DNA of 64,000 nucleotides from a virus. Lineage: Duplodnaviria; Caudoviricetes. A model generated the notes under the pieces. That model was not told the origin of the DNA, searched no databases, and saw only the letters and a program-made list of their open reading frames with translations. The translations under genes and the position numbers were made by a program. Below, in pieces: positions 1-64,000 of this stretch (its first letter is position 1; every line of letters begins with the position of its first letter). The DNA lies in the IMG/VR virus record IMGVR_UViG_3300032234_000388, positions 134,724-198,723 of that record; one strand, given 5' to 3'.

Positions 1-3000
1 TTAACAATGGCCGTTAGATCATTGGCAGGGCTTGTGCCACCCAGCTGTGTGCCGGAAATCACTACCACATCTCCATCGGCATAGTTTGTGCCACCGTTAG
101 TAATATCGTGGTCGTCCCAATCGCCATAGTTGGTGCCTTCTTCTGGACCCCAGAAATCAAATGTCAATCCTGAACCAGTTTGATAGTTGGTGCCTGATAA
201 TCCTGAATAGGTTCCATCATTCCCTAAGCCGGCCCCGAGATATTCAGCGGTTATGCTGGTAATAACGCCATTGCCGGTTATTTCTGTAATTGTAACAACG
301 ATATCAGAATTAGAATTAGCACCTCCCCAAGGGGTGCGATTTAATAAAATTTTATGTCCTACACGATAATTTGTGCCGCCAGACGCAACAAAGTAACTGT
401 CAATATCTCCGTCGTTAATGGTTACATTAAATGTAGCACCCGAGCCTTGGCGCACTGTGCCAGTCAGTCCTGAATAACGATTAAAAGATATATTATTGTA
501 TCCTGTTAACCCAGTACCAGAAATTTGCCAGTCGTTGGTATAGACATCAGTGCCTATATCACTTCTGTTGAAGACCAATACATCGGTGGTACTACCAGTC
601 TGTGGGGTTAATGTGTATATTCTGCGTTCGTCGTACTTGCGACCCACAGCCACGATACTACCATCACTTTGGAAGTCAAAATCATAGGCTTCAGTCTCGG
701 CATTAGATAGATCGCCACTGGCACTGTCTTTGAATCCTATCTGATTAACTATTTGGGCAGTGTCCGGATCAATCTCTAATATCATTGAGTTTTCACCACC
801 GTCATATTCTGCCAACACTGTGACATTGCCTGTAACAGGATTCATTTTGATCGCATTACCGCGTGTTTGGAGCTCATCATCATTGTCATAGAGTCTAATG
901 CTCCATAGAATCTCACCCGCACTGTTGTAGCGAACCACAAAGCCTTGCTGACCGTTATTCTCCTGTCCTGTCACATAGACATCGCCTGTGGCAGGGTCCA
1001 CACAGTTGGCACGATTCCATACATTAAAATTGTCGTCGTCAACTTGACCAAATATCGAGAACCAACCAATCTGTGTCTGCGTCAGTTTGATATCACCATC
1101 GTTGGGTATGGTCAATGTGCCATCGTTGCCAAATACATATTCGTAAGATGCTGTTTTGATTATCTGCTGTGCCAGTTCAGCCTCAGCGTAGGTAATTGTG
1201 GGAGTAGTAACTTCAATATCGGTTGTGAGAGTTGCAACTATTGGCTCAACTGTGATGCCACCAAGTGTACTGTCTTCTAGATCCTCTAGGTTAACAAACT
1301 TACCTGGTATGCGGCTTTCTTTAACTGTGAACTTTTCATCGCCGCTTCCAATGGTCATTTCACGACCATCTTGGTCAATTTGGAATGTGATACTTTCCCA
1401 GTAGCGAGTGTTCCAGACATCATCGTCTAGATCACGCTTTTTCACAGTGGCCTGCACGGCTAGTTTACCAGTGGCACTGACAGTGAGATTACGGCCTGAG
1501 TTTTCGTTCCAATCAAAGTTTGATGTGCCATCTTCTGCAGATTTGCTCTGATAAAATTGGTAGCCATTTGCTTCGATATAGCGTTGCCATAACACAGCGC
1601 CCGAAGTGGAATACTTGGCAATAGCCAGTACATCTCGAGCGATAGTCATATTATTGAAGTAGTGGTTGTTGTCATCTCTGTTGGGATTTTTCTGTGATGT
1701 GGTTAGAGCACTGAGGTAGACATTGCCAGTTGCGTCACAGTCAATGCCTGTGCCAATGCTGGCGCAAGGTCCTGGACCCACTCTACGTGTCCACTGTATT
1801 ACACCCGAACTGTTGAGTTTTGTAATGTATACCGCAGTTCTATTATAGGTATTGTTGTTGTCATGTACAATTTGAATGCGAGCATTGATGCTGACAAACA
1901 CATTACCCTGACTGTCTGCGGTAACATCGCCACCTGTGGATTCAAAACTCTCTGTGGTTAACATTCTAGTCCAAACTTCTGCCCCAGTACTGCCATTAAA
2001 CTTAGACACATAGGTAAAGGTTGGCCCGCCAGTATACTGAGCCCCCACAACAACGAGATCACCGTTGGAGTCTATTTCCATACCATACGGTTGGTTGTTA
2101 GGAAGATAAGGGTCGCCTCCATTACCAAAAGAAAAAGTTTTTGCCCATACCAATGATCCGTTGCTGTTGGAAATTTTTATTAGGCAACTAATAGGAACTG
2201 AATCAAACCTGTCATTTTCGATATATTCAGCGGCAATATAAGTATGTGTGCTGTCAGTGACTGCTCCTGCTAGTTCTAGATTACTGTTGACTCCTTGACG
2301 AGTCACACGATGACGATAACTGCCACCTAGAGTTAAAGTCACTCCAGAATTGGCCTCTAGATACAAAGGAGTAGTGTCGGAGCCACTATCGTAGGCTCCA
2401 AAGCCCAGTACTGGTTCAAGTGTGGTCCAAGAGTCACCGCCATCGGCACTTTGCTGTAAACTCCATCCGCTACGAGCGCCTAGACTGTCTTCGTCAGCTA
2501 CAAGAGTCACTACATCAACTGTGGTGCCATTAAATGTTCCCGAGGTGATGGTAGCGGAATCTAACTCAACCCCTCGAATATCTGTTACAACAACTGAGGG
2601 GTGATAGTCTTTCTTCCACAGTTCAGAACCTGCTGATGTATACTTGATCGCCGCCACTGTGTCATCGAGGGGGCCATTGTCTATACTGAACACCACAATG
2701 ATGTTGTCATCATCGTCTACGCAAACATCGTGTGCTTGACTGACATCCATATCTTCCTGTATCTGTTTTTGCCAGATCAGTGTGGCTGAGGAATCAAACT
2801 TTGAGATGATCAGTCGATCTCGAAAAATGTCATTGTTATTGTTGTCAACGCCAATTATAACTTCACTGATGTGTAGGGCAATTAGGTTGCCCTCACTGTC
2901 GTAGGCCACTGCGGATGATTCAACACCGCTGTCATTGTTGTTGGCACGATTTACAATGGCAAAATAATCATTGTTGCCCACAGTGACAGTAACAGCGTTA

Positions 3001-3179
3001 TCGTCTGTGAGACTGTCGCCACTGCTATTGGCATAGTCTAGACTGGTCCAGGCTGTCTCTCCGTCACCGATCTTAAACAGGCCGGTATCGTGTTCAAAGC
3101 CTGGTTCACCCTGTGCTAAGATTGGATTTGCGTCTGTCCAGGCCGCAGCCGTGTCGCGTCTAAATTTAATTTTTGCCAT
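1..3179 (-). CDS. Large tail/receptor-binding protein (Mtd N-terminal-like domain plus beta-propeller repeats); runs off the window's left edge
   Basis: Absent from the ORF track. ATG at 3179 reads MAKIKFRRDTAAAWTDANPILAQGEPGFEHDTGLFKIGDGETAWTSLDYA. Propeller-type blades include KFDSSATLIWQK, KYTSAGSELWKK and KLNSSGVIQWTR. The same frame is open at the window edge (...GGTNYADGDVVVISGTQLGGTSPANDLTAIV). Confidence 0.8.
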   Translation of the reverse strand, partial: MAKIKFRRDTAAAWTDANPILAQGEPGFEHDTGLFKIGDGETAWTSLDYANSSGDSLTDDNAVTVTVGNNDYFAIVNRANNNDSGVESSAVAYDSEGNLIALHISEVIIGVDNNNNDIFRDRLIISKFDSSATLIWQKQIQEDMDVSQAHDVCVDDDDNIIVVFSIDNGPLDDTVAAIKYTSAGSELWKKDYHPSVVVTDIRGVELDSATITSGTFNGTTVDVVTLVADEDSLGARSGWSLQQSADGGDSWTTLEPVLGFGAYDSGSDTTPLYLEANSGVTLTLGGSYRHRVTRQGVNSNLELAGAVTDSTHTYIAAEYIENDRFDSVPISCLIKISNSNGSLVWAKTFSFGNGGDPYLPNNQPYGMEIDSNGDLVVVGAQYTGGPTFTYVSKFNGSTGAEVWTRMLTTESFESTGGDVTADSQGNVFVSINARIQIVHDNNNTYNRTAVYITKLNSSGVIQWTRRVGPGPCASIGTGIDCDATGNVYLSALTTSQKNPNRDDNNHYFNNMTIARDVLAIAKYSTSGAVLWQRYIEANGYQFYQSKSAEDGTSNFDWNENSGRNLTVSATGKLAVQATVKKRDLDDDVWNTRYWESITFQIDQDGREMTIGSGDEKFTVKESRIPGKFVNLEDLEDSTLGGITVEPIVATLTTDIEVTTPTITYAEAELAQQIIKTASYEYVFGNDGTLTIPNDGDIKLTQTQIGWFSIFGQVDDDNFNVWNRANCVDPATGDVYVTGQENNGQQGFVVRYNSAGEILWSIRLYDNDDELQTRGNAIKMNPVTGNVTVLAEYDGGENSMILEIDPDTAQIVNQIGFKDSASGDLSNAETEAYDFDFQSDGSIVAVGRKYDERRIYTLTPQTGSTTDVLVFNRSDIGTDVYTNDWQISGTGLTGYNNISFNRYSGLTGTVRQGSGATFNVTINDGDIDSYFVASGGTNYRVGHKILLNRTPWGGANSNSDIVVTITEITGNGVITSITAEYLGAGLGNDGTYSGLSGTNYQTGSGLTFDFWGPEEGTNYGDWDDHDITNGGTNYADGDVVVISGTQLGGTSPANDLTAIV

Positions 3180-3182
3180 TTG

Positions 3183-4466
3183 TTATGCTCCGTTTCCGTC
3201 AATTAGTAATTCACCAGCTGCTGGTGTATAGGCATTGCCGCCGTCTATTTCAAAGTTCTCTAATGCTGCCATCTTGGCCGCAAGTTCGTCTAATGCTGCT
3301 TGAACAGTATTTACCGTAGGGCTATTCCAGTGGTCTGGCTCCTCAGGAGTATAACTGTTGTCACCGCCACCGCCGCCTTCGATAGTAACTGTAGGAATGT
3401 CATTAATTCTATCAACACTGACTCCTGCTCCGGCAAATGCCAGTGTGCGAACACCCTGTACTTCAAAGTCTTCTGGAGTGATAATGGTTAAGCCACCTAA
3501 CACACTAGCACCTGTGCTGTCTACAATGTCACCACCCGAGGGTAGTTTTAGATTGCCGTTTGTGCCAAACTCCCAAACATTTCCGCCTTCGTTAGCATAG
3601 TTGGTTATTAACTGTAATTTTTCATTACCTAATGTTCCAAGACGCATCCATTCTTCTTCATTAACATTAAAGTTTACGAAGTTTCCACTACCATCATCAA
3701 ACATATTGGCCGGGGAATCAACAAGGATATCTCTTAAGTTTGCGCCACCACCGCCAATTTCGCTGGTTGCATCGCTGTCGTCTGGATCTTCTTCTTCATC
3801 ATCTTCACCAGGATTAATAACTTTAAGAGCAACAAGTTTACCAGCAACGTTTGACAGTTTAACATCACCAATATAAATTGATCCGTTAGATACAAATAAT
3901 TCTTTCCATTTAAAACTTGGACTACCTAGAGTGTATCCTGTAGTACCGTCACTGTCTACACTTGGTAGAACATTTTGTGATATACTTGTTAAATTGTTGT
4001 TAATGGTAATAGTATCAGTAGTAGCATTAGTAGCAATATCGATGTTATTACCAGCAACTAGTGTTAGTGTATCTGTAGTGCCATCTGCTACTACATTTGA
4101 TTGTCCGGCTACTGCAATTGTACTAAACGAATCGGAAGCAGCACTGGCTATAATACTAGCTGCTACACTTGAAGGAATTGTTACAAAAACTGATTTTCCA
4201 CCTGCTGGAAAATTTACTTTATTGTTTGAGTTTGAAGATGATATTACTGTGTCTCTAAACAATAATTCTTGGGTACTATCTGTATCGTAAGTGCCGCGCC
4301 CTACTTCCCAATTACCTGCAGCATCTTCGATACCGTAGTAGCATTCGTTGCCTGCACCTATAGCTGCAAATGACTGAAAGCCAGGAACTGCGGTTTCTAA
4401 TGTGAATTCAGCTGTACCGGTGCTGTATGATCTAACCTTAACCTTATCGGCAAAAACAATGGCCAT
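3183..4466 (-). CDS. Virion structural / tail fibre-associated protein
   Basis: 427 aa; FADKVK..GNWEVGRGTY N-terminus, LGSPSFKWKELFV and TVQAALDEL fibre-type motifs; RBS and TAAATA upstream. Confidence 0.65.
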   Translation of the reverse strand: MAIVFADKVKVRSYSTGTAEFTLETAVPGFQSFAAIGAGNECYYGIEDAAGNWEVGRGTYDTDSTQELLFRDTVISSSNSNNKVNFPAGGKSVFVTIPSSVAASIIASAASDSFSTIAVAGQSNVVADGTTDTLTLVAGNNIDIATNATTDTITINNNLTSISQNVLPSVDSDGTTGYTLGSPSFKWKELFVSNGSIYIGDVKLSNVAGKLVALKVINPGEDDEEEDPDDSDATSEIGGGGANLRDILVDSPANMFDDGSGNFVNFNVNEEEWMRLGTLGNEKLQLITNYANEGGNVWEFGTNGNLKLPSGGDIVDSTGASVLGGLTIITPEDFEVQGVRTLAFAGAGVSVDRINDIPTVTIEGGGGGDNSYTPEEPDHWNSPTVNTVQAALDELAAKMAALENFEIDGGNAYTPAAGELLIDGNGA

Positions 4467-4490
4467 TACGTATCTCCAAATCGATACGTA

Positions 4491-4498
4491 TATTTACC
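4491..4498 (-). promoter_or_regulatory. T4-type late promoter (GGTAAATA)
   Basis: TAAATA core 25 nt upstream of ATG 4466; a gp55-like sigma factor is encoded in the window. Confidence 0.6.
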
Positions 4499-4509
4499 GC
4501 TATTTGATA

Positions 4510-5037
4510 TTAGTTGGCGTAGCCAAAATAGACTGTAACAAACTTTCCGGTCGGAACTGGGCTGGTAAATCGAATACCGTCTAATCCACCTAGTAGTGTA
4601 AAGTTAGTGGTAGAGATTTGCATTACATTTTCTACTAGAACTATTAGATTGTCTGCACTAACCACAGGTGGGTAATTAGCTGAAAAATAAAAATCAACAT
4701 CAACGTTATTGCCGGGACCTAGCGTTTGTTTTACAATTGTAGCACTTCCGGGAGATCTAACAATTTCCCAAGCTCCGTCTACATAAGCTTCGATGCCGTA
4801 TACTCGTCCAGTTGAAGGATTAATACTAGTATTATATCTTATAGTGCCGTTGGCATCTGTAGGCTGTCGAACTCCTGTTAGTTGTGGTCGCTGAGCAGTA
4901 GTGCCTTTGGGTAGCATTAGTCCGCCTTTGGCATTTAATACCACACGACTTGCAGGACCGTTGGCATCTGGGTAAGCAATTAATGTTCTATCATTAATGC
5001 TAAATTTTGAAATATTTTTTGTTTTTAGAAATTTCAT
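4510..5037 (-). CDS. Virion structural protein
   Basis: More likely start is ATG 5037 (MKFLKTK...), which overlaps the upstream stop as ATGA; PKGTTAQRP..GTIRYNT motif and C-terminal beta-sandwich-like segment. Confidence 0.65.
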   Translation of the reverse strand: MKFLKTKNISKFSINDRTLIAYPDANGPASRVVLNAKGGLMLPKGTTAQRPQLTGVRQPTDANGTIRYNTSINPSTGRVYGIEAYVDGAWEIVRSPGSATIVKQTLGPGNNVDVDFYFSANYPPVVSADNLIVLVENVMQISTTNFTLLGGLDGIRFTSPVPTGKFVTVYFGYAN

Positions 5038-5468
5038 ACTGGAAGTGTGCTTATTGTAACTGACAATCTGCTGGCTGCTGAAGTTCCAACCCAAATTTCA
5101 TCGCCGCCGAGCAATACCATTCTTTCCTCTGAAAAGAATACTGTTTCCCCTGCAGGCACTGTGAGATTACTGACTATTAAATTTCCGGCAGTGTATGATT
5201 TTCCTCGTCTAACTATATAGACATTTACAATCACAGCATTTGCAGTTTCGTCAGCTGCACTAGGTGCAGCAGTATTACAGAACGCAATGGTTGTTATTGC
5301 GTGATCTCTTGCTATAGAAACTCCAGGACCTTCTGGGTGTCCTGCTGGTAATGATGTTCCTAACGGAGATCCGTTAGTTGAACTGGTAAAAACTTTAACC
5401 GGAATATTCACATCGGTAGAGTCTATTAGTCCAATAGTATCTTCTGGGTTTTCATAATTTCTAATCAT
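5034..5468 (-). CDS. Hypothetical structural protein
   Basis: 144 aa, beta-rich, tightly packed within the structural operon. Confidence 0.6.
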   Translation of the reverse strand: MIRNYENPEDTIGLIDSTDVNIPVKVFTSSTNGSPLGTSLPAGHPEGPGVSIARDHAITTIAFCNTAAPSAADETANAVIVNVYIVRRGKSYTAGNLIVSNLTVPAGETVFFSEERMVLLGGDEIWVGTSAASRLSVTISTLPV

Positions 5469-5477
5469 AAATATCTC

Positions 5478-6563
5478 TTAAAATAGCATACTGAATACTA
5501 ATGCTTTGTTTTTACTTATCAGTTCGCCATTTCTATGGCGTGCTGTTCGACTGTCGTTGGCAAACCAAAGTCCGGTTTGTCCGATGTTTGGACTAGCAGC
5601 ATATAACAGTGTACTGCCAGACACGTAAATAGGTTCCCCTGCTAATCTTTCTAGTTGTAGCGCATAGTTGGTTTGTAATTTAGCCGTACCTTGCGTTCTT
5701 ATATAAATGTTTTCGTTAGTAATGCTAGCTCGACTAGAAATTTCGTTGCGATTCTCCCCGCCGCCTATTTCAAGGTCGCCCACTTCTAGTCTGTTATTAT
5801 AAAATTGTGCGATTAGAATTCCGTCAACTACTACAGATACAACACTTTCGTCGGTAGGATTATTAATCCCAGTAATTGATTCAAAATACGCTAGACTTCC
5901 CGGAATAGATGGATCGGGGGGATCTGCTTCTAATTCTTTGTCTGATATAATAACTCTAGTATCTTGTGACTGAGGTGCAACAATTTGAAACGTAGGATTA
6001 TTTAGAATCGAATCATCGACATATTTTTTATTTGTTAAAATATCGTCGGCTTCTGGATCTGATGCTGCTGCTCGGTCAAGAATTTCTTGAGCATAGTCTG
6101 AAGTTCCAGAAACTTTAACTACTCCAGTACCTGTACCAATTAAGGTAAGATCTCCGTTATCGGTAGTGGGGTTGGTATAGATCCGTCTAAGTCTTAGATT
6201 GCTGTTGTCGTAGTTAAAAGGACCGGGTGATGCACCGTTAGCTAACAACCACGAATCTGCAGGCTCATCAAACAACAAAACCGCTGGGGATAGGTCGCCT
6301 CGATCAATTTCGATGCCAGCATAATCTAGTATTACTCCGCTAGGAACATTGTCACGATCTTCGCCATAATAGTTGATGATAAGAATATTATCTTCAACAT
6401 TTAAATTAGTTGCAGCAACGGATACAGTTTCTCCTTCAACTACAAGATCCCCAGTTATTCGAACTGTGCCGCCGGAGGCGGAAGGTCCGGTGTCAAGAAT
6501 AATCTTAGCACCTTCTGCGGTCTTGATATTATAGTCGCCGTTGACTTGGAGGAACTGACCCAT
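5478..6563 (-). CDS. Virion structural protein (fibre-like)
   Basis: 361 aa; ITGDLVVEG..TNLNVEDNIL..AGIEIDRG motif, also seen in fibre 50563..52437. Confidence 0.65.
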   Translation of the reverse strand: MGQFLQVNGDYNIKTAEGAKIILDTGPSASGGTVRITGDLVVEGETVSVAATNLNVEDNILIINYYGEDRDNVPSGVILDYAGIEIDRGDLSPAVLLFDEPADSWLLANGASPGPFNYDNSNLRLRRIYTNPTTDNGDLTLIGTGTGVVKVSGTSDYAQEILDRAAASDPEADDILTNKKYVDDSILNNPTFQIVAPQSQDTRVIISDKELEADPPDPSIPGSLAYFESITGINNPTDESVVSVVVDGILIAQFYNNRLEVGDLEIGGGENRNEISSRASITNENIYIRTQGTAKLQTNYALQLERLAGEPIYVSGSTLLYAASPNIGQTGLWFANDSRTARHRNGELISKNKALVFSMLF

Positions 6564-6577
6564 CTTTGTATCCTAAA

Positions 6578-6973
6578 TTAAACGATCGGAGTTAGAACAA
6601 TAATGTCTGCTGACGAATCGTTTTCTAAACGCCATGTGTACTTAACACCATCGAAGTCTGTAGCAACACGTTTGGTAATTTTAGCAATAAACTTGAGATT
6701 GTTTACACCATTACCGCCAACATAACCAACTAGGCTCATTTCACCTGCAGCGTCTGGTGCAGTTGACTGTAGTACCGCTGTTGTATAATTAGCTGTAGTG
6801 CCGATGTCTTCAACTCGTGCAACAACAAAAGTTTTTGCTCCACGTTGTTTGATAATAACACCATCTGTTCTTAGTGCAGAATCATAAAAATCAACTCTTA
6901 CACCCGTGGCTGCGTCTACACCGGTTCCGATAACATCAGTACCGAACACATCTTTTTTTAATGGACGTCCCAT
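6578..6973 (-). CDS. MGRPL-family virion protein (short paralogue)
   Basis: 131 aa; shares MGRPL..FG and IIKQRG.K.F with 7054..8172; AAGGAG RBS. Confidence 0.7.
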   Translation of the reverse strand: MGRPLKKDVFGTDVIGTGVDAATGVRVDFYDSALRTDGVIIKQRGAKTFVVARVEDIGTTANYTTAVLQSTAPDAAGEMSLVGYVGGNGVNNLKFIAKITKRVATDFDGVKYTWRLENDSSADIIVLTPIV

Positions 6974-6992
6974 TTTGTTTCTCCTTTAATTT

Positions 6993-7026
6993 GACGTTCT
7001 AGGTCTACGGGGATGGTTACCCCATA
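6993..7026 (-). promoter_or_regulatory. Structured 5' leader motif, copy 1
   Basis: UAUGGGG-UAACCAU-CCCCGUA followed by GAC-CUAGAAC-GUC, between late promoter 7051-7058 and the RBS. Confidence 0.7.
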
Positions 7027-7050
7027 AGTCCGGACCTATGTCGGACATTG

Positions 7051-7058
7051 TATTTAGT
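7051..7058 (-). promoter_or_regulatory. T4-type late promoter (ACTAAATA)
   Basis: TAAATA overlapping the upstream stop codon, ahead of the leader of 6578..6973. Confidence 0.55.
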
Positions 7059-8172
7059 AACCTCTAGTTGCTGAATTGTGTGCAACTGTAAACTGTGTTG
7101 CTCCGGTACCTAAACCGTATAGTGTACCGTTTACGCTGTTGTTTGCGCCAAGTTGCATCTTTTCTGCGCCGGCCCATTCCTGGAACCAAATACGTACTGG
7201 ATACCACTTATTTGCTTCAACTGTTACACCGTTAGTACCATCGCGAGCATTACCTGATTGTGCAAATAGATAGTTATTATTTGCTGGGTTTAGTGCAGGG
7301 GCTCCAATCCATACTACAACATCATCATCTACTGTAGCAAAGAACCGCATATTACCTGTTACAGGTGCTTGGATATAACCCTTCCACTCGAGAGCATAGT
7401 TGTTTTCTGCGTCTAAGTCGGTTCGTAAACCAAAACCTACATAAGTATCAACTTCTAGAGCATCTGTTGATATTGGGCCGTTAGCAGGAACAAAGAAGTT
7501 CATGTTTAGACCTGAGCCAAAACCAACTTCGTCAATATAATCTTCTGAGAAGTTACCGACATACTTTTGACGAATTAATCCGTTTGTAGTGTTTGTAACA
7601 CTAGTTAAACCGCTGGCTGTAATATCGCGGAATGTAATACCTGTTGCGTTATAAGCATCGATATAACCACTTGCGCCAACAAATGTACCCGGTACGTTAC
7701 TGTTGCTACCACCAGAACCTGCTAATGGCTCATCTGGATCCATACCTGGAGGAATTGTTGGGCCTTCGTCACCTTCTAAATCTGTAGCACTTGTTAAGCT
7801 AGTATCTGTTCCAGCTTCTTCAACTTGCCAGTATCCGTCTATGGTGCTAGTGCTGAAATTCCATTGTGAGTTAGTATTTGTGCCGCTAACAGAAATACCA
7901 ATTCTGTGAGCTGCGATCTTTGTGGCTTGGTTAACTGTGTCATCGTCAAATTTAAATGTAACCGTCATTTCTCCTGCTGCTAGATCTGCAGAGGCTTTGT
8001 CTACCATTCTACATAATGCAGTATTACCGTCTGCATCTTTACATAAAAATCTCTTAGAGCCTTTTTGTTTTACAATATAGCCTTTAACACTAGCTGTACC
8101 GTTATGAAATTGTACTTTAATATTGTTGTCAGCATTTGCGCCAAACAGTCGTTTATTTAATGGGCGTCCCAT
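7054..8172 (-). CDS. MGRPL-family virion protein with C-terminal PA14-like domain (putative capsid decoration/adhesin)
   Basis: 372 aa; YALEWKGYIQAPVTGNMRFFATVDDDVVVWIG...WYPVRIWFQEWAG matches the PA14/GLEYA pattern; lies just downstream of the MCP gene. Confidence 0.7.
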   Translation of the reverse strand: MGRPLNKRLFGANADNNIKVQFHNGTASVKGYIVKQKGSKRFLCKDADGNTALCRMVDKASADLAAGEMTVTFKFDDDTVNQATKIAAHRIGISVSGTNTNSQWNFSTSTIDGYWQVEEAGTDTSLTSATDLEGDEGPTIPPGMDPDEPLAGSGGSNSNVPGTFVGASGYIDAYNATGITFRDITASGLTSVTNTTNGLIRQKYVGNFSEDYIDEVGFGSGLNMNFFVPANGPISTDALEVDTYVGFGLRTDLDAENNYALEWKGYIQAPVTGNMRFFATVDDDVVVWIGAPALNPANNNYLFAQSGNARDGTNGVTVEANKWYPVRIWFQEWAGAEKMQLGANNSVNGTLYGLGTGATQFTVAHNSATRGY

Positions 8173-8186
8173 TTGTTTCTCCTTGT

Positions 8187-8219
8187 AGCGTTCTAGGCCT
8201 ACGCGGTGGGTGCCGCATA
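8187..8219 (-). promoter_or_regulatory. Structured 5' leader motif, copy 2
   Basis: UAUGCGG-CACCCA-CCGCGUA followed by GGC-CUAGAAC-GCU; compensatory changes relative to copy 1. Confidence 0.7.
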
Positions 8220-8236
8220 AATCATTCTAGATACTT

Positions 8237-8244
8237 TATTTATC
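8237..8244 (-). promoter_or_regulatory. T4-type late promoter (GATAAATA)
   Basis: TAAATA overlapping the stop of the upstream ORF, ahead of leader copy 2. Confidence 0.6.
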
Positions 8245-8509
8245 TACTACTTAGCAAAGCCATAAGCTCAATTTTTTCAACTGTGGCAATAACTTGATTA
8301 ATTGTGTCTATTTCTTTTTGTGCTTCTTCTAAATATCGGTTTCTGTGAGTTTGTCTATACTGAATTAGTATTTGACTGTGCCGTTTAATATGTTCTTCAA
8401 CAATACGTTCTATGCTGTTTACATCATGAACAAACATAGGAAATCGCTTGCGCCACTCACTAAATTGTACCCGTAGTTTAGAAAAATCTTTATCGTTTTC
8501 AATATGCAT
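8240..8509 (-). CDS. Hypothetical protein
   Basis: The ORF-track TTG start (8530) lies inside the terminator; ATG 8509 (MHIENDK...) sits 5 nt after TAAATA (8515-8520). Confidence 0.6.
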   Translation of the reverse strand: MHIENDKDFSKLRVQFSEWRKRFPMFVHDVNSIERIVEEHIKRHSQILIQYRQTHRNRYLEEAQKEIDTINQVIATVEKIELMALLSSR

Positions 8510-8524
8510 ACGGATATTTAAGTC

Positions 8525-8553
8525 AAACAAAAAGGCTCCGAAGAGCCTTTTTG
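8525..8553 (-). terminator. Rho-independent terminator after the major capsid gene
   Basis: AAAAAGGCTC-TTCG-GAGCCTTTTT: cUUCGg tetraloop plus U tract, potentially bidirectional. Confidence 0.9.
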
Positions 8554-8577
8554 AAGTTGCGTTATACGAATTACTGA

Positions 8578-9744
8578 TTAAGCAAAACGTAGGTTAGCGG
8601 ATGTTACAGCAACAGTCGCTAAGTAATCAGCTGCGTTACCTAGAGAAGAAGCTGTGTTTGTCAACTCAACATAACCATAACGTGTCATGAATGATACGAC
8701 TGGTTCGAAAGTTGCTGGGTCAAGAACAACACCACTGCTCATCAATGGAATGTATGGGCAATAGAATGCTGCTGCGTCAGACTCAGAAGATCCTTTGTAG
8801 CCAACTAGAACGTTGTCGTTCTCAGCGTATGTGTTAACATAAACTTTCATTGCGCTATTCAATGTACCAACAAACTTAGTGTTTGTAGGAGCTTCAAATG
8901 TACCTTCTGTTGTACGAGCAAATGCGCTTGTAGTAGCAGACTGTAGTAGTGTCAATGTAGTTGGGGAAACAACAGCCCAATTACCTGCACCACGACGTGT
9001 ACGCTGAGCGATCAAGTTAGCAGCACGGTTGATTTGAACAGCCAATGCAGCGTGCTCATCACCAACGAATGTAGCTGTACCAGATACAGCAGCTTGGTCG
9101 TATGTTAATACTGTTGAGCTCAATGTAGCCAAGCTACGTAGAACTTCTTGGTCGATCTCAGCTGTAATTTCTTGTGCAAGAGCAGCCATGATCTCTGCTT
9201 CGATGTCAATACCTTGTTGGGCTTGTGCATCTTGAGCAGCTTCAAATGTCCAGCGAGCTGACAATTTACGTGTCTTAGCTTCAACTGTTTGTTTCAAGAT
9301 TTGAATGCTTAGTTTGTTACCTGCTACACCTTCTAGTGCGGCTGTTGAAGCAGCTTTACCAGTTGTAGCACCAGCATAACCTTCAGCAATCTTGAATGGG
9401 CTTAGAGCCTCATCACCAGCAACAGTATTACCGCCAGTACCGATAAATGTATCGCTGTAGCGAACACGTAGAGTATGGATCTGTCCGACTGGACCTGTCA
9501 TTGGTTGTACACCAACTAGTTCATTAGCAATGACTGTTGGCATTACACGTCTGATCACTGGAAGGATCACACGATTTAGGGTTGCAACGTTACCGGCGGA
9601 AGTTGCACCAGCAGTGGCACTTTCTGACAAATACTTGCGGGTATTTTCTAGAGTTGTTGCCATTACGGTACGCTTGTTACCTTGAAGACCTTCTAAAAGG
9701 GCGTCTTTGGTTTCCGACCAGCGTGACTCGAGTAGTTGTGACAT
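8578..9744 (-). CDS. gp23: Major capsid protein (T4 gp23-like)
   Basis: VIRRVMPTVIANELVGVQPMTGPVGQI, KQTVEAKTRKLSARWT.E.AQD, AAFYCPYIPL and DPATFEPVVSFMTRYG motifs. Confidence 0.95.
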   Translation of the reverse strand: MSQLLESRWSETKDALLEGLQGNKRTVMATTLENTRKYLSESATAGATSAGNVATLNRVILPVIRRVMPTVIANELVGVQPMTGPVGQIHTLRVRYSDTFIGTGGNTVAGDEALSPFKIAEGYAGATTGKAASTAALEGVAGNKLSIQILKQTVEAKTRKLSARWTFEAAQDAQAQQGIDIEAEIMAALAQEITAEIDQEVLRSLATLSSTVLTYDQAAVSGTATFVGDEHAALAVQINRAANLIAQRTRRGAGNWAVVSPTTLTLLQSATTSAFARTTEGTFEAPTNTKFVGTLNSAMKVYVNTYAENDNVLVGYKGSSESDAAAFYCPYIPLMSSGVVLDPATFEPVVSFMTRYGYVELTNTASSLGNAADYLATVAVTSANLRFA

Positions 9745-9754
9745 ATAGTTCTCC

Positions 9755-10855
9755 TTAAACTTTTAGTCCCGCAAGCCTGCGGATGTCAAATATCTCAGCG
9801 GTCTTTTCCTCACCACTGATTGGTTGTGCCTGTGCTTTGTCGCCTGTAATTTCTTTGCCTTCTGTTAATGCTTGTGATTTTTTGACTGGAGTTCCGCCAT
9901 TCATTACTGCTGGTAGATACTTGTCATAAGCTACACGTAGCTTTTCAGTTTGTACTGATTCTAATAGCTCGCCCATAACTGCACGCTTATCGCCACCTAA
10001 AGGACCTAACAATTCGCTCATAACTTCCTTGCGAGATGCACTATCTTTGGCAATGCGTAATTCAGCTTCTTTGCTTTCTACTAGTTTTTGTGTTTCTGCA
10101 ACAATCTTTGCTGCTTCTTCTAATTCAGCTTGCTTCTCAGCAACTGCTTTTAGAAGTTTGCTTGTCTCTGACTTTTCGTTCAGGTGACTTGCAGCATATT
10201 CGCTTGCGAATGATTCAAAAATTCTACGACCAAAGTCATTCTTGCGAGCATGTTCAATGTCCTCTTTCAACTGAGTCATTTCAGATTTTAGTCCTTTTGC
10301 AACTGTTTCTTCAATGATTTGTGCTGAGCGAGCAATAAAATCTTTCTTAACAGCTTCAAACTTAGCTTTGCTTTCACGTACTAAACGTACTTTAGTTTCA
10401 GCTAGGTCTTTTTTGTCGCTGTGGAATTCTGCGATTTCTTTCGCTAGTGCATCCACAATAAAAGATTCTAATTTTGCAACATTACCTGCAACTGCTTTAC
10501 GATCTTCGTGTAGTTCTGCTAATTCCTTTTTAAGGTTTTGTAGAACAAATGATTCCATTGTTTTGGAGTCATCTTTCATTTTCTTTGCATACTTGGCACG
10601 AGCTTCAATTAGTCCTTGACGATCTTCTGCAAGCTCGCCTAGTTCTGCTTGTAGGCGATCTGTTAGCATGGCTTCAACAGCCTCTACCATAGCACCTTTA
10701 TCATGCTCATACTTTTGTGCAAATTCTTCACGTAGTTCAGCAGTAACTTGTTCGCGGTTTTCTTGAATTTTGCCATTCCATGACGATTCAATTTCCGATT
10801 TAATTTCTTCGGAAATCACATTGTTCTCAAACAGTTGTTTTACGATATCTAGCAT
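9755..10855 (-). CDS. gp22: Prohead core scaffold protein (gp22-like)
   Basis: 366 aa coiled coil with a GRRIFESF motif, between protease and MCP. Confidence 0.8.
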   Translation of the reverse strand: MLDIVKQLFENNVISEEIKSEIESSWNGKIQENREQVTAELREEFAQKYEHDKGAMVEAVEAMLTDRLQAELGELAEDRQGLIEARAKYAKKMKDDSKTMESFVLQNLKKELAELHEDRKAVAGNVAKLESFIVDALAKEIAEFHSDKKDLAETKVRLVRESKAKFEAVKKDFIARSAQIIEETVAKGLKSEMTQLKEDIEHARKNDFGRRIFESFASEYAASHLNEKSETSKLLKAVAEKQAELEEAAKIVAETQKLVESKEAELRIAKDSASRKEVMSELLGPLGGDKRAVMGELLESVQTEKLRVAYDKYLPAVMNGGTPVKKSQALTEGKEITGDKAQAQPISGEEKTAEIFDIRRLAGLKV

Positions 10856-10870
10856 GTGATTCTCCTACTG

Positions 10871-11503
10871 TTATTTGAGTCCTGAAATTATTTTTTTCAG
10901 ACTCTCTGCTAAGTATTTCTGTGCCTGTGGGTCGCCTTTGACTTCTTGTGCTATTCTAAATGCCTGATATCCACCTGTATTATTCATCAAGTGTTCATAA
11001 ACTGGTGTTGGGTATGCTCCCGGAGCGGAAGGTTGTGCTACTACGTCAACAGTGATAATTTCAAAGCCTTGAACATTACCTTGTCCATCAACTTCGCCTG
11101 AGCCTCTACTACTAACACCCAACTTAACTCCCGACTCTAACATGGTCTGTACTAGCTGACCCATTGGAGTTGGGAGTAATTTTAATTTTCCGTAGCCGTT
11201 AGGACCATCCATCCACATCTTGGTAATCATATGACTAACACGATCTAGATTGATTCTTAAATCCTGTGGGTGATCGACTTCACCTAGCACGGAGTAACCG
11301 CCAGCGATCTGCTCATTGAGCGTCTTGACAGCCCTGCCAATTTCTTGAGAAGAATAAACACGTTGGTTTGCATTACGGATGTCGCCTTGAATGCAAATAC
11401 CGTTTAGATGCAAGGACTTCTTACCGTCCTTGCCTTCTTCGCTCTCCAGAACAATCTTAGCCTGGTCGTAACTCAAATGTTCTGCTAGTGTAAGTTTATT
11501 CAC
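10871..11503 (-). CDS. gp21: Prohead protease (gp21-like)
   Basis: GICIQGDIRNANQRVY, LGEVDHP, GVSSRGSG and DVVAQPSAPGA motifs. Confidence 0.93.
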   Translation of the reverse strand: MNKLTLAEHLSYDQAKIVLESEEGKDGKKSLHLNGICIQGDIRNANQRVYSSQEIGRAVKTLNEQIAGGYSVLGEVDHPQDLRINLDRVSHMITKMWMDGPNGYGKLKLLPTPMGQLVQTMLESGVKLGVSSRGSGEVDGQGNVQGFEIITVDVVAQPSAPGAYPTPVYEHLMNNTGGYQAFRIAQEVKGDPQAQKYLAESLKKIISGLK

Positions 11504-11515
11504 CGTAGTGTCCTA

Positions 11516-12334
11516 TTATCTACGACCACGGAAAATGCTTTGCTTGTTATCAGCAGATTCTTTAGCACCTGCTTTCTCAGCACCGTGTCCTGGCTCTTTC
11601 TTAGAGAATGCATTACCATTCTTAGCGCCTGGGGTGTTGATATTACCAGCATTATCTTCTTTAGCGGCTGGATTTAACAATCCGCCTTTAGTACCTTCGC
11701 CTTTAGACTCGCCACCTTTTGCGATATTAGCAGTTGTTCCGCCCATATCGTTCTTACCAGCTACGATTGACTTAGTGTTAACACCGTCATCACCCATTTT
11801 TGCTGGGGCAACTTTTTCTACATACTCACGTACTGTTTCTAAATCTGTATCTTCTTTAGCGAATGGATTACCTTCGTCGCCCATGTCTTCGCCTTCTTCT
11901 TCGCCTTCTTCTTCGCCTTTTAGTTCGTCGAATTTAGCTTGTAGTTCGTCAACAATAGCGTCTAGGTCTTGGAAAAGCTCTTCTTCAGACTTCTCTTCAC
12001 CTTCGTCTTCCATATCAGCGTCTAGATCTGCTTCTAGATCATCTGTTGCATCACCGCCCATTGCTGGCATTTCATCATCTGCTTCAATAGCGATGTCTTC
12101 AAAATTCTCATCTACTTGGTCTTCTTCAGCTTCTTCATCAGATGCTGCTTCTTCCATTTCTTCGTCTTCTTCGTCGTCTTTGTCTTCTTCTTCAGAAATT
12201 TCTGACTCAATTAGACCTTCATAAATTTCACGAGATTTAGTAACTACGTACTCGTGGAATAGTTCTTCAGCTTTTTGCTGTTCGTCGTTTACTAGATGCT
12301 CAAGCATCTGTTGTAACAGTTTGTTATCTGCCAT
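11516..12334 (-). CDS. Highly acidic prohead core/scaffold-associated protein
   Basis: 272 aa, Glu/Asp-rich, in the position of T4 gp67/gp68; contains a short GEEE-coding tandem repeat at about 11886-11919. Confidence 0.7.
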   Translation of the reverse strand: MADNKLLQQMLEHLVNDEQQKAEELFHEYVVTKSREIYEGLIESEISEEEDKDDEEDEEMEEAASDEEAEEDQVDENFEDIAIEADDEMPAMGGDATDDLEADLDADMEDEGEEKSEEELFQDLDAIVDELQAKFDELKGEEEGEEEGEDMGDEGNPFAKEDTDLETVREYVEKVAPAKMGDDGVNTKSIVAGKNDMGGTTANIAKGGESKGEGTKGGLLNPAAKEDNAGNINTPGAKNGNAFSKKEPGHGAEKAGAKESADNKQSIFRGRR

Positions 12335-12367
12335 GTTAGAATCTCCTATATTGTCAAGGCTGTAAGT

Positions 12368-12375
12368 TATTTAAT
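12368..12375 (-). promoter_or_regulatory. T4-type late promoter (ATTAAATA)
   Basis: Upstream of the core/protease/scaffold/MCP operon. Confidence 0.6.
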
Positions 12376-12395
12376 GCGTAGATTACAAAACGCCG

Positions 12396-13052
12396 TTAAA
12401 TGGTAGTTTTTTGATCAATTTGGTCGGAATATATAGTTTCAGGAAATATTCGTTGAAATTCATCAAAAGTGATATGACTTAGATTAGTTAGATTAGGACC
12501 TAGTTTATCTGGTATAAATGCTCCGGGATCCACTACTCTAAAAAATTTTACGTGTTTAAATTCTTTAATTACTTTTTCTGTTTGACTTAACCAATTACCA
12601 AAGTATGTGGCTGCATCTGTTGATTTTTTGTAGTTAAACGTGTCTGCATATACATTGTTAAACTTGCCGTTAAGCCCTTGATAATCAAAGCCAAAAATGT
12701 AAATTGACTGGTGTCCTTGGCTAGCTGCAAACCATAATGCTGTTGGTCCTGAACTCCAACCTTTATGCGGGCTAAAAAAATTAATATTGTGTTTAGTACG
12801 AATGCCTTTGTTAGGATTTGTCCAAACTTGATGTGTTTTATGCCAGCCCGAGTCTATGATTTCGTTGACCATTTTAACATCAACTGCTATCAAATAATGT
12901 GGATTATATTCTCTATACTGCGCATTGCAACCGTAGACTATGCCTTTGTCTAGCAAAGATTCCGGCCTAAGACTTTGTCTACTAGTGCCGTTGCCTATGA
13001 CAAATGCAGCATTATTCTGCAGGTGCTGCTTCTTCGCCAACTGGTGTTCCAT
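12396..13052 (-). CDS. Maf/MptE-like (sialyltransferase-fold) protein
   Basis: AFVIGNGTSR, YGCN, IAVD, SSGPTAL and IYIFGFD pattern typical of Maf/GT42/GT29-like folds; start codon uncertain. Confidence 0.6.
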   Translation of the reverse strand: MEHQLAKKQHLQNNAAFVIGNGTSRQSLRPESLLDKGIVYGCNAQYREYNPHYLIAVDVKMVNEIIDSGWHKTHQVWTNPNKGIRTKHNINFFSPHKGWSSGPTALWFAASQGHQSIYIFGFDYQGLNGKFNNVYADTFNYKKSTDAATYFGNWLSQTEKVIKEFKHVKFFRVVDPGAFIPDKLGPNLTNLSHITFDEFQRIFPETIYSDQIDQKTTI

Positions 13053-13263
13053 ACATTTGTCTAATAAAACCCAGCTCAGATTCTTGTTCTAATTGATGTG
13101 CTTCTGCTTGCAATCTTAATTGATTGATTTGACGTAGTGTCAAACGAATTTTTCTAGTGTCTGAACGTTTGACCACAGAACTATCTCTGCTAGAATCGTA
13201 TCTGCGATCTTGTGCAAAGTCGTTAGTGTCGTCGTTAAAATGAAAAAATTCGTTAAGAAGCAT
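13012..13263 (-). CDS. Small head-associated protein
   Basis: 83 aa directly after the portal; MLLNEF N-terminus; AATAAATA 4 nt before the ATG. Confidence 0.65.
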   Translation of the reverse strand: MLLNEFFHFNDDTNDFAQDRRYDSSRDSSVVKRSDTRKIRLTLRQINQLRLQAEAHQLEQESELGFIRQMYGTPVGEEAAPAE

Positions 13264-13273
13264 AATGTATTTA

Positions 13274-14980
13274 TTACTGTGCTGGTGGTTCTGCTGGTGC
13301 TGCGTCTTGACCTTCTACGCCGGGCTCTGCTGCGGCAGCTAGATCTTCTGGTGCTTCTGCTTCTTGAGCTCCCATATCTGCTGCTAGACCGCCTGGAGTA
13401 ATTCCTGCGGATCTTAATTGACTCTGCGAATCAGGTTCAGATTTTAAGTTGTCTCCGTTTTCTTCTCTCCATAGACGTTCGTTTTCTTTGATTTCGTCCT
13501 CGCTCATTCCTAAGAATCGTTTCATAGCAAAACGTTTGCTGAGATGTGGAATCTGTACAACTTGACTAAATGTAGCTGCACGAGCTGTGTCTAACTCTGA
13601 TTGGCGGTATGCTGCAAAGTTTTGTGGTTCGTTAAATTTTAATTCGAATAATCCGTTATCGATATTAATGCCTTGATAATGCAACCACAGCTTAAATTCT
13701 AAATCAAAGACTTCTACAATCATAGATTGCAATCGTTTGCAGTACTCGTTAAATCGTAATTCTTGAATATATGCTGTGCCTACTTTGCCGTCTGCTACAG
13801 TGTTTGGACTTTCGTCAATAGCTGTGGGCAAGTATGAACTTGGTATGCGCAAAGCACGGAATAGTTTATTAGTAAAATAACGTAAGTCTGTGATTTCGCC
13901 TAGATTAGTACCACCTGGCAATGTTTCAACTTTGGAACCACGTCCTTCTGCTGTTTGCGGGAAGAAGTAATCTTCGTTTACACTTAGTGGATTATAACTA
14001 GCGTCTATGACGTTTGCTCCGCCACCTGTTGAGCTAGGAATACGACGTTGTTGGATTTCGTTTTTAACACGCTCAACAAAGCTCATAGCCATGTGTGCTG
14101 GCATATTTCCAACGTCTACATAAAAAATACGTCTTTCAGGAGCACGTTGTATACGATAGATAATAATAGCATCTTCAAGCAGTTCTTTCTGCTTGTAGAC
14201 TTTGAATACTGATTCTAAAATTGAATTACCAAACGGATAGTTATTATCTAATCCCTCTGATAGTGAAATGTGTACTACGTTTTTTGCATCAATTGCTACT
14301 TCGTTTTGTTGATTGCTAAATCTAGTGCCCGGTGGTTGGCTAGCATTACCTACCATGCCTCGACCAAAACTGCCACCTGAAGTATAAGAACTAGTACCGC
14401 TAGGAGCTGTGTTTGTAGTACCATGCGGTGTTACTGCTACCATTTCTTTAAAATTAAAATTAATGTCACGAATTACATATTGTTCAGGAATCTTACCTTC
14501 TGATTCATTGACAATAATTTTGCTAACCTTAGCCGCATCAACAAATAACCATTTTTTAGTTTCTGGATCACGTACAAAAAAACAGTCTCCATACTTCAGT
14601 GCGTTTCTAAAAATACGGAAAATTTTAGTTTCAAACTGCTGTTCTTTGGTCCACTTTTGCAGTGCATCTTTCAGCAGTTTAACTTCTGTAGCTGTAGGTG
14701 AGCCTTTAAAAAATGTTTGGAATGGTGTACGATTTTCTTTGTCTTTTTGTGTGCAAAACTCTGTAAGGATATCTAGAGCAGCATTAACTTCTGAATCCAT
14801 ATCCATAGTGTCATACTGCATATAACGCTCAACACGATTTGGAGCACCTGCATAGACATCTGGCAAATAACTCGAATAGTTAGCACGGGCAGGGCCAGGA
14901 CGTCCTTTGCCGCTAATAGGGCTAAAAGAACCTCCGGTATTATCTACCTGAACAGGAGTGAAGTATTTTTTCCAAGACAT
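13274..14980 (-). CDS. gp20: Portal protein (gp20-like)
   Basis: LLEDAIIIYRIQRAPERRIFYVDVGNMP, EDYFFP..EGRGSKVETLPGGTNLGEI and LFRALRIPSS motifs. Confidence 0.95.
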   Translation of the reverse strand: MSWKKYFTPVQVDNTGGSFSPISGKGRPGPARANYSSYLPDVYAGAPNRVERYMQYDTMDMDSEVNAALDILTEFCTQKDKENRTPFQTFFKGSPTATEVKLLKDALQKWTKEQQFETKIFRIFRNALKYGDCFFVRDPETKKWLFVDAAKVSKIIVNESEGKIPEQYVIRDINFNFKEMVAVTPHGTTNTAPSGTSSYTSGGSFGRGMVGNASQPPGTRFSNQQNEVAIDAKNVVHISLSEGLDNNYPFGNSILESVFKVYKQKELLEDAIIIYRIQRAPERRIFYVDVGNMPAHMAMSFVERVKNEIQQRRIPSSTGGGANVIDASYNPLSVNEDYFFPQTAEGRGSKVETLPGGTNLGEITDLRYFTNKLFRALRIPSSYLPTAIDESPNTVADGKVGTAYIQELRFNEYCKRLQSMIVEVFDLEFKLWLHYQGINIDNGLFELKFNEPQNFAAYRQSELDTARAATFSQVVQIPHLSKRFAMKRFLGMSEDEIKENERLWREENGDNLKSEPDSQSQLRSAGITPGGLAADMGAQEAEAPEDLAAAAEPGVEGQDAAPAEPPAQ

Positions 14981-14995
14981 TATCTAGTATCCTTA

Positions 14996-17320
14996 TTACG
15001 CAGCAAACAAGTCGCTGGTCATACCTTTTTGGACACTGAGCTGTTGTTCACTGACTGCCTGTGTACCTTTATTGATTTTAATAAGTTCTGCCATCTTAGT
15101 ATTTAAGCTAGCAAGCAATGATTCAGCTGATTCTTGAGTTGCAGGTTTAGGAGGAGATTCTTTTTTAGAGTTTTCTTTGGATTTTTCTTCTGCCTTGGCT
15201 TGTTCTTCTGCTGCTTTTTTTAGTGCTGCAGTTTTTTCTTCGCCCTTTTGTTCAATTTCTTTTTTGGTGGTTTCAGCTTTGACAGCCACTTCTTTTTTAT
15301 CTTTTGGAATCATCGGAACACCTTCGGCTACTGAAGGCGCTTCTTTCTTATCTTTTGGAATCAGCGGGCTTCCTTCTGCTTTGGCAAATTGTTTTAATAA
15401 TGCTTCAGGTCCGGCATTGGTGTCAAGTTTAATCCTTGCTTCTTCGGCTGCTGTTCGTTTCTTTTCGTCTAGATTTTTTGTGTCGTGATTTCTTTCTTCT
15501 CTAGCAAGTTTTCTTTTTTCATCTCGAGCACGTTCTTTCTCTTTTAATTCTGCTTTTTCTTCTTTAATTTTTTCTCTAGCGGCTGTTATAGCGTCACCTT
15601 TGCCAAAAAACTTTGCAATTTTTTCTGCAATAGATAACCAAATATCTACATAGGTCAAAGCAAAATTTTGTAAATTATCTACAATAGCTTCGTATACTGT
15701 GCTAAGAGTCCAACCACTATCATATAGTGCCTTAAATGCTGTTACTAAAACTCCTGCAATTAGAGCAAACTTCATTAGTGGAGTAAGCGTTAGCATTTTT
15801 GCCATTGCTTCTTTATTAGTAGCCGTTGTATTATACAATTTTGCAGCGGTATTGGCAAGAACTGCAGTTAAATAAATTCCAAGTGCTGTGGCAATACCTG
15901 GCAGCAACGTACCAAGAACTTGGAACGCTGGAACCACAAATGTTTGAACCAGTGTAGCCATTACTCCAAACGCTTTCATTAAGAAATCTAATAAGCCACT
16001 ATTGGCCAGTGCTATGGTAAAATCATTACTAAACTTAGCTAAAGTTGCTTGACTTTGCTGTAATTTTTCATTGAATTTTTTGCCTTCAGCTGCAGCTTTC
16101 TTTTGCTCATCTGTGGCGCCAACCATTGCATCTCTCTGCATTTTATTAGCATCAACGTTGGCCATTGCTACCTCATTCATTGCTCCGCCTGACTGTGCTA
16201 TTACCTGACCAAACTGCTGTTGTACACGCTTACTCGAATCAATCATTACACCCACGGCTCTATCGCTGTCTGCGGCTGTGGCCTTTTGATTGGCCAGAGC
16301 TAGATTTCTCAATCTCTGCAGTTCTGCCAGAGCTTCTTGACCATACATAGCACCAATCTTTTGAGTCTGTTCAGATGTTAAACTACCTGTGGTAATAAAA
16401 TCTTTGGCAAAATTTCCCAAAGTTGGTCCCATTCTTGTGATCAATGAATTAAAACTGTTTTGTACATCTACACTCTTGGTACTCATGAAAGATGAAAACT
16501 GAGCATCTTGAGCCATCTGTTTCATTTTGGCTTCTATGGAACTTCTTTCTTCACCTGTAGCTTTGGCCAAGGCGTCGATCTCTTTCATATAGTTTTTACT
16601 AGCAGCAGCCAACTGCTCGTTGTTCATAGTTCCTTGACGTCCTTGAATACGCAACAGGCTGCCAAAATTTGCAATGCCTTTGTTGATATCTTCAGTGGAG
16701 TACCCTAGAGCAAATAGATCCGAACCAGTGGCTCTAATCTGTTTAGATATTCTGGTAAAGTTATCAACACCTTGACCAACTGTGCCTCCAAGACCTATTA
16801 GTCCTTCTGAATTACTGCTGATAAAAGCTCCAAACTTGTCCAGAGTCATCCCAGCAGCCGACGCTGATCTAGCAAATTCATTTAGGTCATCTCCAAACCC
16901 GGCACCAGACCTTGCAGCTGATAAAAATGCATCGTTAGCTCGAACTGCAGCAGCAGCCACAGTGCCTAACATGCCTCCAAAAATTGGAATCTGTTGAGCA
17001 GCACGTTCAAGACTGTCCCCAACGTTGGCAAAATTTCCTATGATGTTAGTGAGGCTTGACATAGCATCACCAAATGCATATACCTTACCGAGGGCCGCAC
17101 CTAAAGGTTTAATCGACTCATTTAGCTTGGCTTTAAACTGATCAACTGGCTTGTTATTAGGTTCATCTTCATTGTCGCCGCCAGCCTTTCCAGATTTTTT
17201 ACCTGTAATTTTTTTCTCAACGCCCTGCATGGCCTTGAGCAGCTCTCTTAGAGTAGACTCTGAGGCGGCATTTTTGGCTTCTACTGAGCCAATACCTGGA
17301 ATGTCAATTGTCACTGCCAT
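14996..17320 (-). CDS. Tape measure protein-like
   Basis: 774 aa, Ala/Gly-rich helical protein with central hydrophobic segments and a charged C-terminus. Confidence 0.65.
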   Translation of the reverse strand: MAVTIDIPGIGSVEAKNAASESTLRELLKAMQGVEKKITGKKSGKAGGDNEDEPNNKPVDQFKAKLNESIKPLGAALGKVYAFGDAMSSLTNIIGNFANVGDSLERAAQQIPIFGGMLGTVAAAAVRANDAFLSAARSGAGFGDDLNEFARSASAAGMTLDKFGAFISSNSEGLIGLGGTVGQGVDNFTRISKQIRATGSDLFALGYSTEDINKGIANFGSLLRIQGRQGTMNNEQLAAASKNYMKEIDALAKATGEERSSIEAKMKQMAQDAQFSSFMSTKSVDVQNSFNSLITRMGPTLGNFAKDFITTGSLTSEQTQKIGAMYGQEALAELQRLRNLALANQKATAADSDRAVGVMIDSSKRVQQQFGQVIAQSGGAMNEVAMANVDANKMQRDAMVGATDEQKKAAAEGKKFNEKLQQSQATLAKFSNDFTIALANSGLLDFLMKAFGVMATLVQTFVVPAFQVLGTLLPGIATALGIYLTAVLANTAAKLYNTTATNKEAMAKMLTLTPLMKFALIAGVLVTAFKALYDSGWTLSTVYEAIVDNLQNFALTYVDIWLSIAEKIAKFFGKGDAITAAREKIKEEKAELKEKERARDEKRKLAREERNHDTKNLDEKKRTAAEEARIKLDTNAGPEALLKQFAKAEGSPLIPKDKKEAPSVAEGVPMIPKDKKEVAVKAETTKKEIEQKGEEKTAALKKAAEEQAKAEEKSKENSKKESPPKPATQESAESLLASLNTKMAELIKINKGTQAVSEQQLSVQKGMTSDLFAA

Positions 17321-17348
17321 TGGTTATTTTTCCTGGATAAAATACGCA

Positions 17349-17379
17349 TATAAATATCATTACACTAATTGTATTTATT
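17349..17379. promoter_or_regulatory. Pair of oppositely oriented late promoters serving divergent genes
   Basis: TATAAATA (+, 17349-17356) serves 17389; AATAAATA (-, 17372-17379) serves the tape-measure-like gene. Confidence 0.7.
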
Positions 17380-17388
17380 GGAGATAAT

Positions 17389-18261
17389 ATGAGTGAAAAT
17401 TTGAACTCAACTGTACCACAAATGCCCAAACGCAATCCGTTGGCCAATTGGTACCGACAGCCTAAGATCTATGTAAAACTGCCTAGCAACGGGCGTTTCT
17501 ATCCTGAAGGTGCACTTGATCTCAGTACCACAGGCGAATATCCAGTATATGCAATGACTGCCAAAGACGAGTTAATGTTTAAAACTCCAGATGCTCTGCT
17601 CACAGGTCAAAGCACTGTAGAGTTGATCAAGAGCTGTATTCCAGCTATATTAGACCCCTGGACCATGCCTGCCATCGATCTCGATTTTGCATTGATAGCT
17701 ATTCGTATTGCCACCTACGGTGAAAAGATGGAAGTAGGTTGTAACTGCCCTCACTGCAATGCTGAAAATTCATACGACATAGATCTGCAACAATGGTTTG
17801 GTTCGCTGTCACAGTTTGAGTATCAGGATCACGTGGCTGCAGATCCTTTACGTATTCAAATACGTCCCTACAACTACAGAGAGCTGACCAAAACCTCAAT
17901 TAAGACCATGGAGCAACAGCGTATCTTTCAAATCATCAATGATGATACCATGTCTGATGAGGACAAAATGGACAAGTTTGGCAAGAGCTTTGTCAAACTC
18001 ACAGAACTCACTGTGGATATCATAGCTGACTGTATAGTTGCTGTAGAAACTCCAGACGGTACTGTAACTGATCAAGCCATGATCAAAGACTTTATCAATA
18101 ATACCAGCAAAGACATTTTTGAAAAGGTATCCTCACATATCACTGCTATGAAGGAACGGATCGAACTCAAAGCACAAGATGTACAGTGCGCAGAGTGCAG
18201 CAAAGAATTTTCATTGCCGATCACAATGGACCAATCAAATTTTTTCGCCGTAAGATCTTAA
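17389..18261 (+). CDS. gp26: Baseplate hub assembly chaperone (gp26-like)
   Basis: LPSNG..Y, MTAKDE, DLDFALIAIRIATYGE, two CxxC motifs (CPHC, CAEC), ends NFFAVRS. Confidence 0.75.
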   Translation: MSENLNSTVPQMPKRNPLANWYRQPKIYVKLPSNGRFYPEGALDLSTTGEYPVYAMTAKDELMFKTPDALLTGQSTVELIKSCIPAILDPWTMPAIDLDFALIAIRIATYGEKMEVGCNCPHCNAENSYDIDLQQWFGSLSQFEYQDHVAADPLRIQIRPYNYRELTKTSIKTMEQQRIFQIINDDTMSDEDKMDKFGKSFVKLTELTVDIIADCIVAVETPDGTVTDQAMIKDFINNTSKDIFEKVSSHITAMKERIELKAQDVQCAECSKEFSLPITMDQSNFFAVRS

Positions 18262-18473
18262 GTCTTCCTTTACCGGAGATCTTACAGTTAAGCGAAAGTT
18301 TTGAAAAAGAGGTAAAGGGAATTAAAAAGGACTGTCTCAAGCTGTGCTGGTATATGCGCGGTCTTAGCTATGCAGAAGTGATGAACATGAGCTGGGATGA
18401 GCGTGAGATTATTGGCGAGATTATCAAAGAAAATCTCGAAACTACTAAAAAGACTGGATTAAATTTCTTTTAA
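18240..18473 (+). CDS. gp51-like C-terminal extension, probably reached by a -1 frameshift from the gp26-like ORF
   Basis: -1 frame reads FFRRKILSLPL...LSYAEVMNMSWDEREII; slippery T TTT TTC at 18240-18246; no convincing independent start or RBS. Confidence 0.65.
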   Translation, partial: FFRRKILSLPLPEILQLSESFEKEVKGIKKDCLKLCWYMRGLSYAEVMNMSWDEREIIGEIIKENLETTKKTGLNFF

Positions 18474-25972: not shown

Positions 25973-28429
25973 ATGGCCATTAACTATCTTGGTAAAATTT
26001 TAGATTTAAAAAAGCCCGACGGTACACCAATATCGCTCGATGGCTCACAGTCTATTCTTGGTACAGGCACAGTTTCAAACATTACTAATCTTGGGGTATC
26101 TAGAGCTACAGATTTTTTAAGAAACGGCAATACTTCGATAATTTCAGACCCTACTAAATCTAGTTCTTCATCTAAAAAAAATCTACCTAATTTGGTAGCC
26201 AACCCCATGGAACAGTTTGCATCATATACCTGTTTATGGACTCTAGCGTGTCTCGATAAAGATCAGTTTAATAATCCTGCATCTTATAGATCTAGTCCTC
26301 AGGCATTGAAAAATATTGTATTTTCATCAGGCGGCAGATACGACAGTCAACGAGTAAAAACATTTTTTGGAACTCCTGAATACTTTATTAATAATTTTCA
26401 AATGAACTGTATTATCGGAACCAATGAAAAAACTGGAAATTCAAATGCTATCAAATTTACTTTTGATATTATAGAACCACATTCTATGGGCCTGCTATTA
26501 CAGAGTATGCAAAACGCTGCGGTTAAGGCCAAGTATCTCAGCTATCTTAACACTACACCATATGTGTTGCGTATGGACATTCAAGGTTATGATGAACTGG
26601 GAAGAGTAATAAAAAGTATTAAACCTAAATTTTTTACTTTGGCACTTACGTCGATGAAATTTTCAGTCAATGAAGGCGGGTCTCTCTACAAAGTAGAAGC
26701 CATACCTTATAACCATCAGGGATTTTCAGATACCGTAAATACAGCCTACACCGACATAAAAATTTCAGGCGACCCCGGTGGCGAAGGTATTGTTTCGGAA
26801 GTATTGTCTACTAGTAAAGAAAGTTTGGCTGCGGTGTTAAACCGAAATGAAGACAAATTAAAAGTTGAGGGAAGAATATTTGAACCAGATCGATATGCTG
26901 TTCAGTTCCCTACACTGGCCAGCGAATGGAAAAGCTCTGCAGGAACACCGCCAGTTGCTAAAACTGCTACAGTAGATCCTTTAGCAGTAGCTACCGAATC
27001 AGTAGTAAAAGTTTCCGGCGGCGCCGCTAAGCCTCAAGACACTACAAATCAACTGGTAAATGATCTAGGTCGAGCCAGTCTAGGATTTGATGCTCTCCGC
27101 GGTGGCAATATATTATTCAAACGTGCAGACGACCAAATAGATCCCAAAACTGGAATAGTAAAGCGAGATGGAATGACCATTGATCCTAAAGCGCGAGCTT
27201 TTCAATTTGCACAAAAACAGACATTGACTTCTATGATCAATCAAGTAATTCTAAGTTCTGACTACGCTAAAAAGGCCATACTAGATAAAGATCAGGGCGG
27301 GTTCGGACTTACTGCCGAAGGTTATATCAAATGGTTTAAACTTGATGTACAAATAGAACTGCTGACACCAGACCCTCTCACTGGAGACTATTCTAAAAAA
27401 ATTACTTATCGTGTAGTTCCTTACTATGTTCATCAAAGTATATTTTCTAATCCAAATTCAGCACCTGTGGGCTATTCTGAACTAATGAAAACAGTGGTCA
27501 AAGAATATCAATATATCTATACAGGTCAAAACGTTGATGTTTTAAAATTTGACATTAACATTAATAATTTATTTTACGCTGGAACTAATCCAAGTCCTGA
27601 AAATCAAGGATCTAAGACCGACAACCAAGATCAAAAATTATCAGAACAAAAAAATAAAACCGCCAAGATTGGTCAAGGGCAATCAGCAGCAGCCCAAGGT
27701 GCCCAAATGGGCCGAACTAGACCAGACCGAGACCCTAAACTACTAACAGGTTATAAAGGCGGAACTTCCGACAAGACTACAGAACAGAATATTGCTGAAA
27801 GTTTTCAGCAGGCATTCATCAGCGGAAATAGTGCAGATTTGGTCACAGTAGATCTTGAGATTATGGGAGATCCTTATTGGATAGTAGACAGCGGAATCGG
27901 TAATTATTTTGCCTCGGCACCGGCCCCTGTTTCGCAGATTACCAACGACGGTACTATGAACTATGAAAGCGGCAATGTTTATATCTATTTGACATTTAAA
28001 ACCCCTGCTGATATTAATGAAACAACAGGGCTTTATGATTTTTCTGTGGCAGGTAAAGACAGTCCATTTAGCGGCATATACAGAGTTAATATGTGCGAAA
28101 ATATTTTTTCAGACGGACAATGGCGTCAAAAATTAAAATGTCTACGTATGCCTGGACCACAAGGCCCTGAAGACAATAAATTAACACAAGGTAATCAACC
28201 TACAGTGATATCCGCCAGCGGCAACAGCGCCGTAGAAGTAGGTCCGGAAGATCCTCCTAAAACTTCGCCCACAGATGATCCCAATCTAAATACAGCACCG
28301 TCTAATAGCGGAGCTAGCTCACCAACTGCAGGAAATGGATCTTCAGCTGCTGCTAAAACAGTTAATACATCTACCGAAGCTCCTAGACGTGTAGGATTTA
28401 GATACTATAGAGACCTAGGACAAAACTAA
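25973..28429 (+). CDS. Baseplate hub protein (gp27/VgrG N-terminal-like)
   Basis: 818 aa; LEIMGDPYW and FSGIYRV..C.NIFSDG motifs; precedes the spike gene. Confidence 0.6.
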   Translation: MAINYLGKILDLKKPDGTPISLDGSQSILGTGTVSNITNLGVSRATDFLRNGNTSIISDPTKSSSSSKKNLPNLVANPMEQFASYTCLWTLACLDKDQFNNPASYRSSPQALKNIVFSSGGRYDSQRVKTFFGTPEYFINNFQMNCIIGTNEKTGNSNAIKFTFDIIEPHSMGLLLQSMQNAAVKAKYLSYLNTTPYVLRMDIQGYDELGRVIKSIKPKFFTLALTSMKFSVNEGGSLYKVEAIPYNHQGFSDTVNTAYTDIKISGDPGGEGIVSEVLSTSKESLAAVLNRNEDKLKVEGRIFEPDRYAVQFPTLASEWKSSAGTPPVAKTATVDPLAVATESVVKVSGGAAKPQDTTNQLVNDLGRASLGFDALRGGNILFKRADDQIDPKTGIVKRDGMTIDPKARAFQFAQKQTLTSMINQVILSSDYAKKAILDKDQGGFGLTAEGYIKWFKLDVQIELLTPDPLTGDYSKKITYRVVPYYVHQSIFSNPNSAPVGYSELMKTVVKEYQYIYTGQNVDVLKFDININNLFYAGTNPSPENQGSKTDNQDQKLSEQKNKTAKIGQGQSAAAQGAQMGRTRPDRDPKLLTGYKGGTSDKTTEQNIAESFQQAFISGNSADLVTVDLEIMGDPYWIVDSGIGNYFASAPAPVSQITNDGTMNYESGNVYIYLTFKTPADINETTGLYDFSVAGKDSPFSGIYRVNMCENIFSDGQWRQKLKCLRMPGPQGPEDNKLTQGNQPTVISASGNSAVEVGPEDPPKTSPTDDPNLNTAPSNSGASSPTAGNGSSAAAKTVNTSTEAPRRVGFRYYRDLGQN

Positions 28430-28438
28430 GGATATTAA

Positions 28439-30034
28439 ATGGCACAACACAGACGATCATCAGCAGCTAACGACGGACGGACCGGTGGACTAACCGACGG
28501 CATATACATTGCCCGAGTTATCAGTCATCTTGATCCTACCTTCATGGGATCGCTAGAAGTCACACTGCTTAAAGATCAAAGCAACACCGCTGGTGATGAC
28601 AGTCAGATTTATATTGTAAAATATGCTTCGCCGTTCTTTGGTTATACACCTTTTGAGTTTATGGGCAAAAACGACGGAACTGCATCAACTATAGAAGGAT
28701 TTAACGATACACAGAAAAGTTATGGAATGTGGATGGTTCCTCCTGATGTTGGAGTAAACGTATTAGTATTATTTGTAGACGGAGACCCTAGCCAAGGCTA
28801 TTGGTTTGCCTGCGTGCCCGGTCGAAATATCAACAATATGGTACCGGCAATTGCTGCTTCAAAAGAAAATACTCTAGACCCTACAGACAAGCAGCGTTAT
28901 GGCAATACCAAACAACCGTTGCCTGTAGCTGAAATAAACAAACGGATCAACGGTGAACGTCAGGAAATAGATCCTGAAAAAATTAAAAAAGTAGTACATC
29001 CTATAGCTGATAGATTTTTAGAGCAAGGCCTATTAGATGACGACATACGAGGAACTACTACATCATCACCAAGAAGAGAAGTTCCCGGCATGGTATTTGG
29101 AATTTCAACCCCAGGTCCAGTTGATCGAAGAACCAATGCTAAAAAAGCAGTGATAGGTAAAAATGACAGCAAGTCTGCTCCAATTCCTGTGAGTAGATTA
29201 GGTGGAACACAACTAGTATTTGATGATGGCGACGATCGTTATCACAGAGAAAAATCTGCAGCCGAAGGCCCAGTCAAATACGTTGACTTGCTAGAAAGTA
29301 AAAACAGCAACGACCAAGGTCAGCCAACAATTCCCTACAGCGAATATTTTAGAGTACGTACTAGAACTGGTCATCAACTGTTGATGCACAACTCAGAAGA
29401 TTTGATCTATATTGGAAATGCTAGAGGAACTACGTGGATAGAACTTACCAGCAACGGTAAAATTGACATATATGCTCAAGACAGTATCAGTATTCATACC
29501 CAGACAGACTTGAACATTAGGGCCGATCGAGATATCAATATGGAAGCCGGTAGAAATTTTAACCTTAGAACAGAGTCAGGTAAATTTCATGCAGAGATTG
29601 CCACTGATCAAGAATGGCTTGTTAATAACGATGCAAAGCTCACGGTAGGTGCTAATTTAGATGTACTTGTAGGGGCAGCATTAAAAATGTCAGCGAATAC
29701 TGATTTTGAATTAGCTACAAATACAGAACTCAAAGTATCTGCAGCAGGCGACATTAGTGTAGGTTCGTCATCGGAACTTAAATTAAACGGCAGCAAGATT
29801 AATCTTAACGGACCAACCAATGCCGAAACTGCCGCAGTAGCAGACTTTGTACGTCCATACGAACTGCGAGATAATCCGGCAACTAGCGTTAATGCAGGTT
29901 GGGAAGTAAAACGATATCAATCAGGAATAGTTAAGAGTTTTATGAAGCGGATACCTATGCACGAACCATGGGCACTGCACGAAAATCAAGCACCAGCTCA
30001 GCTGACGCCAGACAATACAGATAGGGATGTGTAA
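28439..30034 (+). CDS. Central spike protein (gp5/VgrG-like OB fold plus beta-helix)
   Basis: DPTFMGSLEV..PPDVGVNVLVLFVDGDPSQGYW OB fold; RTRTGHQLLM and beta-helix repeats. Confidence 0.75.
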   Translation: MAQHRRSSAANDGRTGGLTDGIYIARVISHLDPTFMGSLEVTLLKDQSNTAGDDSQIYIVKYASPFFGYTPFEFMGKNDGTASTIEGFNDTQKSYGMWMVPPDVGVNVLVLFVDGDPSQGYWFACVPGRNINNMVPAIAASKENTLDPTDKQRYGNTKQPLPVAEINKRINGERQEIDPEKIKKVVHPIADRFLEQGLLDDDIRGTTTSSPRREVPGMVFGISTPGPVDRRTNAKKAVIGKNDSKSAPIPVSRLGGTQLVFDDGDDRYHREKSAAEGPVKYVDLLESKNSNDQGQPTIPYSEYFRVRTRTGHQLLMHNSEDLIYIGNARGTTWIELTSNGKIDIYAQDSISIHTQTDLNIRADRDINMEAGRNFNLRTESGKFHAEIATDQEWLVNNDAKLTVGANLDVLVGAALKMSANTDFELATNTELKVSAAGDISVGSSSELKLNGSKINLNGPTNAETAAVADFVRPYELRDNPATSVNAGWEVKRYQSGIVKSFMKRIPMHEPWALHENQAPAQLTPDNTDRDV

Positions 30035-30036
30035 TT

Positions 30037-30471
30037 ATGGGAAAACTTTATAATCAAAAATCAGTAGCGTCGTCTACAGCAGTGGTTTCTGAAAACCAAG
30101 GTACGTTTACCTATAAAGGATTTAGTTCTAAAGAATCTAGTAAAAATTACAAACTCTATGACATCGATCTGGTCAAGCAAGATCTGTTAAATCACTTTTA
30201 TATTCGCAAAGGCGAAAAGTTAGAAAATCCTGAATTTGGTACTGTGATCTGGGATATGTTGTTTGAACAATTTACTGAAGATGTAAAAAACATTATTGCC
30301 AAAGACGTAGAAGATATTATCAACTATGATCCTCGTATAGCAGTAAATGAAGTGCAGATAGACAGTACAGATCAAGGCATTAGGATACAAGCAGACATTG
30401 TTTATATTCCGTTTAATGTCAACGAGCGCATGACATTTAACTTTGATAAAACTAATTCTACAGTAATCTAA
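30037..30471 (+). CDS. gp25: Baseplate wedge/sheath initiator gp25-like
   Basis: DLLNHFYIRKGEKLENPEFGTVIWDMLFE...YDPRI motif. Confidence 0.85.
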   Translation: MGKLYNQKSVASSTAVVSENQGTFTYKGFSSKESSKNYKLYDIDLVKQDLLNHFYIRKGEKLENPEFGTVIWDMLFEQFTEDVKNIIAKDVEDIINYDPRIAVNEVQIDSTDQGIRIQADIVYIPFNVNERMTFNFDKTNSTVI

Positions 30472-30501
30472 GCAGTTTATTTTCCAAGGTAAATATGGTA
30501 T

Positions 30502-33500
30502 ATGACAACAACTAGCAGACAAAACAATCTCATTTTAAATCAAGACTGGACTAGAATATACCAGACTTTTAAAAATGCAGACTTTAAATCCTACGATTTT
30601 GAAAACCTACGTAGGGTTATTATTACCTATCTACGTGAAAATTATCCTGAAGATTTCAACGATTATATTGAAAGTTCAGAGTACCTAGCCCTAATTGATG
30701 CAGTGGCATTTCTAGGACAAAGTCTAGCATTCCGTATCGATCTTGCCAGCCGTGAAAACTTTATTGAGCTAGCGGAAACTAAAGAAAGTGTGTTGCGCAT
30801 CGCTCGTATGCTCAGCTACAATGCCAAACGCAACCAAGCTGCTAGCGGATTGTTAAAATTTACCTCAGTGACCACCACAGAAGATCTAGTAGACAGCAAT
30901 GGTCGTAATTTGTCTCAACAGATTATCTCATGGAATGACCCTACAAATACCAACTGGTTAGAACAGTTTATCACTGTGTTAAATGCCGCTATGGCAGACA
31001 ATACCGAGTTTGGTCGTAGTCAAGGATCGGCAGTCATACAAGGAATACCTACAGAACAGTATAGATTTAGAACTGTTGGTGCAGACGTACCTTTGTTTTC
31101 TTTTAGTAAAACAGTAGCGGCTCGAGGCATGAGTTTTGAGATAGTTTCTACTGCATTTAAGAATAGCGAAAACATTTATGAAGAACCACCAGTGCCGGGA
31201 AACCAATTAGGATTTGTTTACAAAAACGATGCCACAGGCCCTGGATCACCGAACACCGGTTTCTTTTTGATGTTTAAACAAGGCACATTAGAACTGGCAG
31301 ATTTTTCAATAGACATTCCTACTACCAATGAAAAAATTGCCGTTGATGCAATTAATATTAACAATAGCGATATTTGGTTATACAGTTTAAATTCTGCAGG
31401 AGTTCAATTAGAAGAATGGACCAAGGTTTCTGCTCTAGCTGGAAGCAGTATTGCCTATAACAGCATAAGTCAAGATATTAGAAATATCTATGCAATCAAC
31501 ACTAAAGAAAACGACACTGTTGATCTAGTCTTTGCAGATGGCGTCTATGGTAATTTACCTCAAGGCGCTTTTAGAGTTTATTATAGAACCAGTAATGGAC
31601 TGTCATACACAGTTTATCCTAATGAGCTTAGAGGAATTAATATTGGTGTTAGCTATGTTAACAAAGCTGGAGTTAATCATACATTGACTATTGGCCTTGC
31701 ATTGCAGTCAACAGTGGCTAATTCTGCAGCTTCAGAAGATATTGACACAATTAGAACAAATGCTCCAGCAGTGTACTATACACAGAATCGTATGATCACG
31801 GCAGAAGATTATAATCTAGCACCGTTGTCTGCTTCTCAAAATATTGTAAAAATTAAATCAGTGAATAGAACCTCTAGCGGAATATCAAGAAACTATGACT
31901 TACTAGACGCTTCTGGAAAATACAGCAGTATAAATGTATTCTGTGATGACGGATACGTCTACAAAGAAGAAGCAGAAAATGTGTTGAGTTTTAAATTTGA
32001 CAACAGAGTTGATGTTATTAATTTTATTAGACGTTCTATTGAACCTGCATTTTTAGATTCTGAAGTTTATAATTTTTATTTTACAAAATTTGATAGAATA
32101 TTGTTTACAGATTCGAATACTATATGGCAATCAGTAACTACTACTACCGCCACAGGATTCTTTAAAAATGTGATTGATAATTCTTTGTTAAAAGTTGCTT
32201 CGTATTCTACTAGTAACTTAAAGTATTTTACAGTTGATTCGTTAATTAAATTTGTGCCACCTTCCGGTAAAGCATTTCGCAGAGGACTAATAGTTGATAT
32301 TGATCTTACAGATCCAGAGCAAACCGACAGATTGTGGACCAAAGTTGTTAGGATTTCAGGAGATGGCACTAATGCTGGTCGAGGAGTACTAACCAACGGT
32401 CTTGGCCCAATTACACTAAGCGATCCTATTCCTTCAGGAGCTATTGCTTCTAGAATTGTTCCTAGATTTGTTTCTGATTTAAGCAATTCTTTAGAAGTTG
32501 AAATTGTAAATCAGGCAGTACAGAATTTAAATTTTGGACTGCGCTATGATGTGACAACAACCGAGTGGAAAGTTATCACTGGTTCAAATATTAATCTGAT
32601 TAATAACTTTAGCCTAGGTAAAGCAGGCGACGTGACCAATACCAACGTTGATGCATCATGGGTAATTGCATTTGTTAAAGAGCTAGATCGCTACACAGTA
32701 AGAATTAGAAAACTTAGTTATGTATTTGGAAGTTTAGCTCAAAATCGTTTTTACTTTGACAGCAATGAAAAACGCTATAATGATCAGCTGGGCAATGTGG
32801 TCAAAGATCAAATTAAAATTCTCAGCATTAATACTGGACAAGATCTGTTAACAGAACTTAGACAAGATGTTCCGTTTGAAATAGCAGATACAATTAAATT
32901 TGATGACGGGTTTGAAAGCACTACAGAAATAAAATTATCATTTTATGATTCTGACAATGATGGAGTAATTGATAATCCTGAAGCTTTTGAAAAAATTGTA
33001 GGAACAGATCAAGAATTAAATTATCTATTTTTTGAAGAAACTGTAGATCAATTTGGAACCACACAATATCTACTAATCGATAATTCCAACGACTTTGTAT
33101 TGGTTAGAGAAAAAGAATCGGTGGTTGATTTTACAGACACAGCAACATATCCCGACGGACAATTAATTTATTTTTATGACATTGATCAAGATGTAATTAA
33201 ACGTGTTAATAGACGTACCAACACTTTTGATCTTGAAAGAACCTATAAGGCTGTGATTGGAAGAAGAAATTTAAAGTTTCAATATGTTCACAACGCCAGC
33301 GTAGATCGTAGAATAGATCCTAGCTCTAGCAATATCATGGATATCTTTTTGTTGACAAGATCCTATGACGAAGCTTATAGAATATGGTTGACCGGCGGCA
33401 CTAGTGTAGAGCCAGAAGCTCCAACAACCGACAGCTTACGAACATCATTCGGTGCAAATTTATCACAGATTAAATCTATCAGTGACGAAATTATCTATCA

Positions 33501-33909
33501 TCCTGTGAAATACAAAGTGTTGTTTGGCGACAAAGCAGATCCTAAACTGCAGGCAATATTTAAAGTGGTAAAAAATCCTAACCAGTCTATTAATGACAAC
33601 GATCTAAAGGTTAGAATTATTACTGCTATCAACGAATTTTTTGATATTAACAACTGGGACTTTGGAGATAGATTTTACATGAGTGAATTAACAACTTACA
33701 TTCTGAATTCGTTAGCACCGGATCTTAGCAATATTGTTATTATGCCTAAGCAGGCAGATCAAGTATTTGGCAGCTTGTTTGAAATCCAGAGTAAATCAGA
33801 CGAAATATTAATCAGTGGAGCAACAGTGGATAATATTAACATAGTTAAGTCTATCACAGCCGCAGAAATCGGCACTAGTATCAATAATATAACTACAGCA
33901 ACTTATTAA
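30502..33909 (+). CDS. gp6: Baseplate wedge protein gp6-like
   Basis: DFENLR..FNDYIESS, ARMLSYNAKR, FADGVYGNLP and IRTNAPAVYYTQNRMITAEDY motifs. Confidence 0.85.
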   Translation: MTTTSRQNNLILNQDWTRIYQTFKNADFKSYDFENLRRVIITYLRENYPEDFNDYIESSEYLALIDAVAFLGQSLAFRIDLASRENFIELAETKESVLRIARMLSYNAKRNQAASGLLKFTSVTTTEDLVDSNGRNLSQQIISWNDPTNTNWLEQFITVLNAAMADNTEFGRSQGSAVIQGIPTEQYRFRTVGADVPLFSFSKTVAARGMSFEIVSTAFKNSENIYEEPPVPGNQLGFVYKNDATGPGSPNTGFFLMFKQGTLELADFSIDIPTTNEKIAVDAININNSDIWLYSLNSAGVQLEEWTKVSALAGSSIAYNSISQDIRNIYAINTKENDTVDLVFADGVYGNLPQGAFRVYYRTSNGLSYTVYPNELRGINIGVSYVNKAGVNHTLTIGLALQSTVANSAASEDIDTIRTNAPAVYYTQNRMITAEDYNLAPLSASQNIVKIKSVNRTSSGISRNYDLLDASGKYSSINVFCDDGYVYKEEAENVLSFKFDNRVDVINFIRRSIEPAFLDSEVYNFYFTKFDRILFTDSNTIWQSVTTTTATGFFKNVIDNSLLKVASYSTSNLKYFTVDSLIKFVPPSGKAFRRGLIVDIDLTDPEQTDRLWTKVVRISGDGTNAGRGVLTNGLGPITLSDPIPSGAIASRIVPRFVSDLSNSLEVEIVNQAVQNLNFGLRYDVTTTEWKVITGSNINLINNFSLGKAGDVTNTNVDASWVIAFVKELDRYTVRIRKLSYVFGSLAQNRFYFDSNEKRYNDQLGNVVKDQIKILSINTGQDLLTELRQDVPFEIADTIKFDDGFESTTEIKLSFYDSDNDGVIDNPEAFEKIVGTDQELNYLFFEETVDQFGTTQYLLIDNSNDFVLVREKESVVDFTDTATYPDGQLIYFYDIDQDVIKRVNRRTNTFDLERTYKAVIGRRNLKFQYVHNASVDRRIDPSSSNIMDIFLLTRSYDEAYRIWLTGGTSVEPEAPTTDSLRTSFGANLSQIKSISDEIIYHPVKYKVLFGDKADPKLQAIFKVVKNPNQSINDNDLKVRIITAINEFFDINNWDFGDRFYMSELTTYILNSLAPDLSNIVIMPKQADQVFGSLFEIQSKSDEILISGATVDNINIVKSITAAEIGTSINNITTATY

Positions 33910-33910
33910 T

Positions 33911-36900
33911 ATGGCAGATAAAAAATTTCCTAAAAGCGGTTTACCAATTAGACGATCTGTAGAACTACTGCCGGTAGTTTTTCAAACAGAAGCCAATGAT
34001 AAATTTTTATCCGGTGTATTAGATCCTTTAGTTCAGCCCGGTGTATTAGACAAAGTAGTAGGCTATGTTGGTCGCAGACAAGGCAAAACATACATCGGAT
34101 CTGATGTTTATGTAGATACAGACGATACACTAAGAAGCCGGTATCAACTAGAGCCTGGAATAATTTATAGAAACGGCGACAAAATAGAAAACTTCTATGA
34201 CTACATAGATTTTAAAAATCAGCTGAAATTTTTTGGTAATAACGATAACAGAGATGACAAGATAGTTAACCAAGAACATTATTCTTGGAATCCCCCTATT
34301 GACTGGGACAAATTTATTAATTATAGAGAATATTTTTGGACTCCCAACGGCCCGCCCGATATTCCAGTGTTTGGTCAAAATGCAGGGGTAGCTAGTACCT
34401 ATAAGGTTATTTTAGGTGCAACAAAAAATTCTTTTGTATTCACACCAGACTCCTATACAAATAATCCCACGATTACTCTTTATCGCGGTCAGACCTATAA
34501 ATTTAAAATTAATGCACCTGGAGAAGGGTTTGCTATTAAAACAAACTATGACACTGGATCTTTATTGTTTAGACCCTTTGATCAATATTTTGCCGGCGAC
34601 CTAACAGTCTACGATGGAAAATTATTTAGAGCCAAACAAAATATTCCTGTTGCAGACGGCAGTTCAATAACCTTGGATAGTCAAGACTGGGAATATCTAG
34701 AGCCAGCATCTGTAGGCACTGCATTAGATTATAATAAAGGCGTGACCAACAACGGCACAGAAAACGGCACCCTAACATTTGAAGTTCCATACGATGCTCC
34801 CAGCACACTGTATTATCAAGGACTTATTACTCCGGATTGCTTTGGCAGATTCATAATTGCAGATATTGAAGAAAATACTAAAATTGATGTTGAAAAAGAA
34901 ATCGTAGGAAAGTCTTCCTATACTTCCGCCAACGGTATAGAATTTACCAATGGGTTGGTAGTTGAGTTTAGAGGAATGGTCACTCCTGAAAAATACAGTA
35001 ATAACACATGGTTAGTAGAAGGAGTAGGTCGTGCAATCACTCTAACTAAATTTGCTGATTTGATTGTTCCTCAACTATCGGGCGCAGAAGTTCCTGAAAT
35101 ATTATTCGACAATGACGGCTTTGACACACAACCTTTTGACGACGCTGCATCTTTTCCTACATATAAAGATTATATTACTATAGCTAGAGATAGTCTAGAC
35201 GCTAATCCATGGAGTCGATACAACAGATGGTTTCATAGAAGCGTTTTAGAAAAAGCCTACAAGCTGAGAGGAGATGATTTTCCAGCTCCCGAATCCGCTA
35301 GAGCCAAGCGCCCTATTATTGAGTTTGCAGCCAATCTTCAATTATTCAATCATGGAGCAGCAGCCAAACAAACTGTGGACTTTATTGATAATTCAACCGC
35401 AGATATATTTTCTACGATAGAAGGCAGCATAGGCTACAACGTTGACGGAGAAAATTTGTTTGAAGGTGCAAGACTACTAGTTATTGCAGATACAGATCCT
35501 CTGGCCAATAATAAAATTTATGAAGTTAAATTTATAAGACACATTAACTCCATTCAAATACATCTACAAGAAACCGACGATACAGTTTCTAATCTTAACG
35601 AAGGAGTGTTAGTTCGCCGAGGTACAAGAAACGGCGGAAAAATGTTCTATTTTAATGGAACCAGCTGGTTGCCTAGCCAAGCCAAACTAACAGCTAACCA
35701 GCCCCCATTATTTGATGCTTTTGATAAAAACGGTGTCAGTTTTGCTGATCCGCAAACCTACCCAACCAGCACATTCCTTGGTACAAAACTATTAAGCTAT
35801 AAAGTAGGCAACGGCCGAATTGATTCTGAATTGGGATTTAGCTTAAGTTATCTCAACATAGACAACGTGGGAGATATAGAATTTAATTGGGATTGGGACA
35901 CAGAGGTAGTAAATTATACCATAGCACGCCAACCTCAAGCTGTGAAAATATCTACAGGGTATTACAAATTTTATCTTAACACAGTTTATGATAACGCTTG
36001 GTTATTGATGAATGATCAATTTTTGCAACCAATCATAGACAGCCAGATAGTGGTCAACAATACCAACACGGTGACATTTAATACTATCGATTGGATTGCA
36101 CTTACCGAAGAACCAATTATTAACGTATATGTCAACGGGGTACCTTATGTAAATTCTTATACAAGAAATCAAGGTACTTTTACTTTCTCTTCGCAACTAT
36201 CTGCCAAAGATGTAGTAGTATTAAAAATTATCACGGATATCGAACCCGACCAAGGCTATTATGAAATTCCTGTAGGACTAGAAAAAAATCCGTTCAATGA
36301 TCCGTTGCAATCTTTTACCCTAGGACAATCGGTTGACCATATCACTACAGCTCTAGAATTTAACACCACCGTTGTTGGCAGCACTCCTGGAAATAGTAAT
36401 CTTAGAGATATTTCGGGTTATCAAGTAAATGCTAAACGTTTTGTAAAACATTCGGGACTAGCGCCGTTGGCTATTATGACACTGTGCGATAAAACTTATA
36501 ATATAGTTAAATCTATTCAGTATGCCAAAAAAGCCTATACAGATTTTAAAAATAATTTTATTAACCGAGCTGCAGAAATAGACTATAATGACAATGTTGC
36601 AGATTTTGTAGACGACATTATTAATAGTTTAACAAAAACTAAAACAGACAACAGTCCGTTCTATGACACAGATATGATCGGTGCAGGTGCATATAACAAG
36701 ATATCTTATGTTGTTGAAGACACTGGAATCAAAACTTTTTCATTATCTGAAAAATTTGATTTAAAAACATTAACCAAACGAGCAGTATATGTGTATGTCA
36801 ACGATCAGCAACTATTAAACACCCAACAGTATATATTTGATTCCACATTTGGATTTGTAACATTACTAGTAGATTTTGTAGAAGGGGATACTGTTGAAAT

Positions 36901-39900
36901 TAGAGAATATCTATCGACCTCTACCAGCCATATTCCGCCAACTCCATCATCGATGGGTCTGTACAAAAAGTACACCCCAATGAAATTTATAGACGACACC
37001 TATGTAGAACCTAGAGAAGTTATACAAGGGCACGATGGCAGTATTACTGCTGCCTATGGCGACTATCGAGATGATTTATTATTAGAATTAGAACATAGAA
37101 TCTACAACAATATCAAGCAACAATATGATAAAACTGTCTTCGACATTGATCAAATTGTTGGCGGATATTACGGAGTAGGACTGTATAAAAAGTCTCAATT
37201 AGACAATATTGTCAATCAAGAATTTTTAAAGTGGATTCAAAACACCAATATTAATTATACTCTAAACGAGTACTTTGATACTGAAAATTCATTTACCTAT
37301 ACCTATTCTGCAATGACAGATCCTACTAAGTCTGTAAACTTGCCAGGCTATTGGAGAGGAGTATACAAGTGGTTCTACGATACAGATCGCCCACATCGTT
37401 GTCCTTGGGAAATGTTAGGTTTTTCAGAACAGCCTTCATGGTGGGAAGAAATTTATGGTCCAGCACCTTATACCAGTAACAATTTAATTCTTTGGGAAGA
37501 TCTACGTGACGGATTAATTCGACAAGGCCCTACCGCTGGTAGAATAGATAGATACAAACGTCCATCGTTGTTGGATCATATTCCGGTGGATGCAGACGGA
37601 AAATTATTAAGCCCGTTAGATTCTGCACTAGCACAAGATTTTTCTTTGATAAACAACAGAGGTCCGTTTATTCTAGGAGACATTGCCCCAGCTGAATACG
37701 CATGGAGAGCTAGCTCAGAATGGCCATTTGCTGTAATTATGGCCATGTGTCTAATGAAACCGTTTGAGTTTATTACTGACAGCTTTGATAGATCTAAAAC
37801 TGTGTTAAATCTGTTAGATCAATCGATTGATGCAGACAGTAATTTGTTCACAACTAAAAGCGATCTTACCGATAGACCATTATCAGAACCGCACGTGGGT
37901 TTATTAAAATATCTTGTTGGTTATATTAAATCTAGAGGCATTTCCGCTGATACTATTTTAGATAAAATTAGCAATTTAGATGTTGCTCTGTCTCATAGAA
38001 TGAGCGGATTTGTTGATCAACAACAACAGAAGTTTTTATTAGATTCTAAGAGCCCTTCTGCTTCTGCAGCCAGCATTTTTATTCCTCCTGAAAACTACGA
38101 CATTATTTTTAATGTTGGCGCTCCTATTGCTAGTGTAAGTTATAGTGGAGTTATACTAGAAAAAACAGAAGGCGGCTGGATAGCTACAGGATACGACGAT
38201 ATTGAGCCGTACTTTAACTATCATCAAGCCATGCCTAATCAGAAAGATCCGGTAGTATCGGTTGGCGGAGTCACTGAGGCATTTTTAGACTGGACACCAG
38301 ATAAGAGTTATAACAACGGGACTCTAGTTAGGTTTGCTACTAATTTTTACAGAGCTGTACGAACACACCGAAGCGGTGCAGACTTTGAAGCGGCTCTTTG
38401 GCAGAAATTAGGTAATATTCCTAAGATAGGCGCCATAGAAGCACTGAGAAGAAGGTCATTTAATACTCTAGCAGTAAAACGTTTAAGCTATGGTACAAAA
38501 TTGATTAGCATACAACAAGTGGTTGATTTTTTACTGGGCTATGAAAGCTATCTAAAATCTCAAGGATTTAAATTTGACAGATACGATCCAGAAAATCAAA
38601 CCAGCCAAGATTGGTTTACTTCTGTGAAAGAATTTATGTTTTGGACCAAACACAATTGGGAAATAGGAAGTTTAATTGCTCTAAGCCCTGCCGCAGAAAA
38701 AGTAGATGTTAATGTGGCTGTAGGAGTAGCAGATAATGTCCTTGATGGATTTTACGAATATCAAATACTCAAAGGCGACGGCAAGCCATTACAGCCAAGA
38801 TTTATTAACATTAATCGACAGTTTCAGAATGTTACGGTAGAGACCACCAATACTACTGATGGCATTTTCTATCTAAAATTATATTATGTACTTAAAGAAC
38901 ATGTAACAGTGTTTGACGATAGAACAGTGTTTAATGATATTATCTATGACAAGACTACAGGCTATCGTCAGAGTCGAATAAAGGTACAGGGATTCCGCAC
39001 AGTTGATTGGGACGGTGATTACACCAGCCCGGGTTTCTTGTTTGACAATGTTAACATTCAACCATGGCAACCGTTTACTGACTATCGATTAGGAGACATT
39101 GTTGCCTATAAGTCTTATAACTGGACCAGCCTTAAAAATCAATTGGGCGTAGAATCCTTTGATGAAACATTTTGGAGTATATTAGACTCAACCCCACAAA
39201 AAGAATTAATTTCAAACTTTGATTACAAAGTTAATCAATTTTCAGACTATTTTGAAGTAACATCTCAGGGTGCAGGACAAAGTCAACGAGATCTTGCTCG
39301 TCATACTCTAGGGTATCAGCAGAGAGACTATCTGCAAAATTTATCTGAAGACCCAGTAACTCAATTTCAAATTTATCAGGGATTTATTAGAGAAAAAGGT
39401 TCAGCCAATGCAATTACTAAGATTTTTAACAAACTTAGTCGTTCGGGATCCGACAGTGTAATTTTAAATGAAGAGTGGGCATTTTTAATTGGTCGAATGG
39501 GCGGCACCGATCAATTAACTGAAGTTGAAATACAAATAGAAAAAAATAAATTTGAACTCAATCCTCAGATATTTTTAATTGAGCCGGGAAGATCTACACA
39601 GGATAATGATCAAAATTACAGGTTGTCAATAACAGATTTTACCATCGCACCAATACCTTATACTACTGATATCATTCCACTGACTGTTGAAATCGCTCCA
39701 ACTGCTACTGCCGGGTATGTGACTTTAGAACAATTTGATCAAGCAGTAGTATCTAGAGAAGGGTTGACTGATCTAGACATTACCACAGTTAATGAAAATG
39801 ATCATATTTGGCTAACCTTTGATAAAGATTCGTGGAATGTATTACGAGTTAATGAAATTCTATCACTAGCAGTCACTGAAGTAATCCGTGTAGACACTAC

Positions 39901-42900
39901 AGTGGTTAGAGTAATCTTTAACAGACCGCATTCATTTGAAGCTGAGCAGTATGTAGGCTTTAGAGAAATTATTAATCTAACTGGGTTCTTTAAAATTACA
40001 GCAGTAACTAACAATACTATTGACCTTGAAGTGTCAGCAGACATCGAAAACCCAGAACTAGACACCAGTACAGTAATCAATCCACAAGGACTAACAGAAT
40101 GTAGATTTGCCAACTATGAAAGTTTAGTTGAAGGTGTAGCTGCACTTTACAAAAATGGTTCTAAACTATTCGTAGATAACAATGGTGACAATTTATGGGA
40201 AGTAATTGAAAAAACCAAACAGTTTTCAGTAAAATCAATTACTGACTACGGAACGTCTACTCCTTTAAAAACAGGCGAAAAAGTTATCTATGACAACAAT
40301 AATAGACACACTATTGTTAGTATTCCAGGATCTGGGATAGTTGTTGTTTATGCAGAAGCCGCCGATGGATTAAAATTAAAACAGATTATTTCTCCGCCTA
40401 CAGGATTCTTTGACAGTGCGTTGGGATCATTTGGTAAAAAAATGGCTATTAGTCCCGATGGAAGATATCTAGTTATTGGAGCTCCAGAAGCTAGTGGTGT
40501 AAAATCCAACTATCTAGGAGAATGGAACGCAGGAGTATTTTACCAGCAAGACGATATAGTATTATACGCCGGCAGACTGTGGAAAGCTAAAAATCGAAAT
40601 TCAGCAATGCCCGACGGAAGTACAGAAATAACCATTAATACAGACGATTGGGAATTAGCTACAAGTATTCCTGCATTAACCTCGGGAAGAAGTGCGGGAC
40701 TATTTGAGCAAGGAATGATAGCTATCTACAAATATGCTAACGGTAGATATATTATTGACAGCGCCTATGCAAGCCCACGTCCTACAGACAACGAACGATT
40801 TGGTTCAGAAATAGCCATAGGGGTCAGCGGAAACAATTACTATCTTACTGTGTCAGCAGTAGGCTCATATAATAACACAGGCAGAGTTTATCTTTATAAA
40901 TTTAACGGAACATCGTGGAATCATCTTGAAAATAATAGATACAAAGGCATATACGACTTAACCACTTCATACTATTCTGGAGACATTGTGTGGCAAGCTG
41001 CACAAGATCCTATAGCAGAAGGAGTTCGAGGTAATCTTTGGACATCACTAGAAGATTCAACATCAGATGGTAGTACACTTACAATAGAATCCGAAGGCTG
41101 GTTAAAAATTAGTCCAGTATCTACACATTGTTCGTTGCCAACAAATATTTCTGTAGAGGACGACGGATCCACATTAGAATTTGCCTACACGGGATTGCTA
41201 TCAGACACGCAGATGGCAGAGCTTGTAAAGGCTGGCGATCAGTTTGGATTTAGTATGGCCATGAATGTTGACGGTAGTATTTTAGTCATAGGTGCTCCTG
41301 ATGCCGACGGACAATATTTTGCAAACTATAGAGGATTATGGAGACCAGATGTTGAATACATTGAAGGTGAAGTAGTTCGATTCCAAGGATCACCGGGCGA
41401 CGGATATCAGTACTATAGATTGGGAGACGAGTATCTAGGAGCCGACTCTACATATAGAAGTTTTAACGAAGATCCATCAGATAGTGTTAACTGGCAGGTA
41501 GTAGGAGATAGCACCACACAGTCTTCTGGAAAAATATATGTCTACAAGAGAAACGAAGCAGACATCTATGAACTAACACAAATGATTAATGCAGGATCAA
41601 TAGTTTCATTCTCTGCAGTAGACTCCGGAATAGTAGTTACTACAGGAGATCAGTTTGGGTATTCTATGGATATAGATGCCGCTGGAAACACGTTAGTTGT
41701 GTCTAGTCCTCGAGCAGATATAAATTCTCAGGATCAGGGTTCAGTATATGTGCTGGAATTAAACGCAGATACTACCGAGTTTATAGTTCAACAAAAACTC
41801 GAAAGTTATGAAACATATGCAGATGAATATTTTGGTTTTGGAATTTCTATTAGCCCTAACGGCGAAAAGATTGCAGTGGGCGCAAGAAATAGCTTTAGCA
41901 ACTTACCTATAACATTTGATATACTATCTGGAACCAGCTTTGATAACAATAGAACTTTCTTCTCCAGTCCGCAAGGCTTCACAGGCGGAGTATATGTATT
42001 TGATAAAAAAGGACAGACATTCTTTATTACTGAAAAATTACAGGCAGTGCTTTCGCCTGACGAGGCTTTTGGATTTAGTGTAGATTGTGTAGGAGACTAT
42101 ATAGCAGTCGGATCTCCGTTCTATCGAGCCCCAGTAATTCGTGCAGACGATACCACAGTTTATGAAGGCAATTTTATAGGTAATCTAAGACTTTTTGTAA
42201 AAGACCCAAATTCAGAATCCTGGAACACACTGAGTTCTCAACAACCTGTTACTGATCTAAGAAAGATCAGAAGCATTGAGCTCTACGACAACGTTAATAA
42301 TATTAAGATACAAGATGTTGACTATGTAGATCCAGCCAAAGGAAAAATACTTAACATTGCAGAACAAGAGCTTAAATTTAAAACACCGTATGACCCAGCG
42401 GTATATACCGTAGGCACAGAAGAAGTTGTAGTTGATGCTCCTATCGCTTGGTATGAAAAAAATGTAGGCAAGCTGTGGTGGAATACCAATACTGCTAAGT
42501 GGTTGTATGCAGAACAAGGCGACATTGCTTATAGACAAGGAAATTGGAACACACTAGCAGCAGGCGCTAGTATTGATATCTATGAATGGGTAGGCACACC
42601 GTTATTGCCTAGCGAATGGGCTGCACTAGCAGATACCAATGAAGGTACAGTGCTAGGCATTTCAGGACAGCCTCTTTATCCTAATGACGACGTATACAGC
42701 ATTAAACAATTTTTTAATTCAACTACCGGTGCTGTTTCAGAAACCGTATATTATTACTGGGTTAAAAATAAAGCAGTAGTGCCTACAAACATGCCTGATC
42801 GTATTCGATCAGCAGCTGAAGTTGCCTTACTTATAGCTAATCCTGTGGGCACCGGAATAGCATTTATTGCACTGGTCGACACAGACAAGTTTATTACTTA

Positions 42901-45900
42901 TAACTTTCAGTCAGCGATTTCTACAGATACTGCATTGTTAAACATTAAATTTAGAAACGATTTAAAACCATTAAATCCTATACACAGCGAATATCAACTG
43001 TTAACTGAAGATGTAGCAGATAGTCTTCCCGTAGAAAAATTAGAAAATAAATGGATTGACAGTCTAGTAGGATCTGATCTACAAGGTAATCGCGTCCCCG
43101 ACACCAATCTGCCTGCTAAACAAAAATACGGAATTAGCTTTAGACCACGTCAGGGTATGTTTGTTGATAGATTGTCTGCACTAAAATTAGCAATCGTTAG
43201 AATTAACGACATTTTACGAAAAGACCCGTTCGTTGACACAGTCAACTTTACTAATCTAAATTTAGTAGATAACTTCCCAGACCCGATATTAAATTTATAC
43301 GATGTTACAGTAGATAATGAAATTGACCTACAGGCAGTCGGTACAGTTAGAACTAAACAAGCTGTTCTAAAAGCCAACATAGTTAATGGAGAATTAGATA
43401 CTATCGACATTATCGATCCTGGGTTCGGATATAGAACTGTCCCCCCAGTGGTAATTGAGGGCGACGGCATAGGTGCTCAAGCCAAAGTCACTATAGATAA
43501 TCAAGGTAGAATATCTTCAGTCACAGTTACGGCTAGAGGTAAGAAATATAATATCCTAAATATAATTGTAAGATACTTTGCAGTGCTGGTTAGAAATGAT
43601 TCAACCATTGATAATTTCTGGAGCATTTATTCTTGGGATGACATTCGTCGAACCTTCTTCCGTAGTCAGTCTCAGGCATTTGATACTACAAAATATTGGT
43701 CATACATTGATTGGTGGAAATCAGGATACAGTGAAAACACTAGAATTACTAGAGAACTATTAAGCATCTATCAAGAATCTGAGTACACAGTGTTAGTTGG
43801 CGACCTAATTAAAATCAAAGAATATACTTCGGGTGGTTGGGCAGTATTTGAAAAAATCTCTGACATTGGAGACACTTTTATAGATCGTTATGCAATGGTA
43901 GGTAGAAAAGATGGAACTATAGAATTAGATGCTTCTATCTATGACACCAGAGTGTATGGTATAGGATTCGATAACACACAGAGTTTTGACAATGCTACTT
44001 ATGACATTGAAAATTCTAAAGAATTAAGAAATATTCTTCGAGCAATGAAAGAAGACTTCTTTATAGGAGACCATGCAGTTGAATGGAATAAACTGTTTTT
44101 CTCTAGCATAAGATATGTTCTGGCTGAACAGCAGTATGTCGATTGGGTATTTAAAACTAGTTTTTTAAATGCTACACATAATGTAGGTCCGTTGGAGCAA
44201 AAATCAAACTATAAAAACGACAATCTTGAAAGTTATCAAGATTATATCAATGAGGTAAAACCTTTTAGAACCACAGTTCGAGAATATACAAGTCGATATA
44301 ACAATATAGAATCTTATGGTTCTGCCGTAGCAGATTTTGATTTACCCCCAGCATACAATATATTAGAAGGTAAAGTATCGCCGGTTAATGAATCTAATGA
44401 ATTAATACAATCCTATCCTTGGAAATGGTGGCTGGATAATAACGGTTATTCTGTTAGCGCAATTGAAGTGTCAGTTGGCGGCACAGACTACAGAACTCCT
44501 CCTAAAGTACTAATAGAAGGCGACGGCACAGGGGCTACCGCTCGTGCGTTTGTCAACAACGGCAGAGTTAGTGGAATTGTTGTTTTAACAGAAGGTACAG
44601 GCTACACCCGTGCTCCAACAATAACTTTAGTTGGAGGAAATCCTTCTACATCAACACAAGCTCGAGCAGTTGCAATATTAAAAAATTCTAAAGCAAGGAC
44701 ATTTAATTTAACTGTTAAATTTGACAGAACTTCTAAAACAGGAGATTATGTAAATTATGAACAGTCTCAGACTTTTGTTGCTTCTGGATTAACTGCTATA
44801 TTTGATCTAAATTATGCTCCTACTAGAGATAAGACTAAAATTTCTATATTGAAAAATGGTCAAGTAGTATTAGGTGGTGATTACACTGTTAGTTTGTATT
44901 ATTCCTCAGCAGACGGGTACACTCTTCTTAAAGGAAAAATAAGATTTATTCAAACCCCACTAGCAGGCGATGTTATAGATATAGTCTACGAAAAGAATAC
45001 TGATTTATTAAATGCTGTTAATAGAATAGATAGATTTTATAATCCTGGTTCGGGAATGGCTGGTAAAGAACTTAATCAATTAATGACAGGAATTGACTTT
45101 GGAGGAGTGCAGATCCAAGGCACAACCTTTGATGTAACAGGCGGCTGGGATGCCTTACCATGGTTCACGGATAACTGGGACAGTGTAGAAGCCAGTTCTG
45201 ATTATTACCATGTTTGTGATGGTAGTACCACTGATGTAACATTACCTTATGTGCCCGCGGTTGGTCAACAGATCAATATCTATCTAAAACGAGTAGTTCC
45301 AGCCGTGCCACAGAACATTGACACATTTGGACCAGATAATGCTCCGGTTGTTGTATCAACTGGATCTGATGCCGGAATAACAATAATTAGAATTGACGAT
45401 CCTAACTACACCAATGCTTGGGATTCGTCAGTAGCAACTAATCCAAATGCTCAAATGCCAACTTTTGTTGGTGATGGAATTAACAGAGTTGTGCCTATTG
45501 GTATATACTTTAGTACAAGTGATGGTGATATTTTAATCTTCCGCCCTATAGAAAGCGACGGATCGGTAACTATCACAGATGAAAATTTATTAGATACCAG
45601 AATAAGTGGCGGCTCACTGTCTGCTATTGACCAAGCCTATGTCACGGCTACTGGAACTACTGCAGAAGAAATAGCTATTACCGGCGGTAAGTTTATCGAA
45701 CCAGACCATGTGCCTGCTCCAGAGGAAAATATTCCTGGACAAGTAATGGAAAGCGTGAGTATCAGAGTCTATAACAATACTGTTTCTGGTTCTGCTCCGT
45801 TGCAATCTAAAATTAATAAAGGCAACGGAACAACCACAGTATATGATATTGGACAACGAGTAATAGAAAATAAATCTGTTTTTGTTTATGTAGATAAAAT

Positions 45901-47761
45901 TAAAAAAATTCTAGGAACAGACTACCAATTAGATTTAAACAACTACACAGTTATATTTGAAACAGCTCCTGCAGGCGATACCACTATAGAAATCCTTTCT
46001 ATAGGGGTTGGAGGAATTGGAATTCTTGACTATCAAGAATTTATAGCCGATGGCACAACTACGTTATTCTTAACTAATGCAAACTACGACTCAACCTCGT
46101 CAATATTTGTCACAGTAAACGGAGAGTTCTATGATGCAGGATTTAAAAACAGCACAGATGTAATTGATGCTGTAGGTAAAACACTTGTTGAATTTGGATT
46201 TTTCCCTGCCGAGGGCGATGTAATAAAAATAATCTGCCTCGAAGCTGCTGCAGACGTAGATTCATCTGGACTAGCAGTTATTAAAGTTAATACACAGACT
46301 GTATACTTTGAGGGAAGCACTAGAAGTTTTGAGTTAGATAATTTTGTTGAGTTGTCTAGGGGTTCGGCAAGAAACTCTATGATAGTTGAAGTTGACGGTA
46401 AAGTGCTCAAAGGAGCAGATACTACTTATTCTACATACAATGGAAATAATAATACATTTACACTAGGCCTAGATCCTTTAGAATCAGGTGGAACAATTTT
46501 ACCTAGCAATGTCAAGGTATATATTAATAATATTCTAAAGCAGTTTGTAGTTGATTATATTTTTGATGGCCCAACTAAACTAATTACAATCTATCCAAGT
46601 CGATTGTCTGTAGGTGATATTATAAAGATTGAAAATGATTTTAGAGCAGAATATTCTGTAAACAGCAGCAATCTTATAATTTCTGCAGATTATCCAATGA
46701 CTAGCAACAATGAGTCTGATAATGTAAAAATAGATATTACTTGGTTTGGTGAATATCCTTCCTTTGATGTTATTTCAGATCAAAAATCTGGAGGCAAAGT
46801 GCAGTATCAACTGTCAAGGCCTCCTATTTCAGACAGCTATGTATGGGTTTATAAAAACGGTGTAAGATTGACTCAAGACAAAGAATACTATGTTTCCGTT
46901 CCAAGAAATGTAATATATCTCAATGTACCGTCGACTACTGCCGATGATATTAAAACTATAACATTTACTGCCGAAATATTTAGATTGCCTAGCGCCTATG
47001 AAATTCACAAAGATATGCTGAATATTTTCCATTTTAACAGATTTTCTAAAGGTACAGTTGTGTTAGCAGCAGCACTTAATTATTACGATACTTCGATCTT
47101 AGTAAATGATGCTTCTGCCTTAACAGTGCCGCTCCCGCAGAAAAATCAACCTGGAATTGTTTACATTTCTGGAGAAAGAATTGAATATTTGGTCAAGCAG
47201 GGCAATGTACTAGGACAACTAAGAAGAGGTACGCAGGGTACTGCTATAGGAGAAACCTATGATATCGGTACATCAGTAGTTAATATTAGCTACGAAGATC
47301 GAATACCTTATAACGAAACGCAAGAAAGGACAGATTTTGTCAGTGACGGCAGTACTTTGTTAGTAGGTCCATTAGATTTTATACCTGCAATAGGCTCAAG
47401 AAATTCCTGGACAACCACAACCATTCCTGCAGAATATGGAGCTTGTGATCAAATTGAAGTGTTTGCTGCTGGACGCAGACTGCGTAAAGATCCTGTTGCA
47501 GTGTGGGTCGAAGATAACGGAGCTAGTAGCCCATCAGCAGACGAAATACGTGAAGCAGAATTTTCAGTAGATGGCGTGTCAGCATACTTGCGTTTAACAG
47601 AACCGTTGCCTGCAGGGACAAGAATAACAATAGTAAAACGAGTAGGAAAAACATGGTATGATAGAGGGTCAGCAACAGCTACAAGTGGTGTAACTCTATT
47701 AGAAAATGTCACACCTATAGCTAAATTCATAGCTGAGAAGACCACAAGTATACCTGAATAA
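33911..47761 (+). CDS. Giant baseplate wedge-associated structural protein (gp7 position), 4616 aa
   Basis: Follows gp6; LLPVVFQT N-terminus, YINEVKPFRT motif, FG-GAP-type propeller blades, CBM5/12-like modules and beta-sandwich repeats. Confidence 0.75.
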   Translation: MADKKFPKSGLPIRRSVELLPVVFQTEANDKFLSGVLDPLVQPGVLDKVVGYVGRRQGKTYIGSDVYVDTDDTLRSRYQLEPGIIYRNGDKIENFYDYIDFKNQLKFFGNNDNRDDKIVNQEHYSWNPPIDWDKFINYREYFWTPNGPPDIPVFGQNAGVASTYKVILGATKNSFVFTPDSYTNNPTITLYRGQTYKFKINAPGEGFAIKTNYDTGSLLFRPFDQYFAGDLTVYDGKLFRAKQNIPVADGSSITLDSQDWEYLEPASVGTALDYNKGVTNNGTENGTLTFEVPYDAPSTLYYQGLITPDCFGRFIIADIEENTKIDVEKEIVGKSSYTSANGIEFTNGLVVEFRGMVTPEKYSNNTWLVEGVGRAITLTKFADLIVPQLSGAEVPEILFDNDGFDTQPFDDAASFPTYKDYITIARDSLDANPWSRYNRWFHRSVLEKAYKLRGDDFPAPESARAKRPIIEFAANLQLFNHGAAAKQTVDFIDNSTADIFSTIEGSIGYNVDGENLFEGARLLVIADTDPLANNKIYEVKFIRHINSIQIHLQETDDTVSNLNEGVLVRRGTRNGGKMFYFNGTSWLPSQAKLTANQPPLFDAFDKNGVSFADPQTYPTSTFLGTKLLSYKVGNGRIDSELGFSLSYLNIDNVGDIEFNWDWDTEVVNYTIARQPQAVKISTGYYKFYLNTVYDNAWLLMNDQFLQPIIDSQIVVNNTNTVTFNTIDWIALTEEPIINVYVNGVPYVNSYTRNQGTFTFSSQLSAKDVVVLKIITDIEPDQGYYEIPVGLEKNPFNDPLQSFTLGQSVDHITTALEFNTTVVGSTPGNSNLRDISGYQVNAKRFVKHSGLAPLAIMTLCDKTYNIVKSIQYAKKAYTDFKNNFINRAAEIDYNDNVADFVDDIINSLTKTKTDNSPFYDTDMIGAGAYNKISYVVEDTGIKTFSLSEKFDLKTLTKRAVYVYVNDQQLLNTQQYIFDSTFGFVTLLVDFVEGDTVEIREYLSTSTSHIPPTPSSMGLYKKYTPMKFIDDTYVEPREVIQGHDGSITAAYGDYRDDLLLELEHRIYNNIKQQYDKTVFDIDQIVGGYYGVGLYKKSQLDNIVNQEFLKWIQNTNINYTLNEYFDTENSFTYTYSAMTDPTKSVNLPGYWRGVYKWFYDTDRPHRCPWEMLGFSEQPSWWEEIYGPAPYTSNNLILWEDLRDGLIRQGPTAGRIDRYKRPSLLDHIPVDADGKLLSPLDSALAQDFSLINNRGPFILGDIAPAEYAWRASSEWPFAVIMAMCLMKPFEFITDSFDRSKTVLNLLDQSIDADSNLFTTKSDLTDRPLSEPHVGLLKYLVGYIKSRGISADTILDKISNLDVALSHRMSGFVDQQQQKFLLDSKSPSASAASIFIPPENYDIIFNVGAPIASVSYSGVILEKTEGGWIATGYDDIEPYFNYHQAMPNQKDPVVSVGGVTEAFLDWTPDKSYNNGTLVRFATNFYRAVRTHRSGADFEAALWQKLGNIPKIGAIEALRRRSFNTLAVKRLSYGTKLISIQQVVDFLLGYESYLKSQGFKFDRYDPENQTSQDWFTSVKEFMFWTKHNWEIGSLIALSPAAEKVDVNVAVGVADNVLDGFYEYQILKGDGKPLQPRFININRQFQNVTVETTNTTDGIFYLKLYYVLKEHVTVFDDRTVFNDIIYDKTTGYRQSRIKVQGFRTVDWDGDYTSPGFLFDNVNIQPWQPFTDYRLGDIVAYKSYNWTSLKNQLGVESFDETFWSILDSTPQKELISNFDYKVNQFSDYFEVTSQGAGQSQRDLARHTLGYQQRDYLQNLSEDPVTQFQIYQGFIREKGSANAITKIFNKLSRSGSDSVILNEEWAFLIGRMGGTDQLTEVEIQIEKNKFELNPQIFLIEPGRSTQDNDQNYRLSITDFTIAPIPYTTDIIPLTVEIAPTATAGYVTLEQFDQAVVSREGLTDLDITTVNENDHIWLTFDKDSWNVLRVNEILSLAVTEVIRVDTTVVRVIFNRPHSFEAEQYVGFREIINLTGFFKITAVTNNTIDLEVSADIENPELDTSTVINPQGLTECRFANYESLVEGVAALYKNGSKLFVDNNGDNLWEVIEKTKQFSVKSITDYGTSTPLKTGEKVIYDNNNRHTIVSIPGSGIVVVYAEAADGLKLKQIISPPTGFFDSALGSFGKKMAISPDGRYLVIGAPEASGVKSNYLGEWNAGVFYQQDDIVLYAGRLWKAKNRNSAMPDGSTEITINTDDWELATSIPALTSGRSAGLFEQGMIAIYKYANGRYIIDSAYASPRPTDNERFGSEIAIGVSGNNYYLTVSAVGSYNNTGRVYLYKFNGTSWNHLENNRYKGIYDLTTSYYSGDIVWQAAQDPIAEGVRGNLWTSLEDSTSDGSTLTIESEGWLKISPVSTHCSLPTNISVEDDGSTLEFAYTGLLSDTQMAELVKAGDQFGFSMAMNVDGSILVIGAPDADGQYFANYRGLWRPDVEYIEGEVVRFQGSPGDGYQYYRLGDEYLGADSTYRSFNEDPSDSVNWQVVGDSTTQSSGKIYVYKRNEADIYELTQMINAGSIVSFSAVDSGIVVTTGDQFGYSMDIDAAGNTLVVSSPRADINSQDQGSVYVLELNADTTEFIVQQKLESYETYADEYFGFGISISPNGEKIAVGARNSFSNLPITFDILSGTSFDNNRTFFSSPQGFTGGVYVFDKKGQTFFITEKLQAVLSPDEAFGFSVDCVGDYIAVGSPFYRAPVIRADDTTVYEGNFIGNLRLFVKDPNSESWNTLSSQQPVTDLRKIRSIELYDNVNNIKIQDVDYVDPAKGKILNIAEQELKFKTPYDPAVYTVGTEEVVVDAPIAWYEKNVGKLWWNTNTAKWLYAEQGDIAYRQGNWNTLAAGASIDIYEWVGTPLLPSEWAALADTNEGTVLGISGQPLYPNDDVYSIKQFFNSTTGAVSETVYYYWVKNKAVVPTNMPDRIRSAAEVALLIANPVGTGIAFIALVDTDKFITYNFQSAISTDTALLNIKFRNDLKPLNPIHSEYQLLTEDVADSLPVEKLENKWIDSLVGSDLQGNRVPDTNLPAKQKYGISFRPRQGMFVDRLSALKLAIVRINDILRKDPFVDTVNFTNLNLVDNFPDPILNLYDVTVDNEIDLQAVGTVRTKQAVLKANIVNGELDTIDIIDPGFGYRTVPPVVIEGDGIGAQAKVTIDNQGRISSVTVTARGKKYNILNIIVRYFAVLVRNDSTIDNFWSIYSWDDIRRTFFRSQSQAFDTTKYWSYIDWWKSGYSENTRITRELLSIYQESEYTVLVGDLIKIKEYTSGGWAVFEKISDIGDTFIDRYAMVGRKDGTIELDASIYDTRVYGIGFDNTQSFDNATYDIENSKELRNILRAMKEDFFIGDHAVEWNKLFFSSIRYVLAEQQYVDWVFKTSFLNATHNVGPLEQKSNYKNDNLESYQDYINEVKPFRTTVREYTSRYNNIESYGSAVADFDLPPAYNILEGKVSPVNESNELIQSYPWKWWLDNNGYSVSAIEVSVGGTDYRTPPKVLIEGDGTGATARAFVNNGRVSGIVVLTEGTGYTRAPTITLVGGNPSTSTQARAVAILKNSKARTFNLTVKFDRTSKTGDYVNYEQSQTFVASGLTAIFDLNYAPTRDKTKISILKNGQVVLGGDYTVSLYYSSADGYTLLKGKIRFIQTPLAGDVIDIVYEKNTDLLNAVNRIDRFYNPGSGMAGKELNQLMTGIDFGGVQIQGTTFDVTGGWDALPWFTDNWDSVEASSDYYHVCDGSTTDVTLPYVPAVGQQINIYLKRVVPAVPQNIDTFGPDNAPVVVSTGSDAGITIIRIDDPNYTNAWDSSVATNPNAQMPTFVGDGINRVVPIGIYFSTSDGDILIFRPIESDGSVTITDENLLDTRISGGSLSAIDQAYVTATGTTAEEIAITGGKFIEPDHVPAPEENIPGQVMESVSIRVYNNTVSGSAPLQSKINKGNGTTTVYDIGQRVIENKSVFVYVDKIKKILGTDYQLDLNNYTVIFETAPAGDTTIEILSIGVGGIGILDYQEFIADGTTTLFLTNANYDSTSSIFVTVNGEFYDAGFKNSTDVIDAVGKTLVEFGFFPAEGDVIKIICLEAAADVDSSGLAVIKVNTQTVYFEGSTRSFELDNFVELSRGSARNSMIVEVDGKVLKGADTTYSTYNGNNNTFTLGLDPLESGGTILPSNVKVYINNILKQFVVDYIFDGPTKLITIYPSRLSVGDIIKIENDFRAEYSVNSSNLIISADYPMTSNNESDNVKIDITWFGEYPSFDVISDQKSGGKVQYQLSRPPISDSYVWVYKNGVRLTQDKEYYVSVPRNVIYLNVPSTTADDIKTITFTAEIFRLPSAYEIHKDMLNIFHFNRFSKGTVVLAAALNYYDTSILVNDASALTVPLPQKNQPGIVYISGERIEYLVKQGNVLGQLRRGTQGTAIGETYDIGTSVVNISYEDRIPYNETQERTDFVSDGSTLLVGPLDFIPAIGSRNSWTTTTIPAEYGACDQIEVFAAGRRLRKDPVAVWVEDNGASSPSADEIREAEFSVDGVSAYLRLTEPLPAGTRITIVKRVGKTWYDRGSATATSGVTLLENVTPIAKFIAEKTTSIPE

Positions 47762-47768
47762 ATACACT

Positions 47769-48434
47769 ATGACGGAGTTAGAAGAAAATAAAATGCCAGA
47801 AAATCAACAAAACACAAAGCCAGAAACTCGCCCAAACGAAACGGGCGGATTTCATTTTGAAGGTCATATTAAGATTTTTGACCCCGAAACTAAAGAAGTT
47901 TACATCGATAAACGCAACGCCATTCACTATGAAAACATGAGTGTGGCTATGGTACAGAGTTTGAGTAATCAAGGATTAGGCACAGTCTATCAAATGGTAT
48001 TTGGCAGCGGCGGAACTATAGTTGACCCTACAGGTCTTATTACCTATCTTACTCCAAACACTATAGGTGTTAATTCAAGCCTATACAATCAAACTTATAC
48101 AAAAATAGTAGATCAAAATGCCACAGAAAACGTAGATCCTATACGTAATAAAATGGAAGTTCGACATATTAGTGGAGCGACCTACAGTGATATTTTAATC
48201 AGCTGTTTATTAGACTACGGTGAGCCACTGGAGCAAGAAGCATTTGACAACAGCGTTGACATGAACGGCAACTTTGTGTTTGATGAACTTGGATTAAAAA
48301 GCTATAATCCCAACGGTGACGGCAAGCTATTAACTCACGTGGTATTCCACCCAGTACAAAAATCATTAAACAGATTACTGCAGATTGATTACACAATCCG
48401 TGTACAGAGCTTAACTGGTTTCACGGAGGTTTAA
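47769..48434 (+). CDS. Baseplate/tail structural protein
   Basis: 221 aa; FDELGL..LLTHVVFHPVQKS motif; AATAAATA 4 nt before the ATG. Confidence 0.65.
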   Translation: MTELEENKMPENQQNTKPETRPNETGGFHFEGHIKIFDPETKEVYIDKRNAIHYENMSVAMVQSLSNQGLGTVYQMVFGSGGTIVDPTGLITYLTPNTIGVNSSLYNQTYTKIVDQNATENVDPIRNKMEVRHISGATYSDILISCLLDYGEPLEQEAFDNSVDMNGNFVFDELGLKSYNPNGDGKLLTHVVFHPVQKSLNRLLQIDYTIRVQSLTGFTEV

Positions 48435-48437
48435 TAG

Positions 48438-50549
48438 ATGCCATATATTGTTAATTTTACAGATAGAGAAAATAAAACACCAATCACGGTGTTTGACAAC
48501 ACCTCAAGCACAGACACTAGCCTAACATTTCCAGGACGAAATGTCACAGGATACGGACAAATTATTGCTGAAAATTTTCTAGCACTATTAGAAAATTTTG
48601 CTTCGGCTAACGAACCAGTTAATCCAGTAGAAGGTCAACTTTGGTACGACAGTACTGACGGCATTTTACAAATCTGGGACAATACCAGTTGGAAAGCTGC
48701 ATCAGGAATACAGAAAGGTCCATCGGAACCGGCCATACCAGATAGCAAAGTTGGCGAGTTATGGGTTGACACCACAAACCAACAGTTGCGTATCTATACT
48801 GGAACACGATGGTTGTTAGTTGGTCCTAGCGAAAGTTCAGTAGATGGGTTAAGATATGGCCCCGTAGTTGAAGGAATTGCAGACTCTGATAACGTTACTA
48901 GATATATCCTTACGTTTTATCTTAGAGATATTCCTGTAGTTATTATTAGTAAAGATAGTTTTACCCCTAAGGTTGTTATTTCCGGATTTGACGTTATTAG
49001 GTCTGGTATCAATATTGCTAGCCCTGCAACTACATCTGAAATTGAAACATTTATTGGTGGATTTCTTCCAAAGTTAAACGGCACAGCAAAAAATGCCGAT
49101 GCATTAAATATTGGCGGAATTGAAATTGCCGCTGGTAAATTTTTAAGAACCGACGTAGTTAATACCACAGACTTTGGTATAAACGTACGAAGCAATACCG
49201 GTATAGTACTTGGAGTTGACGGAACGTTTAATCTTTCAACCTCAGCAACAGCAGCAAAAATTTATAACAGTGCTTCTGGTAGTTCTATAGATCTTCAAAC
49301 AAATAGAAATGGAATACCAGCTACTATTCTTAGAGTTGTTGAAAACACTGTGGGTATTAATCAGGCCTTGCCTAGTGAAGCACTTGATGTAGACGGAAAC
49401 TTCACATTAACTGGCGCAATTATTGCAACAAACTCTACACCTAGTACAAACCTAAATAACGGTTCTATTAGAACAGCTGGCGGTGTAGCAATTACTAAAA
49501 ATTTAATAGTGGGTGATGGGGTTGATATCACTGGAGTATTACAGACTAATGTGGTACAACCTAAAACAACCGACCTTTACGATTTAGGTACTGGACTTAA
49601 ACGATGGAATAGAGTTATTGCTAAGACTATTGTTGCAGAAACTATTACAGGTGTTCTCGAAGGAAACATCAGCGGAAACTCTAATACAGCAACTAGTTTA
49701 AAGGACGTTACTACTTTTCAAATTACAGGAGATATAGTTTCGCCTCCAATACAGTTCGACGGACAGGTTGGCAGCTATACAAAAACATTTAATACAACAT
49801 TAACTTCGGATATTATTCAAAGTAAATCGGAACCGTTTCCTAGAATATCACGAAAAAATGATTTTGTATTAACATATAGAGCTAGTGCAGCATCTGCAGC
49901 AAGTTCTGGATTGTTTAAACAAACTCGAGACACGTTTGTGGGAGATTTAGGCATTCCTATTGGGGGTATAATTCCTTATGCCGGAGCTACTGCACCTTTT
50001 GGTTTTTTATTCTGCGACGGCTCTGAAGTAGAAAAATCAAAATTTTCTGATTTATTTGACGTAATAGGTAATACCTACAATGGAACAGCAGTCTTACAAG
50101 GTGTTAACACTTATAGACTGCCTGACCTTAGAGGCAGATTTGCTTTAGGCAAAGATAACATGGATAATGCAGGAACTATTCCGATATCGGTTGGAGGATT
50201 TATTGATGCAGGTGGAGGCACAGCTGGCCGAGTTCCGGATACCAAAGCTCAGATACTTGGACAATCAGCGGGATCGAGTTCTACAAATCTTACTTTATCT
50301 AACCTACCAGAACACAGTCATTCCTTACAATCAGCAAGACAAGAATATTCTGCAGTTGCAGTAACAACAACTATTGATCCTGATGCTACTACTGGGCTAG
50401 GCCCAACTGCTCCAGGACAGGCACAGTATCTAAAAGATTCTGGAGGTGTTAAAAAACCAGCAGGAACTACTCTAGGTACACCTATAGGATTAATGAACCC
50501 TTATCTAACAATCAATTATATTATTAGATCTGGACCACCAGCATTTTAA
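48438..50549 (+). CDS. Tail fibre with collar domain
   Basis: Shared fibre N-terminal domain; PIGGIIPYAGATAPFGFLFCDG...LPDLRGRF collar; NPYLTINYII C-terminus. Confidence 0.8.
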   Translation: MPYIVNFTDRENKTPITVFDNTSSTDTSLTFPGRNVTGYGQIIAENFLALLENFASANEPVNPVEGQLWYDSTDGILQIWDNTSWKAASGIQKGPSEPAIPDSKVGELWVDTTNQQLRIYTGTRWLLVGPSESSVDGLRYGPVVEGIADSDNVTRYILTFYLRDIPVVIISKDSFTPKVVISGFDVIRSGINIASPATTSEIETFIGGFLPKLNGTAKNADALNIGGIEIAAGKFLRTDVVNTTDFGINVRSNTGIVLGVDGTFNLSTSATAAKIYNSASGSSIDLQTNRNGIPATILRVVENTVGINQALPSEALDVDGNFTLTGAIIATNSTPSTNLNNGSIRTAGGVAITKNLIVGDGVDITGVLQTNVVQPKTTDLYDLGTGLKRWNRVIAKTIVAETITGVLEGNISGNSNTATSLKDVTTFQITGDIVSPPIQFDGQVGSYTKTFNTTLTSDIIQSKSEPFPRISRKNDFVLTYRASAASAASSGLFKQTRDTFVGDLGIPIGGIIPYAGATAPFGFLFCDGSEVEKSKFSDLFDVIGNTYNGTAVLQGVNTYRLPDLRGRFALGKDNMDNAGTIPISVGGFIDAGGGTAGRVPDTKAQILGQSAGSSSTNLTLSNLPEHSHSLQSARQEYSAVAVTTTIDPDATTGLGPTAPGQAQYLKDSGGVKKPAGTTLGTPIGLMNPYLTINYIIRSGPPAF

Positions 50550-50562
50550 TTAGAGATAAACA

Positions 50563-52437
50563 ATGGCATATCAGATTAACAAAACAGACGGTACAATAAT
50601 TTCAACGGTAGCAGACGGCCAAGTTGACACCTTATCCACTGATCTTACTTTGATCGGTAAAAATTATAGCGGGTTTGGCGAATCACTGAACGAAAATTTT
50701 ATTAAGCTGTTAGAAAATTTTTCAAGCACACTGGCACCAACCTATCCTCTTAGAGGTCAAATATGGTTTGACACCGCAGAGAATAAATTAAAAGTTTATA
50801 ACGGATCAGATTTTATCCCAGTCAGTTCTGCTACAATATCTAGTACACAGCCAGAAACTTTATCTATTGGTGACTTATGGTGGGACGATGTTGGAGCACA
50901 ATTATATTTCTTTGACGGAACAGATCCAGTATTACTGGCTCCTGCATATTCACAGACTCAAGGACTTAGTGGTTTAAAAGTTGCTAGTATTCTTGATAAT
51001 CTAAATCAAACACGAGTAATAACATATCTTTATAATAATGGAATACTGCTAGGGATATTTGCCAAAGATAGTTTTACACCTAAAATAGAAATAATTGGAT
51101 TCACCGGAAATATTCAGCCTGGATTTAACGCTGGTAATTTAGCTGGCATAAAATTTAATGTAACTTGTACAAATTCCGAACAGCTAGGCGGCGCATCAGC
51201 TACTACCTATGTAAGAACCGATACCTCTAATATTATTAACGGTCAAATACGTATCAGTACAGATCTAGGGTTAGTTGTTGGATCTGCTGGACAAATGAAT
51301 CTATATGTGACTACTGGCGATATTTTTATTTCAAATGCAGCCACAGACAAAAATTTAATTCTTAACGTTAGAAAAGGTATTAATCAAGAAGATGCAATAG
51401 TTGTTGACTCTGCTTCTAGAGAAATTAGACTATATCCAGGATTTACAAACAGCCGAGTCGCAGTTGGCGGAAATCTAGTAGTCACTGGAGATCTTACTGT
51501 AGAAGGCACTACCACAACTATCAACACAACTAACTTAACTGTAGAAGATAAAAACATAGTAATTGCTAACGTAGCCAGTCCTACCAATAGTTCTGCTGAC
51601 GGTGCAGGAATAACTATCAAGGGAACTACAGACAAGACTATTGTTTATTCAAATGCTAATAATTGGTTAGACATCTCAGAAGATATCAATCTTGCACAAG
51701 AAAAATCATTTTTAATTGGTAATTCTCCAGTGATCCAACCTATATTGCCTTTTACTGGGGAATATAGATTAGGCAATGCAATCACAGCGATTCCCGGTGT
51801 TGTGACTTTTGGAGCACAAAAAGCCCTAGACATCGGTCCTAGTGGAGCGCCACCCGATCCTGTAGAACCAAACGTAGAAATGCGATTAGAGGATAATCGT
51901 ATTTCAACAGTCAAAGATAATTTAAATTTAGAATTAGCTCCGGACGGTACGGGAAATGTAGCATTAATAGGTAGTCCTAAGATTACGGGCATGGCTGATC
52001 CAACTGATCTTCAAGATGCTGCTACCAAGGAATATGTTGATAGAACTATTGAATCGAGATCTATAGGATTTAGTATGGATCTAACAGATGGAAAACCTAA
52101 TTCTTACATCATAACTAATGTTTTAAATATTCTTCATCCTCCTTCTGAATACAGAATTGGCACAGTGGCAAGAATTTTATGTACATTAGTCAGTGCATCA
52201 TCTACTAGTTTAGATATCAATGCATTGCCTCCGGATGTATCAACCGCAGCATTTATTACAGATCATTTGACTGGTGCTTCGTCAAATGCTCTAACAAATA
52301 TTAGTTTCCCCCCAGCAAATATTGCTGCAGCATCTATATCAACATCAAGAATTATCAAATTGTTTACTTTAAGTGCAGGTATAACACCTGGAGAAGGTGT
52401 ATGGGTACACACATCAGATACACTGTTACCAGCATAA
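50563..52437 (+). CDS. Tail fibre paralogue
   Basis: Shared N-terminal GKNYSGFGE..NENFIKLLENF; DAATKEYVD motif. Confidence 0.75.
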   Translation: MAYQINKTDGTIISTVADGQVDTLSTDLTLIGKNYSGFGESLNENFIKLLENFSSTLAPTYPLRGQIWFDTAENKLKVYNGSDFIPVSSATISSTQPETLSIGDLWWDDVGAQLYFFDGTDPVLLAPAYSQTQGLSGLKVASILDNLNQTRVITYLYNNGILLGIFAKDSFTPKIEIIGFTGNIQPGFNAGNLAGIKFNVTCTNSEQLGGASATTYVRTDTSNIINGQIRISTDLGLVVGSAGQMNLYVTTGDIFISNAATDKNLILNVRKGINQEDAIVVDSASREIRLYPGFTNSRVAVGGNLVVTGDLTVEGTTTTINTTNLTVEDKNIVIANVASPTNSSADGAGITIKGTTDKTIVYSNANNWLDISEDINLAQEKSFLIGNSPVIQPILPFTGEYRLGNAITAIPGVVTFGAQKALDIGPSGAPPDPVEPNVEMRLEDNRISTVKDNLNLELAPDGTGNVALIGSPKITGMADPTDLQDAATKEYVDRTIESRSIGFSMDLTDGKPNSYIITNVLNILHPPSEYRIGTVARILCTLVSASSTSLDINALPPDVSTAAFITDHLTGASSNALTNISFPPANIAAASISTSRIIKLFTLSAGITPGEGVWVHTSDTLLPA

Positions 52438-52457
52438 TAAAATCAGGAGCGGCATAA

Positions 52458-54740
52458 ATGGCCTATATAATTAATAAATTTAACGGAGAGCAGTTAATAG
52501 TTTTAGAAGATGGAACTATAGATACCTCCACCAGCATAGGCCTTGTAGGTAGAAATTATGTTGGCTACGGTGAAACACAAAATGAAAACTTTGTTTACCT
52601 GTTAGAAAATTTTGCTAATAATGATCCACCACAGCGACCACTTACTGGTCAAATTTGGTTTGATACAGATACAAGATTGGCCAATATTTATGATGGTGCC
52701 AACTGGAATCCTATAGGTGTAAAAATAAGCGAAACAGCACCTCTTGATCCTAATGCTGGCTCTTTGTGGTTGGACTCTAACTCAGACCAGTTAAAAATTT
52801 ACAACGGTACAGAGTGGGGATTAGTCGGCCCTGAAGCTGCAGCAGGATTTGGAGTTACTCGAGCTCGTTCTAAAGTAGTATTTGATTTAGCCGGTGCTCC
52901 ACACGCTGTTATATTGTTTGAAATAGACGATGTTGTAATTGCTATTACAACCGGAGAAGCATTTACTTTAAGAAACAATGAGATTATTCCAGGATTTGCT
53001 GCCACGTTAATTAGAGGTATAAATTTAGCTATAGGAACTGCAATCGAAGGAAACCTAATAGGTAATGCCAGCAGTGCAGACAGATTGTCTAGTGCAAGAT
53101 TAATCAATGGTGTACCTTTTAATGGATTGTCAGACATAACAGTTACCGCATCAACTACAAATAGATTAATCAAAGGTACCTATATTTTAGGTTCTGATTT
53201 TGATGGAAGCTCGTCAACAACCTGGTCAGTAGATGCAACCTCTGCTAATCAAATAGGAAAAGTAGTAGCAAGAAATAGTACTGGGGGATTTGCTGCCGGC
53301 ACAATCACCGCTGATCTTGTAGGCAATGTTACAGGCAATGTTACAGCTACCTCAGGTACCAGTAGGTTTGATACGGTAGAAGCTACTGTATTTGTTGGGG
53401 CTACACTAACTGGCAATGCCAACTCCGCAACTCAACTGGCAACTCCAAGACAGATTAACGGAGTAATTTTTGACGGAACAGCCAACATTACAGTACCTGC
53501 CGCCGCAGCGACTCTTACAGGAAATACATTAAACTCTACAGTTACACAATCGAGTTTAGTATCGCTAGGCACATTAAACTCATTAGCGGTAGCCGACGCC
53601 GGTATATCTATAGGATCTGCAGGAACTCTAAAATTTTTAGTAGAGTCGGCTAGACCTACTCTAAGATCCACTTCCGGAACTTTAAATTTTGATATGGGAA
53701 TATCGGGGCCTGACGTGTCGTTTGTTGATTCGACTACTTCTTTATCTCTAGGAGGACCAAGTGCTCCTGCAATTATAGGCGACAATACAACCAATCTCGG
53801 TATACCTGGATACAAGTTTAACAACATTTATGCAAACAATTTGTTTGGAAACGCCGACACAGCTACTTTAGCTACAACAGCAATTAATCTAGCTGGCGGC
53901 GGCCTAGGTGCCATACCTTATCAAACTGCAGCCGGCACAACAGCCATGTTGGGACTTGGAGCAGCAGGTACTGTACTTACTGCACAGGCCGGAGGCCTAA
54001 GTTGGGTACCGTCAAGTAGAGAACCCTTAACTAAGGGATCGTTTTTAACATTAGTTAATACTACAACCGAAGGAGCTCTTGATAGTTATGATGGAGTAAT
54101 TGGCGCAACTATTGCGGTAGATGCAACATCGACCAATACAGCCAGTAAAGTTGTAGCACGTGATACTAGCGGAAATTTTGCCGCAGGCACAATTACAGCT
54201 AATTTAATAGGTAATGTTACAGGTACAGTTTCTGGCAATGCCGGCACAGCAAGTAGGTTGCAAACAGCTAGAACTATTAATGGTGTATCGTTTAATGGCA
54301 CTGCAGATATAACAATTACAGCCACAGATCCAAATAAAGTAGCAAAAGCTGGCGACTCGATGTCGGGGTTCTTAACTTTAAACGGCAATCCGATATCGCC
54401 GCTACACGCTACTCCAAAACAATATGTTGATAGTAGATTACCACAATTTCAAATTATTTCGGGAGCTTCTGCCAGTACTGCTGGCTTTACTAACCAAGTG
54501 GGTTCCTGGAATTTTGGTGCAAACTTTTTTGATGTATTTCCGCCCGTTGGCAAAACGATGGGGAATCTAATAGCATTTATTCCGTCAATTAATCAGATAC
54601 ATTATGCTGGAGGAGTAGACGGAAACGATTCACTAGTTTGTACATATTCGTATCTAGCTGACAGAATTAGAGTTTATGTGCAAAATACAGAACAACGTTC
54701 AACACCAGCAGCAAATTATCTTGTAGTCTGGGGAGGCTAA
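52458..54740 (+). CDS. Tail fibre paralogue with internal repeats and a distinct tip domain
   Basis: Three GNA..A..L...R.INGV.F.G...IT repeats and two VDATS.N...KVVAR repeats. Confidence 0.78.
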   Translation: MAYIINKFNGEQLIVLEDGTIDTSTSIGLVGRNYVGYGETQNENFVYLLENFANNDPPQRPLTGQIWFDTDTRLANIYDGANWNPIGVKISETAPLDPNAGSLWLDSNSDQLKIYNGTEWGLVGPEAAAGFGVTRARSKVVFDLAGAPHAVILFEIDDVVIAITTGEAFTLRNNEIIPGFAATLIRGINLAIGTAIEGNLIGNASSADRLSSARLINGVPFNGLSDITVTASTTNRLIKGTYILGSDFDGSSSTTWSVDATSANQIGKVVARNSTGGFAAGTITADLVGNVTGNVTATSGTSRFDTVEATVFVGATLTGNANSATQLATPRQINGVIFDGTANITVPAAAATLTGNTLNSTVTQSSLVSLGTLNSLAVADAGISIGSAGTLKFLVESARPTLRSTSGTLNFDMGISGPDVSFVDSTTSLSLGGPSAPAIIGDNTTNLGIPGYKFNNIYANNLFGNADTATLATTAINLAGGGLGAIPYQTAAGTTAMLGLGAAGTVLTAQAGGLSWVPSSREPLTKGSFLTLVNTTTEGALDSYDGVIGATIAVDATSTNTASKVVARDTSGNFAAGTITANLIGNVTGTVSGNAGTASRLQTARTINGVSFNGTADITITATDPNKVAKAGDSMSGFLTLNGNPISPLHATPKQYVDSRLPQFQIISGASASTAGFTNQVGSWNFGANFFDVFPPVGKTMGNLIAFIPSINQIHYAGGVDGNDSLVCTYSYLADRIRVYVQNTEQRSTPAANYLVVWGG

Positions 54741-54743
54741 AAA

Positions 54744-55100
54744 ATGTATTATGTTTGTATAGAAAATAATCAGGTTACAGGTATACAAAGTTATGAACCT
54801 GCAGTACCTTCAACAGTATTAGTAACGACTATTACAGATTCACAGCATCAACAGATACTAGATCAAACTCATAGATTTGATGTTGCATCTAGAACTGTAG
54901 TAGCAGTTGATTCTGCTGTTTTAGCAGAAAAAGAACAATATCGATTAAACGGAATTGAAAGAGAATTTTTAAACAGTACAGATTGGAAAATTCTAAGGCA
55001 TATGCGTCAAAAAGCACTGAATGTACCAACAAGTTTAACAGACGCACAGTATCTAGAATTAGAACAGCAGAGGCAGGCAGCCGCTGCTCGTATAGTATAA
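54744..55100 (+). CDS. Putative tail fibre assembly chaperone
   Basis: 118 aa directly after a fibre gene; REFLNSTDWKILR..RQAA pattern. Confidence 0.6.
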   Translation: MYYVCIENNQVTGIQSYEPAVPSTVLVTTITDSQHQQILDQTHRFDVASRTVVAVDSAVLAEKEQYRLNGIEREFLNSTDWKILRHMRQKALNVPTSLTDAQYLELEQQRQAAAARIV

Positions 55101-55103
55101 GCG

Positions 55104-55111
55104 AATAAATA
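55104..55111 (+). promoter_or_regulatory. T4-type late promoter (AATAAATA)
   Basis: Upstream of 55136. Confidence 0.6.
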
Positions 55112-55135
55112 TAAGCAATGGGTGGAGCATAAAAC

Positions 55136-56938
55136 ATGGCATATCAAGTAGATAAATTTAACGGGCAATTTTTTGTATCAGTAGAAGACGGTACTATTGA
55201 TACTTCTTCAGACTTACGGTTTGTAGGTAAAAACTATGCCGGGTACGGAGAAGTACAAAACGAAAATTTCCTGCATCTAATGGAAAATTTCGCCAATACT
55301 ACAGCACCACCTAAACAGGTTACAGGACAAATTTGGTTTGATTCTGCTAACAAAAAATTAAAATTTTACGACGGCGTAAAATGGAAATTAGCAGGCGGAG
55401 CCGAGGTTAGTCCAACTGCACCTAGCGGGTTGACCACAGGAGACTTTTGGTGGGACAACAGTGCCAAGCAGTTATATGCTTACACGGGAACTGAGTTTAC
55501 ATTAGTTGGTCCAGAGTCTAGTCCTGAACTTGGAGCATCTACAATTGTAGCTGCCGTGGTTAAAGGTACAGCATTAACATCAATAGGCCCACATACTATC
55601 CTACAGGTTTTTGCCGACGACAAAATAATTGGTATTTACAGTAAGACAGCATTTACCCTTGATAACAGTCAAAATCCAATTGAAGATTTTTCAGTAATTA
55701 AGAAAGGATTTACTCTTGCTAAAAGTCAAACCGGTATTTCTACCGATGACTATGTGATGTGGGGTACTGCAAGTAATGCTGCTAAATTGGGCGGATTTAA
55801 TGCTGACGAATATATTAGAACAGGCGACAGTGCGTTTCCTGGAGAGGTTGGTTTTAGTGATGCAGGATTTACCGTTGGTGATGGCAACGACTTACGAGTA
55901 CGTGTTGAAAATGGTGACGAAGTTATTATTGAGAATCGCTTAGGAAATTCTATAACATTTAAAATAACAGTCACTGAATCAACCGATGAACGCGAAGTGT
56001 TAGTTGTTCAATCAACGGGTGCAGTTCCAGGAAATGATAGTGTATATTCTTTAGGTACTCCGTTGTTAAGATGGAGTAATGTGTTTGCCTCAACAATTAC
56101 AGGTAATGTTGTTGGAAATCTTACAGGAAACACAACGGGTGTTCATGTAGGTAATGTTTTAGCATCGGATAATCAAATTATAATTAATGGTACTACTAAA
56201 CAAATTGGTTATCCAGGAGCAAATCTTGTTGGCACATTAGTTGGATCTGTTACTGGCTCTGCAGCATCTGCTACTAATTCAAGTAAATTAAACGATCTAA
56301 ATCCTTCAGTATCTGTTGTCGGCGACGGAATAGCAACTATTCCTGTAAGAGATACTGCAGGTAATATCTATGCTAATCAGTTTATAGGAACTGTAGAAAA
56401 AACAGACAAAACATTTATCGACGCAGCAAACACAGTGGTTGATCCAACATGGTCTGGTTCTACAGTTAGCACACAGTACAGAACTGCAAAATTACTAGCA
56501 ACACCATACAGTATTGCTGCTCGAGATGCAAGTGCTAACATTACAGCAAACATATTCAATGGTACAGCAACCGCAGCTCGGTATGCCGATCTAGCAGAAA
56601 AATATCTTGCAGATCAAGAATACGAAACTGGCACAGTTGTAGTTATAGGTGGCGATGCAGAAGTTACTGCCTGCACAATTGGTAAACGTGCAATCGGAGT
56701 AGTTTCAGCTAATCCAGCATATATGATGAACAGTGAGTTAGAAGGCGGAACTTATATTGCACTAAAAGGTCGTGTACCAGTTAAAGTTACAGGAACAGTA
56801 AATAAAGGCGATATGTTAATTGCTGGAGATAACGGTACTGCAATTGCATGTTTATCTGATTCAAATGCTGTATTTGCAGTAGCCTTAGAGTCGAATAATG
56901 ATACAGGTGTTAAAGTTATAGAAGCATTGGTGTTGTAA
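55136..56938 (+). CDS. Tail fibre paralogue with C-terminal peptidase G2/intramolecular chaperone-like domain
   Basis: YADLAEKY...GTVV...IGVVSANPAYMMN...IALKGRVPVKV motif. Confidence 0.75.
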   Translation: MAYQVDKFNGQFFVSVEDGTIDTSSDLRFVGKNYAGYGEVQNENFLHLMENFANTTAPPKQVTGQIWFDSANKKLKFYDGVKWKLAGGAEVSPTAPSGLTTGDFWWDNSAKQLYAYTGTEFTLVGPESSPELGASTIVAAVVKGTALTSIGPHTILQVFADDKIIGIYSKTAFTLDNSQNPIEDFSVIKKGFTLAKSQTGISTDDYVMWGTASNAAKLGGFNADEYIRTGDSAFPGEVGFSDAGFTVGDGNDLRVRVENGDEVIIENRLGNSITFKITVTESTDEREVLVVQSTGAVPGNDSVYSLGTPLLRWSNVFASTITGNVVGNLTGNTTGVHVGNVLASDNQIIINGTTKQIGYPGANLVGTLVGSVTGSAASATNSSKLNDLNPSVSVVGDGIATIPVRDTAGNIYANQFIGTVEKTDKTFIDAANTVVDPTWSGSTVSTQYRTAKLLATPYSIAARDASANITANIFNGTATAARYADLAEKYLADQEYETGTVVVIGGDAEVTACTIGKRAIGVVSANPAYMMNSELEGGTYIALKGRVPVKVTGTVNKGDMLIAGDNGTAIACLSDSNAVFAVALESNNDTGVKVIEALVL

Positions 56939-56939
56939 T

Positions 56940-57860
56940 ATGACCACAGGATCAAATATAACAGCCGCAGGGTTCGTTACAATACAAAATAAAGCTGAGT
57001 CTTTATTAGGACCAGGAGCCGGTACTAGAGGATACAACCAAAGTGTGGTATCGTCAGATGTGTTTACCGGTAATCAGATTACTCGAGCACAATGGGATTT
57101 ACTAAAGACTGATATTATTAATATTCTCTATCACCAAACTGGAGAATTGCCAAATATTGCAACAGTCAATGTTGGAGACGTAATTGAGTTTGGAGCAGGC
57201 CAACCAAACTCTAACTATAACACATTATTAGACACAGCTACTAATAATAGATTTCAAGTGGCGGCCAGCCAGTCTGTAGTCGCATCAAAAGGATCTGCTA
57301 GCTATACAGGAGTTTGGAACTCGTCAGCACAGTTTACACTAACTGTGACTTTTAGTACCGCAGACCAAGGTAGATATTTTTTTAATAGCGGCGGTAAAAT
57401 TAGATTTATAACCGCAGTTAGCGGCGGAAGCGGCACAGCACAATATAACGCTTGGTTTAACTTTTTAAACTCAGTGGGTGTTCGATCGTTTGGTGCAGAT
57501 ACCGATCCTCTTGTAAATTATTATACGTTAACTGACTCGTTTCAAACATTCTATCAAAGCTCTTTATCTACGCCTTATTCTGCAAACAACTATAGATTAG
57601 AAGCACGTTGCAATGTTGCAAATAATTCTGCAGGCACAGCAACAGTATTGACACTAAGAGTAACACTTATAGACGGGTACACCGATCCAGGAAACAGTCT
57701 TAGAGCCCCATACGATGTGCCAGATACTATAGATAGGGTAGACGGTACAATAACCATATCGGTAGAAGAATTAAAAGCAGCAGGAATACTTTTTCCTTCC
57801 GGAACATTTTCTATAAATGGGCCTTCTTCATACTCACTTTCTGTTATTACAGCCAGCTAA
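56940..57860 (+). CDS. Virion structural protein, paralogue A
   Basis: 306 aa; RYFFNSGGKIR motif shared with the next gene. Confidence 0.65.
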   Translation: MTTGSNITAAGFVTIQNKAESLLGPGAGTRGYNQSVVSSDVFTGNQITRAQWDLLKTDIINILYHQTGELPNIATVNVGDVIEFGAGQPNSNYNTLLDTATNNRFQVAASQSVVASKGSASYTGVWNSSAQFTLTVTFSTADQGRYFFNSGGKIRFITAVSGGSGTAQYNAWFNFLNSVGVRSFGADTDPLVNYYTLTDSFQTFYQSSLSTPYSANNYRLEARCNVANNSAGTATVLTLRVTLIDGYTDPGNSLRAPYDVPDTIDRVDGTITISVEELKAAGILFPSGTFSINGPSSYSLSVITAS

Positions 57861-57893
57861 CAATTTAAATATACACACTAACATAAGATAAAA

Positions 57894-58928
57894 ATGCCTG
57901 TAAACGACATAATCACGCAAGCTGAATATAATAATATTAGAAACAAGGTAATCGGTGTGCTCGGTACTGGTTCGGGAAATTCTGGCTACGGCCAGCCTCT
58001 TAACAGCACCGCAGTAGCGGAGGGATCGCGAGTTACTGTTAATGAATACGCTAATTTACGATTTGACATTATCAATGCTTGGGTACATCAGGCAGGATCT
58101 GCACCTTCTACGGTTGCAGTTGCAGTAGGAAATACAGTAAGATTTAGTGCAATTGATGCTCCGGTGACCACATACGATGCACTGGCTAATACTTTAATTA
58201 CAAATAGATTTAATGTGGGAGCCGGGCAATCGGCAATATCGATTCCTTCTAGTAGTCCTAGGTCAAGAACTTGGACAGGTGTTGGAACAGATTTTTGGAA
58301 TAGTAGTATCTCATGTACTATAGATGTACAATGGCCATCTGCTAATGCTGCTCGATTCTTTTTTAACAGTGGTGGACAGATTCGTATTGCCACTTCAAGA
58401 TCGGGAGGAAGTCTTGGTACAACACAAAATACTCAATGGACTACTATCTTAAACAGTGCCGGTACACAGAGTTTTGGCGCTAATAATCCCGGCACAGGAA
58501 CCAGTCCTATGAATGGGCAAAACTGGTACAGACTAACTAATTCGTTTCAAACGTACTACACTCTTGCAGGATCAAGCCCATACGGGTCAAACACATATAA
58601 TTTACAAGCTAGAGTCACTGATACTGCAGATAATTCTAGCGGTGCAGCAGCTAACAGTCAATTTCGTGTGCTGCTTAATGACAACTATGTAGATCCGGGA
58701 ATTGTTCCAGGCTCAGTTGCCTTCCCTCAAGGAACACCAGTAGGAATCGGTACCGCTGGTGGAGGAGTTCAAACAGCAACTCCTGCAGATTTCCCCCCAG
58801 ATGATAAAGTAGATGGAACTTTTTCTATAGCAGTTTCATTAGTCTTTGCTACCGGAGTATTGGTTCCTGCCCCCCTTGGCAGTTTTACTGTAACACAACC
58901 TACAATTACTTTTGGCCCATTAGGATAA
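57894..58928 (+). CDS. Virion structural protein, paralogue B
   Basis: 344 aa; RFFFNSGGQIR motif; TTTAAATA at 57864-57871. Confidence 0.65.
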   Translation: MPVNDIITQAEYNNIRNKVIGVLGTGSGNSGYGQPLNSTAVAEGSRVTVNEYANLRFDIINAWVHQAGSAPSTVAVAVGNTVRFSAIDAPVTTYDALANTLITNRFNVGAGQSAISIPSSSPRSRTWTGVGTDFWNSSISCTIDVQWPSANAARFFFNSGGQIRIATSRSGGSLGTTQNTQWTTILNSAGTQSFGANNPGTGTSPMNGQNWYRLTNSFQTYYTLAGSSPYGSNTYNLQARVTDTADNSSGAAANSQFRVLLNDNYVDPGIVPGSVAFPQGTPVGIGTAGGGVQTATPADFPPDDKVDGTFSIAVSLVFATGVLVPAPLGSFTVTQPTITFGPLG

Positions 58929-58953
58929 TAATTTTTCTCTAGATTTATCAGCC

Positions 58954-58961
58954 GCTAAATA
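58954..58961 (+). promoter_or_regulatory. T4-type late promoter (GCTAAATA)
   Basis: Heads the translationally coupled glycosyltransferase cluster. Confidence 0.55.
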
Positions 58962-58988
58962 AACTGCGCAGATAATTAAGGAGAAAAC

Positions 58989-59339
58989 ATGCACGAGCAA
59001 CTAAAAAAAGCTCTAGAGTTTGCCAACTATCAACAGACGTTTTCAATACAGCGTCGAATGCTCAAAGAAAAAATTGAAGCCAAATTAACCTATGGTTATA
59101 ATGGTGGATTTTTTCACATCGATAAAAATCTATTAACTTTTGTAGAAATCTTATGTACCAAAGGCCGCACAACAGGAGCGGTAATTTTAGATTCAAACGA
59201 AAACCCAATCTTAATAGATGACCTAGAAACATTTAGAGATGAAATATTTTCTAGATACTTTGAGTCAACTTATGAGTATTTTGAATCATATCAGTTGTTG
59301 AAAAAAAGTAGATCAGTTGAAAAGTTATTAGAACAATGA
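58989..59339 (+). CDS. Hypothetical protein
   Basis: 116 aa; strong AAGGAG RBS. Confidence 0.7.
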   Translation: MHEQLKKALEFANYQQTFSIQRRMLKEKIEAKLTYGYNGGFFHIDKNLLTFVEILCTKGRTTGAVILDSNENPILIDDLETFRDEIFSRYFESTYEYFESYQLLKKSRSVEKLLEQ

Positions 59340-60193
59340 CTCAAGGTATATTAATTTACGCTCACAACAGTCGGTCAGTTGATTACGCTTTAATGTCTGT
59401 AATTTCTGGTGGGTTAGCTAAAAAACATCTAAAAGTTTCTGTTTCCTTAGTTACAGATAAGTTTACTGTTGACTGGATGAAAAATTCTCAAATATATGAT
59501 ATCGCTAGCGAGGTATTTGAACACATTATAATTGTTGAAAAACCACAGACAAACAACAGTAGAAGATTGTACGACGGTACTGATAGTCTTGTGGTGCCTT
59601 TTATTAATTCCAATAGATCGTCTGCTTGGGATTTAACTCCTTATAATAGAACTTTGCTTATTGACAGTGATTTTTTAATTTTTTCAAACAGACTGGCCGA
59701 ATACTGGAATGTTGACAGCGATTTGATGATTGGTGAATCACTAAACGATATTTACGACAACAATAGAGTAGGATATCATGACCGATATATTTCCGATGTA
59801 GGAATAAAATTATATTGGGCTACTACTGTTATGTTTACTAAAAATGCAAAAACACAAATATTTTTTGATTTAGTAAAACATATTAAAGATAACTATCAGT
59901 ATTACGCAGATACCTATCGATTTGACAGTAAACAATTTAGAAATGATATTGCATTTAGCATAGCAAAACATATTTTAAACGGGTTTGAACAAAATAACAC
60001 AGAAGATCTGCCACCAGTGCTAACGCTACTTGATAAAGATATTCTTTATTTGGCTGATAAAAAATTAACAGTATTGATTAGTCCAAGATGCGATGCAAAT
60101 TTTTGTGCAGCAGCGATTTCTAATACAGACATACATGTAATGAATAAACAAAGTATTATTAGAAATAAAGAGTCACTACTGGAATTATTATGA
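59336..60193 (+). CDS. GT-A fold glycosyltransferase-like protein (GT8-like)
   Basis: LTPYNRTLLIDSD DxD motif; FRNDIAFSIA. Confidence 0.7.
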   Translation: MTQGILIYAHNSRSVDYALMSVISGGLAKKHLKVSVSLVTDKFTVDWMKNSQIYDIASEVFEHIIIVEKPQTNNSRRLYDGTDSLVVPFINSNRSSAWDLTPYNRTLLIDSDFLIFSNRLAEYWNVDSDLMIGESLNDIYDNNRVGYHDRYISDVGIKLYWATTVMFTKNAKTQIFFDLVKHIKDNYQYYADTYRFDSKQFRNDIAFSIAKHILNGFEQNNTEDLPPVLTLLDKDILYLADKKLTVLISPRCDANFCAAAISNTDIHVMNKQSIIRNKESLLELL

Positions 60194-61032
60194 GCTTTGG
60201 ATATTTACTAGTAGTTTCAGAACACGACACAGTTGACTATTTAAACTTGGCCTATGCTTTGGCTATCAGCATTAAAAATACTCAGAAACCGGGCTACGAT
60301 CAAATAGCATTAGTCATCGATAATAAAGAAAAAGTTAATCGGTTAAAAAGCTCTTGGGTTTTTGATCATGTAATCGAATGGGACCAAGAAACATTTTGGG
60401 ACGGTAGATCTTGGATGGATCAATTGTCTCCTTTTGATGCTACAGTATGTCTTGATGTAGATATGTTGTTTATGAGAGATTACAGTCACTGGATCGATTA
60501 CTTTTTAGAAAATTGTGAATTATATGTAGCAAATAAAAGTTATACCTATCGAGGAGAACTAATTGACAATTCGTATTATCGAAAAGCATTTGTAAAAAAT
60601 AATTTACCTAATCTTTATAGTTTTTATACTTTCTTTAAAAAAGACAGTGACCTAGCTCGAGATTTTTTTGAGCTTGGCCGTCAGATTATAAAAAATCCTA
60701 TAGAGTTTACCAATACATTTTTAAGTGAACACAAGCCTAAAATTTTAGGAACTGACGAAGCATTTGCACTGTCAGCAAAAATTTTAGATATTCAAGATCA
60801 AATCGCCTATCCTTTAGAGTTTCCACGAGTAGTGCATATGAAACCTATGATACAGAACTGGCCATGGCCTGCAGACCTATGGTCAGACCATATTGGATTT
60901 TATCTTAATAAAAAAGCCGAACTTAAATTAGGAAATTATCAACAGCTAGACATTGTGCATTATGTTGAAAAAGATAAAATTAACACAGAAATGATTAGCA
61001 TACTTGAGGATATCGTATGGAAAAAATCGTAG
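60190..61032 (+). CDS. GT-A fold glycosyltransferase-like protein (GT8-like)
   Basis: LSPFDATVCLDVD DxD motif; TDEAFALSA; paralogue of the previous gene. Confidence 0.7.
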   Translation: MSFGYLLVVSEHDTVDYLNLAYALAISIKNTQKPGYDQIALVIDNKEKVNRLKSSWVFDHVIEWDQETFWDGRSWMDQLSPFDATVCLDVDMLFMRDYSHWIDYFLENCELYVANKSYTYRGELIDNSYYRKAFVKNNLPNLYSFYTFFKKDSDLARDFFELGRQIIKNPIEFTNTFLSEHKPKILGTDEAFALSAKILDIQDQIAYPLEFPRVVHMKPMIQNWPWPADLWSDHIGFYLNKKAELKLGNYQQLDIVHYVEKDKINTEMISILEDIVWKKS

Positions 61033-61634
61033 ACTTCGACCAGTGGTATCTCAATTGGAAGCCAGCGCCGGTTGAGTATGTGGCAGTATTTGATCCTCAA
61101 ACAGGAACAGTCCTAAGTGTTGGACCGTCACATGCATTTATTAACGAAAAATATAAAGTTCCCGTTGACAAAGAAACAGCCGAATCTATTATTTCAGGAG
61201 AAGTTAAAATAAGTTCGTGTGTTATCGATATTAACTCAAATACTTTAGAAGTAGCAGAAATTAAATCTGTCTTTAAAATTGATAATGTTTTGCATAGAAT
61301 TATTTCAATAGAATATGCAGACGATACTCCACCAGATATCTATATAACTTATAATTCAAAAAATAAAAGTTTAAAAATTGAGTTATCAACAGAATTTGGT
61401 GGGACTAAAGTTCCTGTAGTTCCTGTTAAGGAACGTCGAATTTTGTGGGACGGTGATACTGAAATGAATTTTTTTATTACTGACTATAATGATCCTAACG
61501 TGCTTTTTGAAACAATTTCTGTTAAAATAAAGGATCTAATTGGTAAATCAAAAACGTTTAAAAATATTAATTGTAAACAATTTAGTGTTTACACTAGACG
61601 ATTATTTAAAAATTATGTGATAGCATACAAATGA
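61017..61634 (+). CDS. Hypothetical protein
   Basis: 205 aa, overlapping its neighbours in the operon. Confidence 0.65.
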   Translation: MEKIVDFDQWYLNWKPAPVEYVAVFDPQTGTVLSVGPSHAFINEKYKVPVDKETAESIISGEVKISSCVIDINSNTLEVAEIKSVFKIDNVLHRIISIEYADDTPPDIYITYNSKNKSLKIELSTEFGGTKVPVVPVKERRILWDGDTEMNFFITDYNDPNVLFETISVKIKDLIGKSKTFKNINCKQFSVYTRRLFKNYVIAYK

Positions 61635-62524
61635 AAATTATTGAATTCGACATTGTTTTTTTAAGCTACGACGAACCTAATGCAGATTTGCATTATGCTG
61701 ATCTGTGCAACAAGGTGCCTTGGGCTAAACGAGTTCACGGAGTTAAAGGTTCAGATCATGCACACAAAGCTGCAGCCGAACTAGCAGAAACAGAATGGTT
61801 TATTACTGTTGACGCAGATAATATTGTAGATCCTAAATTTTTTGATTTAGATCTTGATATGACAGATCCTAAAATACAGGTCTACGGTTGGTGCGGACGT
61901 AATAGTATTAATGGATTACGCTACGGCAACGGCGGATTAAAAATTTGGAAACGTGATTTCGTGCTTAACATGCGAACACATGAAAACTCAGACACTGAGC
62001 GAGGCCAAGTAGATTTTTGTTGGGAAGACGGATATCGTAATTTTCCACGAGTCTATAGCGAAAGTATTATTACCGGATCACCATTTCAAGCATGGAGAGC
62101 AGGATTTCGTGAAGGGGTAAAAATGACCTTACTTGACGGAGTCCGTGTTGCACCCCAAGAAATTAAAGAACGCATTTGGTGGCATAACGTTCATAGATTA
62201 CGCATGTGGTCAACAGTTGGTGCTCATGAGGAAAACGGTAAGTATGCTATTCTTGGTGCTAGAATGGGAACATGGATGGCTAACTGCACAGACTGGGACT
62301 ATGTACAGGTTCGAGATTTTGAAATATTACGAGATTTATATTCTCGAGAAGTATCAGTTATTACCGATATTGATCTAGAAATTCAAAAACTAGGAGACAA
62401 AATAAAATATAATCTAGGATTAGATTGGCCTTTTTTAACTCCTCAACAAAGCAAGTATACTATAGATCTTTATGATGAGACTATTAGATTAAATGCAACT
62501 TATTATCAACAATGTACGATATAA
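61631..62524 (+). CDS. GT-A fold glycosyltransferase-like protein (GT2-like)
   Basis: DIVFLSYDEPNAD, RVHGVKG, TVDADN and YGNGGLK motifs. Confidence 0.7.
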   Translation: MKIIEFDIVFLSYDEPNADLHYADLCNKVPWAKRVHGVKGSDHAHKAAAELAETEWFITVDADNIVDPKFFDLDLDMTDPKIQVYGWCGRNSINGLRYGNGGLKIWKRDFVLNMRTHENSDTERGQVDFCWEDGYRNFPRVYSESIITGSPFQAWRAGFREGVKMTLLDGVRVAPQEIKERIWWHNVHRLRMWSTVGAHEENGKYAILGARMGTWMANCTDWDYVQVRDFEILRDLYSREVSVITDIDLEIQKLGDKIKYNLGLDWPFLTPQQSKYTIDLYDETIRLNATYYQQCTI

Positions 62525-63210
62525 TTTTTATTAGCTATCAAGAATCTAATGCAGACAAAAACTTTGCAAAATTAAAAGCAAGGTTTCCTCAAGCGCAGCG
62601 TGTACATGGAGTTAAAGGCATACACCAAGCACATATTGCAGCTGCCAAAAAGTCTTTTACTAAAATGTTCTGGGTAGTTGATGGTGATGCTGAGATTTTA
62701 GATACCTTTAATTTTGATTATGTAGTACCCAAAGAAGATTTGGAATGTGTTCATGTTTGGCGTAGTCGTAATCCGGTTAACGGATTAGAATACGGATACG
62801 GCGGTGTAAAATTATTACCCAAGATGTTGACACAAAATATGGATGTAACAAAAACGGATATGACAACAAGTATTAGCCAATGGTTTAAAATTATGCTAGA
62901 AATTAGTAATATTACAGCATTTAATACTGACCCATTCAATACTTGGAAAAGTGCTTTTAGAGAATGTTGCAAATTGGCAAGTAGAACCATAGACAGACAA
63001 GAAGATGCAGAAACTCAACAGAGATTAGAGGCATGGTGTTCTTTAGATGAATCTATACCATATGGATTTTATTCTCACCTCGGAGCATTGAGAGGAAAAT
63101 ATTACGGTGAAAAAAATAAAAATAATCCCGAAGGGTTAAAATTAATTAACGACTTTGATTGGTTAGAATCTGAATTTAATAAAATTAAGGAACGAATGAG
63201 TGAACGATAA
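62512..63210 (+). CDS. GT-A fold glycosyltransferase-like protein (GT2-like), paralogue of the previous gene
   Basis: DIIFISYQESNAD, RVHGVKG, VVDGDA and YGYGGVK motifs. Confidence 0.7.
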   Translation: MYDIIFISYQESNADKNFAKLKARFPQAQRVHGVKGIHQAHIAAAKKSFTKMFWVVDGDAEILDTFNFDYVVPKEDLECVHVWRSRNPVNGLEYGYGGVKLLPKMLTQNMDVTKTDMTTSISQWFKIMLEISNITAFNTDPFNTWKSAFRECCKLASRTIDRQEDAETQQRLEAWCSLDESIPYGFYSHLGALRGKYYGEKNKNNPEGLKLINDFDWLESEFNKIKERMSER

Positions 63211-64000
63211 GGCTAGAATACAAAAGTTTATTCCCATAATGAACAAAATCTCGCCTACTTTCTGTATGGCTAAATGGCATCATACAACCATTTATCTTCA
63301 AACAGGTGAAACACATAGTTGTTATCATCCTGCTCCTCACAAGATTCCCCTAGACGAAATTATTGTTGATGCTAGTGCTTTACATAATACCACTCAAAAG
63401 AAACATGAACGTTTAGAAATGCTTAATGGCGAAAAACCTAGCGGTTGCAATTATTGTTGGAATATTGAAGCATTAGGCGAAGATTATATCAGTGATCGTA
63501 AAGAACGTAATTCGACAATATATACACCTCAAAGATTTCAACAGATTAAAGAAGGTGATTGGGATCAAAATATTAATCCACAATATATAGAAATTTCATT
63601 TGGCAATGAATGCAATTTTAAATGCGGGTATTGTCATCCTAAACATTCTAGCAGTTATTATAAAGAAATCAAAGACCACGGTCCTTATGCCATGGTCAAA
63701 AATCATCGCAACGACATCGATTGGTTTCAAATCTATGAAGAAGAAACCAATCCTTATGTAGAAGCATGGTGGCGCTGGTGGCCAGAAGTTCGAAAGACAT
63801 TAACGATTCTGCGCATCACAGGCGGCGAACCGTTGTTGCAACAATCAACATGGCGATTGCTAGATGACTTAGAACAGAATCCGTTGCCTAACTTAGAACT
63901 TAACATTAACACAAACTTTGGTGTAAAACCTGTTCTTATAGATCGACTTGTGGAAAAAGTAAACAATCTAATTGCTAAGGGTGCTATCAAAGATTTTAAA
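63200..64000 (+). CDS. Radical SAM protein with N-terminal SPASM/twitch-like Cys cluster; runs off the window's right edge
   Basis: Absent from the ORF track. GTG at 63200 reads MNDKARIQKF...FCMAKW..HSCYH..CNYCW..NECNFKCGYC (CxxxCxxC)..ITGGEPLL. Confidence 0.85.
   Translation, partial: MNDKARIQKFIPIMNKISPTFCMAKWHHTTIYLQTGETHSCYHPAPHKIPLDEIIVDASALHNTTQKKHERLEMLNGEKPSGCNYCWNIEALGEDYISDRKERNSTIYTPQRFQQIKEGDWDQNINPQYIEISFGNECNFKCGYCHPKHSSSYYKEIKDHGPYAMVKNHRNDIDWFQIYEEETNPYVEAWWRWWPEVRKTLTILRITGGEPLLQQSTWRLLDDLEQNPLPNLELNINTNFGVKPVLIDRLVEKVNNLIAKGAIKDFK

Follow-up and report, generated by a model that had tools for sequence, protein, structure and literature searches.

The window (the whole 64-kb stretch of DNA that was analysed, part of a 198.7-kb record) carries two adjacent paralogous genes of the MGRP family on its minus strand. 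The upstream gene (7054..8172) encodes a protein of 372 amino acids with an N-terminal MGRP domain and a C-terminal PA14/GLEYA domain (GLEYA, 1.5e-11; PA14, 2.2e-8), and the downstream gene (6578..6973) encodes an all-β product of 131 amino acids, which belongs to no Pfam or PHROG family and for which AF2 returned a mean pLDDT of 82.7. This genome contains exactly two MGRP-domain genes and exactly two copies of the leader described here. An intrinsic-terminator-like hairpin, with an 11-bp stem and a T run, is located just past the gp23 capsid gene (8528..8553, minus strand), as a consequence of which transcription of the MGRP genes would depend on separate promoters. Copy 1 is preceded by the T4 late-promoter-type motif TAAATA (7051..7056, minus strand), which overlaps the TAA stop codon of the 372-residue gene, and the late-promoter-type sequence GATAAATA is found ahead of copy 2 (8237..8244, minus strand), overlapping the TAA stop codon of an ORF of 96 amino acids.

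The full-length leader of copy 1, as delimited by cmscan with the Rfam model RF02980, occupies positions 6971..7045 of the minus strand and comprises three hairpins (P1, P2 and P3), the SD and the AUG. P1 (GUCCG, a 9-nt loop and CGGAC, 5 bp; 7028..7046), assigned from the sequence and the model alignment, is probably the hairpin with which the late transcript starts. It is followed by P2 (UAUGGGG, loop UAACCAU and CCCCGUA; 7006..7026) and P3 (GAC, loop CUAGAAC and GUC; 6993..7005), which together read without interruption from 7026 to 6993 and are both defined by the sequence and by covariation in relatives. The SD AAGGAG (6986-6981), an A-rich spacer, the AUG (6973-6971) and the two G residues that open codon 2 complete the initiation region (6969..6986), in which the 3' strand of a proposed pseudoknot would lie. 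Copy 2 (8170..8236, minus strand; cmscan with RF02980, 40.8 bits) is devoid of P1 and consists of P2 (UAUGCGG, loop CACCCA and CCGCGUA; 8200..8219; from sequence, folding and alignment), P3 (GGC, CUAGAAC and GCU, including a G-U pair; 8187..8199; from sequence and alignment), contiguous from 8219 to 8187, and an SD AAGGAG at 8184-8179.

When the sequence was re-read, the leader sequences and minus-strand coordinates given in an earlier note on this DNA proved to be correct base for base. The same is true of its placement of the leaders between TAAATA (7056-7051 and 8242-8237) and AAGGAG (6986-6981 and 8184-8179) and of the substitutions that it listed between copies 1 and 2, namely the exchange of G-C for C-G in stem 1 and of A-U for G-C and G-C for G-U in stem 2. 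Both the P1 hairpin of copy 1 and its absence from copy 2 had been overlooked. An upstream ORF starting at the AUG within P2 (UUAUG) was considered and set aside, because this AUG has no SD, is embedded in a helix and in copy 1 yields only AUG-GGG-UAA.

Both leaders are almost certainly members of the Rfam family RF02980 (freshwater-2), as judged from their match to its covariance model and hallmarks. Copy 1 scored 56.8 bits over model positions 1-84 in cmscan, thereby passing the curated gathering score of 49.9 bits, and shares with the family the three hairpins, UUAUGC...GCGUA, CUAGAAC, AAGGAG and AUG. Copy 2 also spans positions 1-84, with 40.8 bits and an E value of 2.2e-4 or 6.8e-6 in two cmscan runs, and differs in being a P1-less variant, the absence of P1 accounting for its score under the cut-off. 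The hallmarks of the family, a P2 with UUAUGC...GCGUA directly followed by a P3 with a CUAGAAC loop, are present in both copies, and model positions 68-84 align with AAGGAGAAA..AUG of both genes, the SD AAGGAG and the AUG being within the model and the ORF directly downstream. Copies 1 and 2 are the only two RF02980 matches in the complete 198.7-kb record, and the 15-nt core CGTAGRCCTAGAACG occurs at two sites in the 64 kb, one per leader. The Rfam search thus contradicts the statement in the earlier note that the element could be assigned to no known family.

The Rfam entry is of the type Cis-reg, which marks the element as a candidate cis-regulatory RNA. Freshwater-2 reportedly entered the database as a candidate cis-regulatory motif from the 2017 comparative screen of Weinberg et al., and according to the Rfam and Wikipedia text it is said to derive from freshwater metagenomes, with neither a known organism nor an annotated downstream gene. 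Nowhere in the main text of that study (PMC5737381) does the motif appear by name, and a full-text literature query for 'freshwater-2' returned no relevant paper. The family itself is already known; its genomic context and the pseudoknot are additions. A Polynucleobacter-1 RNA is also present in the same 64-kb window, which is only a hint toward a freshwater origin.

The two copies alone are insufficient to beat chance, and the argument for a structured RNA depends on the 140-odd homologues; indeed, single-sequence folding gives z-scores of only -0.9 to -2.1, no better than those of shuffles. A total of 147 distinct leaders were gathered from IMG/VR and the covariation alignment comprised 142 sequences, in which P2 is paired in 99.7% and P3 in 96.7%. 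Both-sided changes occur at six pairs, namely all four pairs of P3 and the two unconstrained pairs of P2, the covariation of P2 having been judged at the two pairs that the search pattern left free. None of 500 shuffles attained the observed values, and slid controls were paired in 29-39%. This strong covariation upholds the proposal of the earlier note that a conserved cis-acting leader RNA precedes both genes (MGRPL in that note).

Two readings that dispense with a functional RNA structure can be weighed against these data. The position of the element, directly past a promoter-type motif and the stop codon of the upstream gene, might point to a signal acting at the DNA level, either as part of the late promoter or as a terminator of the upstream gene. 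Such a signal is highly improbable, however, given that the invariant U-G pair of P2 and the G-U pairs of P3 would be mismatched on the opposite strand, which argues for an RNA structure on this strand, where A-to-G changes opposite U are likewise tolerable only as RNA. Moreover, neither P2 nor P3 is followed by a T run, the spacing between TAAATA and P2 is variable (12-36 nt) and the P2 loop covaries with the coding sequence. Alternatively, the similarity of the leaders could be a functionless relic of a recent gene duplication, the two genes being neighbouring paralogues. The chance of this is close to nil, as it is contradicted by conservation across the family: more than 140 distinct leaders share this architecture even though the proteins drop to 13-30% identity. 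In viral contigs nearly every match to a 16-base pattern is a true member, and among the 120 matches listed from bacterial and archaeal genomes all were due to chance, none of them having an SD and AUGG in the proper context.

T4 late promoters have the sequence TATAAATA, and it is by likeness to these that TAAATA is presumed to act as a promoter, with transcription of the leaders presumably starting a few nucleotides past it. The related heptamer ATAAATA occurs ten times in the window (25 expected), and 117 of 119 relatives carry TAAATA 12-36 nt 5' of P2. A P1 hairpin with 4 bp or more is formed in 104 of the 106 relatives with a promoter-to-P2 spacing greater than 20 nt and is otherwise absent, its sequence varying freely while pairing is kept. 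The P1-less short form accounts for 34 of 140 relatives, including copy 2, in which the promoter motif lies just 17 nt before P2 and leaves about 10 nt of RNA ahead of it, which explains the lack of P1.

The location of P1 at the predicted 5' end, with a free sequence and preserved pairing, together with the late promoter preceding the leader and a near-optimal SD AAGGAG with an A-rich spacer of 7-8 nt, would suit a passive structured 5' UTR, in which the hairpins, chiefly P1, shield an abundant late mRNA from 5'-end-dependent decay or expose the SD, with no switch and no factor involved. This explanation is considered unlikely. P1 is dispensable, being missing from the 34 short leaders, and a stabiliser would need neither the invariant UAUG/CGUA and CUAGAAC sequences nor a loop changing in step with the sequence at the start codon; in addition, other late genes such as gp23 have no such element, which is present in just two copies in this genome.

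A pairing of the P2 loop with the start codon had been proposed in the earlier note, and the complementarity is present in both copies: CCAU of copy 1 (7016-7013) can pair with AUGG (6973-6970), and CCCA of copy 2 (8210-8207) with UGGG (8171-8168). The proposed pairing gains support from compensatory changes in relatives and is, on this comparative evidence, likely to be real. When the gene starts with AUGGC in place of AUGGG, the P2 loop usually contains GCC in place of CCC; in the complete IMG/VR census, 18 of the 21 loops ending in GCC[AG] are accompanied by an AUGGC start, the base rate of AUGGC being 4 of 113 in a scan unconditioned on loop or start. The pairs in the alignment are distributed with columns 18:84 being CG in 98 sequences, GC in 16 and UG in two, columns 19:83 being CG in 136 of 142, and columns 22:81 being AU in 97 and GU in 27. 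Swapping base +5 lowered the best loop-to-start helix in 94 cases and raised it in two in the GGG class, the corresponding numbers in the GGC class being 20 and nine. The AUGGC genes are nested within at least four AUGGG subfamilies, with their closest AUGGG neighbours at 45-80% identity, and in the AAAUCCAA subfamily two pairs have changed, from UCC/GGA to AGC/GCU. The bases that pair are always the 3'-most ones of the loop, beside the 3' arm, which corresponds to the geometry of an H-type pseudoknot.

Some observations count against this pairing. The helix of the proposed pseudoknot would have just 3-5 bp, about one-third of the AUGGC leaders are uncompensated (for example, those with GUCCA and AAAUCCAA loops), GCCA loops are found in three leaders with an AUGGG start, and CC is missing from the loops of four or five AUGGG leaders. 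The best tree implies 12 state changes, mostly on unsupported branches, and only two loop/start contrasts are independent on well supported branches, which renders a phylogenetic sign test powerless.

The carriers of the element, among them the phage of which the present record is a fragment, are uncultured jumbo T4-like phages, with a capsid protein that shares 66-72% identity with its counterparts in Phosso, PA5oct and GAP32. The gp23 capsid gene is situated upstream on the same strand in all 94 loci with a detectable gp23, and the downstream protein begins with MGRP in 109 of 123 cases in the first set of parsed instances, the remainder beginning with MA.. or MGNA. A tblastn search of GenBank phages with the 131-residue protein gave no match, and blastn of the leader against the same phages gave only short spurious ones. 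The MGRP-family HMM identified PA5oct gp102 (E 3.4e-12), which begins with MGRPIKSDWFG and is annotated as 'structural protein, ESI-MS/MS'. The protein found downstream of the leader is almost always an MGRP protein, and the annotation of this homologue from mass spectrometry, together with the position of the gene right after gp23, suggests that it is of virion type. These two points and the PA14/GLEYA domain of the longer paralogue are what would speak for the tentative label of capsid decoration protein used in the earlier note. For the fold of the MGRP product, Foldseek against the PDB returned nothing at E <= 0.001, a search of the ESM Atlas gave no usable match, and VIA-align retrieved weak, generic SH3/Tudor-like barrels (Z of about 5.0, r.m.s.d. 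of 2.1-2.5 over 47-52 residues); neither Foldseek nor VIA-align matched it to a solved decoration protein. In the cultured relatives PA5oct and Phosso, MGRP proteins are produced from short leaders without freshwater-2, RF02980 having no credible match in either genome (best score 20 bits), and the element is therefore not required for the MGRP gene family. No T4-type late-promoter motif is given in the PA5oct paper.

In the preQ1-II and SAM-II riboswitches the expression platform also places the 3' strand of a pseudoknot in the initiation region. The location of that strand here, the invariant nucleotides within a compact two-hairpin core and the Cis-reg type of the Rfam entry would all be compatible with a small pseudoknotted riboswitch, in which binding of a metabolite or signalling nucleotide to the P2/P3 core either stabilises or frees the pseudoknot. 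This is nevertheless very improbable, since the element is linked to a single family of virion-type proteins rather than to metabolic or transport genes, no ligand suggests itself, and the invariant bases are in a hairpin loop and at a helix end instead of a multi-helix junction.

The explanation that we prefer, and regard as moderately probable as a whole, is that freshwater-2 is a late leader that folds into a pseudoknot over the start codon and serves as a translational operator. The element would make up the complete 5' UTR of a late transcript, beginning a few nucleotides past TAAATA and running from an optional P1 through P2, with its invariant UAUG/CGUA base, and P3, with its invariant CUAGAAC loop, to the strong SD AAGGAG and the AUG of the MGRP gene. 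In the P2 loop, the bases on the 3' side (CCC followed by A or G) would pair with the last nucleotide of the AUG and with bases 1 and 2 of codon 2, and often also with the U of the start codon. The resulting H-type pseudoknot would stack on P2, leaving the SD in a connecting loop and the start codon occluded. The pseudoknotted form is expected to block 30S initiation, and a sequence-specific factor that reads the invariant base of P2 and the loop of P3 may set the balance between the two forms, by which the element would tune the output of a virion protein late in infection. Regulation at the level of translation by occlusion of the start codon is the most likely function of the element, a proposal that we hold with evenly balanced confidence.

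As for the trans-acting factor, the MGRP protein itself is a tentative and rather doubtful candidate, suggested by the one-to-one linkage of the leader with the gene family, to which the support for autogenous control is limited. Strict leader-gene linkage is also explicable by co-inheritance as a cassette. A putative autogenous operator, which we consider an improbable, speculative extension of the scheme, would have MGRP protein that is not yet assembled recognise the base of P2 and the loop of P3 on the late mRNA that encodes it, locking the pseudoknot, so that synthesis would follow the supply of capsid sites, with one copy of the operator per paralogue and a loop co-evolving with codon 2.

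Several known systems resemble parts of the proposed operator. In the rpsO (S15) operator of E. coli a loop pairs with the initiation site to form a pseudoknot, which is stabilised by the product of the gene itself, restraining initiation. A hairpin loop pairing to the initiation site would be common to both, the pairing in freshwater-2 being supported by sequence covariation; however, the two have no sequence kinship, and rpsO is bacterial and encodes a ribosomal protein. The leader pseudoknot of T4 gene 32 serves translational feedback exerted by a protein that, when a free pool of it builds up, signals the saturation of its usual ligand; this pseudoknot is well upstream and seeds cooperative binding along a stretch that is unstructured. 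Here too a pseudoknot would reside in the 5' leader of a T4-type phage gene, but it would lie over the start codon itself, and the gene encodes a virion protein instead of a DNA-binding one. In the T4 genes soc, e and I-TevI, the ribosome-binding site is hidden by a hairpin in early read-through transcripts, and a late promoter that starts inside the hairpin generates an open late transcript. A late promoter of the TATAAATA type just before the gene is a shared feature, as would be the control of translation by RNA structure at the ribosome-binding site, while in the present leaders every hairpin is downstream of the promoter, within the late transcript.

Many orphan RNA motifs, freshwater-2 among them, are known just from metagenomic alignments. 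Freshwater-2 now has a carrier, uncultured jumbo phages, a setting, the late leader near gp23, and a target, the MGRP virion proteins, as well as a proposed structural mechanism in which a pseudoknot over the start codon tracks codon 2. A feedback loop, if real, would represent a rare instance in which RNA structure controls the translation of a phage structural protein.

Two look-alike 5′ leader RNAs precede the MGRPL genes of the minus strand: copy 1 (P2 and P3 hairpins at 7026–6993) lies in front of a gene encoding 131 amino acids (6578–6973) and copy 2 (8219–8187) in front of one encoding 372 amino acids (7054–8172). In both, a 7 bp hairpin that includes a U–G pair is directly followed by a 3 bp hairpin with the loop CUAGAAC, after which come AAGGAG and the AUG of the gene. 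The minus strand reads exactly as recorded in an earlier note on this DNA, including the compensatory stem differences between the copies, and a search of the 64 kb window for the 15-nucleotide core returned these two sites only. Since single-sequence folding of either copy does not surpass shuffles (z of −0.9 to −2.1), the two copies by themselves are weak evidence for a structured RNA.

Scanning the window against Rfam 15 yielded two matches above threshold, one of which is freshwater-2 (RF02980; type Cis-reg), matching copy 1 at 6971–7045 (−) with 56.8 bits (gathering score, 49.9). The model comprises hairpins P1, P2 and P3 followed by the SD and the AUG, and stems 1 and 2 of the earlier note correspond to its P2 and P3. 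Under relaxed thresholds, copy 2 (8170–8236) was matched end to end (40.8 bits, E = 2e-4); its lower score results from the absence of P1, which in copy 1 is formed by GUCCG/CGGAC (7046–7028, −). The whole 198.7 kb virus record contains no RF02980 matches besides these two. To our knowledge, going by the Rfam and Wikipedia text, freshwater-2 is known from aquatic metagenomes only and its downstream genes are unannotated. The element had been thought not to be assignable to a known family, and an Rfam search had been proposed as a check; this search matches both copies to RF02980. The feature is real, but the RNA family is already catalogued, and the claim of novelty therefore fails. The source of freshwater-2 is a screen by Weinberg et al. 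(2017; PMC5737381); the motif is not discussed in the main text of that paper. A strong match to another family, Polynucleobacter-1 RNA (RF01718), was observed at 19970–20106 (−), covering model positions 1–141 with 94.7 bits (gathering score, 37); this RNA is likewise carried by the phage.

Relatives were sought in IMG/VR with a pattern in which only the bases TTATG, CGTA and CTAGAAC were fixed. At least 119 stretches were found and, among the 119 matches listed, approximately 113 are true members, in which AAGGAG and then ATGGG or ATGGC follow; when the pattern was applied to genomes of bacteria and archaea, all of the 120 matches listed proved to be chance occurrences. Together with three more scans, 147 distinct leaders were parsed, and 142 of these were aligned with MAFFT. 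Pairing across the alignment reaches 99.7% in P2 and 96.7% in P3, values attained by none of 500 shuffles, while slid controls are 29–39% paired. The two P2 pairs outside the constraint of the search pattern covary (one is GC in 79, AU in 42 and UA in 17 leaders), as do all four pairs of P3. The proposal of a conserved structured leader is thus borne out by covariation among homologues, and its structural reading is right. Against the rival reading of a DNA-level signal stand the invariant U–G pair and the presence of G–U pairs, which identify the structure as RNA of the minus strand.

The window contains T4-type head genes, encoding the Gp23 major capsid protein (8578–9744; Pfam Gp23, 2e-99), a scaffold protein (9755–10855) and a T4-type prohead protease (10871–11503); CheckV puts the completeness of the record at 56%. 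The cultured capsid proteins nearest to this Gp23 are those of Sinorhizobium phage Phosso (72% identity), Vibrio phage 2.275.O (69%), Cronobacter phage GAP32 (67%) and Pseudomonas phage PA5oct (66%), all of which are jumbo myoviruses. In all 94 relative loci with a detectable gp23, this gene is upstream of the leader on the same strand, often with a gap of just 73–124 nucleotides. TAAATA, which forms the core of the late promoter of T4, TATAAATA, is found 12–36 nucleotides upstream of P2 in 117 of 119 leaders, and in the window each of the two motifs overlaps the stop codon that ends the ORF before it. Elsewhere in the window ATAAATA is strongly under-represented (10 observed versus 25 ± 4 expected), as could be expected if stray late-promoter motifs are selected against. 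P1 is present in 104 of the 106 leaders with a promoter-to-P2 spacing above 20 nucleotides and absent at shorter spacing (34 leaders, including copy 2). From this arrangement we infer that a late transcription unit probably has freshwater-2 as its entire 5′ leader, in which the 5′-terminal hairpin P1 is optional. Directly after gp23, a terminator-like hairpin with an 11 bp stem and a T run (8528–8553, −) overlaps the TTG-start region of a listed 96-amino-acid ORF (8240–8530), the true start of which may be further downstream.

Proteins encoded downstream of the leaders begin with MGRP in 109 of the 123 cases of the first parsed set, the remainder with MA or MGNA, and range from 115 to 512 amino acids, sharing an N-terminal domain of about 120 residues with variable C-terminal additions. 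In the 372-residue paralogue the addition is a PA14/GLEYA carbohydrate-binding-type domain (residues about 239–341), which points to an adhesin-like module exposed at the virion surface. An HMM built from 56 short members retrieved exactly two genes in this genome, both leader-bearing, and, among cultured phages, PA5oct gp102 (E = 3.4e-12), annotated as 'structural protein; ESI-MS/MS', and one Phosso gene (E = 1.5e-21). Both homologues have an MGRP start preceded by TAAATA and a short leader (PA5oct, 2350–2400 of locus L337; Phosso gene 429, 3161–3205 of L338, −), and freshwater-2 was not found before either. Retention of the MGRP N-terminus therefore has protein-level reasons, and the freshwater-2 leader is an addition in an uncultured clade. 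The Phosso leader contains CCCAU, complementary to its own AUGGG start. The AF2 model of the 131-residue protein is all-β (mean pLDDT of 82.7); Foldseek gave no match in the PDB at E ≤ 0.001, VIA-align indicated a weak SH3/Tudor-like similarity (Z of 5.0, r.m.s.d. of 2.1–2.5 over 47–52 residues), and BFVD matches were uncharacterized phage proteins only, including one from Agrobacterium phage Atu_ph07. A role as a decoration protein is plausible.

The suggestion that the P2 loop pairs with the start of the gene gains support from the comparative data, in which loop complementarity tracks codon 2. In nearly all leaders of AUGGG genes the loop ends in CCC plus A or G, or else in UCCA or CCA, complementary to bases +2/+3 to +5 (counted from the A of AUG). 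Among 36 distinct leaders of AUGGC genes, gathered by patterns that left the loop unconstrained, the base facing +5 is G in most, giving GCCA, GCCG, GCUA or AGCA, and in the AAAUCCAA subfamily two pairs are changed (UCC/GGA to AGC/GCU). When base +5 was exchanged and the best loop-to-start helix recomputed, the helix was lowered in 94 and raised in two leaders of the GGG class, and lowered in 20 and raised in nine of the GGC class. In the 142-leader alignment the pair opposite +5 is CG in 98, GC in 16, UG in two and other in 26, that opposite +4 is CG in 136, and that opposite +2 is AU in 97 and GU in 27. Conversely, in a complete scan listing every P2 with a loop ending in GCC[AG], 18 of the 21 true leaders precede AUGGC, against a base rate of 4/113 among the matches listed in the unconditioned scan. 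At least four AUGGG subfamilies have AUGGC genes nested within them, the nearest neighbours showing 45–80% identity and differing P1, P2 and P3 sequences; 12 changes of the +5 state are counted on a protein tree, with only two contrasts on supported branches, so that a formal sign test is without power. There are exceptions: about one third of AUGGC leaders are uncompensated, a few P2 loops lack any CC, and three leaders (L354, L361 and L419) combine GCCA loops with AUGGG starts (MGRAL). These three belong to a lineage otherwise starting with AUGGC (MARAL) and look like uncompensated intermediates or reversions. Overall, the pairing is likely to be genuine. The loop bases involved are the 3′-terminal ones, beside the 3′ arm of P2, as would suit an H-type pseudoknot that stacks on P2, with the SD in its long connecting loop.

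The P3 loop may make further contacts. In 99 of 140 leaders, the 5′ segment or the linker between P3 and the SD contains a complement of at least four nucleotides (GUUC, UUCU, UCUA or CUAG); shuffles yield 46 ± 5, and just two of 200 permuted loop sequences reach 99, a figure inflated by kinship among the leaders. In the minimum-energy fold of copy 2, a 5′ UCUAG (8231–8227) pairs with CUAGA of the loop. Leaders devoid of P1 carry UCUAG(AA) or GUUC at the RNA 5′ end, complementary to the invariant CUAGAAC (in the window, 8225–8231 and 8190–8196, −; in relatives, L009, L026, L048, L065 and L080). Such complements may represent a second tertiary contact or an alternative fold. Long-linker subfamilies conserve AUCGGACUUCU directly 5′ of the SD; the linker AU[CU]GG[AG]CUUCU recurs in L005, L010, L021, L038, L043, L047, L049, L060, L063, L076 and others. 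The CUUCU of this linker could act as an anti-SD by binding AGGAG, or could instead base-pair with the AGAA in the P3 loop, which would provide a switch that both window copies lack.

Functionally, the pseudoknot would keep the 30S subunit from reaching the start codon, and a trans-acting factor reading the invariant UAUG/CGUA and CUAGAAC would set the balance. Such a factor is invoked because an element with a structural role alone could do without these invariant bases; a passive stabilizing or enhancing leader and a riboswitch are the other rival readings. Leader and gene family are paired strictly one to one, and each paralogue has retained this; the pattern fits feedback by the gene product itself, and can also arise from co-inheritance as a cassette. 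That freshwater-2 may be an autogenous operator of a decoration protein, as the earlier note had suggested, is a hypothesis.
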